Below are positions 1 through 64,000 of a DNA stretch of 64,000 nt, piece by piece. Under the pieces are notes generated by a model. That model did not search any database and was not told the DNA's origin. It saw only the letters and a program-made list of their open reading frames with translations. The stretch comes from Thermodesulfobacteriota bacterium. GTDB taxonomy: Bacteria > Desulfobacterota > Binatia > Binatales > Binataceae. The position numbers were made by a program, and so were the translations under genes. Each line of letters starts with the position of its first letter. The stretch's first letter is position 1. The stretch is taken from NCBI GenBank assembly GCA_046728175.1, contig JBKPEA010000005.1:12795-76794 (forward strand), read 5' to 3'.

Positions 1-25
1 AGCGGGCAGGCAAGGAGTTATCGCG

Positions 26-1261
26 ATGGCAAAACCCGCGCCGGTTTATATCCTGGGAGGAGCGCAGACCGACTTCGCCCGCAATTGGTCCAAGGAAGGC
101 AAGCACTTCGTGGCCATGATGCGCGAGGCGGTCCTGGGCGCGCTGGAAGCTCAAAAGATCGAGCCCAAGGAAATCCAGACCGCTCACGTGGGCAACTTTG
201 CCGCCGAGCTGTATGCCAAGCAGGGGCATGTCGGTGCATTCTTCGTGGAAATCGATCCGGCGTTCAGCGGGTTACCGACCTCGCGCCATGAGGCTGCGTG
301 TGCATCAGGCTCGATCGCGATTCTCGCCGCCTCCGCCGAGATCGAGGCCGGTCGGTACGATCTCGCCTGCGTCACCGGCGTCGAGCAGATGAAAACCGTC
401 GATTCCACGACCGGCGGCGACTACCTGGGAACCGCGGCATGGTACGAGCGCGAAGCGAAGGGCATCGAGTTTCCATTTCCCAAGCTGTTCGGCCGCCTGG
501 GCGACGAGTATGACAAGCGCTTCGGGCTCAAGGACGAACATCTCGCGCACATTTCGGCGGTGAACTATTCGAACGCCAAACGCAATCCCAACGCGCAGAC
601 CCGCAACTGGTTCATGAGCGAGAGCCATGCCCAGCAGCAATCCAAGTTCAATACCGTCATCGGCGGACGGATCAAGGTTAGCGATTGTTCGCAGGTGACG
701 GATGGCGGCGTCGCATTGTTTCTCGCCTCGGAAAAGTTCGCCAGCCAGTGGGCCAAACGCAACAACCAGAGCCTGGGCAATATTCCCAGGATTCTCGGCT
801 GGGGACATCACACCGCTCCCCTCGAATTCGATGCCAAGGTTGCCGAGAGCAAGGACGATCCATACGTGCTCCCGCATACCAGGCAGGCGATTCTCGATGC
901 GTTGCGGCGCGCGGGCGTCGCTGGCGTGGAACAGCTCTCGGGAATTGAAACCCACGATTGCTTCACGACCTCGGAATACATGGCGATCGATCATTTCGGG
1001 CTGACCAGGCCTGGCGAATCGTGGAAGGCGGTCGAGGGTGGCGTGATCGAGCTGGGAGGGAAGTGCCCTATCAATCCGTCGGGTGGACTGATCGGTGCAG
1101 GTCATCCGGTGGGAGCGACGGGCGTACGCCAGATGTTGGATTGCTGGCGACAGATCACGCAAAGCGCTGGTGAGTATCAGGTCGAAGACGCGAAGACCTT
1201 CGCGATGCTGAACATCGGTGGCAGCGGCACGACCAGCTGCGTGTTCGTAGTCGGCAAGTAA
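26..1261 (+). CDS. Thiolase family protein (acetyl-CoA C-acyltransferase / SCP-x-like thiolase)
   Basis: 411-aa ORF; thiolase-like N-terminus (YILGGAQTDFARN), active-site Cys context (ACASGS), C-terminal GHPVGATGVRQ thiolase motif. Confidence 0.85.
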   Translation: MAKPAPVYILGGAQTDFARNWSKEGKHFVAMMREAVLGALEAQKIEPKEIQTAHVGNFAAELYAKQGHVGAFFVEIDPAFSGLPTSRHEAACASGSIAILAASAEIEAGRYDLACVTGVEQMKTVDSTTGGDYLGTAAWYEREAKGIEFPFPKLFGRLGDEYDKRFGLKDEHLAHISAVNYSNAKRNPNAQTRNWFMSESHAQQQSKFNTVIGGRIKVSDCSQVTDGGVALFLASEKFASQWAKRNNQSLGNIPRILGWGHHTAPLEFDAKVAESKDDPYVLPHTRQAILDALRRAGVAGVEQLSGIETHDCFTTSEYMAIDHFGLTRPGESWKAVEGGVIELGGKCPINPSGGLIGAGHPVGATGVRQMLDCWRQITQSAGEYQVEDAKTFAMLNIGGSGTTSCVFVVGK

Positions 1262-1285
1262 GCCAAGAGAACCGGAGAAAGCGAA

Positions 1286-1326
1286 GCGGTGGCTCGGGAA
1301 AACCAGTCGCCGTTTCTTTTTCAAGC
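1286..1326 (+). terminator. Putative rho-independent terminator after thiolase gene
   Basis: Imperfect GC hairpin (cggtggct...agtcgccg, two G-U pairs) followed by TTTCTTTTTC; convergent gene arrangement. Confidence 0.3.
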
Positions 1327-1485
1327 TGGAACATCGGTTCTGAGCGCGTGCGGTTGCACGGTCGCGCGAACCCGGGATCTGCCATCCCGCCAACCGGCGA
1401 CCTAGGGTGCCGCCAACCAAACTAAGGTAAAAGGCCCGGCAGCATTTAAATCGCGTAGACCCGCGGACCAACGAGCGAGGTCATT

Positions 1486-2190
1486 CTATTTCGAAGAGTG
1501 CGAGAGGCGCATCGCCAACAGCATCGGCCAGTTGAGGTAGCGCCCGGCGCGCGGAAGGGTAGCGGCGATTTCCGAGGTCATCGCCCGCTCGACCATCTCG
1601 TCGAAGACCAGGCCGGTTCGCCTTGCCGCCATCACGAAATCGGAAATCCTATACTCGCGTCCGGCCGGATACACCTTGGTTCCGGTCACAGGATCGTTAA
1701 AGCGCGCCCGCACGCCCCCAAGGTTCATCGCGGGGTGGAGCGTCGTCACGATGACGAAGCCGCCGCGGCGGCAGATTCTGTCGAGTTCCGCCAGATACGG
1801 CTCTAGGGCGGGAACGTGCTCGGCAACCAGCCCGGAAATGACTCGATCGAAGGACGAGCCCGGGAGCGGCAACCGCAAGCAATCGGCGCAGAGGAAAGCG
1901 ATCCGATCGGCGTTCGGTTTGGCGCGCGCGCGTTCTATCATTCCAAGGGAAAAGTCCAGACCGACCACTCGTGCACCCGCGCTCGCAAAGCGCAGCGCGT
2001 GGCGGCCGGTTCCCGTACCAACGTCCGCAATCGTGAGCCCGCGCACCTCTCCCATCATCCGGATGACTTCGGGCTCTTCCAGCGCGACGAGCGGATTGCC
2101 GTCGCTGTCGTACACCTCCGACCAGCGGTCGTAGCCCTGGCGCGTGGGGACAACGATCTCCGGGACATCGGAAGGCATGTTGCCGATCAT
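1486..2190 (-). CDS. Class I SAM-dependent methyltransferase
   Basis: VGTGTGRHALRFA motif I, LDFS motif; start chosen at ATG 2190 preceded by GGTGGAG RBS (ORF track extends to 2268). Confidence 0.8.
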   Translation of the reverse strand: MIGNMPSDVPEIVVPTRQGYDRWSEVYDSDGNPLVALEEPEVIRMMGEVRGLTIADVGTGTGRHALRFASAGARVVGLDFSLGMIERARAKPNADRIAFLCADCLRLPLPGSSFDRVISGLVAEHVPALEPYLAELDRICRRGGFVIVTTLHPAMNLGGVRARFNDPVTGTKVYPAGREYRISDFVMAARRTGLVFDEMVERAMTSEIAATLPRAGRYLNWPMLLAMRLSHSSK

Positions 2191-2261
2191 ACTCCACCTG
2201 AGCGGCGAGCAAAGGTGACGCGTCTGCTGCCTCGGTGAGACGGTTGGCTTACGATGGCGCG

Positions 2262-3164
2262 ATGGCAAGGCGACTCGCGGTTACTCTGGTCGATGTGTTC
2301 AGTTCGCGTCCGTTAAGCGGAAATCAGCTTGCGGTGTTTCATGATGCCGGCAGGCTTACGGCCGCCCAGATGCAGTCGCTCGCCCGCGAGATGAACTTCA
2401 GCGAGTCAACTTTCGTGATTCCCGCGGCGCACCCCTCCGACCCCGTCCGAGTCCGCATCTTTACTCCGCGCCGGGAGATTCCGATGGCCGGACACCCTAC
2501 CGTTGGTACCGCTTGGGTGCTGGCATCGCGCGGGGAGCTGCGAATCGGAGCCGCTACCCTGCGCCTTGGGGTGGGCGACACCATGGTTACCGTCGAAGGG
2601 AAGGCGCGAAACCCGTCCTTTGTATGGATGTTCCACCGGCCGGCGGAGTTCGGCGAGCGGCGCAACGACCGCGATCGCATTGCCACCGGTCTCGGAATCG
2701 ATACCGACGACGTGCGCGGCGATTTACCAATCGAGGCCGTTTCCACCGGAAACCCGTTTCTGTTTGTTCCGCTCAGTTCCGTCGACGCGCTTAAGCGTTG
2801 CGTCTCAAGTCCGTCTGCCCTGCGCACGCTCTTCGAGGGCGCTCCAAGAATGCTGCCGGTGTACCTCTTTGTTTGCGAGAAATCACCGACGCGGTCGGTG
2901 CGCGCGCGAATGTTCGCGCCGCATACGGACGGAATCGCCGAAGACCCGGCGACCGGTAGCGCTGCCGCGCCACTGGGCGCATACCTGCGCGCTCACGGCG
3001 TTATCGGGTCCACCGCGCGCGCACGCTTTCGGGTAATTCAAGGAATCGAGATGGGCCGCCGCAGTGAAATAACCGTCGAAGTGCTCAACCGTGCCGGCGA
3101 CGGCCCGTCGATAAGAATCGGAGGACGCTGCACCATCGTCGGCCAGGGTCAAATGCGCCTCTAG
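2262..3164 (+). CDS. PhzF family phenazine-biosynthesis-like isomerase
   Basis: VFSSRPLSGNQLAVF N-terminus and overall PhzF/YddE-like sequence, ~300 aa. Confidence 0.8.
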   Translation: MARRLAVTLVDVFSSRPLSGNQLAVFHDAGRLTAAQMQSLAREMNFSESTFVIPAAHPSDPVRVRIFTPRREIPMAGHPTVGTAWVLASRGELRIGAATLRLGVGDTMVTVEGKARNPSFVWMFHRPAEFGERRNDRDRIATGLGIDTDDVRGDLPIEAVSTGNPFLFVPLSSVDALKRCVSSPSALRTLFEGAPRMLPVYLFVCEKSPTRSVRARMFAPHTDGIAEDPATGSAAAPLGAYLRAHGVIGSTARARFRVIQGIEMGRRSEITVEVLNRAGDGPSIRIGGRCTIVGQGQMRL

Positions 3165-3195
3165 CTTCCCTCTTCTATTATTCTGCACAGCGAAA

Positions 3196-3218
3196 CGACC
3201 CCGGCGCGCGGCATTTTT
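3196..3218 (+). terminator. Putative terminator (GC-rich short hairpin + T7 run)
   Basis: ccccggcgcgcggc followed by attttttctc directly after phzF-like stop. Confidence 0.3.
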
Positions 3219-3226
3219 TCTCATGC

Positions 3227-3650
3227 TCATGCTGCGGCGGTATATTTGCCCAATACGAAATTCCATCCGCCGTCGTAACTCTTGCCTGCCGCGGTGGCCT
3301 TGGCCCCCACGTCCCAGCCGCGGTGCTCCACTTCCACGCGCGTCGCGTTGCCTTCCGCGAACGAACCGAACCTCGACTTCGGTCGGACCTTCCCAGTCCG
3401 GGTCCTGCCAGGTGAACACGATTCGAGCAGCTCACGCGCGGTCACGTGTCCGACTATGAATTCCTCGCCATCGGTGAAACGCTCATAAAAGCGGCCACCC
3501 TTTCGCGTTTCCAGGTAGATTTCCTCGGCCCGCTCACGCCCGAAGTGAAAAACTTTCTTTCAGGGGCCACCATGAACCGATGTGCTTCGTAAACAAGCTG
3601 AACGCGTCTTCCAAGGGGCGTTTCACAGTCACCAATTTTCTTACCGTCAT
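3227..3650 (-). pseudogene. SRPBCC (AHSA1/polyketide-cyclase-like) family protein, frameshifted
   Basis: N-terminal MTVRKLVTVKRPLEDAFSLFTKHIGSWWPLKE in one frame, continues RFYERFTDGEEFIVGHVTARELLESCSPG...RVEVEHRGWD in another; shift in gaaagaaagttttt run near 3560. Confidence 0.6.
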
Positions 3651-3681
3651 CGCGCTCTATTTCACCGGGGGAATTTTGGTA

Positions 3682-3712
3682 GAGAATATGTAACCTTTAG
3701 TTACATATTCTC
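3682..3712. promoter_or_regulatory. Perfect 13-bp inverted repeat (GAGAATATGTAAC-ctttA-GTTACATATTCTC), candidate operator in divergent intergenic region
   Basis: Seen directly; AT-rich palindrome between divergent SRPBCC gene (-) and Kelch lipoprotein operon (+). Confidence 0.35.
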
Positions 3713-3947
3713 AAGACCCTACATCAACGCCGTCCGGGGGGGAGTAAGCTCCGGTACCAATCCACCTCTTCCTGACCGGCGAATAACCCTGTCCTACCAT
3801 GCCAACTGGCTCTTCCGCGGGCTGCGGCAGCTAGTCGCGATCCGATGGGAGCAGTTCGGAACGCGGCAAAACCGCCTTTTAACCTTGGCGTAAGCGGCCT
3901 ATTATTCCGCCGGTCAGTCCAATGATTTTTCGAGGGGGGAGTTTCTT

Positions 3948-5234
3948 GTGAATGGATGGCGTCATTGGGGGGCAACGTTGGCCGCCCTCTTTCTGTTTTC
4001 ATGCGCGGGCGGCGAAATTGCCGAGCAGCCCAGCTACATCACCAATCAGCAGGGCGTGCGTGTGGAGGAACTAGCAATGACCACACCGCGGGCCGACCAG
4101 TCCGCAGCTGCACTACAAGACGGTCGTGTGCTGATTGCGGGGGGTACCACTAACGCGAACGTCGGCGGAGTTACTTCCACCGCCGAGATCTACGATCCCA
4201 ACGCGAAATCGTTCACCGCAACCGGGTCCATGACCGTGCCGCGGCAAGGTGCAACCGCGACGCTCCTGAATGATGGACGGGTCTTGCTCGCGGGCGGCGT
4301 ACAAAACATTGGATTTCGTGCCGAGCTATCCAGCGCTGAATTGTACGATCCTGTCGCAGGCACCTTCACCGCGACCGGCTCTATGCAAACGCCGCGCGAG
4401 GGCCACACCGCAACCCTCCTACGCGACGGCCGAGTACTGGTAGCCGGAGGAAGTGACAACGGAGTTCACACCCTCGATTCGGCGGAGATCTATGATCCCC
4501 GCTCGGGTGCCTGGCATTTCGCCGGCCACATGACGGTGCCGCGCGTGGCGCATATCGCCGTGCTGGTCCGGAGCGGCCAGGTGCTGATCGCGGGCGGAGG
4601 CCGCGGCGACATGCCGGGCGGTTACATCGTCTACCAAACCGCGGAAACCTATAGTCCGGAGCTTAAGCAATTCAACCGGGTGCCTGCTCGTATGAACAGT
4701 GATCGAGTCGGCGCCGGGGCTCTGCTGCTCAACGATGGGCGCGCGCTGATCGTGGGCGGCAAAAGCGGCAAGGTCCTCACCTCCTTCGGGCCGGGCACGC
4801 TCAACCTCAACTCCATGGCGCCTTTGAACACGGCTGAAACTTACGACCCCAAGTCGAGCAGCTTTGTATCGACCGGAAACCTGCAGGCTCCCCACTATCT
4901 TCCGCGCCTGGTCAAACTGCAGGATGGCAAGGTCCTGGTTACCAGTGGCTGGAAGATTCAGGGGCCGGTGGTCGTGGGGATGGCCGACGCCGAGGTCTTT
5001 CTGCCCGGCACCAATGGTTTCAGCCAGGTTGCGCCGATGCATGTGGCGCGGCTGCAGAATTCCTCCACCCTGCTCCCGGACGGCGACGTTCTGGTCGCAG
5101 GCGGAGTGGACCGGAACAGCCTGGTTACGGCCTCGGTCGAGTTTTACGATTCGAGGGCGCATCGTTTCGTCGTGCGCGGCGCGGGTTCAACTCCGCCGGG
5201 GAATCAGCCAAGCTCGATGGGTACCACGGAATGA
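3948..5234 (+). CDS. Kelch-repeat (beta-propeller) lipoprotein
   Basis: Signal peptide with lipobox LFSCAGG; six or more repeats of DGRVL(I/L)AGG...AE(I/L)YDP Kelch/galactose-oxidase-like motif. Confidence 0.7.
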   Translation: MNGWRHWGATLAALFLFSCAGGEIAEQPSYITNQQGVRVEELAMTTPRADQSAAALQDGRVLIAGGTTNANVGGVTSTAEIYDPNAKSFTATGSMTVPRQGATATLLNDGRVLLAGGVQNIGFRAELSSAELYDPVAGTFTATGSMQTPREGHTATLLRDGRVLVAGGSDNGVHTLDSAEIYDPRSGAWHFAGHMTVPRVAHIAVLVRSGQVLIAGGGRGDMPGGYIVYQTAETYSPELKQFNRVPARMNSDRVGAGALLLNDGRALIVGGKSGKVLTSFGPGTLNLNSMAPLNTAETYDPKSSSFVSTGNLQAPHYLPRLVKLQDGKVLVTSGWKIQGPVVVGMADAEVFLPGTNGFSQVAPMHVARLQNSSTLLPDGDVLVAGGVDRNSLVTASVEFYDSRAHRFVVRGAGSTPPGNQPSSMGTTE

Positions 5235-6844
5235 GGCGCGGTATGAGCGAACCATCCAAGCAATTGCCAGATTTTTCGCTGAATGATCTGTCCGGAACCG
5301 CACACACCTTCCCTGCGGGCCGCGCCGCGATGCTCTGTTTCGTCAAGGAAGATTGTCCGACCTGCGCCATTGCGATGCCGCTGATCGAGGGGTTTCATCG
5401 CGCGTTCGGTTCCAAGGTCGCGGTGCTCGCCATCGGTCAGGACGCCACTGGAAATCGCGTGCTCGCCCAGCGCCATTCGCTCACCTGCCCGCTGCTCGAC
5501 GATTCCGCTCTGCGCGTGTCGTTCGCCTACGGCTTCGATACCGTCCCGATGACGTTTTTCGCCGATGGGGCCGGCAATCAACTGCAGAGCTTCGCGGGTT
5601 TTGTGCGAAGCGACTGGCGATCGCTGGCAAGCGAGCTTGCGCAAATGACAGGATTGCCCGAGCCCGCGATCGATTGGGCGACCCTGCCGGAGTGGCGCGC
5701 GGGATGCGGTTCCAAAGCGGTCGAACCCGGAATTGCTGAACGGCTTGAAGCCGAGGCGCGCGGCGATCGTATGCAGGCCCGCCGCATCGAGTTGGGCGAA
5801 GGCGAGGACGTGTTCGAATTCATGTTCGAGCGCGGTCTTACCGACGGACTGCCGGTCGTCCCACCCACGCCCGAGCGGGTGGCGTGGATGCTTACCGGCA
5901 CCCGGCGTGATCCACGCGACATCGTCGCGACCGTGGCACCGAATCTGGCGCCCCTGACCGTCGAAAAGGTTGCCGTCAACGCGGTAATGGCGGGATGCCG
6001 TCCCGCTTATCTGCCGGTGGTGATCGCCGCGCTGGAAGCGGTCTGCACCGATACCTTCAATATCCACGGCGTGATGGCCACCACCTGGGGCGCCACCCCG
6101 GTGATTATTGTCAATGGACCAATTCGCCGGCGGCTCGGCATGAACATGGGAATCATGGCGCTCGGCTATGGCAGTCGACCCAACGCCACCATCGGCCGCG
6201 CGGTGAAACTGGTGCTGCGCAATGTGGGCGGCTCGCGTCCTGGTGATATCGAGCGCTCCGCGCTTGGAGCGATCGGCAAATTCACCACCTGCTTCGCGGA
6301 ATGGGAAGAGCGCAGTCCCTGGGAGCCGCTGCACGTCGAGCGCGGCTTCCTGAAGGACGAAAGCGTGGTAACGGTCTTCGGACTGGAAGCGGGCTCGCGG
6401 CAGATCGCGGATCAAACCTCGCGCACCGCTCGCGCGCTGGTAGGCTCGCTCGGCCTGGGACTGGAAGCGTGTTGGCATCCGAAGCAGCACGGTTCCGGTG
6501 AGGTGCTGCTGGTGATTTCACCGGAGCACGCCGACACCATCGCCCGCGACGAATGGAGCAAAGCGCAGGTGCGCAATCGAATTCAGGAAATCACGGCGCG
6601 CCCGCTGCGAGAGCTGCTCCCGGACGCGGAGAGCGGCGAAGGCATGCCCCTGAAGGCCTTTGGCCTCAAGGACCCGACGCCCGAGCAGCTCGATCAGAGA
6701 ATTCCGAAGTTTCGCTCCGCCGCGAATATCAATATTATCGTGGCGGGTGGTGAAGGCGGGAAGTTCTCCGCCGTGTTCGCCGGATGGGTTTCCGGACCGA
6801 TGGGCTCATCCAGCGTGAGCCGCCGAATCGAGGAGCTGCCATGA
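5231..6844 (+). CDS. Thioredoxin-fold (CPTC) domain fused to ~390-aa uncharacterized domain; putative partner of downstream selenoprotein
   Basis: N-terminal redoxin-like region with CPTC CxxC motif; start ATG overlaps Kelch stop (ATGA); stop overlaps next gene start (ATGA at 6841-6844). Confidence 0.6.
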   Translation: MRRGMSEPSKQLPDFSLNDLSGTAHTFPAGRAAMLCFVKEDCPTCAIAMPLIEGFHRAFGSKVAVLAIGQDATGNRVLAQRHSLTCPLLDDSALRVSFAYGFDTVPMTFFADGAGNQLQSFAGFVRSDWRSLASELAQMTGLPEPAIDWATLPEWRAGCGSKAVEPGIAERLEAEARGDRMQARRIELGEGEDVFEFMFERGLTDGLPVVPPTPERVAWMLTGTRRDPRDIVATVAPNLAPLTVEKVAVNAVMAGCRPAYLPVVIAALEAVCTDTFNIHGVMATTWGATPVIIVNGPIRRRLGMNMGIMALGYGSRPNATIGRAVKLVLRNVGGSRPGDIERSALGAIGKFTTCFAEWEERSPWEPLHVERGFLKDESVVTVFGLEAGSRQIADQTSRTARALVGSLGLGLEACWHPKQHGSGEVLLVISPEHADTIARDEWSKAQVRNRIQEITARPLRELLPDAESGEGMPLKAFGLKDPTPEQLDQRIPKFRSAANINIIVAGGEGGKFSAVFAGWVSGPMGSSSVSRRIEELP

Positions 6845-7362
6845 AGCAGGTAATCGTCGATCCCACCGATGAGCGCGTGCCGATACGGCGCACGCTCACT
6901 GAACGCTCCGGGCAGATCAGAGGCCGGGTCGCGATGCTTGATATCGCCAAGCCGCGCGGCGACGTGCTGATGAATCGCTTGGCCGAGCATCTCGGTAAGC
7001 GGCTGCCCGCGGTAGAAATCAAACGCTACCGCAAACCGACCTTTACCAAGCCGGCGCCGGAAGATCTGCGCCGCCGCATCGCGGAGGAAAGCGACTTCGT
7101 CATCGAAGCGCTCGCCGATTGAGGGTCGTGCACGACGTGCAGTGTGCACGACTCCGTATGGTTCGAAGTTAATCGCAAGCCCGCGGTGATGATCGCTTCC
7201 GACGTATTTGTCGATGCCGCCGAAAAGCAAGCGGCTGCACTCGGACTGCCCGAAGTGCGGCGGGTTTTCGTGCCCCATCCGATTCAGGATGCAACCGACG
7301 ACGAAATGCGTGCCAAGGCCGACGCGATCGTCGAGCGGGTAATCGACGCGCTGAAGAAGTGA
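6841..7362 (+). CDS. UGSC-type selenoprotein (in-frame UGA=Sec at 7120-7122; UxxCxxC motif), 173 aa if read through
   Basis: ORF track shows 6784..7122 ending at TGA and 7144..7362 in the same frame; codons are GAT TGA GGG TCG TGC ACG ACG TGC = D-U-G-S-C-T-T-C; downstream VPHPIQD resembles the glycine reductase protein B C-terminal region; stable hairpin begins 1 nt after the UGA. Confidence 0.7.
7123..7154 (+). promoter_or_regulatory. Putative bacterial SECIS stem-loop immediately 3' of in-frame UGA
   Basis: GGGTCGTGCAC / GTGCACGACTC form a 9-11 bp perfect stem (7125-7133 pairs with 7144-7152) with a 10-nt apical loop 12-21 nt downstream of the UGA. Confidence 0.5.
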
Positions 7363-7446
7363 GCCTCGGGTATCGGGAATTTGCGCCGCGCCCCAAGCTA
7401 TGCGACCGGGATTGCGTGCGTATGGGCCGGCGCTGCCCAGGGAAAG

Positions 7447-8278
7447 CCCGGCGGCGTTCTTCCTGATGGTTAACCCCACCAGCCCAGCGGTCGGGTACTA
7501 TCTGTTGTCGGTGGCAGACGGAGTCCGCTTTTGCGGAAGTTCAAGCGGCGTTCCTGAAACATCAGGTGCTGTTCTTCCGTGACCAGGAGTTAAATCGAGA
7601 TCGGCAAAGAGCATTTGCGCGGCGCTTCGCCACCCTGAACATCCATCCCTTCGATCAGCCGCTCAAGGATGAAGGCTATCCGGAATTCGTCGTGTTCCAG
7701 AGGGACCAGCAATACCCGTATGTCGCGCAGGCGCGGCACGCTGACTTGACATGCTTACCTGAGCCGCCGCTGGATTCGGTGCTGCGATGCGTGGTCGCGC
7801 GCCACCGCTCGGCGGCGATACGATGTGGGTGAGCATGTGTGCGGCTTACGAGGCGCTCCCGGACAAGATGCAGCACCTGCTCTCCGGGCTAATCGCAATT
7901 CACGATACCAGGCGAGTGTTCGGTCTGTCGGCGGATATCGTCGCGAGGAGATCAGCGACAGCGAGGGAGACAGGCTGCGCAGCATGTCCGCGGAGCATCC
8001 GATGGTTCGCACCCATCCTCAAAGCCGTCGCAAAGGGCTGTTCGTCAACTGGCACTTCACCGCCTCGATCAAGGCATGAAATCCGCGGAGAGTGCGGCGC
8101 TGCTGAACTTTCTTTATCGTCACATCGAACTGCCAGATTTCATTTGCCGCTTCCGATGGCAAAGGGACTCGGTGGCGATGTGGGCAATCGCTGCACCCGG
8201 CATCGCGCGGTCGGCGACAATTGCTCCGCGGAACGTCGCCTCGAGCGCGTGACAATCAACGGCGACAAGCCGTTCTAG
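7447..8278 (+). pseudogene. TauD/TfdA family Fe(II)/2-oxoglutarate dioxygenase, multiply frameshifted
   Basis: TauD-like segments spread over three frames: AEVQAAFLKHQVLFFRDQEL, WHTD-like HADLTCLPEPPLDSVLRCVVA, PPLGGDTMWVSMCAAYEALPDKMQ, EHPMVRTHPQSRRKGLFVNWHFT, CTRHRAVGDNCSAERRLERVTINGDKP; at least four frame changes. Confidence 0.7.
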
Positions 8279-8452
8279 TTTTGCTGCTAGGAATTTCGCG
8301 TCGCGCGCCATCCGTGCGGACTCCTCCGCTTCTCGGCATAATCACGACACGGTAGCCAGTAGAAGGAACCCGCGAAGCGGTGCTTGGAGGCGGCGAAACC
8401 GGGCGGATGCTATTATTCGACTGGGCGCTCAGCTCTCCTTGACTCTTTCGGA

Positions 8453-9505
8453 ATGGATCACTCGGTTCAACCACCCCCACGACGCATCGTTGTAAAAGAA
8501 GTCAATTGGCTCGGCGACCTGGTTATGAGCCTGCCCGCCTTGCGCGCGATTCGTCGTTCCTTTCCGGGTGTGCACATTTCCGTTCTGACCAAGAGTGAGT
8601 TGGCGAGCTTCTTCGATGGAGTGGAATGGCTAGACGAAGTAATTCCCTACTCGGTCCACCCCAGCATTCGAGGTCTTGGCGATCGACGCGCGGTAGTTAA
8701 CACGATCCGATCGCGCGGATTCGACTTGGCCGTCTTGTTTCCCAACAGCTTCGAATCCGCATTGTGGGTGCGGATGGCGCGAATTCCGCGCCGGGCCGGG
8801 TACATAAGCGACGGACGCGGCCTGATGCTTACGCACAAGCTCAAGCCGCCTCCGCAGGCCATAAATGATCACCAGGTTCACTACTGGCTCGCCATGGTGC
8901 GGGGCACAATCGGCGCATCAGGAAACCCACAGGATTTTGCTCTGACCGCCGACCCAAACCACTTGCAGGAGATGGGCGTGTGGCTCGATGCGCATCGCCG
9001 GCGTAGTGGTTCACCCTTGATTGCTATCGCCCCCGCAGCTTCGTTCGGACCCGCCAAGGAGTGGCCGACGAAGCATTTCGTCCAGCTCATCAATGACCTC
9101 GCCGAGCGTCACGCTGCCGAATGCGTGCTGGTAGGTGCGCCCAACGAGCGTCCGCAATGTGCATCGATCGCATCCGCCTCACGCCGCGGTGCGCTGATCG
9201 CCGCCGGAGAAACCAGCGTTGGCCAGCTGGTAGCGTTGCTCAAGTTGGCCGATGGGTTTGTCGGCAATGATTCAGGCGCGATGCACGTCGCGGCTGCGCT
9301 GGGACGGCCCACGGTAGGAATTTTCGGTTCTACAAACCCCGCGAGGACCGGGCCGCTGGGACCGAGAACCCGGGTTCTCTGGCAACATCTCATCTGCAGC
9401 CCCTGCCTCGCGCGCACCTGCCGCTTCGGGCACTACAACTGTCTCCGGGAAATTACTCCCGCGGACGCCCTCGACGCTTTGCTCGCGCTGGGCGCGATAC
9501 AATGA
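8453..9505 (+). CDS. Glycosyltransferase family 9 (LPS heptosyltransferase, WaaF/WaaC-like)
   Basis: RIVVKEVNWLGDLVMSLPALRAIRRSFP N-terminal GT9 motif, GNDSGAMHVAAALGRPTVGIFG C-terminal motif. Confidence 0.75.
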   Translation: MDHSVQPPPRRIVVKEVNWLGDLVMSLPALRAIRRSFPGVHISVLTKSELASFFDGVEWLDEVIPYSVHPSIRGLGDRRAVVNTIRSRGFDLAVLFPNSFESALWVRMARIPRRAGYISDGRGLMLTHKLKPPPQAINDHQVHYWLAMVRGTIGASGNPQDFALTADPNHLQEMGVWLDAHRRRSGSPLIAIAPAASFGPAKEWPTKHFVQLINDLAERHAAECVLVGAPNERPQCASIASASRRGALIAAGETSVGQLVALLKLADGFVGNDSGAMHVAAALGRPTVGIFGSTNPARTGPLGPRTRVLWQHLICSPCLARTCRFGHYNCLREITPADALDALLALGAIQ

Positions 9506-9564
9506 CCGGGTTTCTTGTGCCGCCACGTTGCAATATTCTGACAAGCTAACGTCCGGGTGAAGCC

Positions 9565-10584
9565 ATGAAACTCAAGGAACTCGCCGCTCGTTTGGAACTG
9601 GAACTGCGTGGCGACGGGGATACTGAGATTTTCGCCCCTGCGCCAATCGAAGCGGCCGGTCCTGGCATGATCACGTTCGTGGCCGCCGAGAAATTCGCAC
9701 CTGCCCTCGAGCGAACTTCGGCGGCGGCGGCCATTGTCGCGCGCGAATTCGTCGACCAGGCGCCGTGCCCGGCACTGATCAGCGCGAATCCTTACGTCGA
9801 CTTTGCGCGCACGGTTGGGATTTTTTTCCCACCGTATCGTCCTCGGCCGGGAATCGACCCGAGCGCGCAAATCGCGCCCGGTGTGAAGCTTGGCGAGAAC
9901 GCGTCGGTTGGACCGAACGCGGTAATCGGCGCAGGTACCACGCTGGGCCGCAACGCGGTGCTCCACGCCAATGCCACCATCTATCCAAACGTTCGCATCG
10001 GCGACGATTTCACCTGCCACAGCCAGGCGGTGGTTCGCGAAGGGTGCACGATCGGCAACCGGGTGACGATTCTCGATGGAGCTGTAATTGGTGCGGACGG
10101 GTTCGGCTTCGTAGAAGATCGTGGTGGCCTGGTTAAGATTCCCCAGGTCGGGACCGTGGTTCTCGAGGACGACGTCGAGATCGGCGCCAAGTCGACCGTC
10201 GACCGGGCAATGCTCGGTGCCACAGTTTTACACCGTGGCGTGAAACTCGACGACCAGGTCCATATCGGCCACAACTGCGAAGTCGGAGATTACACGCGGC
10301 TGTGCGCGCAGGTCGGCATCGGCGGCTCAACCAAGATCGGCAAATGGTGCCTGTTCGGCGGCCAGGCCGCCGCGCCCGATCACCTCACGATCGGGGATCG
10401 CGTGATGGTCGCGGCGCGGGGCGCACTGCATCGGGATACACCCGATGGCGCGATCATGGCGGGTTGCCCGGCCGTCGAGATCGGGGTTTGGCGCCGCTAT
10501 GTTGCGGGTTGGCCACGTCTGACGGAAATTCTGCGACGCCTGCGCGCGCTCGAAAAACAGCTGGAGGACAATGAGGACAGGTGA
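9565..10584 (+). CDS. lpxD: UDP-3-O-(3-hydroxyacyl)glucosamine N-acyltransferase
   Basis: LpxD-type N-terminus followed by left-handed beta-helix hexapeptide repeats; 339 aa. Confidence 0.85.
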   Translation: MKLKELAARLELELRGDGDTEIFAPAPIEAAGPGMITFVAAEKFAPALERTSAAAAIVAREFVDQAPCPALISANPYVDFARTVGIFFPPYRPRPGIDPSAQIAPGVKLGENASVGPNAVIGAGTTLGRNAVLHANATIYPNVRIGDDFTCHSQAVVREGCTIGNRVTILDGAVIGADGFGFVEDRGGLVKIPQVGTVVLEDDVEIGAKSTVDRAMLGATVLHRGVKLDDQVHIGHNCEVGDYTRLCAQVGIGGSTKIGKWCLFGGQAAAPDHLTIGDRVMVAARGALHRDTPDGAIMAGCPAVEIGVWRRYVAGWPRLTEILRRLRALEKQLEDNEDR

Positions 10585-10620
10585 GCTGGTAGCTCGCTCG
10601 CGAGCCGCTGGGGGACGAGG

Positions 10621-10827
10621 GTGAAACTGGTCGCACTCATAGGTCTGCTGGTTGTTGGCCTGGGGCTCAGCGGGTGTATCTGGCTGGCCATCCCCGGACT
10701 CGCCTACACCGGCTATCAATATGAAAAGACCGGCAAGCTACCGGGCATGCCGTCCACCTCGCAAGCCTCGTCCGGCAGCAAACCCCAAGCGTCCGCCCAA
10801 GCGACGCCTTCCGACAATATCGAATGA
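10621..10827 (+). CDS. Small lipoprotein (hypothetical)
   Basis: Signal peptide with lipobox LSGC; S/Q-rich tail; 68 aa. Confidence 0.4.
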   Translation: MKLVALIGLLVVGLGLSGCIWLAIPGLAYTGYQYEKTGKLPGMPSTSQASSGSKPQASAQATPSDNIE

Positions 10828-10857
10828 CGATAGCCCCAATCGCCAAGGAGCCTCACT

Positions 10858-12177
10858 TTGCCGACCAAAGATAACGTGCGTTTCGCGCCCGCGGACGGGA
10901 AGCTCGGTGTCCTGATTCCCGGACTCGGCGCAGTGAGCACGACCTTCATCGCGGGGGTCGAGGCGGTCAAGCGTGGTCTGGGATTGCCAATCGGCTCGTT
11001 GACCCAGCTCGCGACGGTGCGTCTGGGCAAGCGCACCGAAGGTCGCACACCCCTGATCAGGGACTTCGTCCCGCTCGCGTCGATAAACGATCTGGAATTC
11101 TGCGGTTGGGATATTTTTGAGGATAACGCGTACCAGTCAGCCCGCAATGCCGCAGTGCTGGATCCGGCCCTGATCGAAAAGGTGCGCGAGCCGCTCGAAA
11201 AAATTCACCCCATGGAGGCCGTGTTCGATCGCGAGTACGTACGCCGGATCAATGGTCCGAACGTGAAGGAAGGCCGCAACAAAATGGAAAAGGCCGAGAT
11301 GCTGATGGAAGACATCCGGCAATTCCAGGCGCGCACCGGCGTCAAGCGCATGGTGATGATTTGGTGCGGCTCCACCGAGGTGTTCCATACCCCATCGCAA
11401 GTGCATCAGTCCCTCAAGCGATTCGAGCACGGACTTCAAAAGAATGACCTGGAAATAGCGCCGAGCCAGATTTACGCATACGCGGCGCTCAAGATGGGAA
11501 TTCCATACGCCAACGGCGCACCCAACCTGACGACGGATACACCGGCGCTGCTCGAACTCGCGCGTGAGAAGAACGTCCCGATCTGCGGTAAGGATTTCAA
11601 AACCGGACAGACCTTTATAAAAACACTCATCGCGCCCGGACTGAAGGCACGAATGCTCGGGCTGTCGGGATGGTTCTCTACCAATATCCTTGGTAACCGC
11701 GACGGGGAGGTGCTGGACGACCCCGGATCGTTCAAATCAAAGGAGGAAACCAAGCTGTCGGTGCTCGATCAGATACTGCAACCGCGGTTGTACCCGCAGC
11801 TCTACGGCGATGTGTTTCACTCGGTGCGGATCAACTACTATCCGCCGCGCGGCGACGCCAAGGAAGGCTGGGACAACATCGATCTCTTCGGATGGCTCGG
11901 CTACCCGATGCAGATCAAGATCGACTTTTTGTGCCGCGATTCAATCCTCGCGGCGCCGCTGGTGCTCGACCTGGTACTGTTCCTGGACCTGGCCCGTCGC
12001 GCCGGCATGCACGGAATCCAGGAATGGCTCTCGTTCTTCTTCAAGGCTCCGATGCACGCACCGGGGCTCTACCCGGAACACGACATTTTTATTCAGCTCA
12101 TGAAGCTCAAGAACACGCTGCGCTGGATGCGCGGTGAGGATCTGATAACCCACCTGGGGCTCGAATATTACGACTAG
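10858..12177 (+). CDS. Inositol-3-phosphate synthase (myo-inositol-1-phosphate synthase)
   Basis: 439 aa; conserved GWDI, ANGAPN, SGWFSTNILGNRDGEVLDDP motifs of the bacterial/archaeal Ino1 family; TTG start. Confidence 0.85.
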   Translation: MPTKDNVRFAPADGKLGVLIPGLGAVSTTFIAGVEAVKRGLGLPIGSLTQLATVRLGKRTEGRTPLIRDFVPLASINDLEFCGWDIFEDNAYQSARNAAVLDPALIEKVREPLEKIHPMEAVFDREYVRRINGPNVKEGRNKMEKAEMLMEDIRQFQARTGVKRMVMIWCGSTEVFHTPSQVHQSLKRFEHGLQKNDLEIAPSQIYAYAALKMGIPYANGAPNLTTDTPALLELAREKNVPICGKDFKTGQTFIKTLIAPGLKARMLGLSGWFSTNILGNRDGEVLDDPGSFKSKEETKLSVLDQILQPRLYPQLYGDVFHSVRINYYPPRGDAKEGWDNIDLFGWLGYPMQIKIDFLCRDSILAAPLVLDLVLFLDLARRAGMHGIQEWLSFFFKAPMHAPGLYPEHDIFIQLMKLKNTLRWMRGEDLITHLGLEYYD

Positions 12178-12207
12178 CGCCCGGCCTGCCTTTTCTGGAA
12201 TTACCTG

Positions 12208-12600
12208 GTGCGCGGACTTATTCTGATAGCAATCGGCGGCGCGATCGGCAGCGTGGGACGCTACTACGCGTCGCGCGTGATCATGCTACTCAGCGGCGGA
12301 GTGTTTCCCTTCGGTACCCTGTTCGTGAACGTAAGCGGCGCGATCGCTATCGGATTCCTGGCAGCCCTGTCCGCCCCGGAGAGTCCCTTCTTTGTAACCC
12401 CGCAGGCGCGCCTGTTCTTCATGACCGGAATCTGCGGCGGATATACGACCTTCTCGACCTTCAGCCTTGAGACGATGGCGCTGATCGGCGATGGGCAATG
12501 GATCGCTGCCTCTCTGAACGCGGTCGGCTCGGTTCTGCTGTGCCTGGCCGCCGTGTGGCTGGGGAGCGTGGCGGCACAATTGATGGGCCGCGGTGTTTAG
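12208..12600 (+). CDS. crcB: Fluoride ion channel CrcB/FluC
   Basis: 130 aa, four TM segments, GTLFVNVSGA and GGYTTFSTFS signature motifs. Confidence 0.85.
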   Translation: MRGLILIAIGGAIGSVGRYYASRVIMLLSGGVFPFGTLFVNVSGAIAIGFLAALSAPESPFFVTPQARLFFMTGICGGYTTFSTFSLETMALIGDGQWIAASLNAVGSVLLCLAAVWLGSVAAQLMGRGV

Positions 12601-12602
12601 CG

Positions 12603-12947
12603 ATGCACGTTCCACGGGAGGCGGTTCTACTGCGAATTTTCATTGGCGAAGAGGATCGGATTAAGGGCCGTCCGCTGTACGAAGCGATCGTCCTGAAAGC
12701 GCGCGAAGCCGGACTGGCCGGCGCGACGGTCCTGCGCGGCCCGATGAGCTTTGGCAAGAGCAGCACGCTGCACACCGCCAAGGTTCTGCGGCTCAGCGAG
12801 GACTTGCCGATCGTAATCGAGATTGTCGATACTGAGGAAAAGATCGACGCGTTCCTGCCGGTGCTCGACCCGATGATGGGCTCCGGACTGGTCACGCTTG
12901 AGCGCGTGCAGGTACTGCAGTACGGCGACAGCAACGGAAAGAACTGA
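12603..12947 (+). CDS. DUF190 (PII-like) domain protein
   Basis: LLRIFIGEEDRIKGRPLYEAIVLKAREAGLAGATVLRG; starts 3 nt after the crcB stop. Confidence 0.7.
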   Translation: MHVPREAVLLRIFIGEEDRIKGRPLYEAIVLKAREAGLAGATVLRGPMSFGKSSTLHTAKVLRLSEDLPIVIEIVDTEEKIDAFLPVLDPMMGSGLVTLERVQVLQYGDSNGKN

Positions 12948-12962
12948 CCGGCGGAGCTAGCC

Positions 12963-13364
12963 ATGGAGAGAAAATACCTCAACCCACCCACTTTGCTTCA
13001 GCCGCGCGGCTACACGCACGTCGTGACCGTGGAGGGCGGCGGCAAGATGGTCTTCATCTCCGGACAAGTCGCGGTAGACAAGGACGGAAAGCTGGTCGGA
13101 CCGGGCGATTTGAAGACCCAGATTCGGCAGGCTGCGAGCAACTTGAAGCTCGCGCTGCAGGCCGCGGGCGCGACCGCTGCCGATCTCGTCAAGACCAATA
13201 CCTATATCGTCAACTACAAGCAGGCCGACTACTCGGCGCTGCGCGAGGCGCGCGCGGAGCTGTTCCCCGCCGGTGAGCCCCCCGCGTCGACGCTGGTCGG
13301 GGTAACCTCGCTTGCAGTCGACGGCCTTATGGTCGAGATGGAAGCGATTGCGGTAGTGAAGTGA
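12963..13364 (+). CDS. RidA family (YjgF/TdcF-like) enamine/imine deaminase
   Basis: 133 aa; PRGYTHVV, ISGQVAVDKDGKLVG, NTYIVN, STLVGV motifs. Confidence 0.85.
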   Translation: MERKYLNPPTLLQPRGYTHVVTVEGGGKMVFISGQVAVDKDGKLVGPGDLKTQIRQAASNLKLALQAAGATAADLVKTNTYIVNYKQADYSALREARAELFPAGEPPASTLVGVTSLAVDGLMVEMEAIAVVK

Positions 13365-13527
13365 GCCCCTACGGTCCGTCCTGGACACGATGGTAGCCGC
13401 GCACTGACTCCGCGGCGCTCCGCGGTTTTGCTGGTCATCGCAGCATAAGAGTTGTTTTCCGAGTGGCCTTTCCCGCCGCTGAGGCGGTGAGCCGCGCGCC
13501 GTTTTAGCCACAGGGCCGATCGGGAAT

Positions 13528-14385
13528 TTGACTCTGGCGCCCGCCTTTGATGACTTGGCTCGCATGGCTGGCTTCGACGAGTCCACCTATGGCGAGCGCA
13601 TCGCAGACGTCTACGACGAATTCTTTACCACCCCCACCAACGCCGTGGACGCGGTCGCGTTTCTCGCTTCCGTCGCCGGAAGCCGGCGCGTGCTGGAACT
13701 GGGAATCGGTACGGGCAGAATAGCGCTGCCGCTGGCTGCGCGAGGCCTCAAGGTTTCGGGCATCGACTCGTCTCCGAGGATGGTCGAGAAACTTCACGAC
13801 AAGCCGGGCGGGGATGCAATTCCGGTCGCGCTTGGAAACTTTGTCGACGTCAAAGTCCCGGGACAGTTCTCGCTGATCTACGTGGTATTCAGCACCTTCT
13901 TTGGTGGACTGTTCACCCAGGAAGACCAAATTCGATGTTTCGACCGCGTGGCCCGTCATCTCACCGACGAAGGTGTCTTCGTGCTGGAAGCGTTTGTACC
14001 GGATGTCTCGCGCTTCGATCGCGGACAACGAACCTCGACTATCTATCTGGATACCGAAACCGCGGTAATCGACTCGGCCAAGCACGATCCAGTCACCCAG
14101 CGGGTCCAGGCCGCGCATATGATCGTCCGCGAAGATGGAAACCGCCTCTATCCGGTCCAGGTCCGTTACGCCTGGCCATCGGAGCTGGACCTGATGGCGC
14201 GGCTGGCCGGCATGAGACTGCGCGAGCGCTGGGGTGGATGGCGCCGAGAATCTTTCACCGCGTTGAGCCCCCTTCACGTGAGCGTCTACGAAAAAGTCCG
14301 CGCGGTGACCGGGCCATCGACAAATGCGAAACAGCGTCAGCGGGTTAAGAGCTCGCCCCGCCCCGGCAAACGCGGGCGCGCTTGA
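13528..14385 (+). CDS. Class I SAM-dependent methyltransferase
   Basis: VLELGIGTGRIALPLAARG motif I, IDSSPRM motif II. Confidence 0.7.
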   Translation: MTLAPAFDDLARMAGFDESTYGERIADVYDEFFTTPTNAVDAVAFLASVAGSRRVLELGIGTGRIALPLAARGLKVSGIDSSPRMVEKLHDKPGGDAIPVALGNFVDVKVPGQFSLIYVVFSTFFGGLFTQEDQIRCFDRVARHLTDEGVFVLEAFVPDVSRFDRGQRTSTIYLDTETAVIDSAKHDPVTQRVQAAHMIVREDGNRLYPVQVRYAWPSELDLMARLAGMRLRERWGGWRRESFTALSPLHVSVYEKVRAVTGPSTNAKQRQRVKSSPRPGKRGRA

Positions 14386-14395
14386 CAGGTGTCGT

Positions 14396-15655
14396 ATGAA
14401 CGCAATCGAAGAACGCTTTCGCAAACAAACGGTCAGGTCCGCGCAACTCGCGGAACGCGCGGAGCACGTGATGCCGGGCGGTGACACGCGCACCACCACC
14501 TACCATCGGCCTTACCCGCTCGCCATCGATCGCGGCGAAGGACCGTTTCTGTTCGACGTCGATGGCAACCGCTATATCGACTTGCTCGGGAATTACACCA
14601 GCCTGGTTCACGGGCACGCCTACCCGCCGATCGCCGAGGCGGTCGCGCACGCCGCGCGCAACGGCACGGCGTGGCCAGCACGGTCGCGGGCGCAGATCGA
14701 ATTGGCAGAATTATTGTGCGAAAGAATTCCCTCGGTGGAGAGCGTTCGTTTCTGCAACTCCGGTACCGAGGCTGGCATGCTGGCAGCGCAGGTCGCGCGC
14801 CATCTGACCGGACGCAAGTTCGTGGTGATGGCGCGCTATGGATACCACGGGTCGTACGATGACCTGGAATTGGGCCTGCTTGGCCACGACGGCGAGCGGA
14901 CCCTGCTCGGTGAATTCGGCCGTGCCGACACTTTCGAACAGCTATTGGCGCAACGCGGATCGGAAATCGCCGCGGTATTTCTGGAACCGGTGCTTGGCTC
15001 TTCCGGGGTGGTTGCGCCGCCGCAGGGGTTTCTGCAGCGGGTTGCAGACGACGCCCATCGGGCGGGCGCACTGTTCGTGCTCGACGAGGTCATAACGCTG
15101 CGCCTGTCGGAAGGCGGCGCGCAGCAGATCTTCAAGCTCAAGCCCGACCTCACCATGATGGGGAAGATCATCGGGGGCGGCCTGCCGGTGGGCGCGCTGG
15201 GTGGAAGAGCGGACATTATGGCATCGTTCGATCCACGGGAGCGCCACTCGCTGCTCCATTCAGGAACCTTCAACGGTAACGTGCTCACCTGCTCTGCAGG
15301 AAAGGTCTCGGTGCGCGAGCTGACCCAGGAGCGCATCGACAAGATGGAAGCCCAGGCCAAGCGTCTCGCCGAGGAATTCAAGCGTCGGGCGCGACAGTCA
15401 GAAGTTCCCTTCTCCGTCCGGCAATTCGGTTCGCTTATGAACATCTTTTTCACTAATGTCGCGCCGCCGGCGACGATCGTTCGGGAGGATATTCGGACGA
15501 TGGCACAGTTTCATCTCGCCGCGCTCAATCACGGACTTTTCATCGCACCGCGCGGCCTGATCGCGCTTTCGACCGTTATCAGCGACAATCTCGTGGAAGA
15601 GATCTGCGAACGCGTCGCACAAGCGATGACGGACGTCGCACGCCAGCTAGTATAA
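14396..15655 (+). CDS. Class III aminotransferase (glutamate-1-semialdehyde aminomutase-like)
   Basis: NSGTEAG, DEVITLR, lysine-containing MMGKIIGGGLP region; start ATG 14396. Confidence 0.8.
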   Translation: MNAIEERFRKQTVRSAQLAERAEHVMPGGDTRTTTYHRPYPLAIDRGEGPFLFDVDGNRYIDLLGNYTSLVHGHAYPPIAEAVAHAARNGTAWPARSRAQIELAELLCERIPSVESVRFCNSGTEAGMLAAQVARHLTGRKFVVMARYGYHGSYDDLELGLLGHDGERTLLGEFGRADTFEQLLAQRGSEIAAVFLEPVLGSSGVVAPPQGFLQRVADDAHRAGALFVLDEVITLRLSEGGAQQIFKLKPDLTMMGKIIGGGLPVGALGGRADIMASFDPRERHSLLHSGTFNGNVLTCSAGKVSVRELTQERIDKMEAQAKRLAEEFKRRARQSEVPFSVRQFGSLMNIFFTNVAPPATIVREDIRTMAQFHLAALNHGLFIAPRGLIALSTVISDNLVEEICERVAQAMTDVARQLV

Positions 15656-15888
15656 GCGGTTCTACAGCGTTACCTGGCGAGGTCATTAACCTAGTTGACA
15701 CGCGCGTCGTCTGTTTTTTGGCGACCCTTTCTTCATCGCTCCCGGGTCGCGCAGAACGGAACGTTTCGTTCCGACTTAGGGCCCGACACCGCATCGGTCG
15801 ACGACCCCCCATGACAACTCCGCAAGCGGCAGTTGTCGGTTGGTCGCCGAACAAAGAGCTGCCTTTATCTCAGCGCGGGCTTGCGCGT

Positions 15889-16419
15889 TCAGCGCGGGCG
15901 CCTGGCGCGGCGGCGCATCAGGCGATCGAGCGGATTCGCGAAGCCCTCAAGCTCATTCCATACCTTGCGGACCAGCTTACGGCGCTTGAGATAGTTCATA
16001 ACTTCGAGCCGGAGCCCGTCGGGATCGTTGAAAAAAACCGCATAGTAGTCGGGCGAGTATTCCGGCCACAGGCGCGGCCCCTCTGCTTTGATGTTCAGCG
16101 CCCGTAGCTTGCGCGCGACCTGATCGACGGCCGCCCGGTTAGCGACTCGCAGAGACAGGTGGTGTAGCCCGGGGGCATACGAATCATGTTTAGCTCGATG
16201 GTGCGCTGGGCGAATGGAGACCTGGAAACTCCGATTGTAGTAGTGGCAGTGCGGCTCGCCACCGATTGCTGCGGTTCCCTTCTTGAATCCCAGCGCCCTC
16301 ATCAGGCGATCGTAAAAGCGGCTCGAGCCCGCGAAATCGCTTACCGTCAGATAGACGTGGTCGACGCCGATCAGATCGGCCGAGGAGTCCTGCTTTGGAG
16401 CGGGGCCGCGACGCCGCAT
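15889..16419 (-). CDS. VOC family protein (glyoxalase/bleomycin-resistance/dioxygenase fold)
   Basis: VDHVYLTVSDFAGSSRFYDRLMRALGF and LHHLSLRVANRAAVDQ VOC half-domains. Confidence 0.6.
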   Translation of the reverse strand: MRRRGPAPKQDSSADLIGVDHVYLTVSDFAGSSRFYDRLMRALGFKKGTAAIGGEPHCHYYNRSFQVSIRPAHHRAKHDSYAPGLHHLSLRVANRAAVDQVARKLRALNIKAEGPRLWPEYSPDYYAVFFNDPDGLRLEVMNYLKRRKLVRKVWNELEGFANPLDRLMRRRARRPR

Positions 16420-16859
16420 CAGGCCGCCTTGAGCTCCGAGGTGCAGTGCGCGCACTTGGTAGCCGCGAGCGGAATCTTGCTCAAACAGTAGGGACAGTCC
16501 TTATCCACCGGCACGGGCGGGGCCGGACTCACGAGGCGATTCATCTGCTTCACCAGGAGGAACATCGCGAACGCCACGATGACAAAGTCGATAATCGTAT
16601 TGATGAAGGAACCGTAGGCAACAATCGGCGCTCCTGCCGTCCTGGCCGCGGCCACCGAAGGAAAGGTTTTTTCGGACAGGTTGACGTACAGGCTGGTGAA
16701 GTCGACTCTCCCCAGTAGGAGTCCAATCGGCGGCATGATCACGTCATTGACTAATGAAGTCGTGATCTTGCCGAACGCGGCGCCCATGACAAAGCCGACC
16801 GCGAGGTCAACCACGTTTCCTCGCATCGCAAATTCCTTGAAATCGGAAAGCATAGACAT
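16419..16859 (-). CDS. mscL: Large-conductance mechanosensitive channel
   Basis: [26 protein letters not shown] canonical MscL N-terminus, 146 aa. Confidence 0.85.
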
Positions 16860-17219
16860 AGTTAGTGGCCTCCTTGTCAGGTATCGAGTTCATGTCACAT
16901 AGCAATCGAACCCCTCATCGCGCGAGGGTTTTGCACGTCGCCACCCAGAGTTTCGTGACTATGCGCCAATGCTACGGGAGCCGCCCTTCGAGCCGCGCCG
17001 CGGCGGTTCGCGGAGGTGCCGTTCCGCGAGCCGGACGCGATGTGGTGTCGTCACGTCAGTCAGTCGAGTCGCATGGTGAAAGTCCGCTGGGAAGGTGCCC
17101 AGGTCCCGCCCGCCGCTCAGCGGATGGTGCCGTGAAGCCTTTTCGCTGCGACGGCCGCTGCGATAGTGTATCGGCTGAAGTGCGCATCATGGGCCAGGCC
17201 GGAGAAAAGGAGAGTGGTC

Positions 17220-18692
17220 ATGTCGAGCAATGGCAAATCCAAGACGATTCATGATCGCCTGGGCCATCCGGTAATCGATGCGGATGGGCACTATCTGGAA
17301 TTTGGACCCTCGATTATCGACTATCTGAAGCGGGTTGCGGGCGACAAAGTCGCGCAGACCTTCGTCGGGCGCAACGAGCGCGTGGCGCACGTACTTAATC
17401 AAACTCCCGAGGAGCGACGCGAACAGCGGCGGGCCCAGGAAGCTTTCTGGGCGGCGCCGACCAAGAACACGCGCGACCGCGCAACCGCGCTGCTGCCGCG
17501 GCTGCTCTACGAACGCCTCGATGAACTCGGGTTCGACTTCACCGTGCTCTATCCTACCGCCGGCCTCGGTGTCCCGTTCATTCCCGAAGAGGAATTGCGG
17601 CGCGCGACCTGCCGCGCATTCAACATGTACGTGGCGGATCATTTCCGCGAATTTTCCGATCGGATGACGCCTGCGGCGGTGATCCCGATGTACTCCCCGA
17701 CGGAAGCGCTCGAGGAACTGGAATATGCCGTGCACACCCTGGGACTCAAAGTCATCGTGATGGGCAGCATGGTGCGCCGGCCCATCAAGGCGGTGGAGCG
17801 CAAAGCACCGGCGGCGGGCCGCTACGCTTCCTGGTATGACACGCTTGGGCTCGATAGCGAACACGACTATGACGCGGTCTGGGCAAAGTGTGTCGAGCTA
17901 GGCGTCTCCCCGACCTTCCACACCGGGTCGCGCGGAATCGGTTTCCGCGTTTCGCCGACCAACTTCACCTATAACCACATCGGCCATTTCGCGACCGCGA
18001 GCGAAGCCGTATGCAAAGCCATCTTCATGGGCGGCGTGACGCGCCGTTTCCCTACCCTGAAACTCGGATTTCTGGAAGGGGGTGTGGGATGGGCCTGCAC
18101 CTTGTACTGCGATCTGATCGGCCATTGGAAAAAGCGCAACCTCAGGGCGTTGGAGGAGGTTAATCCCGCCAACCTCGACCGCGCCCTGCTGTCAGAGTTA
18201 ATCCGTCGCTACGGCGGAGAAGAGCTCGCGCGGCGCTCCGAGGCTTCCCGCAGCATCGCCAGCGGCCAGCGCAGCGACGCGGTGGGCGGCATTCGTCAAC
18301 TCGATGATTTTGCGGCGTGCAAGATCGAATGCGCCGAGGATATCCGCGATCTGTTTGTGAAGAACTTCTATTTCGGCTGCGAGGCTGATGATCCGATCAA
18401 CGCGTGGGCATTCAACCGGCGTGCGAATCCCTACGACGCGCGGCTCAACACCCTGTTCGGGTCGGACATCGGGCATTTCGATGTGGTGGACATGGCCGAG
18501 GTACTGATCGAAGCGCACGAACTGGTCGACGACGGCTTGATCACTCCGGACGACTTCCGCGACTTCGTGTTCGAAAGCCCGGTGCGATTCTGGGGAGAGG
18601 GGAATCCCAACTTCTTCAAGGGCACGTCGGTGGAGAGTGACGCTGCGAAGCTGCTTCGCGACAACTCCGCGCATGCTGCCGCGTCGCTCTGA
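17220..18692 (+). CDS. Amidohydrolase-2 family metal-dependent hydrolase
   Basis: VIDADGHYLE N-terminal motif, TIM-barrel hydrolase-like; ~490 aa. Confidence 0.6.
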   Translation: MSSNGKSKTIHDRLGHPVIDADGHYLEFGPSIIDYLKRVAGDKVAQTFVGRNERVAHVLNQTPEERREQRRAQEAFWAAPTKNTRDRATALLPRLLYERLDELGFDFTVLYPTAGLGVPFIPEEELRRATCRAFNMYVADHFREFSDRMTPAAVIPMYSPTEALEELEYAVHTLGLKVIVMGSMVRRPIKAVERKAPAAGRYASWYDTLGLDSEHDYDAVWAKCVELGVSPTFHTGSRGIGFRVSPTNFTYNHIGHFATASEAVCKAIFMGGVTRRFPTLKLGFLEGGVGWACTLYCDLIGHWKKRNLRALEEVNPANLDRALLSELIRRYGGEELARRSEASRSIASGQRSDAVGGIRQLDDFAACKIECAEDIRDLFVKNFYFGCEADDPINAWAFNRRANPYDARLNTLFGSDIGHFDVVDMAEVLIEAHELVDDGLITPDDFRDFVFESPVRFWGEGNPNFFKGTSVESDAAKLLRDNSAHAAASL

Positions 18693-18715
18693 GCACAGAG
18701 AAGGAGTGCTGCCGG

Positions 18716-19120
18716 TTGGACAAGCCATACCGCGGTCTCCTGCTTACGGTCCTCGCGATTCTCTTCGCGCTGGCCGCAATCCAGGACATTCTCAAACCTC
18801 TGCATCTGGAGGGGCCCACCACCGGATTGGTCTTTCTTGGAACCCGCTTGAGCGGCCCAGGCAACCTCGTAATGAGCGTGGTGCTCGCGATCTTCCTGGC
18901 CATCTACGCGGTCGGGATCTGGCGGATGAACAAATATGCCCTAACACTGGGATTCATCTACGCCGTCTACGTGCTGTTCAACATTGTTGTCTTCCCGATC
19001 AGATATGCGGGGGAGAACAATGGCTCGCCCGCATTCCTATTGGGTTTCGTCATCGGCGCCATCGCGATTCCGTGGGCCGCCGCAATATCGCTGTGGCGTC
19101 GTCGCGATGAACTCGTGTAG
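18716..19120 (+). CDS. Hypothetical membrane protein (4 TM)
   Basis: Hydrophobic segments; TTG start; no family recognised. Confidence 0.4.
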   Translation: MDKPYRGLLLTVLAILFALAAIQDILKPLHLEGPTTGLVFLGTRLSGPGNLVMSVVLAIFLAIYAVGIWRMNKYALTLGFIYAVYVLFNIVVFPIRYAGENNGSPAFLLGFVIGAIAIPWAAAISLWRRRDELV

Positions 19121-19172
19121 TTCCGTCAATGCGAAGGCTTTGCGCCCGCGGCACGCGCACTAAGCTGACCAC

Positions 19173-20408
19173 TCACCTTGCTGGGCGGACCTCGTCTTTC
19201 AGCGGGAGTAGCGCCAAGTATGAGCCGAACGCGCTGATGAGCGAATACACGATCGCCCATCGATAGCTGCCCGTGCGATCCACGATCATACCGGCGAGCG
19301 GGGGACCCAGCAGGGCGCCGACGCCCCCGCTCGTATAGAGAAGTCCCATCATGGTGCCGAGCTTGCTGACTCCGAACAGCTCAGCGATCACCGCCGGCGA
19401 CAGCGCGACGAATCCGCCGTAGCCCGCCCCGAGCACCAACGCGAAAGCCACCAGCACCAGGTAGGTACTGCCAACCAGCCAGATCGCAAAACTCACCGCC
19501 AGCACGAAGTAGCAGGTCTTCAAAAGAAAGATGACGCTGATACGATCCGCGAGCGCGCCCAGACCCAATCGCCCCACGACACTGGCGCCGCCAATCGCTC
19601 CGACCAGCGCGGCCGCCGCGACTTCGCTGGTCCCGTGATCATGGGCGAACGCCGGCAGATAAACGAACGGCACGAACAGCGCCAGCGAAGACAAAAACGA
19701 GTTGAGATACAGAAGGCCGAACGTGGGTGTTCGAATTGCCTCACGCACATTGATTTGGCTCGGCACCACGTGGACGGGCGGACGCTCGACGGCGGCGGCA
19801 CACGCGATCAGCACCCCCCCGCCGACAATTCCGAACACGATATCAGTGGTGCGCCATCCGAGGTGCCTTATCAGGGCCGCGGCCAGCGGCGCGACGGCCA
19901 CAGTCCCGCAGCCAATTCCTGCGACCGCGATCCCCATGGCCGTGTTGCGCCGTTTAAGAAACCATCCCGCCACCACTGCCACCATCGGGACGTAGGCGGT
20001 GGCGATTCCGGTTCCGACTCCGATGCTGTATGTGAGGTAGCCGATCCACAGGCGGTCGATGAACCCGGTTAGAATGAGTCCGGTCGCCATCACCAGCCCG
20101 CCGACAGAAACTACAATCCGCGGGCCGAACCGATCGGCAAGGTGCCCCGCGAGCGATCCGCTCATTGACGAGACGAACACGGTCAGTGAAAAGACCACGG
20201 CGGTCTCCCCGCGCGCGGCGCCGAATTCAAGCGCCATGGGTTTGAAAAACGCGCCGAAACTGTAGGCGACGCCGTACGCCACGAACATCGCAACGAACGC
20301 CGCCCCGGTGATTCGCCACGCGCGCGGCGAATCGAACAGCTCAAGCGCGCGTTGCACGTCGCGGCTAAGCGGCGCAGCCGAGTCGGAAATTTCCATGCGC
20401 AGGAGCAA
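19173..20408 (-). CDS. MFS transporter
   Basis: 12 predicted TM helices; GHLADRFGPR MFS motif. Confidence 0.8.
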   Translation of the reverse strand: MLLRMEISDSAAPLSRDVQRALELFDSPRAWRITGAAFVAMFVAYGVAYSFGAFFKPMALEFGAARGETAVVFSLTVFVSSMSGSLAGHLADRFGPRIVVSVGGLVMATGLILTGFIDRLWIGYLTYSIGVGTGIATAYVPMVAVVAGWFLKRRNTAMGIAVAGIGCGTVAVAPLAAALIRHLGWRTTDIVFGIVGGGVLIACAAAVERPPVHVVPSQINVREAIRTPTFGLLYLNSFLSSLALFVPFVYLPAFAHDHGTSEVAAAALVGAIGGASVVGRLGLGALADRISVIFLLKTCYFVLAVSFAIWLVGSTYLVLVAFALVLGAGYGGFVALSPAVIAELFGVSKLGTMMGLLYTSGGVGALLGPPLAGMIVDRTGSYRWAIVYSLISAFGSYLALLPLKDEVRPAR

Positions 20409-20525
20409 ACTCGCTCAGAGACGGGCCCGATGCAAGCTTGCAGGCCAGGGCGCAGGCCCGGTAGCGTCCACACCAATGGCCAGAGGATTTTGCGCCGCCC
20501 CGACTCGGCAAGTAAGTTGAGCCCT

Positions 20526-21932
20526 ATGAGCACCGCTCAGATTCGCAGCTTCGTCGACAACCTGTGGAACCAGGAGATCATTCCTGCGCTGATTGAGTTC
20601 GGGCGGATCCCCAACAAGTCGGTCTCCTTCGATCCCGAATGGGAATCGCACGGGCACATGCAGCGCGCCGTTGAACTGCTGAGCAGATGGGCGCAGCGCC
20701 ATGCGCTTCCCGGCATGATGCTCGAGGTCGCGCACATCGAAGGGCGCACGCCGCTGATCTTCATCGATGTGCCCGGAACCTCCAATGATCAGGTGCTGCT
20801 CTACGGCCATCTGGACAAACAGCCCGAGATGGCAGGCTGGCGCAAAGGTCTAGACCCGTGGGCTCCGGTGCGCGAAGGCGACCTGCTCTACGGTCGCGGC
20901 CTTGCCGACGATGGTTACGCGATGTTCGCCTGTCTGGCGGCGCTCGGCGCCTTGCATGCTGCGAAAATCCCGCACGCGCGCTGCACGATTATTATCGAGG
21001 CCTGCGAAGAAAGCGGCAGCTTCGATTTGCCGCCATACATCGATCTGCTCGCGGAGCGCATCCGGCGTCCCAGCCTGGTCATCGCGCTCGATTCGGGATG
21101 CGAGAACTATGAGCAGCTCTGGTGCACGACATCATTACGCGGGCTTGCCGGCGGAACCCTGCGCGTGGAGATGCTTACCGAGGGCATCCACTCCGGGGCA
21201 AGCGGCCAGGTGGCGGACACCTTTCGGGTCGCGCGTCATTTACTTGATCGCATCGAGAACCCGGAGACCGGCGCGGTCAGCGATCCAGCCTTCAACGTCG
21301 CCATTCCGCCCGCGCGGCTGAACGAGATTAAGGCGTCGGTACAAGGCATCGCACGAGGGGCTAGCGACTTGCCACTGGTCGAGGGCGCCGCACCCGTGAC
21401 GCACGACGTCGTTGAACGCATCATCAACAGCACCTGGCGCCCCGCTCTTGCGATAATCGGCGCGGAAGGTCTCCCCCCGGCTTCCAACGCCGGCAACGTG
21501 CTCAGACCGATGACGGCTCTCAAGTTGTCGCTCCGCCTCCCACCAAACTGCAATTCACACAAGGCGTCCGCGCGGCTCAAGGCACTGTTGGAATCGAACC
21601 CTCCCTACGGTGCGAAGGTGAGCTTCGCTGCTGACTGGGAAGCAGACGGATGGGACGCGCCCGAATTTGCTCCCTGGCTAAAAAAATCCATGGCTGAGGC
21701 TTCTCGAGCCTACTTCGGCAAACCGGCTGCATACATGGGACTGGGTGGAACGATTCCATTTATGGCGATGCTCGGCGAACGCTTCCCTCAGGCCCAGTTT
21801 CTTATCACCGGCGTCCTGGGTCCGCGCTCGAACGCTCATGGCCCCAACGAATTCCTGCACATCCCGACCGGCCGAAGCGTGACCTGCTGCGTGGCCCAAG
21901 TGATCGCCGATCACTTTCGCGATTCCGCGTGA
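20526..21932 (+). CDS. M20 family metallopeptidase/dipeptidase
   Basis: LYGHLDKQP, GRGLADDGYAM, EACEESGS metal-ligand motifs; start ATG 20526. Confidence 0.8.
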   Translation: MSTAQIRSFVDNLWNQEIIPALIEFGRIPNKSVSFDPEWESHGHMQRAVELLSRWAQRHALPGMMLEVAHIEGRTPLIFIDVPGTSNDQVLLYGHLDKQPEMAGWRKGLDPWAPVREGDLLYGRGLADDGYAMFACLAALGALHAAKIPHARCTIIIEACEESGSFDLPPYIDLLAERIRRPSLVIALDSGCENYEQLWCTTSLRGLAGGTLRVEMLTEGIHSGASGQVADTFRVARHLLDRIENPETGAVSDPAFNVAIPPARLNEIKASVQGIARGASDLPLVEGAAPVTHDVVERIINSTWRPALAIIGAEGLPPASNAGNVLRPMTALKLSLRLPPNCNSHKASARLKALLESNPPYGAKVSFAADWEADGWDAPEFAPWLKKSMAEASRAYFGKPAAYMGLGGTIPFMAMLGERFPQAQFLITGVLGPRSNAHGPNEFLHIPTGRSVTCCVAQVIADHFRDSA

Positions 21933-22077
21933 TGAGCGAGCCCGGATCCGCTTTGCGGAGGCCGTGTGATGCTGCGGTCCTAAGTATCGTGATTTTGTTT
22001 CACGGGCGCGGGGAGTTCTTCTTGTGAGCTTCAGCCCGCGCCGCCGGTGACTGCCACAGGCGCAGGAGCACCGCCGA

Positions 22078-22836
22078 TCACGGGACGACCACCGAACCGC
22101 CGCTGATGCTGATAACCTCCCCGCTGATGTAAGAGGACAGGTCACTCGCAAGAAATAGCGCGAGGTTAGCGACTTCGCGCGGCTCACCCAGTCTTCCCAT
22201 CGGGTTGCGCTTCTTCGATGCCTCGAACATCTGCTTGGGATAAATCCGTTCGAGGAACGGGTTGTAAATAACGGTCGGTGCGATGGCATTGACCCGAATC
22301 CCCTTGCCTGCCAACTCACCGGACGCCGCCCGCGTCAGGCCCATCACTCCCGCCTTGGCGGCTGAATAAGCAGCTTCGCCGCCCGACGATGCGAGCCACC
22401 CGGCCGCGGATGCCATATTCACGATTGCGCCCTTGCCTTGTTCCATCATGTGCGGCACGACCGCGCGAATCGCCCAAAAGGTCCCACGCAGACATACGTT
22501 CATTACCAGGTCCCAGGTCTCGTCCTTGAGCTGCCAGATGGGCTCTAGCTTGTTGATGCCGGCGTTGTTGAAGAGGATATCTATGCGTCCGTATTTCTCG
22601 TGGGTCTTGGCGACCGCGCCCTCTATCTGATCGCGTTGGGTCACGTCGACCGGAATCCCGAGCACCTCGCGTTTGAACTGCTCGCCCAGCTCGGCTGCGG
22701 TCTCCTCGGTGCGCTTGGCGTGCGCATCGGTAATAACCACGGTCGCGCCCTCTTCCAGAAAACGGGCTGCCACTGCATGACCGATTCCGACTCCCGCCCC
22801 CGCGGTGATCAACGCAACCCTGTTCTGTAGCAGCAT
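22078..22836 (-). CDS. SDR family oxidoreductase
   Basis: TAGAGVGIG Rossmann motif, NNAG, YSAAKAG catalytic motif; ATG 22836 with GGAGGT RBS. Confidence 0.85.
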   Translation of the reverse strand: MLLQNRVALITAGAGVGIGHAVAARFLEEGATVVITDAHAKRTEETAAELGEQFKREVLGIPVDVTQRDQIEGAVAKTHEKYGRIDILFNNAGINKLEPIWQLKDETWDLVMNVCLRGTFWAIRAVVPHMMEQGKGAIVNMASAAGWLASSGGEAAYSAAKAGVMGLTRAASGELAGKGIRVNAIAPTVIYNPFLERIYPKQMFEASKKRNPMGRLGEPREVANLALFLASDLSSYISGEVISISGGSVVVP

Positions 22837-23145
22837 GGTGTACCTCCGACGCTTCGATCCAATAGCTGCCCGCTTAGCTGCACGATTGTCAACTCGCGGA
22901 GTGGCGGCCCCTACACCGTGCGGCGAAGCGCCGGTCGCCACTCAAAGATCTGATCGCAAGGACAGATGAACTATGGGAAGGCGACAAGGGATGGTCGATT
23001 TCCGAGGCAATGTGTCCCGCTAGTTGCACTAACGCAGGGGCGAGGGCGTGGTACGTCAACCACGGAGGTTGCAAACGCCTCGCTGCTGCTACTGGCGAAT
23101 TGATCGCCAGGCTGAAGACCTAAGCGAATGGCTTAAGTGGCCCTT

Positions 23146-23547
23146 CTATTTCTGTGTACGACGACCCTGTGACTCGTCGAAGTACCGCATAGCACATACG
23201 ACGTTCCCCTCCGTATCTCTGAATTGGATTAACTCACCGACGGTGGGAATCGTCATCTTGGGTACGATGACCTGGCCGCCCTCGCGTCCGATCATCGCCG
23301 CGATCTCGTCGACATCATCCACGGAGATGGTGCACTGAAAGCCGACGCAGCGATCCTCGTCCTTGGGCCGCTCGTGCACGGCCCCGTGGATGCCGGGATC
23401 GTTCTCGTCCCCGGTGGCTATTATGAAAAAGCCGGGCGGGCCCCATGGCGAGAACCGCCATCCGAATACCCTTTCGTAGAATTTACGCGCGCGATCAACG
23501 TCATCGGCGTGCACGTCGAAGTGCGCGATGTTCCTTGCAACCATCAT
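23146..23547 (-). CDS. VOC family protein (glyoxalase-like)
   Basis: HFDVHADDVDRARKFYERVFGW; 133 aa. Confidence 0.7.
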   Translation of the reverse strand: MMVARNIAHFDVHADDVDRARKFYERVFGWRFSPWGPPGFFIIATGDENDPGIHGAVHERPKDEDRCVGFQCTISVDDVDEIAAMIGREGGQVIVPKMTIPTVGELIQFRDTEGNVVCAMRYFDESQGRRTQK

Positions 23548-23651
23548 GAGACCTCCATCGCACTAGATATGTGATCTTGGCAGAGACGTTACCGGAGGCG
23601 CTCGCGACGTCCTGCCAGATTATAGCGGCAATGCGTCAAGCCCAGATGAGC

Positions 23652-24827
23652 TCAATCGATCTTGAATGCGCGGGTTTCGTCGATGAGCTGCTTCAACCAT
23701 TTCATATAAGGAGTGCCGCCTGTTCCACGCGGATCATCGGTCCATCGATTGATATATTCCTGAGCCCAATCGAAGTGGACTGAACGAAATTCCGCCATCG
23801 CATCGAGGACGGCGTTGTAGTGCTGCTTGCTCGCGAACGCACGGACACTCGGCATCGACTCCACCATCTCGAGCAATCGACGATGCTCGGCCGGCATATA
23901 GTTGCGCATATCGATCAGATGGTTGGTCAACATCGACGGCCGATGCGGAATCTTCATGAATGCGACCAACAGCGGCATGATACTGCTCTGCGCTCCGGTC
24001 TCGCCGCGAAAATTCATCCGCAGCCGCGCCGCCGAGCCGGCGGCGACCCGACCGCCAGGCACCTCGGCCTCGTACTCAACGTCTTCGAAAAAGCGAATGT
24101 AGGGGCGGAAAGTCTTGTAGTAGAGCGCAGGGCTCATCTTCTCCGGAATTCGCCGCAATACTCGAACCTGATCATTTACCGCGCCGGCAATTTTCTCCAC
24201 CGTGTCATCCACGGATGAGGATGCGTTCGTATCCAGCGCCACCTGAGCCGCCGCCACCGCGTCGAGAATCCGAGCGGCAGTGGCCTCGATCTCGACGTGA
24301 ACCAGGATGAACCAGTGCTCGTCGTAGAGATGAACAAAATTCTGAACGGTGTCGATGTTTCCAAGCGCGATCGGCTGGTTGGGGCGGAACCGCTTCCAGT
24401 TATAAAGGGCATAGCCGTCGTAACTCAGAATCGGCGGTCGATTCAGGAGCCTACAGGCACGGCACAGCGGGACGGCCAGGTTCGCCGGCAACACTCTGCT
24501 CGGTTCCTCACCCACCTGGTTGATATACGCGGATGCAAGAAAGCCGACCCGTAGGTAGTACAGCTGGAGTTGCGGAAGATCGCTCGCCTGCACACGACCT
24601 TCCGGCCAAAGAGGAATCTGGAGCGAACGCGCATAACGGCGAAAGCTGCGGTCTTGCAAGAGGCTCGGGAGATCGCGCCCGATTTCGTCCAGCGCCGAGA
24701 ATTCGGAATCGTAAGGAAACCGCGTCAGTGGATCATGCTCAGGCAGAAATCCACGCGAGCGAAATTTGGCCTCGATGAATCCTCGGCCGCTCGAATCTTC
24801 TGCCGTATCGCATCCCGCCTCAGGCAT
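23652..24827 (-). CDS. Indoleamine 2,3-dioxygenase (IDO)-like heme dioxygenase family protein
   Basis: FRGETGAQSSIMPLL matches the conserved GGSAGQSS region of the IDO family; 391 aa. Confidence 0.5.
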   Translation of the reverse strand: MPEAGCDTAEDSSGRGFIEAKFRSRGFLPEHDPLTRFPYDSEFSALDEIGRDLPSLLQDRSFRRYARSLQIPLWPEGRVQASDLPQLQLYYLRVGFLASAYINQVGEEPSRVLPANLAVPLCRACRLLNRPPILSYDGYALYNWKRFRPNQPIALGNIDTVQNFVHLYDEHWFILVHVEIEATAARILDAVAAAQVALDTNASSSVDDTVEKIAGAVNDQVRVLRRIPEKMSPALYYKTFRPYIRFFEDVEYEAEVPGGRVAAGSAARLRMNFRGETGAQSSIMPLLVAFMKIPHRPSMLTNHLIDMRNYMPAEHRRLLEMVESMPSVRAFASKQHYNAVLDAMAEFRSVHFDWAQEYINRWTDDPRGTGGTPYMKWLKQLIDETRAFKID

Positions 24828-25095
24828 CCAAGCACCTCCTCAGCGGCACCTCATCTAGATCATACGCCCCAGCGCCCCAATCTTTAATCGCGTTGCTTAG
24901 ACCGTCCCCTGGCCAGGCATTCACCCTGGAATAGAAAAGAGCGCGCGCGCTTTCATCGGTTGTTGCCTCCGTAGTCAGACAGGGTACACGCGACCGCAGT
25001 CCAGCCGCCACGTACGGATCACAAAACGCCTCAACTGCTCTAGTTTGCGTGTCCCAATTTCTTCTCCGACGCAGTGAATCGAACGGCAACCGCAG

Positions 25096-25953
25096 TCAGC
25101 GGAATGACGAGTCAGCAGGAGATTTTGGGGGAGCTTCGTTCATCAGCGAGCGGAGCTGTTGGAGAACGACCGGTTGCAGAAGGATCTCGTGGCCCAAATC
25201 CTTCAGGACCCGCACCTGCACATTGCCGCCGTTGGCTTCCATCCTGCGCGCAAAGGCGAAGGTGAGCGACGGTGGCGTTACCGGATCCACGCTGCCCACG
25301 ACCATCCGCACGATCGTGTCTCTGGGAATCTGCTCAGCGTGATCCTGCGGCGAAACCGCGCGGACCGGAATGAGCCAAAAGGGATTCCATTGATGCTTCA
25401 TCATGCCCCAGCGGAACACAGGCACGTCGCAAGGGCACGACACCAGCAACGCGCCCCGAGCCACACGAGGAAAGAGTGCAAGGATGTCCGCCGCGATCGT
25501 CGAACCACCGGAATGGCCCACCAGCGTGAGATCTGCAGCATGATAGCGAACCATCAGTGCCTCGGCGGCACTGGCCACGCTCGCGATGTCATCGAGTGTA
25601 TAGTTGTCAGCTAGAGCGAAGCCCCGATCGCCCTCACTCCGTCCTCCCATTCCGTCCTGGTAGCCTGGACGTAGCACACCCACGCCCACGACATCATCCA
25701 GAGCCGCCGCCGCATGGTCAGCGAACACGTACTGATAGGACGGATTTGCGGAAGGTGCATCGCCATGGATCACGACGATGAGATGCGGATGTGTCGAGAG
25801 CTTCGCGCTCTCATAGGCGCGCCCCGCGAGCAGCCAACGACCGCCTTGCACCCGGACTGGCTGGCCGGCAGCAGAAGCCGCGGAAACATGGATAAGGAGG
25901 GTGACGACCATCGCGCCAATGGCAGCTACGAACGGGCGCATCAACGTTCCCAT
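25096..25953 (-). CDS. Secreted alpha/beta hydrolase
   Basis: Signal peptide; GHSGGS nucleophile elbow; HGD motif. Confidence 0.65.
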   Translation of the reverse strand: MGTLMRPFVAAIGAMVVTLLIHVSAASAAGQPVRVQGGRWLLAGRAYESAKLSTHPHLIVVIHGDAPSANPSYQYVFADHAAAALDDVVGVGVLRPGYQDGMGGRSEGDRGFALADNYTLDDIASVASAAEALMVRYHAADLTLVGHSGGSTIAADILALFPRVARGALLVSCPCDVPVFRWGMMKHQWNPFWLIPVRAVSPQDHAEQIPRDTIVRMVVGSVDPVTPPSLTFAFARRMEANGGNVQVRVLKDLGHEILLQPVVLQQLRSLMNEAPPKSPADSSFR

Positions 25954-26327
25954 CGCGATCACCCTTTCGGGTGAATGGTCCAGGGACCGGCTGACCAGTT
26001 TGTTTCTGTCCACACGCGCCATTTATCGCCCGCATTTCAGCGCTGAAATCGTAGCGGACGAAAATATCGAACCGAGGCGGCCACTACGTCTCCAAGCAGA
26101 CTGACGGCCTCAACGAAGCTTCTTCCGCGGGATCGTCGTGTACAAATTGGCCGGACGAGACCAGAACGGAAGATATCCTGCGGAGGCGGCAGCGCGCCAC
26201 TACGAATGTTTACCGATTTTGAAGGAGAGCAAGGCCCACCCGCACTGGCTCTCCGAGGTCGGCCTTAGCGAAAGTAGCTACCTGGCGACAGCCTCTCAGA
26301 GTTGACGGTCGCCACGAGGCGCTGAGC

Positions 26328-27434
26328 TTACCTAGGGCGTCGTCGGAAGTTGGGTCCGAAGATGAGACCGGTAGGTGCATTTAGCGTGGTGGCGGACCCA
26401 ATCAGGAAGGTCCCCGGATTTACCGCGCCACTCCCCGTGAGCTGCCCAGCTTTAAAGATCGCGGTGCTCTTGTTGGCATCATCGGAAACGACCAGATCGC
26501 CCAAGTTGTTAAAACTGACTCCTTGCGGGTCCGCGATGGTGACACCAACCCTGGTCATCAAGGGGGTGAGCTGAATCGCGGGGGCCGGGGTGCCACTCGC
26601 CGTCAAGGAACTGGCGACAAACTCCACCACCAAGGGTCCAGAATAATGCCCTCGTTCGAGAACCAGGTCACCAGCCGTGTCGAAGACCAGGCCCCATGGC
26701 CCGTCGATGCTTGCGAATGTGGGATTGGCGTTGGAGCTCAGCCGTGGGACTTCCATACCCCCGGAGGTTGGAATGTGGGCGCTGTTAACCACGAATATCT
26801 GCGCGGCGCCGTTGTCGGCCAAATACAAATTCCCCCTTACTGAACGCCAGTCCCACGATCCCGGTGGAACCGCTGATTTGGAATACCGCTGCAGGCACTA
26901 GTCCGGTCCCGCTTACCGAGGTCAATTGGGCCGTGGTGAAAAGGAATATTACATTCACCCCCGGGTCGGCGACGTACAGGTTGCCAACCCTGTCAAACAC
27001 GCCGAACTGAGGAAAGACGAACGGGGCACACCGCCGGAATTCGTAATCGCGAACGTCGGTGTCGGCGAGTCGTTGGTACGGAGAGATCTCAGTCGGGCAT
27101 TGCTGAACGTGAAGACCCCTTCGGTGGTATCTCCCGTGCCATCGCCGAGGTCGACGACCCACAGATTGTTGTGAGTGTCAAAGACCGTATCCTGCGGAGA
27201 AAAGAACGAGCCGCTCATATTGATCAAACTCGGCTTCGGACTGGTGACGCTCCCGCTCGAAGTCTGCCCGCCTGAGAACTCCGGAACGGTCGAACCGCCA
27301 CTGTTTGCCTCCCACAGTCCGGTAGTTACGGTCTGGGCCAGAGTCCTGTGAGCGCTCGACGCGAGCAAAAATCTCCCGACGAGTACGGTTACGCCGATGC
27401 GCCAGAATTCCGTGCGTATTGATTGCTCGAGCAT
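26328..27434 (-). pseudogene. NHL-repeat beta-propeller secreted protein, frameshifted into three ORFs
   Basis: Signal peptide at 27434 ORF; repeated NLWVVD / NLYVADPG / DLVVSDD NHL-like motifs continue across ORFs 26955-27434, 26785-27162 and 26328-26828 in different frames. Confidence 0.5.
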
Positions 27435-27649
27435 TCATATCGCTAGATCCTCCCTTGAAATTCAGATACCTACGGGCCCCCTTGGGACCCGCGCGCTTTC
27501 GTGATGCAGATGAGATCCGGTACTTCCGTGCAAATCTGGTTTCTCGGCGGTCCCCTGGAGCGACGGGTTCGTCGAGCCTTTTTGCGCAAAGCTTTCATGG
27601 AAAAAAAGGTCGACATATCCTCAAGTCCGGGATGGCAACCAAGTAATCG

Positions 27650-27850
27650 GTCGCGGTAGGTCCTACCGCTTGATAGCTATCTTGAGATGCTTTGTCTTTA
27701 ATCAGTGTGCAACCACTGATTCTTTTGATCTTTATAGATTTTAATATTGAACAGACAATTTATTGCTCTTTATATATTATTTATAAGATGAAATCGAATG
27801 ACCAATAATTATAAAGAATCATAGCTGCTTTAAGACTGCGTTAAAGGGTG
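27650..27850. other. AT-rich (~25-30% GC) island in otherwise GC-rich DNA; contains inverted repeat AATCAGTG-n7-CACTGATT
   Basis: Seen directly; lies between divergent NHL pseudogene and cupin gene. Confidence 0.6.
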
Positions 27851-28040
27851 AGCGTCTTTCGGCAACCTTCTATCCGTCGCCAGCGAACCGTTCTGCTCGG
27901 ATTCAGGATCAAATCTCGCGGAGCAGTCAGACCACCGAGCTGGCAGCAAGGAGTGCCAGGGCGCGGTGTGCGGCCTTAGGAGCGCGGCATGGTCGAGGCC
28001 CTTCTTGGAGTGTTATGCATTCGAGTGGAGGGTCAGTCTG

Positions 28041-28403
28041 ATGAAATATACCCGCATCTACGCCGATTCCGAGGGCGAATCGCATCTTCAAGACGTCGAT
28101 CAGGAGATGAAGCCCGCGGACCACGCCTCGACGATGTCGGAACTGATCGCGGCTAAGGGAGTGATCTTCCGTGAAAGCCGCAGCGGCGAATACTTCGTTG
28201 ATTGGCACAATGCGCCGCGTCGCCAATTCGTGGTGAATCTGATCGGTGAAATAGAAATTCAGACCAGTGATGGTGAGATCCGCCGTTTTGGCCCCGGATC
28301 GATCCTTCTGGCCGAGGACCTCAGCGGTAAGGGACACATCTCGCGCGGGATCGGAAACGGAAAACGCGAGGTGCTGTTCATTCCCTTGAGCGACCCCAAG
28401 TAG
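28041..28403 (+). CDS. Cupin-like small protein (hypothetical)
   Basis: 120 aa; beta-rich with GxxxxxxG spacing typical of cupins; weak. Confidence 0.4.
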   Translation: MKYTRIYADSEGESHLQDVDQEMKPADHASTMSELIAAKGVIFRESRSGEYFVDWHNAPRRQFVVNLIGEIEIQTSDGEIRRFGPGSILLAEDLSGKGHISRGIGNGKREVLFIPLSDPK

Positions 28404-28850
28404 AAAATCGACATCATCAGGATCGGCGGCTATCAAAGCCAGGGAGGGGCGAAGACCAGGAGCTATTTGCGAGGGAGTACGCTGCAGCTTTATCGACGCG
28501 AGCTTCCCGGAGGGAAGAGTTATTGCCGTTTGTTCTGTGTTCCGCGACCGAACTGCCAATAGTCGTCGCCATCACTGAGATCGGTCCTCGCTTGAACATC
28601 ATGCGGACGGAAATCGCGACCGCCCCAAAGTGCAGTTCTGCTATCATCCAGCTGTTCCGCGGCCACCGACGCAACGCTTCTGCCAGTCCAGTCGGAGATG
28701 GCTAGCGCGACGGACTGAGCCAGTCCCCGCCGCGCAGTAGATCCTTGCTTGGCGCATCTCACGGTCGAATTGTGAGGCCACGGTAGACGTCACTCTTTAC
28801 CAGTCCTAAAAACTCTGCCGTCCAGCTATTGAGTTTTGCTGGGATGCGGG

Positions 28851-28888
28851 TCAAATAAAGACGGCTCGGCACCGATGGGGCCGAGCCG
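28851..28888 (-). terminator. Rho-independent terminator (minus strand)
   Basis: Perfect 9-bp stem CGGCTCGGC/GCCGAGCCG with 9-nt loop, followed on the minus strand by TCTTTATTTGA. Confidence 0.45.
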
Positions 28889-29055
28889 GCCAGAGGGTGG
28901 ACTGGTTATGGCATCTAGGGGGAGGCATTTAGTAACCATGCTTGGGGGTCGAATCTCCCCCGGTTCAGGTTCGAGCTCCCGCCTGACGCGTTTGAGACAC
29001 TAGCCATACCGGCGATTGTTGGCATCGGGCGGTGAACTGCGGACACTGGATAACT

Positions 29056-29301
29056 ATGACTCTGCTGGCGACCCTGCTAATGGGTTGCGCGTCGCAGTCA
29101 TCACCATGCCGCTCGCTTTACCCGCAAGGTCCGGATACCGAAGGAGCGCGAGAATATTGTCGAGATCTGGAACCACTAAGAGCTCTCGAGATAGCTGCAG
29201 CAGACGAAGCCTACGAGCTGCTTAAGGGAGTGGGGCTGATGCCCAGTGCGACGTCTGGTGTGAGTCGAATCTTAGATACATCAGCTGCGCCCGCCCCATA
29301 A
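29056..29301 (+). CDS. Small lipoprotein (hypothetical)
   Basis: MTLLATLLMGCAS lipobox; 81 aa. Confidence 0.35.
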   Translation: MTLLATLLMGCASQSSPCRSLYPQGPDTEGAREYCRDLEPLRALEIAAADEAYELLKGVGLMPSATSGVSRILDTSAAPAP

Positions 29302-29390
29302 CTCTGCAATTGCCTTTTCAAAGATCGGCCGACCGGCATCGGAATCGCTTACGAAGTCTGGGCAAAAGTCGGAGAGTTCCCGAAGATCGG

Positions 29391-30420
29391 TTACAACGTT
29401 GCCAGCGCTTCGGACGCCAACGCGCGCCTCATCTCACCCGCGCGGCGCGCGAGACGGGCGGCCTGGCCTGACCACATATTCATAAACGCGTTCGAGCCGG
29501 AAGGTTCGGATTTAGCCCTCAGCGGGACAACCGCGCTGCTCGCGAGTGGAAAATTCGGCAAAGCTGACGCAATCGGACCAACTTCCAGCATCAGCCGATT
29601 AACAATGCCCCGCGCCGGGCGGCCAGTGAACACGTTGGTGATCATCGTGTCGTCATCGGTAGCATGACTCAGTGCTTCGAGATGCAGTGGAGGCACCTCG
29701 GCCTCCGGACAGAATAAATATGCAGTACCGATCTGGACAGCAGATGCACCCAGTATGAGCGCCGCGACGATCCCCGCGAGCACCCGCTATTCCCCCGGCC
29801 GCGATGACCGGAACCCCGACTGCGTCTACGACTTGCGGCACTAGCGCGAAGGTTCCAACTTGCCGAGCCATGTCGTCGGTAAGAAAGTTCCCGCGATGGC
29901 CCCCCGCCTCGAACCCCATTGCGATGATCGCATCGCAGCCGTGAGATTCAAGCCACCGCGCTTCACGCACCGTCGTCGCCGAAGCTACCACGCGTGCCCT
30001 GGTCGCCTTGACGCGGTCAAGGAGATGCTTGGCGGGCAAGCCAAAATTGAAGCTGACAATTTGGGGTTTGAACTCCTCTATGAGGGCGCACGATTCGGCA
30101 TCGAAAGGTCTACGGGACGGAGCGGCTACCGGAGCTTCGGGATCCAGTCCAAGCTCGAGATAATAGGGCTTAAGCAACGCCCGCCATGCTAACTCGCGCT
30201 CTTGGTCTCGGATCGGAGGGGTGTGACAGAAGAAGTTGAGATTCAATCGGCCGCGACGTCGCCCGACGTATTGTCTCTGACGCGGTCCTGATCTCACCGC
30301 CACCGAGTTGTGCGCAGGGCAAAGAACCCAACCCGCCGGCCTCGCTAACTGCAATCGCGAGCGCAGCGGTTCCCGGACCGGCCATCGGCGCCTGGACGAT
30401 GGGAAACTAAATACCCGAAC
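29391..30420 (-). pseudogene. Nitronate monooxygenase (NMO/2-nitropropane dioxygenase family), frameshifted
   Basis: MAGPGTAALAIAVSEAGGLGSL N-terminus, GFEAGGHRG and VPVIAAGGIA core, ILGASAVQIGTAYL C-terminus lie in three different frames. Confidence 0.65.
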
Positions 30421-30470
30421 AGGTCGAGGATACGTTGATCGGGCCATGCTTTCATCGTGGTTTGGCTACC

Positions 30471-32561
30471 TTACATAAACTCACAGATATCCGCAGCGGT
30501 CTCGTCCGCGGCGTGTACCTCGCGCGAAATGTCCGGCTTCGAGAATCTGGACGACGGCGTTTGGAAGATCGCGTCCTCCGGCTCCGAGATTTCAAACGAC
30601 TGATCGTCTTTCTCCCCTAACGATAGACTTTCCTGTTGAGTTCCGCGAAGCGAGGCTCCCATGTGCTTGACCGCATCCTGGCAGGCGGCCAGGAACAGAC
30701 GCAGAAAGCGACACAGGATCTTGTGTTGCGGCAAAGCCATACCTGAAAGCACTCGATTGCAAATCCGGCGAGCGAGGCCACAGCGGCTGGATAGCCTGGC
30801 CGAGGGATTATTCGGTTCGCTGCATGTGGAAGTGATCAAGCTCTGTAAACCAGGTTGATGATTTAAGTTTGCGATCCGCTGGTTGGTGCATTCGATCTCC
30901 GGGCCTTCGGCCCCGCAGGAATACCGAAATTCCAGTTTGGCCTCAGAACCGTCGCGGTAGCCCTGTATCGTATGAAGCAAGAGTATTACTCGATGTTCTT
31001 TTTCATCGACGTGGTCAAACTTCCAATGGTCGAATTCGGAAATATTACCTGACCGCCGCTCTTCTTCCGTTACGTTTACGTATCCTTCGCTATCAGGCAC
31101 CAACTGAATGGTGCCGTCATTCTGGGCTTTCCAACAAAGTGTCAATGTGCTTGCCCAGAGAAGTCCCCAGCGGCACGGCGAGTATTCCAGTCGCCGTCCT
31201 GGACTAAACGATTTCCCCGTATTGCTGGAATGCCAGCATTCCACGAACCGCGCGAGTATAGCCTGCTGACTGATTTGTGCGGATGGAGATGGCGATGGAA
31301 GCGGGCTCGCCGAGTTTTCCAACGACTGCGTCGGCGGCAGAGAGGGTAGAGCAGCGGATACCAGCTTGTCAGTCGAGGCCGTTTTTGCAATCTCGGCCTG
31401 CGACGGTTGCGGCGTCGAATTGACCTTGCCAATCGCAATCCGTCGCCGCCACGCGGTCGAAGAAAACAGCAGCGTTGCACGAAGTGCGAGGACGAAAAAT
31501 GCAGCAAACGAGAGTGGTAACCACCCGAATCGGCTTTCCGTTCCTCCTCCTAGCAGCGTGCGGCAGTAGGGACAGGCTGTAGCGTCGGCCGGGATCGAAG
31601 GGAGGCAATTTCGACACAAGATCTCATGCACCGAGACCCTGCTGGAGGTATCCTGCACTGACACTGGGCGGCTCGCTCCCGCCGGCCCCCGCTGCAATAC
31701 CATCGTGGGAACATCTGACTGCGGTCCGGCAACAGTCGTGGCGTTTGGCAGACCCTGAGGTCCTCCCTCGATTAACCGCATCCGTCGCCTGAATTCGTGG
31801 GCACTGTGTATGCGCTGATTGACATCATTAGGCAAGCGATTCATCGACGAGTTCCGCGAGAGCGGGACTGATCTTGGGTGCTAGTTCACTCGTCGGCGGA
31901 AAGCTGAACGGTGGCGCGGCCGTTGGGTCGCGCCCGGTCAACAGATGATGCAACGTCGCACCGAGCGCGTAGAGGTGCGAGCGGGCCTCAACCTTTCCGA
32001 AATACTGTTCGGGCGGCGCGTAACCCTGGGTGCCGATCATCGTCGCGGTATTTTAGGCTGGAAGTGACACGAGATGCCGAAGTCCACCATCTTGACCCGA
32101 CCATTGGCTTTAACAATCACATTTGATGGCTTCAAATCGCGGTAGATGATCGGCGGCGTCAGACCGTGCAGGTACTCGAGTGCTTCGAGAACCTGTGTCG
32201 CGACGGCGATCACGAACGTTTCATCCAGCCTGCCGCCAGCCGCAGTCAGCTGCTCGTCGAGCGTCCGTCCTGGCACATATTGCATGACCAGGTAATGCCG
32301 GTTGTTCTCGCTGAAGCGGTCAAAGATTCGCGGGATAAATTCGCTTTCGAGTTCGGCCAAGAGGTCGGCTTCGCGTTCAAAGGCAGCAATCGCCGCCGCC
32401 TGGTCGGAGGGGCGGGTGAAGCTATCAATCATTTCTGCCAGTGCAGCCTGGCGCTTTAGATGCACGTCCTCGACCAGATAGGCGGGCTTCATTCCACCGC
32501 CGCCCAACTCGCGGACAACCCGATAGCGTTCGCCGATCACCGCGCCAGGGTTCAGCATCAA
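30471..32561 (-). pseudogene. Hanks-type Ser/Thr protein kinase with zinc ribbon, TM helix and Cys-rich extracytoplasmic domain; two frameshifts
   Basis: YRDLKPSNV and DFGIS motifs, then frame change in A4 run before IGTQGYAPPEQ, second change before NDVNQRIHSAHEFRRRM; downstream CRNC..CPYC ribbon and TM segment. Confidence 0.6.
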
Positions 32562-32917
32562 CTCTGGGTTTCCAAGCTTGAATAGCCGTTAACACAGGCC
32601 GACCGGTTGTTGCGACCCTCCCATCTTTGCGAGATTGATCTAGTTTATTGCACTTTAAGTGTAAGTAGATAGCGCCGCCTTGCTTGGTCCCTGGGGTTGG
32701 CCGGCTCGTTCCTCTCCTGCGCGTGCGGTCGACCTCGTGGACCTATTTCCATCAGGCTCCGGGTACGCGTGCGGCATCGACAACCAAACGAGGTGCAAGA
32801 ACAGGGGCCCCTTACGTCGTCAATCTTTTGGGCATTCAACTGCGAAACGCCAAAAGCACCGGTCAAAAATCCGCCCCCATCTAACCTCTATTCCAGCAAG
32901 AGACCGACACGCAGCTA

Positions 32918-32958
32918 GCACCCGAATCGGCGGGAGCCTTGCCCGCCGATCCGGGTGC
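32918..32958. other. Long GC hairpin (17-bp arms, one mismatch, 7-nt loop)
   Basis: GCACCCGAATCGGCGGG agccttg CCCGCCGATCCGGGTGC; intergenic, ~190 nt past the 3' end of the 33144-34622 gene. Confidence 0.4.
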
Positions 32959-33143
32959 TTGTGATCTGGTGCAGCGCTAAATACCGATTCAGGGCCAGCG
33001 CGCGTTAGCGCCAGCTGAGCAGGATTTGCTGCTGTTAGTTTCATACCATTTCGCATCCTGAGCCGTCGGCGTTTTTGCGGGACACGCGGAGGTGGGTGCG
33101 CTGAGCCAGAAGACCGACCACCTCGCGCGTGTTTGTCACGAGG

Positions 33144-34622
33144 TTAACGATCGTCGCTATCTTCGCCCTGCGAGGCGGGAACCGGGGGATTCACTGACAC
33201 CAGCGACCCCGACATTACCCAGGCCTTTTGACTAGGTGCAAACCGGGGGGCAAGCAATCCATCGTTTATTTCCCGCGTGATCGCAAAGCGATTGTACTGC
33301 GTAGAGGGAATGAACAGTCGTGAGTTGTCCGAGAATCCGTCCGAAGCGGTGTCGACATCGCCTTCCGCCGCCGAGACGACACCGTCGTGATTCGCATCAA
33401 CCCGTGCAACTTCTGCCGCGTATGCATCAAACAGGCGCGTGTCGAAGTCTGTCACACCGGGTTCGAACGACGCGCGACGCTCGTAGACGTCCAGGAAGAT
33501 CTCGTTGGCCAGACCGCTCGGAATGAACCGCTGGCGGAATTCGCGCTGCGAATCATCGTCGGCGTCGAACTTGTCGGGGTCGCGTGGTCCGGAGGCCTGC
33601 AACACGCCCTTGTTATTGGGATTGTCGCCGTAGGTAACCGGATCGTTCTTTATCCCGTTCGGTCCCGACCCAGGGACTATCGATTGTAGAGCCCCGACCT
33701 GACCTTTCTCGAATGTTCCCGGAATGCCGCCGGTAAATGGAAGCTCGTACAGTGGATGAATCCAGTTTGTGGTGTAGTTGAACTCCCAATAAGCGTGACC
33801 GTCGCTCTGCTGAAGGGTGTTCCAGGCGCCCATGCTCAATTGAATTGGGACCACGTTGGTCTGAGAGTCCGGAAAGTGATCGCTGGGCGATGGGAAGTGA
33901 GGTTTCTCGCCATCGGTAGTGAAGAAATTCTCCGGGGTTGCGTTGTTGTCGCTGAGAGCGGCCGCATCCGCAGGCAGAAGCGCGCCGAATTGAGCGTGAC
34001 CGTCGCGGCGGGGAGCGGGGTTGACCGGAGCTATTCTTAAGTCGTGAATCATCCAGCCTTCGTACCAGCCGCTCTCATTGTTAATCACGAACAAGTTCGA
34101 AATGTCGGTGAAGACATCGATGAATGCGCGCACGTTGTTCGGGTCTGTCGGCAACCCGGGCTTGGGCTCGAGGACGAGCCGCACCGATCCGATGGTGGGT
34201 AAGCCGCAGTCTGCACCGGTGGCCGTGAGCATCGCGGTATCGTTCACGCCGGGAATCAGGCTGGTGAATGGGTTTGGTTCAAAACCCGAAGTGTCCAGCA
34301 AGTAATACTGGAAAAGTTGGCTAGGCTTTGCCTTGAACGGAGGTGTGTCAGTGTGAGCTTCTGCGTATGCCTGAGTAGGCAGCTGACTGTGCGGTCGACT
34401 CGCCATCCGAGCTAGCTGTTCTTTAAGCGGTGCGGGCAGATCTACGATGTCCCCGCGATTTACGACCCTAGCGACATCGGCATTCGCCCGCGGGTTGGGA
34501 TGGCATGGCCGCGGAGGCTGCTCCCCGTAGGCCGAGCTCCAGGCCAGCGCTGTGATCACCGAAGCGCAGAGTGCGACCTTTCGGAACCAACCTTCCTCTG
34601 TGGACCAAAACGAGACACGCAT
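33144..34622 (-). CDS. Secreted hypothetical protein with a C-terminal EF-hand-like Ca-binding loop
   Basis: Signal peptide; DANHDGVVSAAE matches the DxDxDGxIxxxE EF-hand loop consensus; no family recognised. Confidence 0.45.
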   Translation of the reverse strand: MRVSFWSTEEGWFRKVALCASVITALAWSSAYGEQPPRPCHPNPRANADVARVVNRGDIVDLPAPLKEQLARMASRPHSQLPTQAYAEAHTDTPPFKAKPSQLFQYYLLDTSGFEPNPFTSLIPGVNDTAMLTATGADCGLPTIGSVRLVLEPKPGLPTDPNNVRAFIDVFTDISNLFVINNESGWYEGWMIHDLRIAPVNPAPRRDGHAQFGALLPADAAALSDNNATPENFFTTDGEKPHFPSPSDHFPDSQTNVVPIQLSMGAWNTLQQSDGHAYWEFNYTTNWIHPLYELPFTGGIPGTFEKGQVGALQSIVPGSGPNGIKNDPVTYGDNPNNKGVLQASGPRDPDKFDADDDSQREFRQRFIPSGLANEIFLDVYERRASFEPGVTDFDTRLFDAYAAEVARVDANHDGVVSAAEGDVDTASDGFSDNSRLFIPSTQYNRFAITREINDGLLAPRFAPSQKAWVMSGSLVSVNPPVPASQGEDSDDR

Positions 34623-35837
34623 GGTCTTGTTACCTCCTTGCACGATTGATTTGGTTGATGTGTGAAGGGAAATTTTCCCTTTTCGAGAAAAGACTGGCTT
34701 CCATTGTGAAGAGAGTCAAGAGACAAAGATCTCGCAGGGACCGGAGATCGCAAATTTTCAGGAACTGAGGGACAAGCAAGGCGCAGCTTCACAATCCAGG
34801 CTCACTCCCTTAAAACACTGTGTTAATCATTTGGTAGTTAGGAGTACCGGCGCGTTAATTAGGAAGCACTCGTTACAAAGGGCTGAAGCGACCTGGAAAA
34901 ACGACGAGGTGAGCTGGCTGCTCCTCCATCCGATGCAGCCACGTCGGAGGAGTCGCATATTGAGGGAACTCGTTTCGTTGGAAAGTAGTGAGAATCCTGG
35001 TGACCCAGATGATTGCGCAACCTCGGACTCCCGCCGACCGTCACTGCAACAGGCTTCTGGTCATGGATGATATCGAGGCCGCGCCCATAGGTAGCTGGTT
35101 CGATGGCGGAGCTGTTAGGCAGCTTCAGGCGACGACCGGCATTCCTTCATGCTGATGGGGCTCTACCCGATAATTCGTTTTTCAGGATTCTTATTGATCG
35201 TTTTCAAGATGAGGGGGTGGGTTAGCCTTTTTCTGCATGCACTGGATTGCTGGGGTAGTCGTCTTGATTTCGGACCCCGCTGCGATCTCCGGGGGGAAGC
35301 ATGATGCGCGAATCACTGAGTTGGTCATCTGCGGTTCAAAGAAAATATATTGACACCCGCAAGCTTCGGTCTCGGAAATCTTCCTGGCGCCTTCTGCTTG
35401 TTCAGCGGTAGACAGTTTCGACGAGACCGGCGCACCGGACCCCAGAGTTCCATGACGGCCCAGACGCAAGGGGAAGTCTCTTATATTGGCGCTGCTCGTC
35501 TCTAGCTCAGTTGATGTTTTCCAAATGGTACAGCGATATGATGTGCAACTTTCGTAGTATGACTCTGCCATGCCCACGCCAACCGACAAACAGCCAGGTT
35601 GTAAGGTGCAGGCAACGGCTTCATCGGGTTTTGCAGGAACCGCCGTCCGAAAAGGCATTCAGCCTCGTTGAGTCTTCGAGGATTTGCGGCTCAACGTGTG
35701 CAGGGAGGAACCATGCCGCTCGGTGGCCTAGGGAACTTAAGATTCGGTGTAGAGGCCTGTGGAAGGACAGTCGTTCTTGCAAATCGTGATCAAGCTCGCA
35801 CGAATCCTGACGGATCGAGTATGCGGTGGGCCCGCTT

Positions 35838-37649
35838 TTAAATCGGGGTTCCGAGTCTCTGCTTGCTCTCCGCCCGAACATCGGCGGCTTCCCTATCTCG
35901 TTGGCTGGCAGAAGGCCCAATTGCCAGCCGCCGTATGGCGCGACGCGCTTCGCGTCCATTCCTGAACACCTGCCAGCAACCCGCAGATAGAAACTCGGAC
36001 GAGCACGCGATCGCGGCGGGCCCGCCCGCAATGATCTTAAGGTGTGGTAAGTCTTTCTTGAGATCGCGGATCAGTGCCGTCACAGACGCTACACACTCTG
36101 CAACGGTGCACGTAAGACAGACAAGGTCAGGTGCGTATCTTCCCACAAATTCGCGCATTTCCTGCGCTGATTGCTTTTCGCTTACGAAGATTGCTACCCC
36201 ACCGTCCTGTCGTAACAACTCCAGCACCATCAGCAGCCCGAGATTGTGGACCTCAGCGGGAGCGCAAAGGCCCACAATTCGCCGGCGCGAAGAGGGCCGC
36301 GGCCGGTCGAAACGGTCTCCAAGATCCACAATCAGCCGACGAGTGATTTCGACTATAGTTTCCAGATTTCGCTCATTGATGTTCCCATGATCGAAATCAT
36401 CGCCCATCATCACGATCGCGGGAGTCATCAAATCGGAGAAGGTGGCGTCCAAACCATGTTCGTCGCAATATCGAATCGCGAGCGAATGTGCGCCGGAATG
36501 ATCTAATTCCAGCAACCGACGATAGTAGTCGTAACTCTCATTCGACGGTGTTTCGGCTCCCAGCAGGATTCCGAGAAAACCGAGCGGCGGCACATAGTCG
36601 CCCGCTACCTTAAGACACGCCGTGAGCGGGATAGCAATAAGAAGTCCTGGCACACCCCAGAGCCACGCCCAGTACGTCGTCGAGATCAGAAGTGCGGCAG
36701 GCGCAACACCAATTCCGCGCCCGATCACAAATGGTTCGATCAAATGGGCTGCGATCTGATCGAGCACCACGAAGGAAATGATCACCTCGATCGATCTGCT
36801 CCATCCGGGAAACACTGCAACAGCCACCATCGTCGGAAACAGCGCGGAGCCCAGCGCGCCTATATACGGAATGAACCGTAGCAGGAAGGCCAACATCCCC
36901 CACAATTCGGGATTGGGCAGCCCCAGCATCCACATGATCGCCGCTACGGCTAGTCCGTAACCCAAGTTGATCAAAGAAAAGAACAGCAGGTACCGCCCAA
37001 CCGCCTCTCCCGCGGATTCGAGAGCTTGCCTCGCTATCGTGATACCGCCACGCGCGGCCAATCGCACCATCCGGTCGCGCAAGTCCTTTCTTGCGTAAAG
37101 GAGAAAAAACAATAGCACGATGATCAGGGTGCCCTCCGCCGCGTCGCTCGCGATCGGCAGCGCCTGTTTTACAAGCTCGCCACTATTCGGCAATCCCGCG
37201 GTCGTTTGGCGGGCGGAGAACGAACGAGGAGCTTCCCATCGCAGCTGGTGCTGTACATTGGCGATCCCATCCTTCACTCTCTGCACCCAGTCCGGTGTAT
37301 TTTTCTCCACCGAAGCAATTTTGATCGCAATGTTGTCCGAGTAGTCAGCGACGCGCACGGCGACGGAAGTCAATTCGACGGTAAGGAAGTATACGATCAC
37401 GGCCAACGCCATGATCGTCATCAACACTATCGCCGCAGCGCTCAACGCTCGGCCTACGGGTTTTTCCAAACGCGTCGCGATAGGGCTGAAGATAACTGCG
37501 AGTACCATCGCGATCGCCAGCGGCAGCAGTAGATCTTTAGCCGCATATAGCACCGCGGTGGCGATGATCACGCCCAGAAGGACTCGAATTGCAGTAGACC
37601 GATCGTCGTCACTGCATTCTGAGTCATCGCTAAGTAATTGTCCGTTCAC
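35838..37649 (-). CDS. AI-2E family transporter (PerM/YdiK-like) fused to C-terminal cobalamin (B12)-binding domain
   Basis: Single 603-aa ORF; 8 TM AI-2E core (~aa 20-380) then a helical region and a Rossmann-like B12-binding fold IVGLCAPAEVHNLGLLMV...KIIAGGPA (ExHxxG variant of DxHxxG). Confidence 0.7.
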   Translation of the reverse strand: MNGQLLSDDSECSDDDRSTAIRVLLGVIIATAVLYAAKDLLLPLAIAMVLAVIFSPIATRLEKPVGRALSAAAIVLMTIMALAVIVYFLTVELTSVAVRVADYSDNIAIKIASVEKNTPDWVQRVKDGIANVQHQLRWEAPRSFSARQTTAGLPNSGELVKQALPIASDAAEGTLIIVLLFFLLYARKDLRDRMVRLAARGGITIARQALESAGEAVGRYLLFFSLINLGYGLAVAAIMWMLGLPNPELWGMLAFLLRFIPYIGALGSALFPTMVAVAVFPGWSRSIEVIISFVVLDQIAAHLIEPFVIGRGIGVAPAALLISTTYWAWLWGVPGLLIAIPLTACLKVAGDYVPPLGFLGILLGAETPSNESYDYYRRLLELDHSGAHSLAIRYCDEHGLDATFSDLMTPAIVMMGDDFDHGNINERNLETIVEITRRLIVDLGDRFDRPRPSSRRRIVGLCAPAEVHNLGLLMVLELLRQDGGVAIFVSEKQSAQEMREFVGRYAPDLVCLTCTVAECVASVTALIRDLKKDLPHLKIIAGGPAAIACSSEFLSAGCWQVFRNGREARRAIRRLAIGPSASQRDREAADVRAESKQRLGTPI

Positions 37650-37810
37650 CGAACATGAGATGACGACGTTACAAAATTAAGTTAGCATCGCCATTAAGAT
37701 CAGCCTGATTCGAATTCGGTCAATCCTGTTTCGGCTTCAGCAATGGCCAACCACACGCCGTTGCCATTACACCGCTCAGCTAACGTTACACTGGCATGGT
37801 CCGAGGAATC

Positions 37811-38017
37811 TTAGGATCGCCTTTTTTTGCGCGACGGCACCTTTGCACCGCTCCGACGCGCTTCTGACAAGCCGATCGCAATCGCCTGCTTTCTGCTTTT
37901 GACTTTCTTTCCCGAGCGCCCCGACCTCAGCGTTCCGTGTTTTCGTTCGTGCATCGCACGTTTGACTTTCTTCGATGCCTTGGGTCCATATTTCCGCCTC
38001 GAAGCTTTCCTGGCCAT
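37811..38017 (-). CDS. Small basic protein (hypothetical, stress-associated type)
   Basis: MARKASRRKYGPKASKKV...KHGTLRSGRSGKKVKSRKQAIAIGLSEARRSGAKVP; GGAGAA RBS. Confidence 0.45.
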   Translation of the reverse strand: MARKASRRKYGPKASKKVKRAMHERKHGTLRSGRSGKKVKSRKQAIAIGLSEARRSGAKVPSRKKRRS

Positions 38018-38078
38018 AGCCGATTCTCCTTTCTCGACCAACACCCAGCGCGTGTTAGACGGCTATTTTTCCACAATC

Positions 38079-38560
38079 GCAATCGCCCCATTTCGAGACG
38101 ACTGAATTGCTCCTGGGTCCATTGAAGATGCTCTTCTTCTTCCGGCTCCACTTCCGAGACGGCTGCGTTCAACACATCGAGAATCTTTGCATCATCGGTT
38201 TGACGGGCGATCTTACCGAGCAACTCCCAATCCGCGTGATCCTTAGTCTCGGCGAGTATGATGTTCTCGATTGCATTGATTTCGGCCGCCCCGCCTGTCA
38301 GCCCATTGGTCATCGTCTTGAGCAGAGCTTCAGCCTTCCTTACTTGGTCGCGATCTTTGCTCCCGAACTAATGTATTAGGATCCAGGCCGAGCTGCCGGA
38401 TGACTCGGGTCAGGATCGTTTCATGCTTTCGCGTCTCCCGAAACAGAGCGGAACCTCTTCTAGAGCAGCAATCACTATGCCATCTTGAGTCTATCACTAC
38501 TCTTTGGAAACGAACCGAACTTATTTGTGGAACCCATCTGCAGGCTTTCAAATGGAGCAT
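38079..38560 (-). pseudogene. DUF892/YciF-like ferritin-like protein, fragmented
   Basis: ETILTRVIRQLGLDPNTL in one frame and KDRDQVRKAEALLKTMTNGLTGGAAEINAIENIILAETKDHADWELL...EEEEHLQW in another. Confidence 0.35.
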
Positions 38561-38795
38561 CTACGCGCCGTTCCGATTGAAAACAGAAACTGTGAAACTC
38601 TCGCTCATTCCAAGACCGTCCTGGCGACCCGATCTTTGGCTACGGCAGGTCAGAACCCACTTAGACGAGACAAATCTGCGTGCGCGCCCTATTCACGCAG
38701 AAGCGTGCTGAATGAAAACCTTTCTCGTTTCAGGTTTTCGCACTCGGAGGAATTTCGTCTACAGTTGGCGCCGTGGACAACGTTGGCGCGGATTT

Positions 38796-39650
38796 CTACG
38801 ATGGGCGCGCTCGGCCCCGGGAACACCTCGAACGCGTCTGCCCGCCCCTCTCGCGCGAGGGCCCCCGACCGCGGTGGCCAGCTGCTTCCTCCCTATTCGA
38901 AGGCTTCGTGCCCCGCGAGGCCAGCGAATCCTTCAGCGCCTTCATCAGGTCGATCGTCTTAGCAGGTCTTCGCGCAGGCGCGATGGTCAATTCCTCGCCG
39001 GCTACTTTCTCCTTTGCCAGCTTCAGATCCTGCGATAGGTGTCCTCGAATTGCTCGGCCCCGAACTCCTCTTTTGAGAGACCCTCGATCAAACGTTCCGC
39101 AAGCTTTAGCTCCGAACTCTTCAGCGACCTCCTCGCACTCTGCACGATCTCCCTGCACGGCCGGATTTCGTCAGCGTAGTGCATCGTATGTGACATCAAG
39201 ACGTTTTCATAAGGACGAATTAGCGCGAGGTGCTCCTTGCCGCGCATTACCAATTTTGCTAGCGCCGCTCGCCGGCTCTTTGCATGGCAACCTTTAGCAG
39301 GTGGCAGGCTTTGGCACTGGAAGCACTGCATCCCAGGAGATAGGCAGAAACAAAGTACACCGGATCAACCGCCGCCATCGGAATGAACTGCAATATGTCG
39401 ATCTCGCTCCAGACTCGACCTTTTCAGCTCCTTTGTCGTAAAACTGACATACTCCCCCTTTCGAATCTGAAAGCCATGCACCAGTTCGCTGCGCTCGAGG
39501 GCTCCTTCTCCTTGATGCAATAGAGTTATTCGCATATCCGGCTCTTATCTTTCGCTTGGAGCAGGTCGGCGTACAGAGTTCGAGCGAGTCGCCGCAAATA
39601 GTTCGACCGGAATCGAGACGAGCCCAAGGAAGGCTACTTCGTGAGATCGC
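38796..39650 (-). pseudogene. ku: Ku (NHEJ DNA end-binding protein), multiply frameshifted
   Basis: MARKAIS then EVAFLGLVSIPVELFAATRS N-terminus, middle ERLIEGLSKEEFGAEQFEDTYRRI, C-terminal KTIDLMKALKDSLASRG; spread over three frames. Confidence 0.6.
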
Positions 39651-40077
39651 TTTACGCGCCATCCTGGGTCTCCTCTCTTACTGCCAAAAAACTCGCCAAC
39701 TTGGACCGTCTGATTTTTTAATACGTCTCGCCGATTCACCACTTGAGCAAGCTTTTGAAAAAGGTCATCGCATTAAGTCATGTTCGAGCCCGCGATAGCT
39801 TCCTTAGTCCGATATCAACGTCAACTTTTTTTGCACATGACAATTCGCGTTCCAGCGACCAACGCTGCGCTTAGAAACCAAATGACCAGGAACTCTTGCC
39901 ATCAGATTCGATGCGGCACAGTCGGAGTGGGCAGCTATCGGCAAAGGGAGGCTTTCAAACTTGCGCGGTATCTCGAAAGAGCCACGCTAGCCGGTTCGGC
40001 TAAATCCGAAACCGCTCCGCATACGTTTTCTTGAATTCCAACCCGTGGCCGGGCCGAGAGCGGTCGGGTGCGGCCCT

Positions 40078-41045
40078 TCAGTCTCGCGGCCGTACCGCGC
40101 CCTCGAACAACATTCGCTCGATTCGATCGTGATCGTGAAAGAACTCCAGGTGGACCGCGGGCCGGACCGCGCAACACGCATGAACCTGAAGCGCCGGACA
40201 ACAATACGCCGACAGCGGAATCGATCGAGACTCACAAAGCGCCGCGACCCGGAGAAACCCCCTCAACCCCGCGCATCGCGATGCGTCGGCCTGCAAGACG
40301 TCGACCGCGCCGTGCGTGATCATCCGATTGAAATACGGAAGGTCATAATCGTATTCACCCGCCGCGATGTCCATCCCGGCCGGCGCGCGATCCCGCAGCA
40401 TCCGCAACCCATCCAGGTCGTCCGATGACACCGGTTCCTCGAACCAGCTAACACCGAACTCCTGCAACTGCTCGGCCAAGACCAGCGCTTGTTTGCGCTA
40501 GTAAGCCCCATTCGCATCCACGAAGAGAGCGGTCCGCGGTCCGATTGCCTGGCGCGCGGCCCTGACTCTGGCAGCATCCTGATCGGGTTCGCGCCCAATC
40601 TTCATTTTCACTTTCGTATACCCCCCGCCGCCCACTTCCCGAGTTGCTCTTGCAGCCGTGCACGGTCGTACGAAGTGAAACCGCCGCTGCCGTATACTTC
40701 GATGCGATCGCGAGCCGCGCCGAGCAGATCCACCAGGGGAATGATGCTTTCAGGTCCCCCAGCGCCGCATCGACCGCCGCGATCCCATCGAGCAAATTCC
40801 GGGACGTCCGAGATTCCGAACCGCGTGAACCATTGCCGACCAATTGCCGTCAATCTGCATTGCGTCGCGCTCGCGAATCAGGGGGGGCGAGCAGATCATG
40901 GATCACCACTGAAGTGGCGCGGTCCGCGCACGTATAGCCGACACCCCAATGACCCGCGGCTAAGACTTCAACCGTCACTATGGTCGTGGAATCCCACTCA
41001 AGCGTGCCGTCTGACTCTGGATAGTCGGTGGGAATGCGGCAAACG
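40078..41045 (-). pseudogene. Enolase-superfamily enzyme (mandelate racemase/muconate lactonizing family), frameshifted
   Basis: N-terminal RIPTDYPESDGTLEWDSTTIVTVEV, middle IIPLVDLLGAARDRIEVYG, C-terminal GVSWFEEPVSSDDLDGL..IAAGE in different frames. Confidence 0.6.
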
Positions 41046-41098
41046 GTGACCCGTGGTTTCTTCGACTTTGGCGACAGAGCTGCTCATCGCGCGCCGTT

Positions 41099-42840
41099 TC
41101 AGATCAGCTCGCGAATTCGGTCACCGAACACCGTGTACGCGATTTTTTCACGATTCGGCTCGCCCTTGATCAGCGATTCAGCGAAGTGCTTCGCCTGCTC
41201 GAAAGTCACCTTCGCCGGCATTGGCGGCTCAAGAGCATCCACTTCCGCCTCGATCAGGGCGGGACCCGGCTGGGCCAGCGCCTCCTCGAGGATTTGGCCG
41301 CATTGGGTCTGCTCCTTGATTGTGAAGCCCTGCGCCCCGCATGCGCGTGCGTACGCGGCGAAGTCGATCGGTTGAAGATCGACTCCATACTCGGGCACGC
41401 CCAAGAAGACCATCTGCTCCCATTTAATCTGTCCCAAGGTATTGTTCTTGACCACCACGATCTTGACCGGCAGTTGGTACTTCACGCAGGTCACCAGCTC
41501 GGCCATCAACATGGAGAATCCGCCGTCGCCGACAAACGCCACACATTGGCGATCCGGATACGCCACTTGCGCGCCGATCGCATATGGCAGCCCGCACGCC
41601 ATCGTCGCCAGGGTCCCTGACACCGAATGCATTTGGCCACGCTTGACGCGAATATGGCGCGCCCACCACGTGGTGATCGTTCCGGAATCGCAAGTCACGA
41701 TTGCGTCGGAACGCAGCCGCTGCCAAGCTCGTGCGCAACGACTTGCGGTTTCATCGGATGGTCCGCTCGTGTAGCGCGCCGCAACATCAACTCCTCCCAC
41801 TCGCGTGCCCCCTCCTGCGCTTTCTCGAGAAACGAGCGGTCCTCCTTGCGTTTGAGTAACGGGAGTAGAGCATCGAGCGCTTTCCGGCAGTCTCCGACCA
41901 ATCCCGACTCGACCGGATACCGGAGCCCAATACGGACCGCATTCAGATCGATCTGCACGGCGCGCGCCTGATCAGGCTTGGGCAGGAATTCGATGTACGG
42001 AAACGAGCTGCCCACGATTAACAAGGTGTCACAGCTTTCCATTGCATCCTGTGAAGGAGTCGTGCCGAGTAGACCGATTCCGCCTGTCGTGTACGGACTG
42101 TCATCCGGAACGCACGCTTTCCCGAGCAGTGCCTTGACGATCGGCGCGGCCAGCATCTCCGCGGTCTTTTCGAGCTCGTTGCCAGCGCCCAGGGCCCCCG
42201 CGCCGGCAAGAATCGTCACGCGCCTGCCTGCGTTCAGAATTTCGGCAGCCCGCCGCAGGTCATCCGGATTTGGAATCGAACCGGACCCTACAAAGCGCAG
42301 CGAGGTATGATGTGCCAGATTCCGCGCAGATCTCTGCTGCTTCGACATCATCTGCACGTCGGTCGGAATAGTCACGTGCGAAACACTGCGATAGGCAAGC
42401 GCTGTCCGGCACGCCAGATCCGTGACGGTCTCAACATGCTCGACTCCCATGACACGTGCGTTGTACGCGGCGACGTCCATGAAAAGCTTGTCGAGTTCGA
42501 CGTCCTGCTGCGAATGAGTACATAGCAGGTCGTGGTGGTGAAGCCCGGTTATTGCCAATACCGGAGCACCATCGAACTTTGCGTCGTAAAGTCCGTTCAG
42601 AAGATGGATACCGCCCGGGCCGGAAGTAGCGAGGCATACGCCAAGACGCCCCGTGAACTTCGCATACGCGCACGCCATGAGGGCCGCCGCCTCCTCGTGC
42701 CTGACCTGGACAAATCGGACAGTCTCCTGCTTTCTGCGCAGCGCTTCCATGACGCCATTGATGCCGTCGCCCGGCAACCCGAACACGGTATCGACGCCCC
42801 AAGCGACCAGTCTTTCGATGAGGATATCTGCTGCTGTCAT
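41099..42840 (-). pseudogene. Thiamine-diphosphate-dependent pyruvate oxidase/PoxB-like enzyme with one frameshift near 41740
   Basis: 394-aa N-terminal part (GVCLATSGPGGIHLLNGLYDA) and 233-aa C-terminal part (VAFVGDGGFSMLMAEL TPP motif) are in different frames but contiguous. Confidence 0.7.
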
Positions 42841-43119
42841 TTGCTTTCTTGTGAGATACCCAGGTCGAAAGCAAGACACAGGCCCGGTAAAACTGCTTCT
42901 AGACGCCGGTCAATTCGGCGATCACGGGCATTCGGAAGAAATTGCACACTCGCGTATCAAACCGAAATTCTTGTCACTTTTACTCAAACAATCGAATCTC
43001 GACCAAAGCTCACGGTACGCTTGCTTAAGTTTATTTGCTGCGTCGATTCACCGGTTCAGACATAATAAATGCCCCTACTCTTGCTGCTTACCGATCCGCA
43101 TCTGCATTTCCAAAAATCG

Positions 43120-43890
43120 ATGCCAGAGATTCGAATAGGAACTTCCGGCTGGAACTACCGCGAATGGCGCGGCAGCTTCTTTCCGGCTGATTTGCCAATG
43201 AGGAAGTGGCTCGCCTTCTACGCCACGCAGTTCAACTCGGTGGAGATCAACTACTCTTTCTATCGATTGCCTTCGGAGCAGACCTGCGAGTCATGGTACC
43301 TGCAGACACCGAACAGCTTCCGATTCGCGTTGAAAGCATCGCGGTATCTGACTCACATCAAGCGCCTCGTCGATGTACGCGATGCGTGGGACACCTTCCT
43401 CGCGCGCATCTCGACCCTGAAGCATAAGTTGGGGCCCATCCTGTTACAGTTCCCTTCGACATTCACTGCCACCAGCGATAATCTTCGATCACTGGCCTCC
43501 TTCCTCGAATATGCCGCACACCAGCAATCGGCGCCCCGACTCGCGATGGAATTTCGTGACGAGTCATGTTTTGGCAGCGCGACGCTGGCTGTTCTGAGGG
43601 AGCATCGGGCCGCCCTGGTGATCTCTCACTCCAGCAGGTATCCCGTCCCCGATTTGATCGCGACGGCGCCAATCAGCTACTTCAGGTTCCACGGACCACA
43701 AGCGATGTTCGCTTCTTCGTACCGGCCCGTGGAGCTTTCACGATGGGCCGCTCAGATCACTGAACGGATGCCAACTACACACTCGATTTACGCCTATTTC
43801 AATAACGATTCCGGGGGTCACGCACCGCGAAATGCCGCGATGCTGCGGCAGCAGGTAAAATCGCGATTGAAGGAAAGACGCGAGTCCTAG
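43120..43890 (+). CDS. DUF72 family protein (YecE-like)
   Basis: IRIGTSGWNYREWRGSFFP, YATQFNSVEINYSFYRLP, YAYFNND motifs. Confidence 0.8.
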   Translation: MPEIRIGTSGWNYREWRGSFFPADLPMRKWLAFYATQFNSVEINYSFYRLPSEQTCESWYLQTPNSFRFALKASRYLTHIKRLVDVRDAWDTFLARISTLKHKLGPILLQFPSTFTATSDNLRSLASFLEYAAHQQSAPRLAMEFRDESCFGSATLAVLREHRAALVISHSSRYPVPDLIATAPISYFRFHGPQAMFASSYRPVELSRWAAQITERMPTTHSIYAYFNNDSGGHAPRNAAMLRQQVKSRLKERRES

Positions 43891-43905
43891 ACCTGAGCTC
43901 AAGAA

Positions 43906-44862
43906 TCACTCGACCGGTCCGAGCAAGCGACCCGATGCAGCTTTCGAGGAGTCTCGGTCATTCGCCATTGCGAAGGTGGACGCAGAAAGCCGCCGACGCA
44001 ACCCCGCGTAATGCCGGCTTTTACGCATCGACTCGACGAAATCCCGCGCACTCTCCGCCAGGCGGATTTCCTTTTCCTTGATGCGACGAATGAGCTTCAC
44101 CGCGTTTGGATCGCGCGGAAGGTCCTCGAAGGTTTCGGCCGCCCGCTGCCCGAGCGTCAATTCATCATGCCACGCACCCACCCGATTCTGCACTTGCTTG
44201 AGCCAATCGGCGCCGCGCTCGAGTTCCGGGTCCGGGTACAACTTCAGCTCCAGTTTGAGTGCATAACGAAGACTTTTGGACTTGATCCTCACTTGATGCA
44301 GACCGGTGCTGGTATTGTCCCCAATGAAATCATCGATGCTTGCCAGCCATTTCTCCCAGCAATGTTTGATTAAACTGCGCAAATCCCGAACGAAATGTCC
44401 GGAGCCACACTCCTGCTTTGCCAGCTTCTTCAATTTCGAAGCCGTAGCCTTGACGGGCAGCGATCTTCGGACTCGGAAAAATCGCTTCGACGCCTGCCGA
44501 TGCGTCTTTTGTGTGCGCTTACTCAACGTGCGCCAATAGGGTCGCTCAGTGCGAGGCTCGCGTCGATGATGCACCTTGTCTATTTCAGCGAGCACTACAT
44601 CGGTATCCCGCCAATCGCCCAACACGTGGCGGAATTTCTGTAGCTTTCGACGCAGGCGTTTGGCTCTTCCCCCCTGGCTATTAATTCCGCAAGTCTCGAC
44701 CACCGCCTGAAGGTGGCGCGTGGCCTTGCGAAAATCATGCACTGCTTCCGAATCCGCTCTCTCGACAATGTCGTCGAATCGTTCTTCAAGTTGGCGCGCA
44801 CGTCGCTTCGCCTGGCGTCGGAATTCTTTTGCGAGTTCTTTGCGTTGAGACATAGCCGTCAC
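43906..44862 (-). CDS. CHAD domain-containing protein
   Basis: Helical, His/Arg-rich; VHDFRKATRHLQ and HQVRIKSKSLRYALKL CHAD-like repeats. Confidence 0.55.
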   Translation of the reverse strand: MTAMSQRKELAKEFRRQAKRRARQLEERFDDIVERADSEAVHDFRKATRHLQAVVETCGINSQGGRAKRLRRKLQKFRHVLGDWRDTDVVLAEIDKVHHRREPRTERPYWRTLSKRTQKTHRQASKRFFRVRRSLPVKATASKLKKLAKQECGSGHFVRDLRSLIKHCWEKWLASIDDFIGDNTSTGLHQVRIKSKSLRYALKLELKLYPDPELERGADWLKQVQNRVGAWHDELTLGQRAAETFEDLPRDPNAVKLIRRIKEKEIRLAESARDFVESMRKSRHYAGLRRRLSASTFAMANDRDSSKAASGRLLGPVE

Positions 44863-44872
44863 CGCCTTCTTC

Positions 44873-45938
44873 TCAGCGTCGAAAGGGCGGAATTTCGGTG
44901 CTGCGAATTCCAGTTCTCATCTGCTGCGGCATTGCTGCTCTGGTGGGCTGATGCGCGACGCGGCGATCGCCTCGAGTGACCTTCTCCTCGCGGCTGAAAT
45001 GCGGGACGATTTTCTCCGAGTAGAAGCGGAAGAAGTCGCGTTGATTGGGCCCCACCTGGTGGACGTATACGTGATCGAAACCCGCATCCATGAATGTCTG
45101 GACTCCAGCGATGTGCGTTTCAGGATCGGGACCGAGAGGCATGCCTTCTGTGATCTTGTCCGGGTCCATGATGGCGATCGCTTCCTCGAAGTGGGACGGC
45201 AGCGGCAGATCGGTCATTAAGTGTCCGCCAATTCCCGGGTTGGACCAGTATTTGCGCACCGCTCCTGCCGCTTCTTCTTCGCTGCGTGCCTAACATACGG
45301 TCAACTGACCGTACCGCGGTTTGCCCAGGCCGCCTGCGCGCTCGAAGCCGCACACGAGCTCTGAATTGGGTTCAAGACTGGTCAGGCCGTCGCCCACCCG
45401 CCCGGCCAGTTCGGCGGCGCCTGGCCTGCTCGCTGCGACCATGATCGAGGGCGGCTCACGGGAAGAGTGAAGATCCGGGGGCGATCGATCGTGAAGTATT
45501 TCCCCTCGTGCGTCTGCCATCCGCCGCGCCACAGCAAGCGAATTGCCGAGATCGCTTCTTCAAGCATCTCGAGCCATTGATGAGGCGTCGGCCAGCGCTT
45601 CCCGGTGATGTGCTCGTTGAGCTGTTCTCCGGTTCCCACTCCGAGAAAGAAGCGGCCAGGCAGCAGCGCGGCTGAGGTAGCCGCACCTTGGGCTACCAGT
45701 GCAGGACTTATCCGCATAGTCGGGCATGTGACCCCAAGCCTGAGCCGTTGCGTCGGCTGTGAAATGCCGCCTATCACGCTCCATACGAAAGGACTGTCCG
45801 GTTGCGGGTTTGTCCAGGATGAAAGTGATCCGAAATCAGCGAGAAATTGAAGCCCGCATCCTCGGCTTCTTGCGCGTAGGTGACGAGATCGGCAGGAGCA
45901 GTCTCCTCGCTGGAAAGAGAATATCCAAGTTCGGTCAT
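44873..45938 (-). pseudogene. LLM-class F420/flavin-dependent oxidoreductase (luciferase-like), fragmented in three or more frames
   Basis: MTELGYSLSSEE..FNFSLISDHFHP, RLRLGVTCPTMRISPALVAQ, FFLGVGTGEQLNEH, DHVYVHQVGPNQRDFFRFYSEKIVPHF segments in different frames. Confidence 0.6.
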
Positions 45939-46501
45939 GATGGGTGCTCCACGACGGCGACGACGATTCCCCTTTTCCCTGAAGCAAAGAACAGGCCCTA
46001 CGAAAGTTGGCGCCGCTCCGTCGGCGCTCGATGGTGATTCAGGAAGCCGGAATAAACTGCCGACTGACGCGTCAAAATTAGATTCTTCCCCGCATGAGCT
46101 CCAGTCCGCTATCCAAAGCTTGCTGACAAAGACAGATGCTTGAAGGCAGATCGCCCACCGATGCAATGCCGCGGTGCACTCTCTGCTTCTTTATTTCAAC
46201 ACGGCATCAGCCATGAGCAGTATTCCGCCAACTGATGAGGTGACCGGAATAACTTCGCTGATTCTCGCTTGCGATGGCGCTGCCGATTCTTGGAATCGTG
46301 GTGTATGGTTTTCGCAGTGGGATGGACTTCCCTCGGTTTCGGTTCATTCGGGGTAATGATCGCCGTCGCAATCGTTTATTATCTGATTCTCAGCGTCAGG
46401 TTGCGCCATCGCCAGCGCTAGTCGCGCAAATCCGCAAAAATAGGCAAACCATAGTATTGAATCGCGCTTGTTTCATCGCAAGTTTAACCTAGCTCTGGGA
46501 C

Positions 46502-47416
46502 CTAACGCATCGCTTCCAGATACTTTTGAGCTTTGCTTAGTGAAGTGGCACTTCGATCGATCCTAGACCATGCATCACCTTTTTTTGCGATACGACGCAG
46601 CACCGTTTTGATGCTGTACTTCTGCGCATTAAGGCCCTTTGCCAAGGCCTCCGGCCAGGTCAGTGGCGTCGCCACCGGAGCGCCTTCCCTTGCACGCACC
46701 GAGTATGGCGCTACCGCGGTTTGTGCGCGCGAGTTTCGCAGGTAGTCGAGGAAGATCCTCCTGCCGCGCCGCTCCTTACGTTGTTCCACTGTCAGCTCCC
46801 GCGGATGCCGCTTCGCCATCAGGGTGGCAAGCTCCCGCGCAAAATCATGGACCCTGTCGAAGTCCGCGGATCGGTCCAGGGGCACCACGATATGCATTCC
46901 GCGCGATCCGGTAATTTGCGCAAAAGAGGTCAACTCCAAATCGTCCAGCATCTGCTTGAACGTGCGCGCCGCCGACTGCACCGCGGCGAAATCAGCCGTG
47001 GATGGATCCAGGTCGATTATCATCCGGTCGGGATGGTCGATCCTATCGCGCCGGGAGAGACCCGAGTGAATCGTGATGCAATTTTGCTCGGCCAGGTAAA
47101 TCAGCGTGGCGGCATCGTCGGCCACGACCTCGGTAACCTTGCCGCCGATCTTCCGAAGCGCGACCCGGTCGATCCAGCGCGGAAAATATTCGGGAACTTC
47201 CCGATTGAAAAAGCCCTGCCGCCCGATTCCGTCAGGATAGCGCTCCATGATCAGGGGCCGGCCCGTGACATGCGGCACCATCACTTTCGCGACCTCTGCA
47301 TAGTATTCGACCAGCTCAGCCTTGGTGATTCCGCTCTTTGCGAACAGGACTTTGTCGGGATGGGTCAGCTTGACCACATGGCCGCCGGCGCGAATGTCGA
47401 TGGTCTTTGTCCTCAT
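46502..47416 (-). CDS. ligD: LigD polymerase/primase (PrimPol-like) domain protein
   Basis: VVKLTHPDKVLF, ITGSRGMHIVVPL, RGRRIFLDYLRNSRAQTAVAPYSVRAREGAPVATPLTW motifs. Confidence 0.8.
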   Translation of the reverse strand: MRTKTIDIRAGGHVVKLTHPDKVLFAKSGITKAELVEYYAEVAKVMVPHVTGRPLIMERYPDGIGRQGFFNREVPEYFPRWIDRVALRKIGGKVTEVVADDAATLIYLAEQNCITIHSGLSRRDRIDHPDRMIIDLDPSTADFAAVQSAARTFKQMLDDLELTSFAQITGSRGMHIVVPLDRSADFDRVHDFARELATLMAKRHPRELTVEQRKERRGRRIFLDYLRNSRAQTAVAPYSVRAREGAPVATPLTWPEALAKGLNAQKYSIKTVLRRIAKKGDAWSRIDRSATSLSKAQKYLEAMR

Positions 47417-48414
47417 ACGGACGCCCGCTCGCGAACGATTTCGCGTGGGCGCTTGTCGTAGCGCAGCCCGCGGAAACTAGGATGCCGGAGTTTTCCGTCC
47501 CGCGTCCATTCCGAGAATGCAAATTCCCCCATCAGCCGCGGCGCGATCCAGGTCGCGTGCCGCTCCCCGACTTCATCGAGGAATGGACGTTCCCTTCGTC
47601 GCATACGATTCATTCGTTCGCGCAGCTTCAACCGCGTCGATACGCTGAATCCCGTTCCGACTTTTCCGGCGTACCGAAGTCTGCCGTCCTGGTAGTAACC
47701 GACCAGTAACGCTCCGAAGCCTTTCGCGCTGCCGCGCGGCTCCGTGAAGCCGCCGATGACGAGTTCCTGCCCCTGCGAGCATTTGAACTTGAGCCAGTTC
47801 GGAGAGCGGCCCGAGACATACGGAGAATCGGCACGTTTGGCGAGCAAGCCCTCCCACCCTCTGGCGCAGGCTTCCGCGAAATATCTCTCCCCATGTTTCT
47901 GCCGATGCGCAGTGAATCGAATGGGGGCATCGAAGCTGAGCGCCCCCCGCAATAGCTCTTTACGCTCCAGCAACGGCAACGCGCTCGTGTCGTAGCGATC
48001 AAGATAGAGCAAGTCGAAGAGATAGAAGAACACGCGGACTTTGCTCTGGCTCGCCTCCTGGGATCGAATCTGCATCCGCTCCTGCAACTTCATAAAGCTG
48101 GTTTGCGACCCGGAAAATGCCACCACTTCGCCATCAACGGCGAAGCTCTGCGGGAGCTGCTTCCGGAGCGCTTCGGCCAGTTCCGGGTAGGTCTGATTGA
48201 GATCCTTCCGATTGCGGCTCATCAACTGGACTCGCCTGCCGGAAACGAACGCGAGCACCCGCTGCCCATCAAATTTCCGCTCGAAAATCCAATCCGGATT
48301 GGAAAAGCGGGTCTGCGTAAGCGTCGCCAGCATCGGTGAGATCCAGCGCGGAGCCGAAGCGGCCTTGAGCAGCGCGCGACTTGCGGGTGGTAATTGACGC
48401 ACCGGATCGGTCAT
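47413..48414 (-). CDS. ligD: ATP-dependent DNA ligase (LigD ligase domain)
   Basis: ERKFDGQR KxDG adenylation motif, EGLLAKR, WLKFK; 4-nt overlaps with both flanking genes. Confidence 0.85.
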   Translation of the reverse strand: MTDPVRQLPPASRALLKAASAPRWISPMLATLTQTRFSNPDWIFERKFDGQRVLAFVSGRRVQLMSRNRKDLNQTYPELAEALRKQLPQSFAVDGEVVAFSGSQTSFMKLQERMQIRSQEASQSKVRVFFYLFDLLYLDRYDTSALPLLERKELLRGALSFDAPIRFTAHRQKHGERYFAEACARGWEGLLAKRADSPYVSGRSPNWLKFKCSQGQELVIGGFTEPRGSAKGFGALLVGYYQDGRLRYAGKVGTGFSVSTRLKLRERMNRMRRRERPFLDEVGERHATWIAPRLMGEFAFSEWTRDGKLRHPSFRGLRYDKRPREIVRERASV

Positions 48415-49052
48415 GCGTGCGGGCCGCCGTGCTGAGCCATTTGCTCGACTGTCTTTCCGCTGACTACCGATGTCCGCTCCTTTCGGACGGGTTCCTTACG
48501 CGTACTCGCGTTTTCATCGCGGCCCTTGATAAGAAACCAGCGCCGCTCGCGGCCCCGTCCTACTCGTTGCAAGACAAATCGGCCCTTGAGCTTCTTGCCC
48601 AAAAGTTCAAAGACCAGGTGTCCGTCCCGAATAGCGCGACCGGCGTCCTTGATCGTTTCCGCAGGTCCGCGAGTCACATTTTTCCAGGTGCCACGATCCC
48701 ATACGATTACGGCGCCGGCGCCGTATTGCTTGGCAGGGATGACGCCCTCGAATTGAGCGTAGTCTATCGGATGATCTTCGGTCGGAACCGCCAGGCGCTT
48801 CACCTTGGGATCGATGGAAGGTCCTTTGGGAACCGCCCACGATTTCAGGACATCGTCCACCTCCAGCCGGAAATCATAGTGCATCGCCCGCGCATCATGT
48901 TGCTGGATAACGAACACCGGTTTCCCGCCGGGGTTATGCGCGCGCCCACGCGGCTCCGGAGTCTTGGCGAAGTCGCGCTTACGCTTATAAGTCTTGATGC
49001 TCATTGCATGGTATTGTTTTCTTGATTTATCTTCGTCGCGAATCAGCGGCAT
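48411..49052 (-). CDS. ligD: LigD 3'-phosphoesterase domain protein
   Basis: FVIQQHDARAMHYDFRLE, LKSWAVPKGPS, EDHPIDYAQFEGVIP motifs. Confidence 0.8.
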   Translation of the reverse strand: MPLIRDEDKSRKQYHAMSIKTYKRKRDFAKTPEPRGRAHNPGGKPVFVIQQHDARAMHYDFRLEVDDVLKSWAVPKGPSIDPKVKRLAVPTEDHPIDYAQFEGVIPAKQYGAGAVIVWDRGTWKNVTRGPAETIKDAGRAIRDGHLVFELLGKKLKGRFVLQRVGRGRERRWFLIKGRDENASTRKEPVRKERTSVVSGKTVEQMAQHGGPHA

Positions 49053-49231
49053 TTTTATTTAGGTCCGCGTGCTGTCATGATCGCGCGCATGCGATTCCCG
49101 ACACTGTTATGGCCGCAGTGGCATACTGACGCGCCTTCATCGCGTATATCTGACTCGCATTCGTCGGAACAGTACTTTTCGACCGCTCGTAGCGGCGCAG
49201 TTTCAGAGCTTGTGTGAGCATTTAATCATCT

Positions 49232-49271
49232 TTTGGATGTGGGAATGACCCTTTGGATGTGGGAATGACCC
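49232..49271. repeat. Perfect tandem direct repeat 2 x 20 bp (TTTGGATGTGGGAATGACCC) plus partial third copy
   Basis: Seen directly in the 417-bp intergenic region between ligD-PE (-) and the 49470 gene (+). Confidence 0.7.
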
Positions 49272-49469
49272 TTTGATTGACAGCATCATCCATGCCATCG
49301 CTGTGTTCCGCTCATTACCTTTGCCTTTGTTTGCTTGAATTGTGATCTAGCGAGCGGATACCCACATCCGGTTTCAGCCGCATCGCCAGGCTGTATTTCG
49401 ACATACATCGGGAAATGCTTTTCCGGCACAGTCCATGCTTAATCTGAAATTCCGAAAGGAGAATCCATT

Positions 49470-49727
49470 ATGAATAGCAGATTTTTTATCATCGCCCTCG
49501 TCATCGCATCATTACTCGGCTCGACCGCCTGCTTTAGTTACAAAAAGGAAGTAAACGAAACACCGCCTTCCTCTACCACGGTCGTACAGCCGCCTTCCTC
49601 CACCACGGTGGTTCAGCCCGTCAATCCGACGTCCAGCACGACTTCCCAGACCAGCACCACTACTGACAGCGAAGGGAACACCGTCGAACGGAACCGTTCG
49701 ACTACAACGACCACGCCGGGTTACTGA
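49470..49727 (+). CDS. Small secreted Ser/Thr/Pro-rich protein with internal PPSSTTVVQP repeat
   Basis: Signal peptide; tandem 10-aa repeat; 85 aa. Confidence 0.4.
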   Translation: MNSRFFIIALVIASLLGSTACFSYKKEVNETPPSSTTVVQPPSSTTVVQPVNPTSSTTSQTSTTTDSEGNTVERNRSTTTTTPGY

Positions 49728-50229
49728 CAACTTCCAGCAATTCGCTTGATCGACACGCGTTCAGCGCTCGTCCGGCTCGTCGCGCCAGCAAGAATTTCCC
49801 GGTTCACACCGCCTCGAGCCGGATTGGAAAACCCGACGCCTAGGTCAGGCCTGAGCAGGGCAGTTGCTCAGGTTTCCTCCTCAGACGCACAGAGTGTCAA
49901 ATGGCAAGAGCAAACACTGACCACAATAGCACTCAAAGATCGGCGTCACGCGACCGTAGACAAACGCCGATTTGGCAGGAGTGGCTACACGATTTCCTGT
50001 TAGAGATGCTCGCAGTCGAAATAGACGGCTTAAAGCTTTACGAAAAAAGATCAGCGAAATCCATCATACGGAATTTGTAAATAGGCTCACCGAATTTCTT
50101 CACCAGACAGATTCCATGTTGAAGTATGTACAGAAATGTTGACCGCGTCTGGAGCGAGCGCCGACTATCGGAGCGCGGGTGCTGAAGCGGCCGATCACAA
50201 GGCTCAAGGACTCATCTCCACTAAGCTAC

Positions 50230-50514
50230 CGCTAAGGTACCGCACGAGCTGACCGACCTGAACAACATCGAAAATCTAGTCCTCGCCGAGACCAAGGATT
50301 ATTGGAACTGGGAGACGCTCGCATCGCTCGAAAAGAAGATTGCGATCCCGAGCTGAGGGGCATGGTCCCTCGAGCAGTCCGCGAGGTGCGCGCACAAGAA
50401 AAGACTCATCTGCACTGGAACGAGCGCACTCTTACCACCTTGGCAATGGAAGCAGCGATGAAGGGGCCGGCAGTCGTCGAAACCGAAGCTACGGAGCATA
50501 CTGACTTGGGCTAA
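50230..50514 (+). pseudogene. Second degraded DUF892/YciF-like fragment (paralog of the 38079-38560 remnant)
   Basis: NIENLVLAETKDYWNWETL and EKTHLHWNERTLTTLAMEAAMKG parallel the AIENIILAETKDHADWELL / EEEEHLQWTQEQFSRLEMG segments of the other copy. Confidence 0.3.
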
Positions 50515-51378
50515 AGGAGGCCTTCCGAGTGGCGACCACGAAAGAGCGACGGCGGCGCGCCAGAATATCGAGAAGGCTGCGGCAGCGGCGTACAGGAAAC
50601 GGACTATCGCTAACTGCCGAAGTCAATTGGTACCGAACTGGGCAAGAACTGCGCCGCCGCCCGCAAGAACCGCGCTCATTAAAGGCAGGAATAACCGTGA
50701 AGTTGGAAGAGCTGCGCAACGGACTCCGGTTTGGGTACCGGGTGGGAAGGGGATAGATTCCGGCGACCGTAACCCGGCTCGATCAAAGCGAGACGTTTCC
50801 CAAATTCAAAACCTGGCCGCGGGAGCGATCCGATTGTCACGGTGGAAATTTGTCTCGATAACGATCGCGCAAAGCCTCAATTTGAAAAGGTCAATGCGTG
50901 CCTCTGCGCACCCCCGAGCCCGCGTCGACAGGTAAGGATAGACCATGCACCATTGACGAGCTGCGGATTGGCAGGCGCATCGTCTTTCCGTTTGATTTCG
51001 GTTTCGTTCTTTCGATGTTCGCTGAAGATCGCGGAATAGGATAAGCCGACCCTTGTCCGTCCTCGTCGGACTAAAAGGAATGCGTAGAATTTTCCGGCTT
51101 CTACGGGTAGTGAATCGCTCCTGATACGGGGCGCCAAGGTAATGGCGAATCGAACCTGTCGCGTGAGTCCCTGGTTTGATCAGCACGAGCCTTAATGTCA
51201 TCGGTTTCGGTTTGCGATTCAGAGGAACAATCTCGGAGACGGAATAATTTCCGAACTCATGCCATCACTCATTTAGCGAGCGATATCCTTGATTCTTCTT
51301 GTCGTAAAATCGCTTGGCATCAGCCTTGCACCCATTCTCTATGAGCTTCGGCTCGAGAGTTTCTACGAGGCGCAGAAA

Positions 51379-51702
51379 ATGAACACGTTATATGAGAAGG
51401 CAGTTTGCTTCACAGGAATAGCAGGTCTCGTTGGTCTAATCGCCGCGGGAGGTGCCTTCGCCGGTCAGACCGCAGGTCAATATATTGACGACTCAACGAT
51501 TACTGCACGCGTGAAGACCGCCTTCATGGGTGATCCTCAGGTCAAGGCGCATGAAATCAACGTCAAGACTTACAATGGAGTTGTTGAGCTTAACGGTTTT
51601 GTGGACTCTTCGAATATGATCGCAGAAGCTACCCAGGATGCCGAAAAAGTTCCGGGCGTTCGCGAGGTAGACAACAACCTCGCGATCAAAAATCGGCAAT
51701 AG
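51379..51702 (+). CDS. BON domain protein (OsmY-like)
   Basis: Signal/TM segment then IDDSTITARVKTAFMGDPQVKAHEINVKTYNGVVELNGFV BON motif. Confidence 0.7.
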   Translation: MNTLYEKAVCFTGIAGLVGLIAAGGAFAGQTAGQYIDDSTITARVKTAFMGDPQVKAHEINVKTYNGVVELNGFVDSSNMIAEATQDAEKVPGVREVDNNLAIKNRQ

Positions 51703-51764
51703 AATTTTTCTGCGCGTAGCTGTTTTCATAGTTTAGGACGGAAAGGATGCGAGAGCTGCTGCAC

Positions 51765-51794
51765 GGTATGTTAAACAACGGTATCTTAAACAAC
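51765..51794. repeat. Imperfect tandem direct repeat (GTATgTTAAACAACG / GTATcTTAAACAACG) just upstream of csbD
   Basis: Seen directly, ends 5 nt before the CsbD ORF. Confidence 0.5.
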
Positions 51795-51799
51795 GAGGA

Positions 51800-52009
51800 T
51801 TGCTTGCTATGAACAAGAATCAGGCCAAAGGAAGCTGGAATCAACTAAAAGGCGAGATTAAGAAACACTGGGGCGCCATTACGGACGATGACCTCATGGA
51901 AGCCGAGGGTGATATTCAGAAACTCGCTGGTAAGATCCAGAAGCGAACCGGAGACAAACAAGCAGATATAGAGCGATGGTTGAAAGAGAACTACGAAGAT
52001 CGCATGTAA
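51800..52009 (+). CDS. csbD: CsbD family general stress protein
   Basis: KGSWNQLKGEIKKHWGAITDDDL...GKIQKRTGDKQADIE canonical CsbD sequence. Confidence 0.8.
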   Translation: MLAMNKNQAKGSWNQLKGEIKKHWGAITDDDLMEAEGDIQKLAGKIQKRTGDKQADIERWLKENYEDRM

Positions 52010-52546
52010 TTAAGTCAAACCTTGAGCTTCATCGGTGCCCTTCTCTTTTCGGCCTTCAGAGCTTGCATCCGCCTGAAGGCCGAATATCTGCGAATATCTG
52101 CTCAACCGACGCATCCTAGGTTCGACCATCGTCTTTCTGAGCGAATTTACGCGGCAAGGTCGCGATCACAGCAGAAACAGATGTAAGCAGAACAGGTGCA
52201 TCGTCTGTCGGTCGCCGAAGTCGCCATTTCGTGCGTTTGAGCTAAGCGCCGTTTCAGAGCATTGTCCACTGGATATTGTGGCAGATCACACTAGTGACGC
52301 GCGTCAGCAGCGTGAGTCATCTAGGAAAATGTCAACTATCCTTTGTACGCTGATCCTCGGAGGCTTTCACCTAACCAAATGTTGATGGGTAGCCCTGAAG
52401 TAAGCCTCAAATCGTGCAGCTAAACCTTTTGCTGGCATCTAGGTCGAGCAGAGACGACCTTTTGATGCTGATAAAACTGGCTCACGGTTGAAAGTGAGCG
52501 CTCCCCATCGAACAGATTCGCGGTAAAGAGACAACCAAAGTGGTCA

Positions 52547-54130
52547 ATGTTTGACAAATTGTCCGGCGGGAGATCTAAGGAAATGGCGGAAGAAAAGAAA
52601 CTGAGCGGATTCGACTTCGCGAAGGGCGTCGCTCTCGCCAGGTTTAGCGGGGACGGCATGCTGCTGGGTCACACCAAGGGCGAGGCCGTAATGGTGGTTC
52701 GGCGCGCCGATACCTACTTCGCCATAGGCGCGTCCTGCACCCATTATGGTGCCCCGCTGACTGAAGGCCTCTTGGTAGATGATACAGTCCGATGTCCGTG
52801 GCATCACGCCTGCTTCAGTCTTCGCACCGGTGAGGCGCTCCGCGCGCCAGCGCTTGACGCGGTTAGTTCCTGGAAGGTCGAAACGAGCGATGGCAAGCTC
52901 TTCGTGCGCGAAAAACATCCCGAGAAGAAAAAGCCGGGTAAGTCTGTGAGATCGCCTGAAAACATCGTCATCGTGGGAGGCGGCGCAGCAGGTAATGCCG
53001 CGGGGGAAATGTTGCGGCGGGAAGGATGTTCCGGCAAAGTCACGATAATAAGTGCGGACAATGCCGTTCCATATGACCGGCCAAATCTCTCGAAGGACTT
53101 TCTTGCTGGTACCGCCACGGAGGAGTGCATTCCACTGCGCTCGATGGACTTCTATCGCGAGCGTGAGATCGAACTGCTGCTGAATACACGGATCGCGGCG
53201 ATCGATCCGCGGGAGAAGACCGTCCTTCTTGCCGATGGCGGTCGGCGCAAATTTGATGCGTTGCTCCTCGCTACGGGTGCTGCACCTATTGAGCTGAAGG
53301 TTCCCGGTGCAGACTCGCCGCATGTTTCCTACTTGCGCTCTCTTAACGATTGTCGCGTGATCATTGGCAGCGCCGCCAGAGCTAAGCGAGTCGTGCTAGT
53401 AGGGGCGAGCTTTATCGCGATGGAGGTTGCGGCTTCTTTAATTCAGAGAAAGCTGCAAGTCCACGTCGTCGCGCCGGAGGCGGTACCGATGGAAAAAATT
53501 CTCGGACCACGGGTGGGCGAATATCTGCGCCGTCTGCACGAACGCAACGGGGTCGTGTTCCATCTGCAGCAGAGTGTTGCCGCCATCGACGAACACACGG
53601 TCACGCTGAGAGGTGGCCAGTCGATCGAGGCCGACCTCGTGGTGGTCGGGATCGGTGTCAAACCGATCGCTGATCTGGCCGAACGAGCGGGGATCAAAAC
53701 CGACAACGGCGTCTTGGTGAACGAGTATCTCGAGACCAGCATTCCTCAGATCTTTGCGGCTGGAGACATCGCGCGTTGGCCCGATCTCCTGACGGGTGAC
53801 AATATTCGCGTCGAGCATTGGGTCGTGGCCGAACGCCAGGGACAGACGGCAGCACAGAACATACTCGGCCGCCGTCAGCGGTTCGCCACGGTGCCGTTCT
53901 TCTGGACCAGCCAGTACGATTTCACGCTCAACTACGTCGGACACGCCGAGAAGTGGGACAAGCTGGATTTGGAGGGGAGTCCCGAAGAACACGACTGCAA
54001 GCTCTCATTTAAGCGCAGTGGCAGGACGATCGCAGTGGCCACCGTTGGGCGCGACCGCGAGAACCTAGAACACGAACTTGCGATGGAGCGGGCTCTTCAA
54101 ACGGTCATGGGCACTCTGGCAAAGAACTGA
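52547..54130 (+). CDS. Rieske [2Fe-2S] domain fused to FAD/NAD(P)-dependent pyridine nucleotide-disulfide (ferredoxin-reductase/AIF-like) oxidoreductase
   Basis: CTHYGAPL...CPWHHACF Rieske ligands; IVIVGGGAAGNAA and VLVGASFIAMEVA dinucleotide folds. Confidence 0.75.
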   Translation: MFDKLSGGRSKEMAEEKKLSGFDFAKGVALARFSGDGMLLGHTKGEAVMVVRRADTYFAIGASCTHYGAPLTEGLLVDDTVRCPWHHACFSLRTGEALRAPALDAVSSWKVETSDGKLFVREKHPEKKKPGKSVRSPENIVIVGGGAAGNAAGEMLRREGCSGKVTIISADNAVPYDRPNLSKDFLAGTATEECIPLRSMDFYREREIELLLNTRIAAIDPREKTVLLADGGRRKFDALLLATGAAPIELKVPGADSPHVSYLRSLNDCRVIIGSAARAKRVVLVGASFIAMEVAASLIQRKLQVHVVAPEAVPMEKILGPRVGEYLRRLHERNGVVFHLQQSVAAIDEHTVTLRGGQSIEADLVVVGIGVKPIADLAERAGIKTDNGVLVNEYLETSIPQIFAAGDIARWPDLLTGDNIRVEHWVVAERQGQTAAQNILGRRQRFATVPFFWTSQYDFTLNYVGHAEKWDKLDLEGSPEEHDCKLSFKRSGRTIAVATVGRDRENLEHELAMERALQTVMGTLAKN

Positions 54131-55070
54131 GCATCACAGCTGGATCGAGGAACCCGGATGGTTCCCGGCGGAAGTAGTCGAAATCGAGTTCGTCGATCAC
54201 ACTGGCGGGCGGCGGTTTACACATTTCCTGGAGAGCTCGACTCAGGTGCCTGAAACATCTGCGGCCGAGAATCTGGAAGGCGAACGCAAGACTGTCACCG
54301 CGCTGTTCGCCAACATCAAGGGCTCTATGGATCTTTCGGCGCCGTTGTTCGCGATGACCTGGCCATTATGATTTGGCTGATCTGCCGGGAACTGTGTTGC
54401 CTTGCTCTGAGTGATTAGACCGAAAAGAACTATTCGATATGAAGCGCTACATCCTTCGTGTGCAGGTGTCCGCCGCTGACTTTTTCGAGTCGCTTCCCAC
54501 TTTAAATTCACCGAGGTGACGCAGCTCCTTACCCCTCCGGGTGTACGCATCACGGACCTGCTATTCGGTCCCATTGAGAAAGAAGCTTCCGGTGTAAATC
54601 CATTGTCGATCCTGGCCTGAGAGGTCTAGATCCCATAGCCACCCAGATTGTCATATCCGACGGCGACAATCTTTTTGTTCGCAGAGTTATAGCTGATCGC
54701 TCCGTGGCCTTTTAGGGGAGTCGGGCTTTTCCGCCGAGCTTGGGCGATTTTCCTTTAGTAAAGTTAGGGAAACCGTTTCCTCTTCTTGTTTTCCAAACTG
54801 TGCACCCTCGAAATAACAGCCGTCACGCGGCCACCTAACCTGAGTCCCGCCGGGGGGGCAGGAAAGGCCCCGCAAGAAAGGTCGGTGCAACCCGCTGGCA
54901 CGAATATCGCGTTCGCAAACGGCATCGAGCTTGAGATCAAGAACTACCGAACTACGCGGGCCCCATGCGACGCGCGGGGACCACTTGCGTCCGAGGTGGC
55001 CAACGACCACTCGTTGTTTGGTTTAGGCAGGCGCATGGGTTTACCACGCAGGGGGAGGGGATAATAACGT

Positions 55071-55772
55071 TTAATGTTTGGATTCTGCCGAGTGGCCCAA
55101 CAGATTCGCCAATTCCTTCTGTTTTCGGCCGAGCTTGCTCATAAACGCGTCGAAGCCCTGGTCTTTGATCACTCGGTCGAATTGAATGCGATAGTTGCCG
55201 ATCATGCTGACGCCGTTGATTTCAATGTCGTAGATCCTCCACTCCTCGCCTTTTAGCTCGAGCTCGAAATTCAGCTTGGTCGTCTCGCCGTTGGCCTGGA
55301 CCACATACGTATCGACTTGGGCGTGATCCGTCCCATTTAGAGTCTGGCCGACAAACGTGAACTTAAGGTCTAGATAGCCCTGGATTCGGTTCAGGTAGGC
55401 GTCTTCGATGAAGGCGGTAAACAGCTGAATGAAGTCGCGGCGCTGGCTGTCAGATAGATCCTGCCAATGTTTACCTAAGGCCGAGCGCGCCATGACCGGA
55501 AGGTCTAGATGCGGTTCGGCTAAACTGCGGAGCTGCGCGCGGCGTTGCTCCACAGGGATGCCAGGGATTTGTAAAATGTGCGTAGCCTGGTCGACGAGGG
55601 TTTTGACATTAGAAAGCGGTGGTTCCGGCGACGCGGAAGAGACTGAACAGAGTGTGAAGAACGCTGCTGTCATCAAGAGCAGTGCACTAACAACCGCGCT
55701 GGACAGGATAATTTTCGGAGAAAATCTCAAGGCCAACCGTGGAAAGACGCTCGCTCTGAAGGAATTATACAC
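55071..55772 (-). CDS. MlaC/Ttg2D family phospholipid-binding periplasmic protein
   Basis: Signal peptide; FIEDAYLNRIQGYLDLKFTFVG and EWRIYDIEINGVSMIGNYRIQF Tgt2/MlaC motifs. Confidence 0.65.
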   Translation of the reverse strand: MYNSFRASVFPRLALRFSPKIILSSAVVSALLLMTAAFFTLCSVSSASPEPPLSNVKTLVDQATHILQIPGIPVEQRRAQLRSLAEPHLDLPVMARSALGKHWQDLSDSQRRDFIQLFTAFIEDAYLNRIQGYLDLKFTFVGQTLNGTDHAQVDTYVVQANGETTKLNFELELKGEEWRIYDIEINGVSMIGNYRIQFDRVIKDQGFDAFMSKLGRKQKELANLLGHSAESKH

Positions 55773-56196
55773 CTAGGCACCGTCGGGCCTTCAAGAAAAT
55801 TGTTGATTCGGCCCGATCATAGTCTCTCGAGCTCCAGACCTAGGCTCACATCGCTTTACACCGCGGTGCTCAAATGACAAATGCGCACCTGGCGATTGCC
55901 GCGCCCGGTTCTCGCATTTGCGTCTAATTGACAAAAGCGAGCTATCTCGTTTTCGACGTTGTCGTAATCGTTTGCACTACAAGTGCAAATAATTAAACGC
56001 CTGACCTTTTATAGGTTGAACCGAAAGTCCGCAAACATGAAAGTGCGCAGCGTCGCGGTCACAAAGGCAACCGCAGGGCTTCGGCGGAACGACAGCAGCC
56101 CAAGAGCGAACCCCTGTTTCGTCCAGCAGAGATTCGGTCACCAAGGTTTCAACTGGCCAGCGATGATTCTACTATTTCACCAACAACATGGCGGCA

Positions 56197-57472
56197 CTAT
56201 ACGGGTCGGCTGAACCAACCGGACGTAAGGACGAGCGGACGCGGAGACCGCCTCTTCAGGCGATCTCCGCAAGGTTGCGTTTCGTCAGTCCTTCTTGGGA
56301 TAGAGCCCGGGCCAAACAGATCGGAGAGATCGTTCGTGCCAGCAGTGGCGGCATCACCCAAGTACGGCTGCCCCACGTGGAAAATATTCTCCATGGCGCG
56401 CAGGTCGGAGGAATGCGTGAAGTTGACCGGGCTGGCAAATGGCTTACCGCCACTCTGGCGGGCATCCTCCGAGATGATTATTTCACCGATGGTGTGATCG
56501 AAGTCATCGGCGTTGTCGCCCGAAACGCCATCCTGTTCGGATTCGTCGAACCAGATGATTATTACGCCGTGGTCCTGGTAGGCCTTCGACGCCATAATCA
56601 TCGGAATGACTAAGCTAAGGAAGTTGTCTCCCTGCCGGATCTTCGCCGCGTCGCCCGTGAGGCCCTGGAACCCCCGTCAGCGTGGTGTGCATATCGTTGT
56701 ACTGGTCGGGTGTGATCCAGTTGTAATCGGCCACAGCGTCATTGGCCAGGTCGGCGGCCAGTTGCTGTAGTGGCGCATATTGCAAGCGCATCGGATTCGA
56801 AGTGCTGAAATCACAACTGCCATTGGTATCGTCGAAAAAGACCATCGGGTTGTGCTTGGCAGCGTAGTTGAATTGGTTGGAGCCGTTGTAGGCGTTGGTG
56901 CCGGACGCAAAGATCCCTAAGAAGCTCTGCAGCGGCACAGTCCAATCGCTTTGGGGTTCGACCGCATTGTCGAGCGTGGCTCCGTCCGGGGTCAGATCGA
57001 TGTCCTCCTGGTACGACTTCCAGGTTTTTCCGGCATTAGTGATGAAGGTGGCAAGATGCTGGGTGGTGTTCTGGACCGTAGGGGCACCATTGGTGCCGCA
57101 CGGATCGTCGTCATTGAGCACGCCAAAATTGGTGCCCGCCTCCGACCATAAGTAGTTTGGCTCGGAAGGATGGATGTGAAGATTGTTGCCGGTCGAGGTG
57201 GCCAGGACGTTGTGATACGCGGTGGCGTACGACACCTGACCGCTGATCGACGAGGTTCCGTTCACGAGGCTGTTGATATAGGGTGCGTCAGGGTTCTGGA
57301 AAATCTGCTGAATGCCGCCGGTGAATTGATTCGCGGGCTGTGCCCAATTGTGGTTTTCCATCGCAATAACGAAAACGGTCTTGACGTTATCGGCCCAAGC
57401 GCCGCTGAAACCGCCAAGCCACAGGAGCAGGGTGCACATACCAACGATGTGCAGACGTCTGGAGTGCTGCAT
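56197..57472 (-). pseudogene. PF04185 phosphoesterase family (AcpA/phospholipase C-like), one frameshift in a G5 homopolymer
   Basis: Signal peptide, VFVIAMENHNW, HPSEPNYLW; ...YNDMHTTLTG then frame change at ggggg (~56650) into FQGLTGDAAKIRQGDNFLSLVIPMIMASKAYQDHGVIIIWFDESEQ. Confidence 0.65.
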
Positions 57473-57797
57473 TTTCGCGATCCTCCCAAAAATTTAAAGT
57501 TTAGAACCGTGACGTAGGCGGGAGCGGGGCGCCGGACTAAAGCCGACAGCACTCCAACCACGCGTCAGGGAGTGGTTAGCAAGACAGTTTTGCGGGCTGA
57601 TGGCGAGCGAATTAAGCGCCAAGAAATTGCGGATGAAGGGATCGCTAACGGTCTCGTCGAGCGCATCGAGCAGTTTAACCGCACGGAGCGGCAGAAAGTT
57701 CCCGCGACGATCATTAGACTAGGCAGAATTGCCTGAAGTGTTCGCTAACTTGGATTCCGTCCTTGAACCGTTGTTCATAGTACACTTGCTCCAGTAG

Positions 57798-58133
57798 TTA
57801 AGGTGCATTTAGGCGGCGGAATTTCTTCTCCGCGATGGTCAGGATCTTCCAGATCAGCGCCTCGGCATTGGCGACCTTCTTGTAGCGGCGGGCGGCGTCG
57901 GTTCGCAGCCGCACCGCCGGGAACGGCGACTCCACCACGTTGGTGGTGCGCAGATGGATCCAGTGACCTTTGGGAAAGCGATAAAAGGTCACCATCCGTT
58001 CCCAGTCGCAGCTCAGCGTCCGGACCGCCTTAGTGTAAGGCTTGCGATAACGGGCGGCACATTCGCCTCCTATAGTAACCAAGACAAGTTTTCGCGGTCT
58101 GGTCATGAAGGCTAAAAACTTGTATTGTGCCAA
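57798..58133 (-). mobile_element. IS256 (Mutator) family transposase, C-terminal fragment only
   Basis: DWERMVTFYRFPKGHWIHLRTTNVVESPFPAVRLRTDAARRYKKVANAEALIWKILTIAEKKFRRLNAP matches the IS256 transposase C-terminus; no N-terminal part or inverted repeats found. Confidence 0.6.
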
Positions 58134-58489
58134 CTTCTAAAGTGCAGCCTGACCGTTGCGTTTAGGCAAGCGATCGAAGAGAAAAGTCAACGGTTTTCGG
58201 GTTATGTTTCTAATCGTCGCGGGTTCCTGTTTTCATCGTGTGCCTAAGGCAGGACATGAGAACCGACTTCATCGGGCTGCTTGGCTTACTCGCGGGAATC
58301 CTGGTGCCCGAAATCGCTCTCTGCGCGCTTGAAGTCGCGCCGCTGCCAACTCCAAAAATCCCAGTGATGATCGCGCAGACAGTCGCTGGCGCTCGTCCAA
58401 ACCATCTACGACGGGATGGGCTTCACCGCCCAAGTCCGATAACGCGCCGGTGACTCGCCCGGTCTTCAACCGATCAATTCGCAGGTCAT

Positions 58490-59896
58490 ATGACACGGAA
58501 CAAAACGATTTTGGGCGTTGTATCGATCTGGCTGGCGATCTCGGGAGTGGTGCGAGCACAAGTCACTCCGGTGAGGGTCAATGACTTGCTAAACAGCCTG
58601 GGGGCAGACACGCATATCATTCAAGGTATCGATGCCCCGGAACAGGTTATCGCGGCGTTGCAGTATAGCGGCTTGCGCAATATTAGGGAGGACGCAACAC
58701 ACGACCCGGCGATGCACGCAAATCTCTGCGCTATTCATGCGGCAACTGGGGCGATGGTCGATGAATTACCGAACGTGGATTCCGACCCGAACAACATCCA
58801 GGACAGTCTCACGCAATATGAGGCACTGGCGGCGTGCGGTGCGATATTGGCTGTGGAGGGACCGAATGAGCCTAACAACTTCAACTTCAGGTACCTCGGT
58901 AGCACGTGCTCCGTGAGTGGGAGCTTTGGTGCATGCGCGCGGTATCAAGCAGCGCTGTATCAGGCAGTGAAAGCAGATCCGAAGCTGGCTGGCGTGCCTG
59001 TTTGGTCGATGACTGAGCCTGCCGCTGAGCCGGACAACCAGGGATTGCAGTTCTTAACTATTCCGGCAGGCGCCGGCACCGTGATGCCGGGCGGTACCGT
59101 GTTCGCGGACGTTGCCAACCTGCATAACTATGTTCAAGGCAACGGCCAGACTGCAACCGCGGACAACCAAGCCTGGTCCGCCGAATCCAACGGATTCGCT
59201 CAAGGTCCTTGGGACGGACTGGAGGGAGAATTCATCGGTCAAACTTGGTCGAAGCGGTTCCCCGCTGCACCTGTTTCCACAGGCCCCAACCTGCCGAAGG
59301 TAACGACGGAAACCGGCTGGCCATCGACGAATATCACGCAGGACCAGCAAGGAAAGCTTTTGGTCAATGTCTTTCTGTCGGCAGCCAAAGAGAATTGGTC
59401 GCACACCTTTATCTACCTGATGTTCGACGAACCTAGCGCCGGAAACAGTGGCTACGGGCTATTCGCTGCAGAGCCAGGCTCGAATACGACTACCGCGACG
59501 CCGAAGTTGTCGGGGACTTACATCCACAACATGACGACCATTTTGCACGACACTACCTCGGCGTTCACACCGATCGCGCTCAATTGTTCGATTCCTGGCG
59601 AGCCCGCTACAGTGCACGACCTGCTAATGCAGAAGAGCGATGGCACCTACGAACTCGCGGTGTGGGGCGATCAAGTTATCGGGAAGAGTAACCCCGTTAC
59701 CGTTAATTTGGGCAGCACAATCGCGACCGTTAAGGTCTACGATGTAACGAGAGGCGCCACGCCTATTCAGGTTCTGCATAACGTCAGCTCGATCCCCCTC
59801 ACCATGACCGATCATGCGTTCTTTATTGAGTTCGAGGGCAGTGGGCAGCCGACCTCGACTCTCACTGCTATCGGGAAGCCCCCTTCATCATCCTAG
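58490..59896 (+). CDS. Secreted glycoside hydrolase, clan GH-A (GH5/GH39-like TIM barrel)
   Basis: Signal peptide; ILAVEGPNEPNNF contains the clan GH-A NEP acid/base motif; 468 aa. Confidence 0.5.
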   Translation: MTRNKTILGVVSIWLAISGVVRAQVTPVRVNDLLNSLGADTHIIQGIDAPEQVIAALQYSGLRNIREDATHDPAMHANLCAIHAATGAMVDELPNVDSDPNNIQDSLTQYEALAACGAILAVEGPNEPNNFNFRYLGSTCSVSGSFGACARYQAALYQAVKADPKLAGVPVWSMTEPAAEPDNQGLQFLTIPAGAGTVMPGGTVFADVANLHNYVQGNGQTATADNQAWSAESNGFAQGPWDGLEGEFIGQTWSKRFPAAPVSTGPNLPKVTTETGWPSTNITQDQQGKLLVNVFLSAAKENWSHTFIYLMFDEPSAGNSGYGLFAAEPGSNTTTATPKLSGTYIHNMTTILHDTTSAFTPIALNCSIPGEPATVHDLLMQKSDGTYELAVWGDQVIGKSNPVTVNLGSTIATVKVYDVTRGATPIQVLHNVSSIPLTMTDHAFFIEFEGSGQPTSTLTAIGKPPSSS

Positions 59897-59999
59897 TCCA
59901 CGTCAGTCTCCACGCGTGGAATGAAGATTGGCCCCAGGCTGACCGAGGAAACGAGCCTCGAAGTGGAACTATATATTTGTCGACGCCGTCATCATTCAG

Positions 60000-61150
60000 T
60001 GCTCGTCTGCTCGAGCAGCGCCTTGGCGTCCTTCAGGTCGGCGGTGTCGAAGCCCTCAGTGAACCAGTTGTAGATTTCGGCGAGCATCGTGCGTGCCTCG
60101 TCACGTTTACCTTGCTTGGCCATAAGCCGCGACGAGCCTGGTGGTCGCCCCCAGCTCCCACCATTTCGCCGATTGGAGCCTGGCGATTTCGATGGCCTTG
60201 CGAAAGAAGGCTTGGGCTTCGTCCGTCGCAGAGGAATCGCGCATCAGAATCGCTTCGCCCATAAAGACCCGACTCTTGGCGGCCTATTCCCAACTATTCA
60301 ACTCTGGCAAGCACCTCGTCGACCAGTGCAAGAGCCTTGTCGGCGCGGCCGACGCGTGCGTAGACCCCCGGAAGCACGAACTGGCGTGCGGGCGAAAAAG
60401 CGGAAGCCGCCTCCAATTCGGCGACTCCCTCCTCCGTCTGACCAAGCTCGGTCATCGCCCACCCCCTGAGCGCCCGACCCACTAGCAAGCGTTCTTGAAA
60501 GCCGTATTCCTCGCCAAGCGCGATAGTTGCTTCGGCCAACTCTCGCGTAGCCTGGGGCTCGCGCCCGGTAAGCATGCACTTCTCCAGCCAACGGAATCAC
60601 CAAGGCGAGCGTGGGGGCGTGCTTGAGTTGACGGGCGCGGCTCAGTGCCTCGTTGCTCAGCCGGAGAGCCTAATCAGGTTTGCCGAGCGCCAACTGGACT
60701 CGAGCGAGTTGTCCGGGAGCCGTAGCCCATGGATTGGTCGGCAGAAGTTCAGCTGCAGCCCGCAGCTGCGCCGATCCCAAAGTCTTCATTAAATCGCTGA
60801 GCTGCGAAGAGGCCAGGAGCAGATCGCCGGACCCGTAGGCGCCCATCGCAAGCATATTGAACGAAGGGAAGCATCTCTCGGTTCTGATTCCGTTCGGCAA
60901 GTTCCAGACATCGCCTGGCGATCTCGAGGCAGCGGACCACCTCCCCGCGGTTGCCGCCTGACTGAGCTTCGCGATGAGATCGGAAAATGCGATCGAGGAA
61001 TACATTCGGAAACACTGTCCGGCTGGCGCCTCGGCGAGATGAAGGCCTTGCAATGGCGCGACAGTACCGCGTGAGCGCGCTCCAGAATTGGCAAGTGCTC
61101 TGCGCGAAATTCAAAACAGAGAACCCCCGCCGCGGTCGCGTTCATTGCTG
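60000..61150 (-). pseudogene. C-terminal TPR region of a large AAA+/STAND-type signalling protein (remnant, frameshifted, N-terminus absent)
   Basis: Terminal MAKQGKRDEARTMLAEIYNWFTEGFDTADLKDAKALLEQ motif typical of AAA-TPR (adenylyl-cyclase/LuxR-associated) proteins; upstream TPR-like segments in two other frames; truncated by the csoR region. Confidence 0.45.
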
Positions 61151-61228
61151 ATCATCGAAATGCTTTCGCGCCGCTGTGGACTTCATTCGAAGCCGGTGCT
61201 ATACCGTACCCCGTAGGGTATAACGATC

Positions 61229-61507
61229 ATGGGTCATACGATTAAGGAAAAAGGAAAGCTGTTGGCTCGCATGCGGCGAATCCGCGGACAAGTCGAAGCC
61301 GTGGAGCGGGCGCTGGAACAGGAGAAAGGCTGCGCCGCCGTGCTGCACCTGGTAGTCGCCGCGCGCGGCGCGATGAACAGCCTGATGGCTGAGATTATCG
61401 AAGATCATATACGTGAGCACGTCGTTGATCCGGTCCGCGAGCGGAGCACCAGGAGGGGCCGAGGCGCCGAAGAGTTGATCGAGGTCGTCCAGGCATATCT
61501 GAGGTGA
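61229..61507 (+). CDS. csoR: CsoR/RcnR family metal-sensing transcriptional repressor
   Basis: 92 aa; LARMRRIRGQVEAVERALEQEKGCAAVLHLVVAARGA with Cys/His ligand pattern. Confidence 0.85.
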   Translation: MGHTIKEKGKLLARMRRIRGQVEAVERALEQEKGCAAVLHLVVAARGAMNSLMAEIIEDHIREHVVDPVRERSTRRGRGAEELIEVVQAYLR

Positions 61508-61514
61508 GGCTGTC

Positions 61515-63476
61515 ATGGAGCGCTCCACGGAAATAATGACTCCGGAGGAGCAGACCGCGGAGGTCCGCCAAGACTTTCGCGAGCATGAAACTCACGGCTT
61601 CGGATGGGTCGAAGCCGTACGGTTTCTCGGCGTCGCGACGGCGGCGGTGCTGGTGCGATTTCAGCTCGGCGAGCCGATACCGCACGTGAGCCTGATCGGG
61701 ATTGCCGGCGTACTGATCGGTGGATGGCCAATCTTCAAGGAAGCGGCACAGAATATCCCAGGCAGCCGGATGACCATGGAGCTGTCCATGAGCATCGCGA
61801 TCCTGGCGGCCGCCGCCATTTCCGAGTTTTTCACCGCCCTGATCATCATCTTGTTCGTGCTAGCCGCCGAAGTCTTGGAAAATCTCACGGTATCCCGCGG
61901 CCGCCGCGCGATTCGGGATCAACTGGAGCTGCTTCCCACTTCGGTTACGGTCCGTCGCGCCGGAAAAGTTTCCGAGGTTGATGGGAGTGACCTTCGAATC
62001 GGCGATTCGGTCTTGGTGAATCCGGGGGGAGCGATTCCAGTCGACGGCGTGGTCATCAGCGGGCACTCAATCGTCGATCAATCCAGGATAACCGGCGAGT
62101 CGATACCAGCGGAGAAAGTGCGCGGAGCGCTCGTTTACGCAGGGAGCGTGAACCAGTCGGGCGCGCTGGAAATTGCCACTCATCGAATCGGCCGCGATAC
62201 CAGCTACGGCAAGATCATCGAGGCAGTCGAAGCCGCTGAGCGCTCGCGAGCCCCGGTGCAACGTCTGGCTGATCGTTTGGCCAGCTACCTCGTCTGTTTT
62301 GCGGTCGCGGCGGCGGCTCTGACGTTCCTGCTCAGCCATGACATCCGCTCGACCATCTCGGTGATTATCGTAGCCGGTGCATGTGGGATCGCAGCGGGCA
62401 CGCCACTGGCAATCCTGGGAGGAATCGGACGCGCGGCGCGGCGCGGTGCGATCGTAAAGGGAGGACTGTACCTGGAGATTCTTGGGCGCGTGAATACAGT
62501 GGTGCTGGACAAGACTGGGACGTTGACTTTTGGCCGAGCCGTCGTGCAGGCGGCTCTTCCATTCGGCGGGATGTCGGAGAGCGAGTTGATTTCCAGCGCT
62601 GCAACGGCGGAATTGCGCTCCGAACATCCGCTGGGCAAGGCGATTGTCTCCTACGCCACGGCCAAAGGGATCGCGGTAAAGGAGCCCGAGCGCTTTGACT
62701 CCAGCCCCGGGCTCGGAGTCGTTGCCCGAGTCGGCGCTGCGACGATTCTCGCGGGAAATCGCCATTTGATGAGCGAACATAAGATCCTGATTCCACCAGA
62801 TTCAGGATCAGGCATCGGCGGCGTTTCAGAGGTGATGGTCACGAGGAATGGCAAATTCCTCGGCGCAATCGCGATCGCCGACGCGGTTCGGCCGGAGGCG
62901 CGGCACGCCATCAAGGAGTTTGACCGCATGGGGATCGGGACGCTGCTCTTGACCGGCGACGCCGAGCCGGTAGCGAAGGATATCGCCGCTCAGCTCGGGA
63001 TGATGGAATTTGCGGCCGAGCAGCTGCCCGAGGAGAAAGTGGCGCGAATCAGCCATCTGAAGCAGTCGGGACGCGTGGTCGCGATGGTCGGCGACGGAAT
63101 CAACGATGCGCCAGCCTTAACTGCGGCGAACGTGGGAGTGGCGATGGGCTCGGGAACCGACGTCGCGCAAGAGAGCGCGGGCATTGTGCTGCTGGGAAAT
63201 GACCTGCGCAAATTCGCGGAGACCGTGGAAATCGCCCAGTGGACGCGAAGGATTATCTGGCAGAACTTCGCCGGGACTATCGTGGTCGACCTGGCCGGGA
63301 TGGCACTGGCGGCCGCAGGTCTGCTTGACCCGAGCGTGGCGGCGTTCATTCACGTCGCCTCTGAAATGACTTTCATACTTAACTCTGCGCGGCTGCTGCC
63401 GCGAATGGACCGGAGCGCGACGAAACCAGCGACGGCTGTTGAGTCAGAGGACGGCACTCTCGCGAAGGCGGCTTAG
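61515..63476 (+). CDS. P1B-type heavy-metal-translocating P-type ATPase (no N-terminal metal-binding domain, atypical TM6 motif)
   Basis: DKTGTLT, GDGINDAPAL, TGES, 8 TM topology; TM6 reads VIIVAGACGIAAGTPLAI instead of the CPC/SPC/CPH motif. Confidence 0.85.
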   Translation: MERSTEIMTPEEQTAEVRQDFREHETHGFGWVEAVRFLGVATAAVLVRFQLGEPIPHVSLIGIAGVLIGGWPIFKEAAQNIPGSRMTMELSMSIAILAAAAISEFFTALIIILFVLAAEVLENLTVSRGRRAIRDQLELLPTSVTVRRAGKVSEVDGSDLRIGDSVLVNPGGAIPVDGVVISGHSIVDQSRITGESIPAEKVRGALVYAGSVNQSGALEIATHRIGRDTSYGKIIEAVEAAERSRAPVQRLADRLASYLVCFAVAAAALTFLLSHDIRSTISVIIVAGACGIAAGTPLAILGGIGRAARRGAIVKGGLYLEILGRVNTVVLDKTGTLTFGRAVVQAALPFGGMSESELISSAATAELRSEHPLGKAIVSYATAKGIAVKEPERFDSSPGLGVVARVGAATILAGNRHLMSEHKILIPPDSGSGIGGVSEVMVTRNGKFLGAIAIADAVRPEARHAIKEFDRMGIGTLLLTGDAEPVAKDIAAQLGMMEFAAEQLPEEKVARISHLKQSGRVVAMVGDGINDAPALTAANVGVAMGSGTDVAQESAGIVLLGNDLRKFAETVEIAQWTRRIIWQNFAGTIVVDLAGMALAAAGLLDPSVAAFIHVASEMTFILNSARLLPRMDRSATKPATAVESEDGTLAKAA

Positions 63477-63482
63477 TTTATT

Positions 63483-64000
63483 GTGGATTACTCCGGAGTT
63501 CAGCCATGGAACACAAGTAAAACTTCTCACCTCGAACTGTCCGAACTGCGTGCCAAGCTCAGCCGAATGGGAGAACTGGTCATCGATAAGCTCGAGCGAG
63601 CGCTCGGGTGCCTGAAGGAACACAATGTTCGCGACGCTCGCGTGGTTACCGAGCGGGATATCAATGTGAACAGAATGGATATTGACTTGGAAGAGATGTG
63701 CGTTCCTTGCCCTGCATCAGCCGGTGGCCGGGAGACCTCCGGCTCATAACCGCAGCGATGAAGATTACCACCGAACTGGAGCGAATCGGCGACCGGGTAG
63801 TCGACATTTGCAACGGTGTTCACCAGCGCGGCGGCGAGGACCCGATCGAATCGGCATACCGACATCTCTCGACTAGGAGCACTTGCAGCCGCGATGATTC
63901 GCGATAGCATGAACGCATTTTCTGAGGCGGATATCTTGCTGGCCAAGAAAGGTTCCACAGAGACAAGGAGTTTGATGCACCACCTTGGCCTCGAGAGGAC
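63483..64000 (+). pseudogene. PhoU domain protein, two frameshifts within ~30 nt near 63700-63740 (runs off window end)
   Basis: LSRMGELVIDKLERALGCLKEHNVRDARVVTERDINVNRMDIDLEEMC, then ALHQPVAG, then DLRLITAAMKITTELERIGDRVVDI in three frames; GTG start 7 nt after the ATPase stop. Confidence 0.5.

Follow-up and report, generated by a model that had tools for sequence, protein, structure and literature searches.

The window analysed here is a 64-kb stretch of DNA from the genome of a member of Candidatus Binataceae, an uncultured soil bacterium, and all the sequences compared are metagenome assemblies. The assignment agrees with LpxD, for which every one of the best named hits belongs to Ca. Binataceae. 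On the same strand it carries a Ku pseudogene and three genes encoding the phosphoesterase (PE), ligase and primase-polymerase (Pol) components of LigD, hereafter called the trio (Table 1). The two are separated by about 6.8 kb, close to the 7 kb initially estimated, and by at least four genes or gene relics. The analysis described below makes it highly probable that the locus consists of two separate things: an intact LigD operon of the stand-alone type that is under selection, and an old, genuine Ku pseudogene in a decayed tract. Neither the Rfam nor the tRNA scan gave a match anywhere in the window.

Table 1. Features of the Ku-LigD region, in window coordinates.
Feature	Position	Strand	Observation
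Spacer downstream of Ku pseudogene, unconstrained	38018-38795		4.4% substitutions and 4 indels relative to the sister lineage
Ku pseudogene	38796-39662	minus	Six frameshifts and one TAA stop; three-frame translation, frameshift-aware alignment
MR_MLE (enolase-superfamily) pseudogene remnant	40078-40853	minus	MR_MLE_C model positions 63-200 of 219 only, in ORF 40078-40479
Pyruvate-oxidase-like TPP enzyme, split by one frameshift	41099-42879	minus	N and M domains 41695-42840; C domain 41099-41800 in another frame
DUF72 (YecE-like) gene, intact	43069-43890	plus	PF01904, E=6e-67; 0 indels relative to the sister lineage
CHAD-domain gene, intact in the window	43906-44853	minus	PF05235
Luciferase-like monooxygenase pseudogene, at least four frame pieces	44873-46166	minus	Bac_luciferase segments in three ORFs
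LigD-type primase-polymerase (Pol) gene, stand-alone	46502-47416	minus	304 aa; PF21686 LigD_Prim-Pol
ATGA overlap, ligase stop / Pol start	47413-47416	minus	Read from sequence, ...GTATGAGG
LigD-type ATP-dependent DNA ligase gene, stand-alone	47413-48414	minus	333 aa; PF01068 and PF04679
ATGA overlap, PE stop / ligase start	48411-48414	minus	Read from sequence, ...GCATGACC
PE, LigD-type 3'-phosphoesterase gene	48411-49052	minus	213 aa as called; PF13298 LigD_N

The three LigD ORFs are intact genes that retain their catalytic motifs. The original prediction had described three separate minus-strand ORFs running from 49052 down to 46502 in the order PE, ligase, polymerase, intact, endowed with canonical motifs and joined by 4-nt overlaps of the ATGA type. 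The order is exactly so, both overlaps are seen in the sequence, and the integrity of the genes is borne out by profile cut-offs and by alignments to solved structures. When the NCBIfam cut-offs for LigD domains were applied to all three ORFs, PE passed TIGR02777 (210.3 bits, cut-off 144), the ligase TIGR02779 (284.8 bits, cut-off 227.75) and Pol TIGR02778 (268.7 bits, cut-off 214.7). In profile searches, PE also matched PF13298 (E=1.6e-43, 147.7 bits, cut-off 31.1) and Pol matched PF21686 (E=4.7e-90, 302 bits). PE aligns with the Pseudomonas aeruginosa LigD PE structure 2LJ6 (E=2e-51), and the positions of the H..H.D.R and H...Y patterns are identical ('qqHdaramHyDfRle', 'edHpidY'); the active-site residues of the P. 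aeruginosa enzyme, His, His, Asp, Arg, His and Tyr, are thus all found in the window PE. The best solved match of the ligase is the ligase domain of Mycobacterium tuberculosis LigD, 1VS0, with whose KWDG sequence the motif I lysine of the window ligase (KFDG, consensus KxDG) lines up; the OB domain is present as well. The best solved match of Pol is the stand-alone NHEJ polymerase of Methanocella paludicola, 5DMU (330 bits), and the alignment shows that DLD, SGSRGMH and FLDYLRN are kept, so that the AEP-type catalytic acidic residues are present. The start codon of PE is ambiguous: an ATG at 49004 would give a protein of 197 aa, and the relatives of PE measure 196-200 aa, as against 213 aa for the ORF as called. 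End-healing, fill-in and ligation are the activities predicted for the trio from these family assignments.

In domain content and order the trio matches the fused LigD of the Pseudomonas type (~840-870 aa, model NF004628), whose model the ORFs tile at 4-195, 236-550 and 579-866 of 870 positions. Unlike the fused protein, however, it is made of three genes that occupy three frames and overlap at ATGA sequences. No single polypeptide holds all three domains, and no single ORF reaches the whole-protein cut-off of 895 bits (244, 292 and 276 bits). This arrangement had been regarded as an unusual three-polypeptide LigD, and a comparison with the domain architecture of relatives had been proposed. 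That comparison gives a different picture. Among homologues of the ligase, the best 120 are without exception stand-alone, with a length of ~334 aa, and overlapping PE-Lig-Pol operons are found in other phyla, in Rhodosalinus sp. K401 (L096) and Wenzhouxiangella (L097), as well as in soil sequences (L024-L027). These operons share the gene order of the window, 52-69% identity and similar protein sizes (196-200, 334 and 298-308 aa), and the 4-nt PE/ligase overlap recurs in L024, L096 and L097. The window differs from them by the decayed Ku that lies 6.8 kb away; no Ku was found within 10 kb of the relatives' operons (three of three distinct relatives). A 264-aa ORF downstream of the L024 trio was tested as a candidate and is not Ku. 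Separately encoded, operonic LigD components have in addition already been described (PMC4797286, PMC5663958). The split LigD operon is therefore a known and common layout, and the window trio belongs to a widespread stand-alone type. The closest characterized counterpart is the M. paludicola set, in which Ku, Lig, Pol and PE are separate polypeptides that are likewise operonic (5DMU for Pol, 5DMP for PE; PMC4797286). The window Pol is far closer to 5DMU (330 bits) than to the M. tuberculosis PolDom (159 bits), and 5DMP is among the best matches of the window PE. In contrast to this archaeal system, which has a working Ku, the window set belongs to a bacterium and has a pseudogene as its nearby Ku. 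A promoter and terminator scan around the trio returned one promoter-like site, at 49078-49051, which is not above shuffle expectation.

The state of Ku is quite different from that of the trio. Alignment to the intact Ku of L028 places the frame changes at about 39629, 39568, 39500, 39409, 39275 and 39024, and the in-frame TAA lies at 39528. The gene had been placed at 38796-39650 and described as spread over three frames; the three frames stand, but the start is the ATG at 39662, ahead of which lies GAGAGGAG. Once corrected for frame, the translation passes the Ku_bact model TIGR02772 with 217 bits against a cut-off of 150, covers model positions 2-259 of 259 and shares 60-64% identity with the best intact Ku sequences; scans of genome and metagenome collections with the reconstructed Ku returned relatives at 59% identity or less. 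The pseudogene sits in a tract of decayed genes that also comprises the MR_MLE, TPP-enzyme and luciferase-like relics. The upper bound of the MR_MLE remnant, 40853, is approximate, as the ORFs at 40320-40853 have no MR_MLE match; the alignment of contigs from a sister lineage with the window extends to 40959, where the JGI annotation calls a weak MR_MLE_N fragment, and this lineage lacks a further ~425 bp (window 39891-40315). The split of the TPP enzyme is identical in JGI contigs. In the luciferase-like relic, the model segments 10-52, 45-165 and 144-189 are consecutive, each in a different ORF. The CHAD gene is broken in the sister lineage, by two 1-bp deletions in L091 (at 44466 and 44640).

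The lesions of Ku are found in sequences assembled independently of the window. Contig L089 (sample 3300079549) is 99.98% identical to the window, without gaps, over 38956-45163, L095 (sample 3300078518) is 100% identical, and both carry identical Ku lesions; L094 is 99.3% identical to the window. Sample 3300041966 shows the same pattern of Ku fragments, and a 122-aa out-of-frame ORF together with Ku fragments was found in the protein collection derived from JGI assemblies. Among the lesions are indels of 2 bp and 4 bp and the substitution that created the TAA, rather than single-base homopolymer slips. That the frameshifts are sequencing or assembly artefacts in an ordinary complete NHEJ set could have been suspected, since the sequence is a metagenome-assembled genome and frameshifts affect several genes nearby as well, a possible sign of poor local assembly, but this reading is effectively refuted, and left with next to no probability, by the recurrence and the nature of the lesions, by a diverged sister lineage with a different but overlapping set of them, and by the lack of any indel in the nearby LigD trio, AI-2E and DUF72 genes. 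The damage is thus biological, as one branch of the original prediction had it, and since it is real, persistence of the trio without this Ku is the live branch.

The sister lineage, represented for Ku by contigs L092 and L093 (~96% identical to the window, that is, ~4% diverged), makes it possible to date the loss. Its Ku has six frameshifts, of which two (39500 and 39409) are common with the window and four are its own. Because two lesions are shared while the further ones are specific to each lineage, the pseudogene can be dated to before the split: Ku is a genuine and fairly old pseudogene that was already inactive in the common ancestor of the two sampled lineages. Over the 867 bp of Ku, the window and the sister lineage differ by 25 substitutions and 11 indels, and nine lineage-specific disabling lesions were gained after the split. 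In the LigD genes, the same comparison yields 26 substitutions and no indel. The AI-2E gene behaves similarly (1.6% substitutions, 0 indels), whereas the flank at 49053-50491 shows 5.7% substitutions and 18 indels. The source of the LigD comparison calls for a restriction. L090 was rejected as a clean sister-lineage contig, as all its substitutions stop at window position 47195, below which there are none; the contig is possibly recombinant or a chimera of strains. Firm evidence from the sister lineage is thus limited to PE, the ligase and the first ~220 bp of Pol. The variant of PE and of the N-terminal part of the ligase was reproduced in a second sample (L098).

These figures bear on whether the trio is dead weight left over from the loss of Ku, not yet hit and on its way to being lost, as had been suggested. 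The trio does adjoin a tract of pseudogenes, and bacteria have commonly lost NHEJ components in the course of evolution, in one step or sequentially (PMC7719229). At the rate at which indel differences accumulated in Ku, however, the 1.86 kb of LigD sequence that can firmly be assigned to the sister lineage should contain ~24 indels, and none is observed; the corresponding numbers of disabling lesions are ~19 for the 1.86 kb compared and ~15 for the 2.55-kb trio of the window, again with none observed. The pooled dN/dS of the LigD genes is 0.40 (p=0.012, a value that rests on only 26 substitutions), and all the catalytic motifs are intact. Since indels are absent from LigD and its dN/dS is close to 0.4, as compared with 11 indels in Ku, the trio is under selection and is not decaying; impending loss is very improbable. 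The locus thus constitutes a small natural experiment, in which the death of Ku is placed before a lineage split and the LigD genes alongside are still under purifying selection. Its modest interest lies in selection still maintaining the repair enzymes beyond the death of this Ku copy.

It does not follow that the trio and this Ku ever worked together, as their description as one NHEJ module implied. The closest homologues of the window Ku adjoin a fused LigD, which occupies the position of the window's 38018-38795 spacer; Ku is followed by the PE domain of a fused LigD in L028 and L032-L035. A relic of a fused LigD was sought beside the Ku pseudogene with the LigD sequences of the closest Ku loci, and only noise was found. 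Fused LigD typically adjoins Ku in the relatives, whereas the window trio does not; the trios of its closest relatives are without a Ku gene for 10 kb around, and in the window several genes or relics lie in between. The Ku relic and the LigD trio need not, then, be cognate partners.

PE, ligase and polymerase thus form a translationally coupled operon that purifying selection maintains, while Ku was inactivated by the time of the common ancestor and indels have since accrued in it independently in each lineage, sparing the LigD genes. To judge from the biochemistry of these families, the trio would be a still working toolkit for the repair of DNA ends and gaps: PE would trim 3'-phosphate or ribonucleotide ends, Pol would fill in with NTPs or dNTPs, and the ligase would seal. 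It would act either with a Ku encoded elsewhere or without Ku, for instance on nicks, gaps or microhomology-paired ends.

One possibility is that the trio works without any Ku, in the repair of nicks, gaps and single-strand breaks or in polymerase-mediated microhomology end joining. In its favour, selection on the trio persists after this Ku copy died, and an adjacent Ku is absent from three of three distinct trio relatives. Of 5,973 genomes, 619 are 'LigD only', and Pol and PE are present in about 10% of these (PMC7719229). A stand-alone ATP-dependent ligase and a Prim-Pol also make up the mycobacterial LigC/Prim-PolC complex, which acts in BER on gaps and nicks and, as described, consists of these two without PE (PMC5663958); the window trio has PE. 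This complex may serve as a working model for a LigD trio that does without Ku. Against action without Ku, the window ligase and Pol pass the LigD-type models, and the ligase fails NF006078, the alternative equivalog for stand-alone ligases of ~350 aa (138 bits, cut-off 296), which is presumably the LigC model. Furthermore, LigD without Ku is a poor ligase of double-strand breaks in vitro. Ku-free action of the trio could thus be entertained as a real possibility, with the balance tilted against it. The stronger proposal that the coupled, stand-alone PE-Lig-Pol operon is a Ku-independent repair module, selected since before the sublineages split despite the death of Ku, is rather unlikely.

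Alternatively, the trio serves classical Ku-dependent end joining and has its partner in a second, intact Ku whose gene lies beyond the window, and the pseudogene is a redundant, lost paralogue. In its closest relatives no Ku gene lies within 10 kb of the trio, so that a distant partner would be usual in this clade. The closest characterized Pol, that of M. paludicola, is part of an NHEJ set that is complete, Ku included (PMC8708640), and 16% of NHEJ-positive bacterial genomes have 2-8 Ku genes (PMC7719229). At least two clades of Ku occur in Binataceae MAGs, in each case next to a fused LigD (L002, L004). The 64-kb window itself, on the other hand, contains no second Ku. A remote Ku partner is accordingly a serious contender that falls just short of being probable.

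The consequences of the two cases differ. If these genomes have another Ku, the pseudogene records an ordinary loss of a paralogue, and the window genome fits subclass 1 of 'nonconventional NHEJ' (PMC7719229). If they have none, it fits the 'LigD only' state of the same survey, with all the domains as separate proteins. The lineage would then provide natural-history evidence that a complete LigD set has a role in vivo that does not depend on Ku and, together with the wider clade of stand-alone trios, would be well suited to asking what the full LigD toolkit does without Ku. By comparison with both states, the window captures the transition while it is under way, as its Ku pseudogene is still there and can be dated. 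Wenzhouxiangella, a genus that carries the trio, does not appear in the available part of the supplement to PMC7719229. The observation is real, largely ordinary and mildly interesting, and two points of the first reading are corrected: the three-gene LigD is standard and already described, and the damage to Ku is biological.

Between the Ku pseudogene and the trio, the DUF72 gene is possibly a neighbour with a link to repair. DUF72 shares an operon with Ku in 21 other loci, and could be a further, unrecognized partner of Ku/LigD loci.

The PE, ligase and Pol genes of LigD type (hereafter the trio) form an intact, conserved operon that has its motifs complete and is under selection; the Ku gene next to it is dead and old. 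The original prediction of three intact minus-strand LigD ORFs with ATGA overlaps agrees with the ORFs, domain models and motif alignments. ATGA occurs at both junctions, each stop overlapping the following start. The products exceed the cut-offs of the NCBIfam LigD domain models (PE, TIGR02777, 210 bits, cut-off 144; ligase, TIGR02779, 285 bits, cut-off 228; Pol, TIGR02778, 269 bits, cut-off 215) and tile the 870-position model of fused LigD, NF004628, at 4-195, 236-550 and 579-866 in the order PE-Lig-Pol. Alignment to solved structures finds the His/His/Asp/Arg/His/Tyr set of the P. aeruginosa PE, the KxDG lysine of the M. tuberculosis LigD ligase domain, and the DLD, SGSRGxH and FLDYLRN motifs of the Methanocella paludicola NHEJ polymerase. 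The PE ORF as called has no clear ribosome-binding site; its start is ambiguous, and an ATG at 49004 would fit the 196-200 aa length of relatives. From family biochemistry, PE would heal 3' ends, Pol would fill in and the ligase would seal.

Features of the Ku-LigD region, with differences between the window and a sister lineage
Feature	Position	Strand	Length	State or Pfam domains	Substitutions	Indels
Spacer	38018-38795		778 bp		4.4%	4
Ku	38796-39662	-	867 bp	pseudogene	25 (2.9%)	11
MR_MLE remnant	between Ku and trio			pseudogene
TPP/pyruvate-oxidase-like enzyme	between Ku and trio			split by one frameshift
Luciferase-like monooxygenase	between Ku and trio			pseudogene, at least 4 frame pieces
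DUF72 gene	43069-43890, between Ku and trio	+		intact
CHAD gene	between Ku and trio			intact in window; sister broken by two 1-bp deletions (44466, 44640)
Pol	46502-47416	-	304 aa	LigD_Prim-Pol
Ligase	47413-48414	-	333 aa	DNA_ligase_A_M, DNA_ligase_A_C
PE	48411-49052	-	213 aa as called	LigD_N
LigD trio	46502-49052	-	2551 bp		26	0
Flank	49053-50491		1439 bp		5.7%	18
AI-2E transporter gene			1812 bp	intact	1.6%	0

Split LigD is a known, common architecture, already described. The trio is indeed three ORFs, as predicted, but this is not unusual, the stand-alone operon being widespread. The 120 best homologues found with the ligase ORF (identity 55% or higher), named "non-homologous end-joining DNA ligase" by NCBI and spread over many metagenomes, Alpha- and Gammaproteobacteria and Desulfovibrionales, are all stand-alone proteins of ~334 aa with ligase domains only. 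The nearest relative of the trio, found in four samples of uncultured soil bacteria (L024-L027; ligase 69% identical), reads PE(196)-Lig(334)-Pol(308), including an overlap of 4 nt, and two isolates, Rhodosalinus sp. K401 (L096) and Wenzhouxiangella (L097), share this operon; Ku was not found within 10 kb of the trio in any of these loci (3/3 distinct loci). Among solved structures the window Pol best matches the stand-alone Pol from Methanocella paludicola, whose PE is reported to share an operon with polymerase and ligase (PMC4797286), and in many species the NHEJ components are separate proteins encoded in an operon (PMC4797286, PMC5663958). In the scheme of Sharda et al. genomes of this kind count as "LigD only" or "nonconventional NHEJ" (PMC7719229).

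Lesions in Ku were mapped by a purpose-written frameshift-aware protein-to-DNA alignment, using as reference the intact Ku of another locus, L028. A good ribosome-binding site, GAGAGGAG, precedes the ATG at 39662 (minus strand), and the ORF starts MARKAISRSS, as is typical of Ku, before running out of frame. The gene had been predicted to be spread across frames, and six frame changes (near 39629, 39568, 39500, 39409, 39275 and 39024) and a single in-frame TAA (39528) are indeed needed to align it with the reference. The frame-corrected translation scores 217 bits with TIGR02772 Ku_bact (cut-off 150) and is identical to the L028 Ku at 176 of 281 aligned residues. No second ku was found within the 64-kb window.

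The original prediction offered two readings of this damage, of which the genuine one is borne out; an artefact hiding a complete NHEJ locus is effectively excluded by independent JGI contigs, the lesion types and the sister lineage. JGI metagenome assemblies hold, as called genes, a 122-aa out-of-frame ORF from the true Ku ATG and fragments of 74 and 56 aa. One contig is 99.98% identical to the window and gapless over 38956-45163 (L089, sample 3300079549), another 100% identical over 39024-40358 (L095, sample 3300078518) and a third 99.3% identical (L094, sample 3300085324); one contig of sample 3300041966 has the same Ku fragment pattern. Indels of 2 bp and 4 bp and a point mutation to a stop codon are among the lesions, which are not homopolymer slips. 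The most telling evidence is the sister lineage (L092, sample 3300085325; L093, sample 3300085324), ~4% diverged, whose Ku is also dead, with six frameshifts. Only those at window positions 39500 and 39409 are common to both; four frameshifts and the stop are confined to the window and four frameshifts to the sister. These shared and separate lesions indicate that the ancestor of the two lineages already had a broken Ku, which has gone on decaying separately in each. Two other metagenome contigs carry Ku relatives (51-59% identity) split over two frames (L077, 6028-6790, adjoining an apparently intact fused LigD; L078, 217-1016), which may be more Ku inactivation or assembly errors.

The 26 substitutions in the trio give a pooled dN/dS of 0.40 (binomial p = 0.012 against neutrality). 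In the contig L090 all lie at or above window 47195 with none in the 1.5 kb below, and L090 may be a strain chimera or recombinant; L098, from another sample, confirms the sister-type PE and ligase N-terminus. For 47195-49052 only (1.86 kb), ~24 indels are expected at the Ku indel-difference rate and 0 are observed. In the window lineage Ku gained, after the split, five disabling lesions per 867 bp, so that ~15 are expected in the 2.55-kb trio; 0 are present. The trio is under purifying selection while this Ku is dead. The only point of modest interest here is the difference in constraint demonstrated between the dead Ku and the LigD genes kept by selection beside it. Window 45709-47194 shows zero substitutions over 1.5 kb against L090, with flanks differing by 1-6%, suggesting recombination over this tract or a metagenome contig that mixes strains; contigs L001 and L089 from JGI also break, overlapping by 41 nt, at 45163-45203.

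Of the NHEJ module originally proposed, the intact trio and the degraded Ku stand, but that they form one module is doubtful. By the window LpxD, whose best named matches are all Ca. Binataceae (65-81% identity), the host belongs to this family. The closest intact relatives of the Ku pseudogene (54-64% identity) come from Binataceae, Acidobacteriota and soil metagenomes, and in nearly all of them a fused PE-Lig-Pol LigD directly adjoins Ku (L002, L028, L029, L032-L035). The equivalent position in the window is the unconstrained 778-bp spacer, in which no fused-LigD relic is detectable. The trio falls in a separate stand-alone clade, and in the window two intact genes and another three that are pseudogenes lie between it and Ku.

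The trio may quite plausibly work with a Ku encoded elsewhere in the genome: 16% of NHEJ-positive bacteria have multiple Ku genes, and there are several Ku clades in Binataceae. More tentatively, it could work without Ku, as selection on it continues past Ku death, a linked Ku is absent in all trio relatives examined, and "LigD only" genomes are known (619/5,973; Pol and PE are present in ~10% of these); LigC/Prim-PolC excision repair is a precedent (PMC5663958). The suggestion that the trio is on its way to loss fails, such drift being effectively excluded by its 0 indels against 11 in Ku and the dN/dS of 0.40. The locus gains interest only if the complete genome has no other Ku.

Decayed genes occupy window 40078-46166, and decay there is ongoing; the sister lineage lacks a further ~425 bp (39891-40315) and its CHAD gene is broken. 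Upstream of the trio, 49053-51288 is gene-poor and fast-evolving, its sole plausible ORF (49470-49727) encoding an 85-aa Ser/Thr-rich lipoprotein-like peptide with the tandem repeat PPSSTTVVQP. The ORFs at 29653-30447 and 56615-57472 match only positions 106-207 of 331 of the NMO model and 66-255 of 356 of the Phosphoesterase model, respectively, and may be truncated genes. A DUF6496 gene (37811-38017) overlaps a 128-aa ORF without Pfam match (37927-38313); one of these calls is probably not a real gene, unless the region is a further relic. A Phycisphaerales MAG (L011, 4111-17434) has a Ku and fused-LigD locus with homologues of three window Ku neighbours in 13 kb (DUF6496 85%, MR_MLE 59%, TPP enzyme 46% identity); Ku there reaches only 35% identity and the gene order is unlike that of the window, and a shared island might explain the likeness, or coincidence. 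G+C changes at ~26 kb, from ~61% (1-25000) to ~55-58% (26000-60000), the lower part containing the pseudogene tract, Ku and LigD.

DUF72, a YecE-like TIM barrel predicted to be endonuclease-like, was linked to end joining in none of the papers searched. In 21 Ku loci (~5 clusters at 90% identity) a DUF72 gene follows Ku in the same orientation, 0.9-1.0 kb downstream, and in the window an intact copy lies between the Ku pseudogene and the trio. In one locus (L047, 10001-12456) Ku, a MerR-HTH/TPR protein and DUF72 follow in that order as abutting or overlapping genes; upstream, in the opposite orientation, is a stand-alone ligase. The soil loci L024-L027 have a frameshifted DUF72 relic ~700 bp upstream of the trio (L024, 8485-8696).
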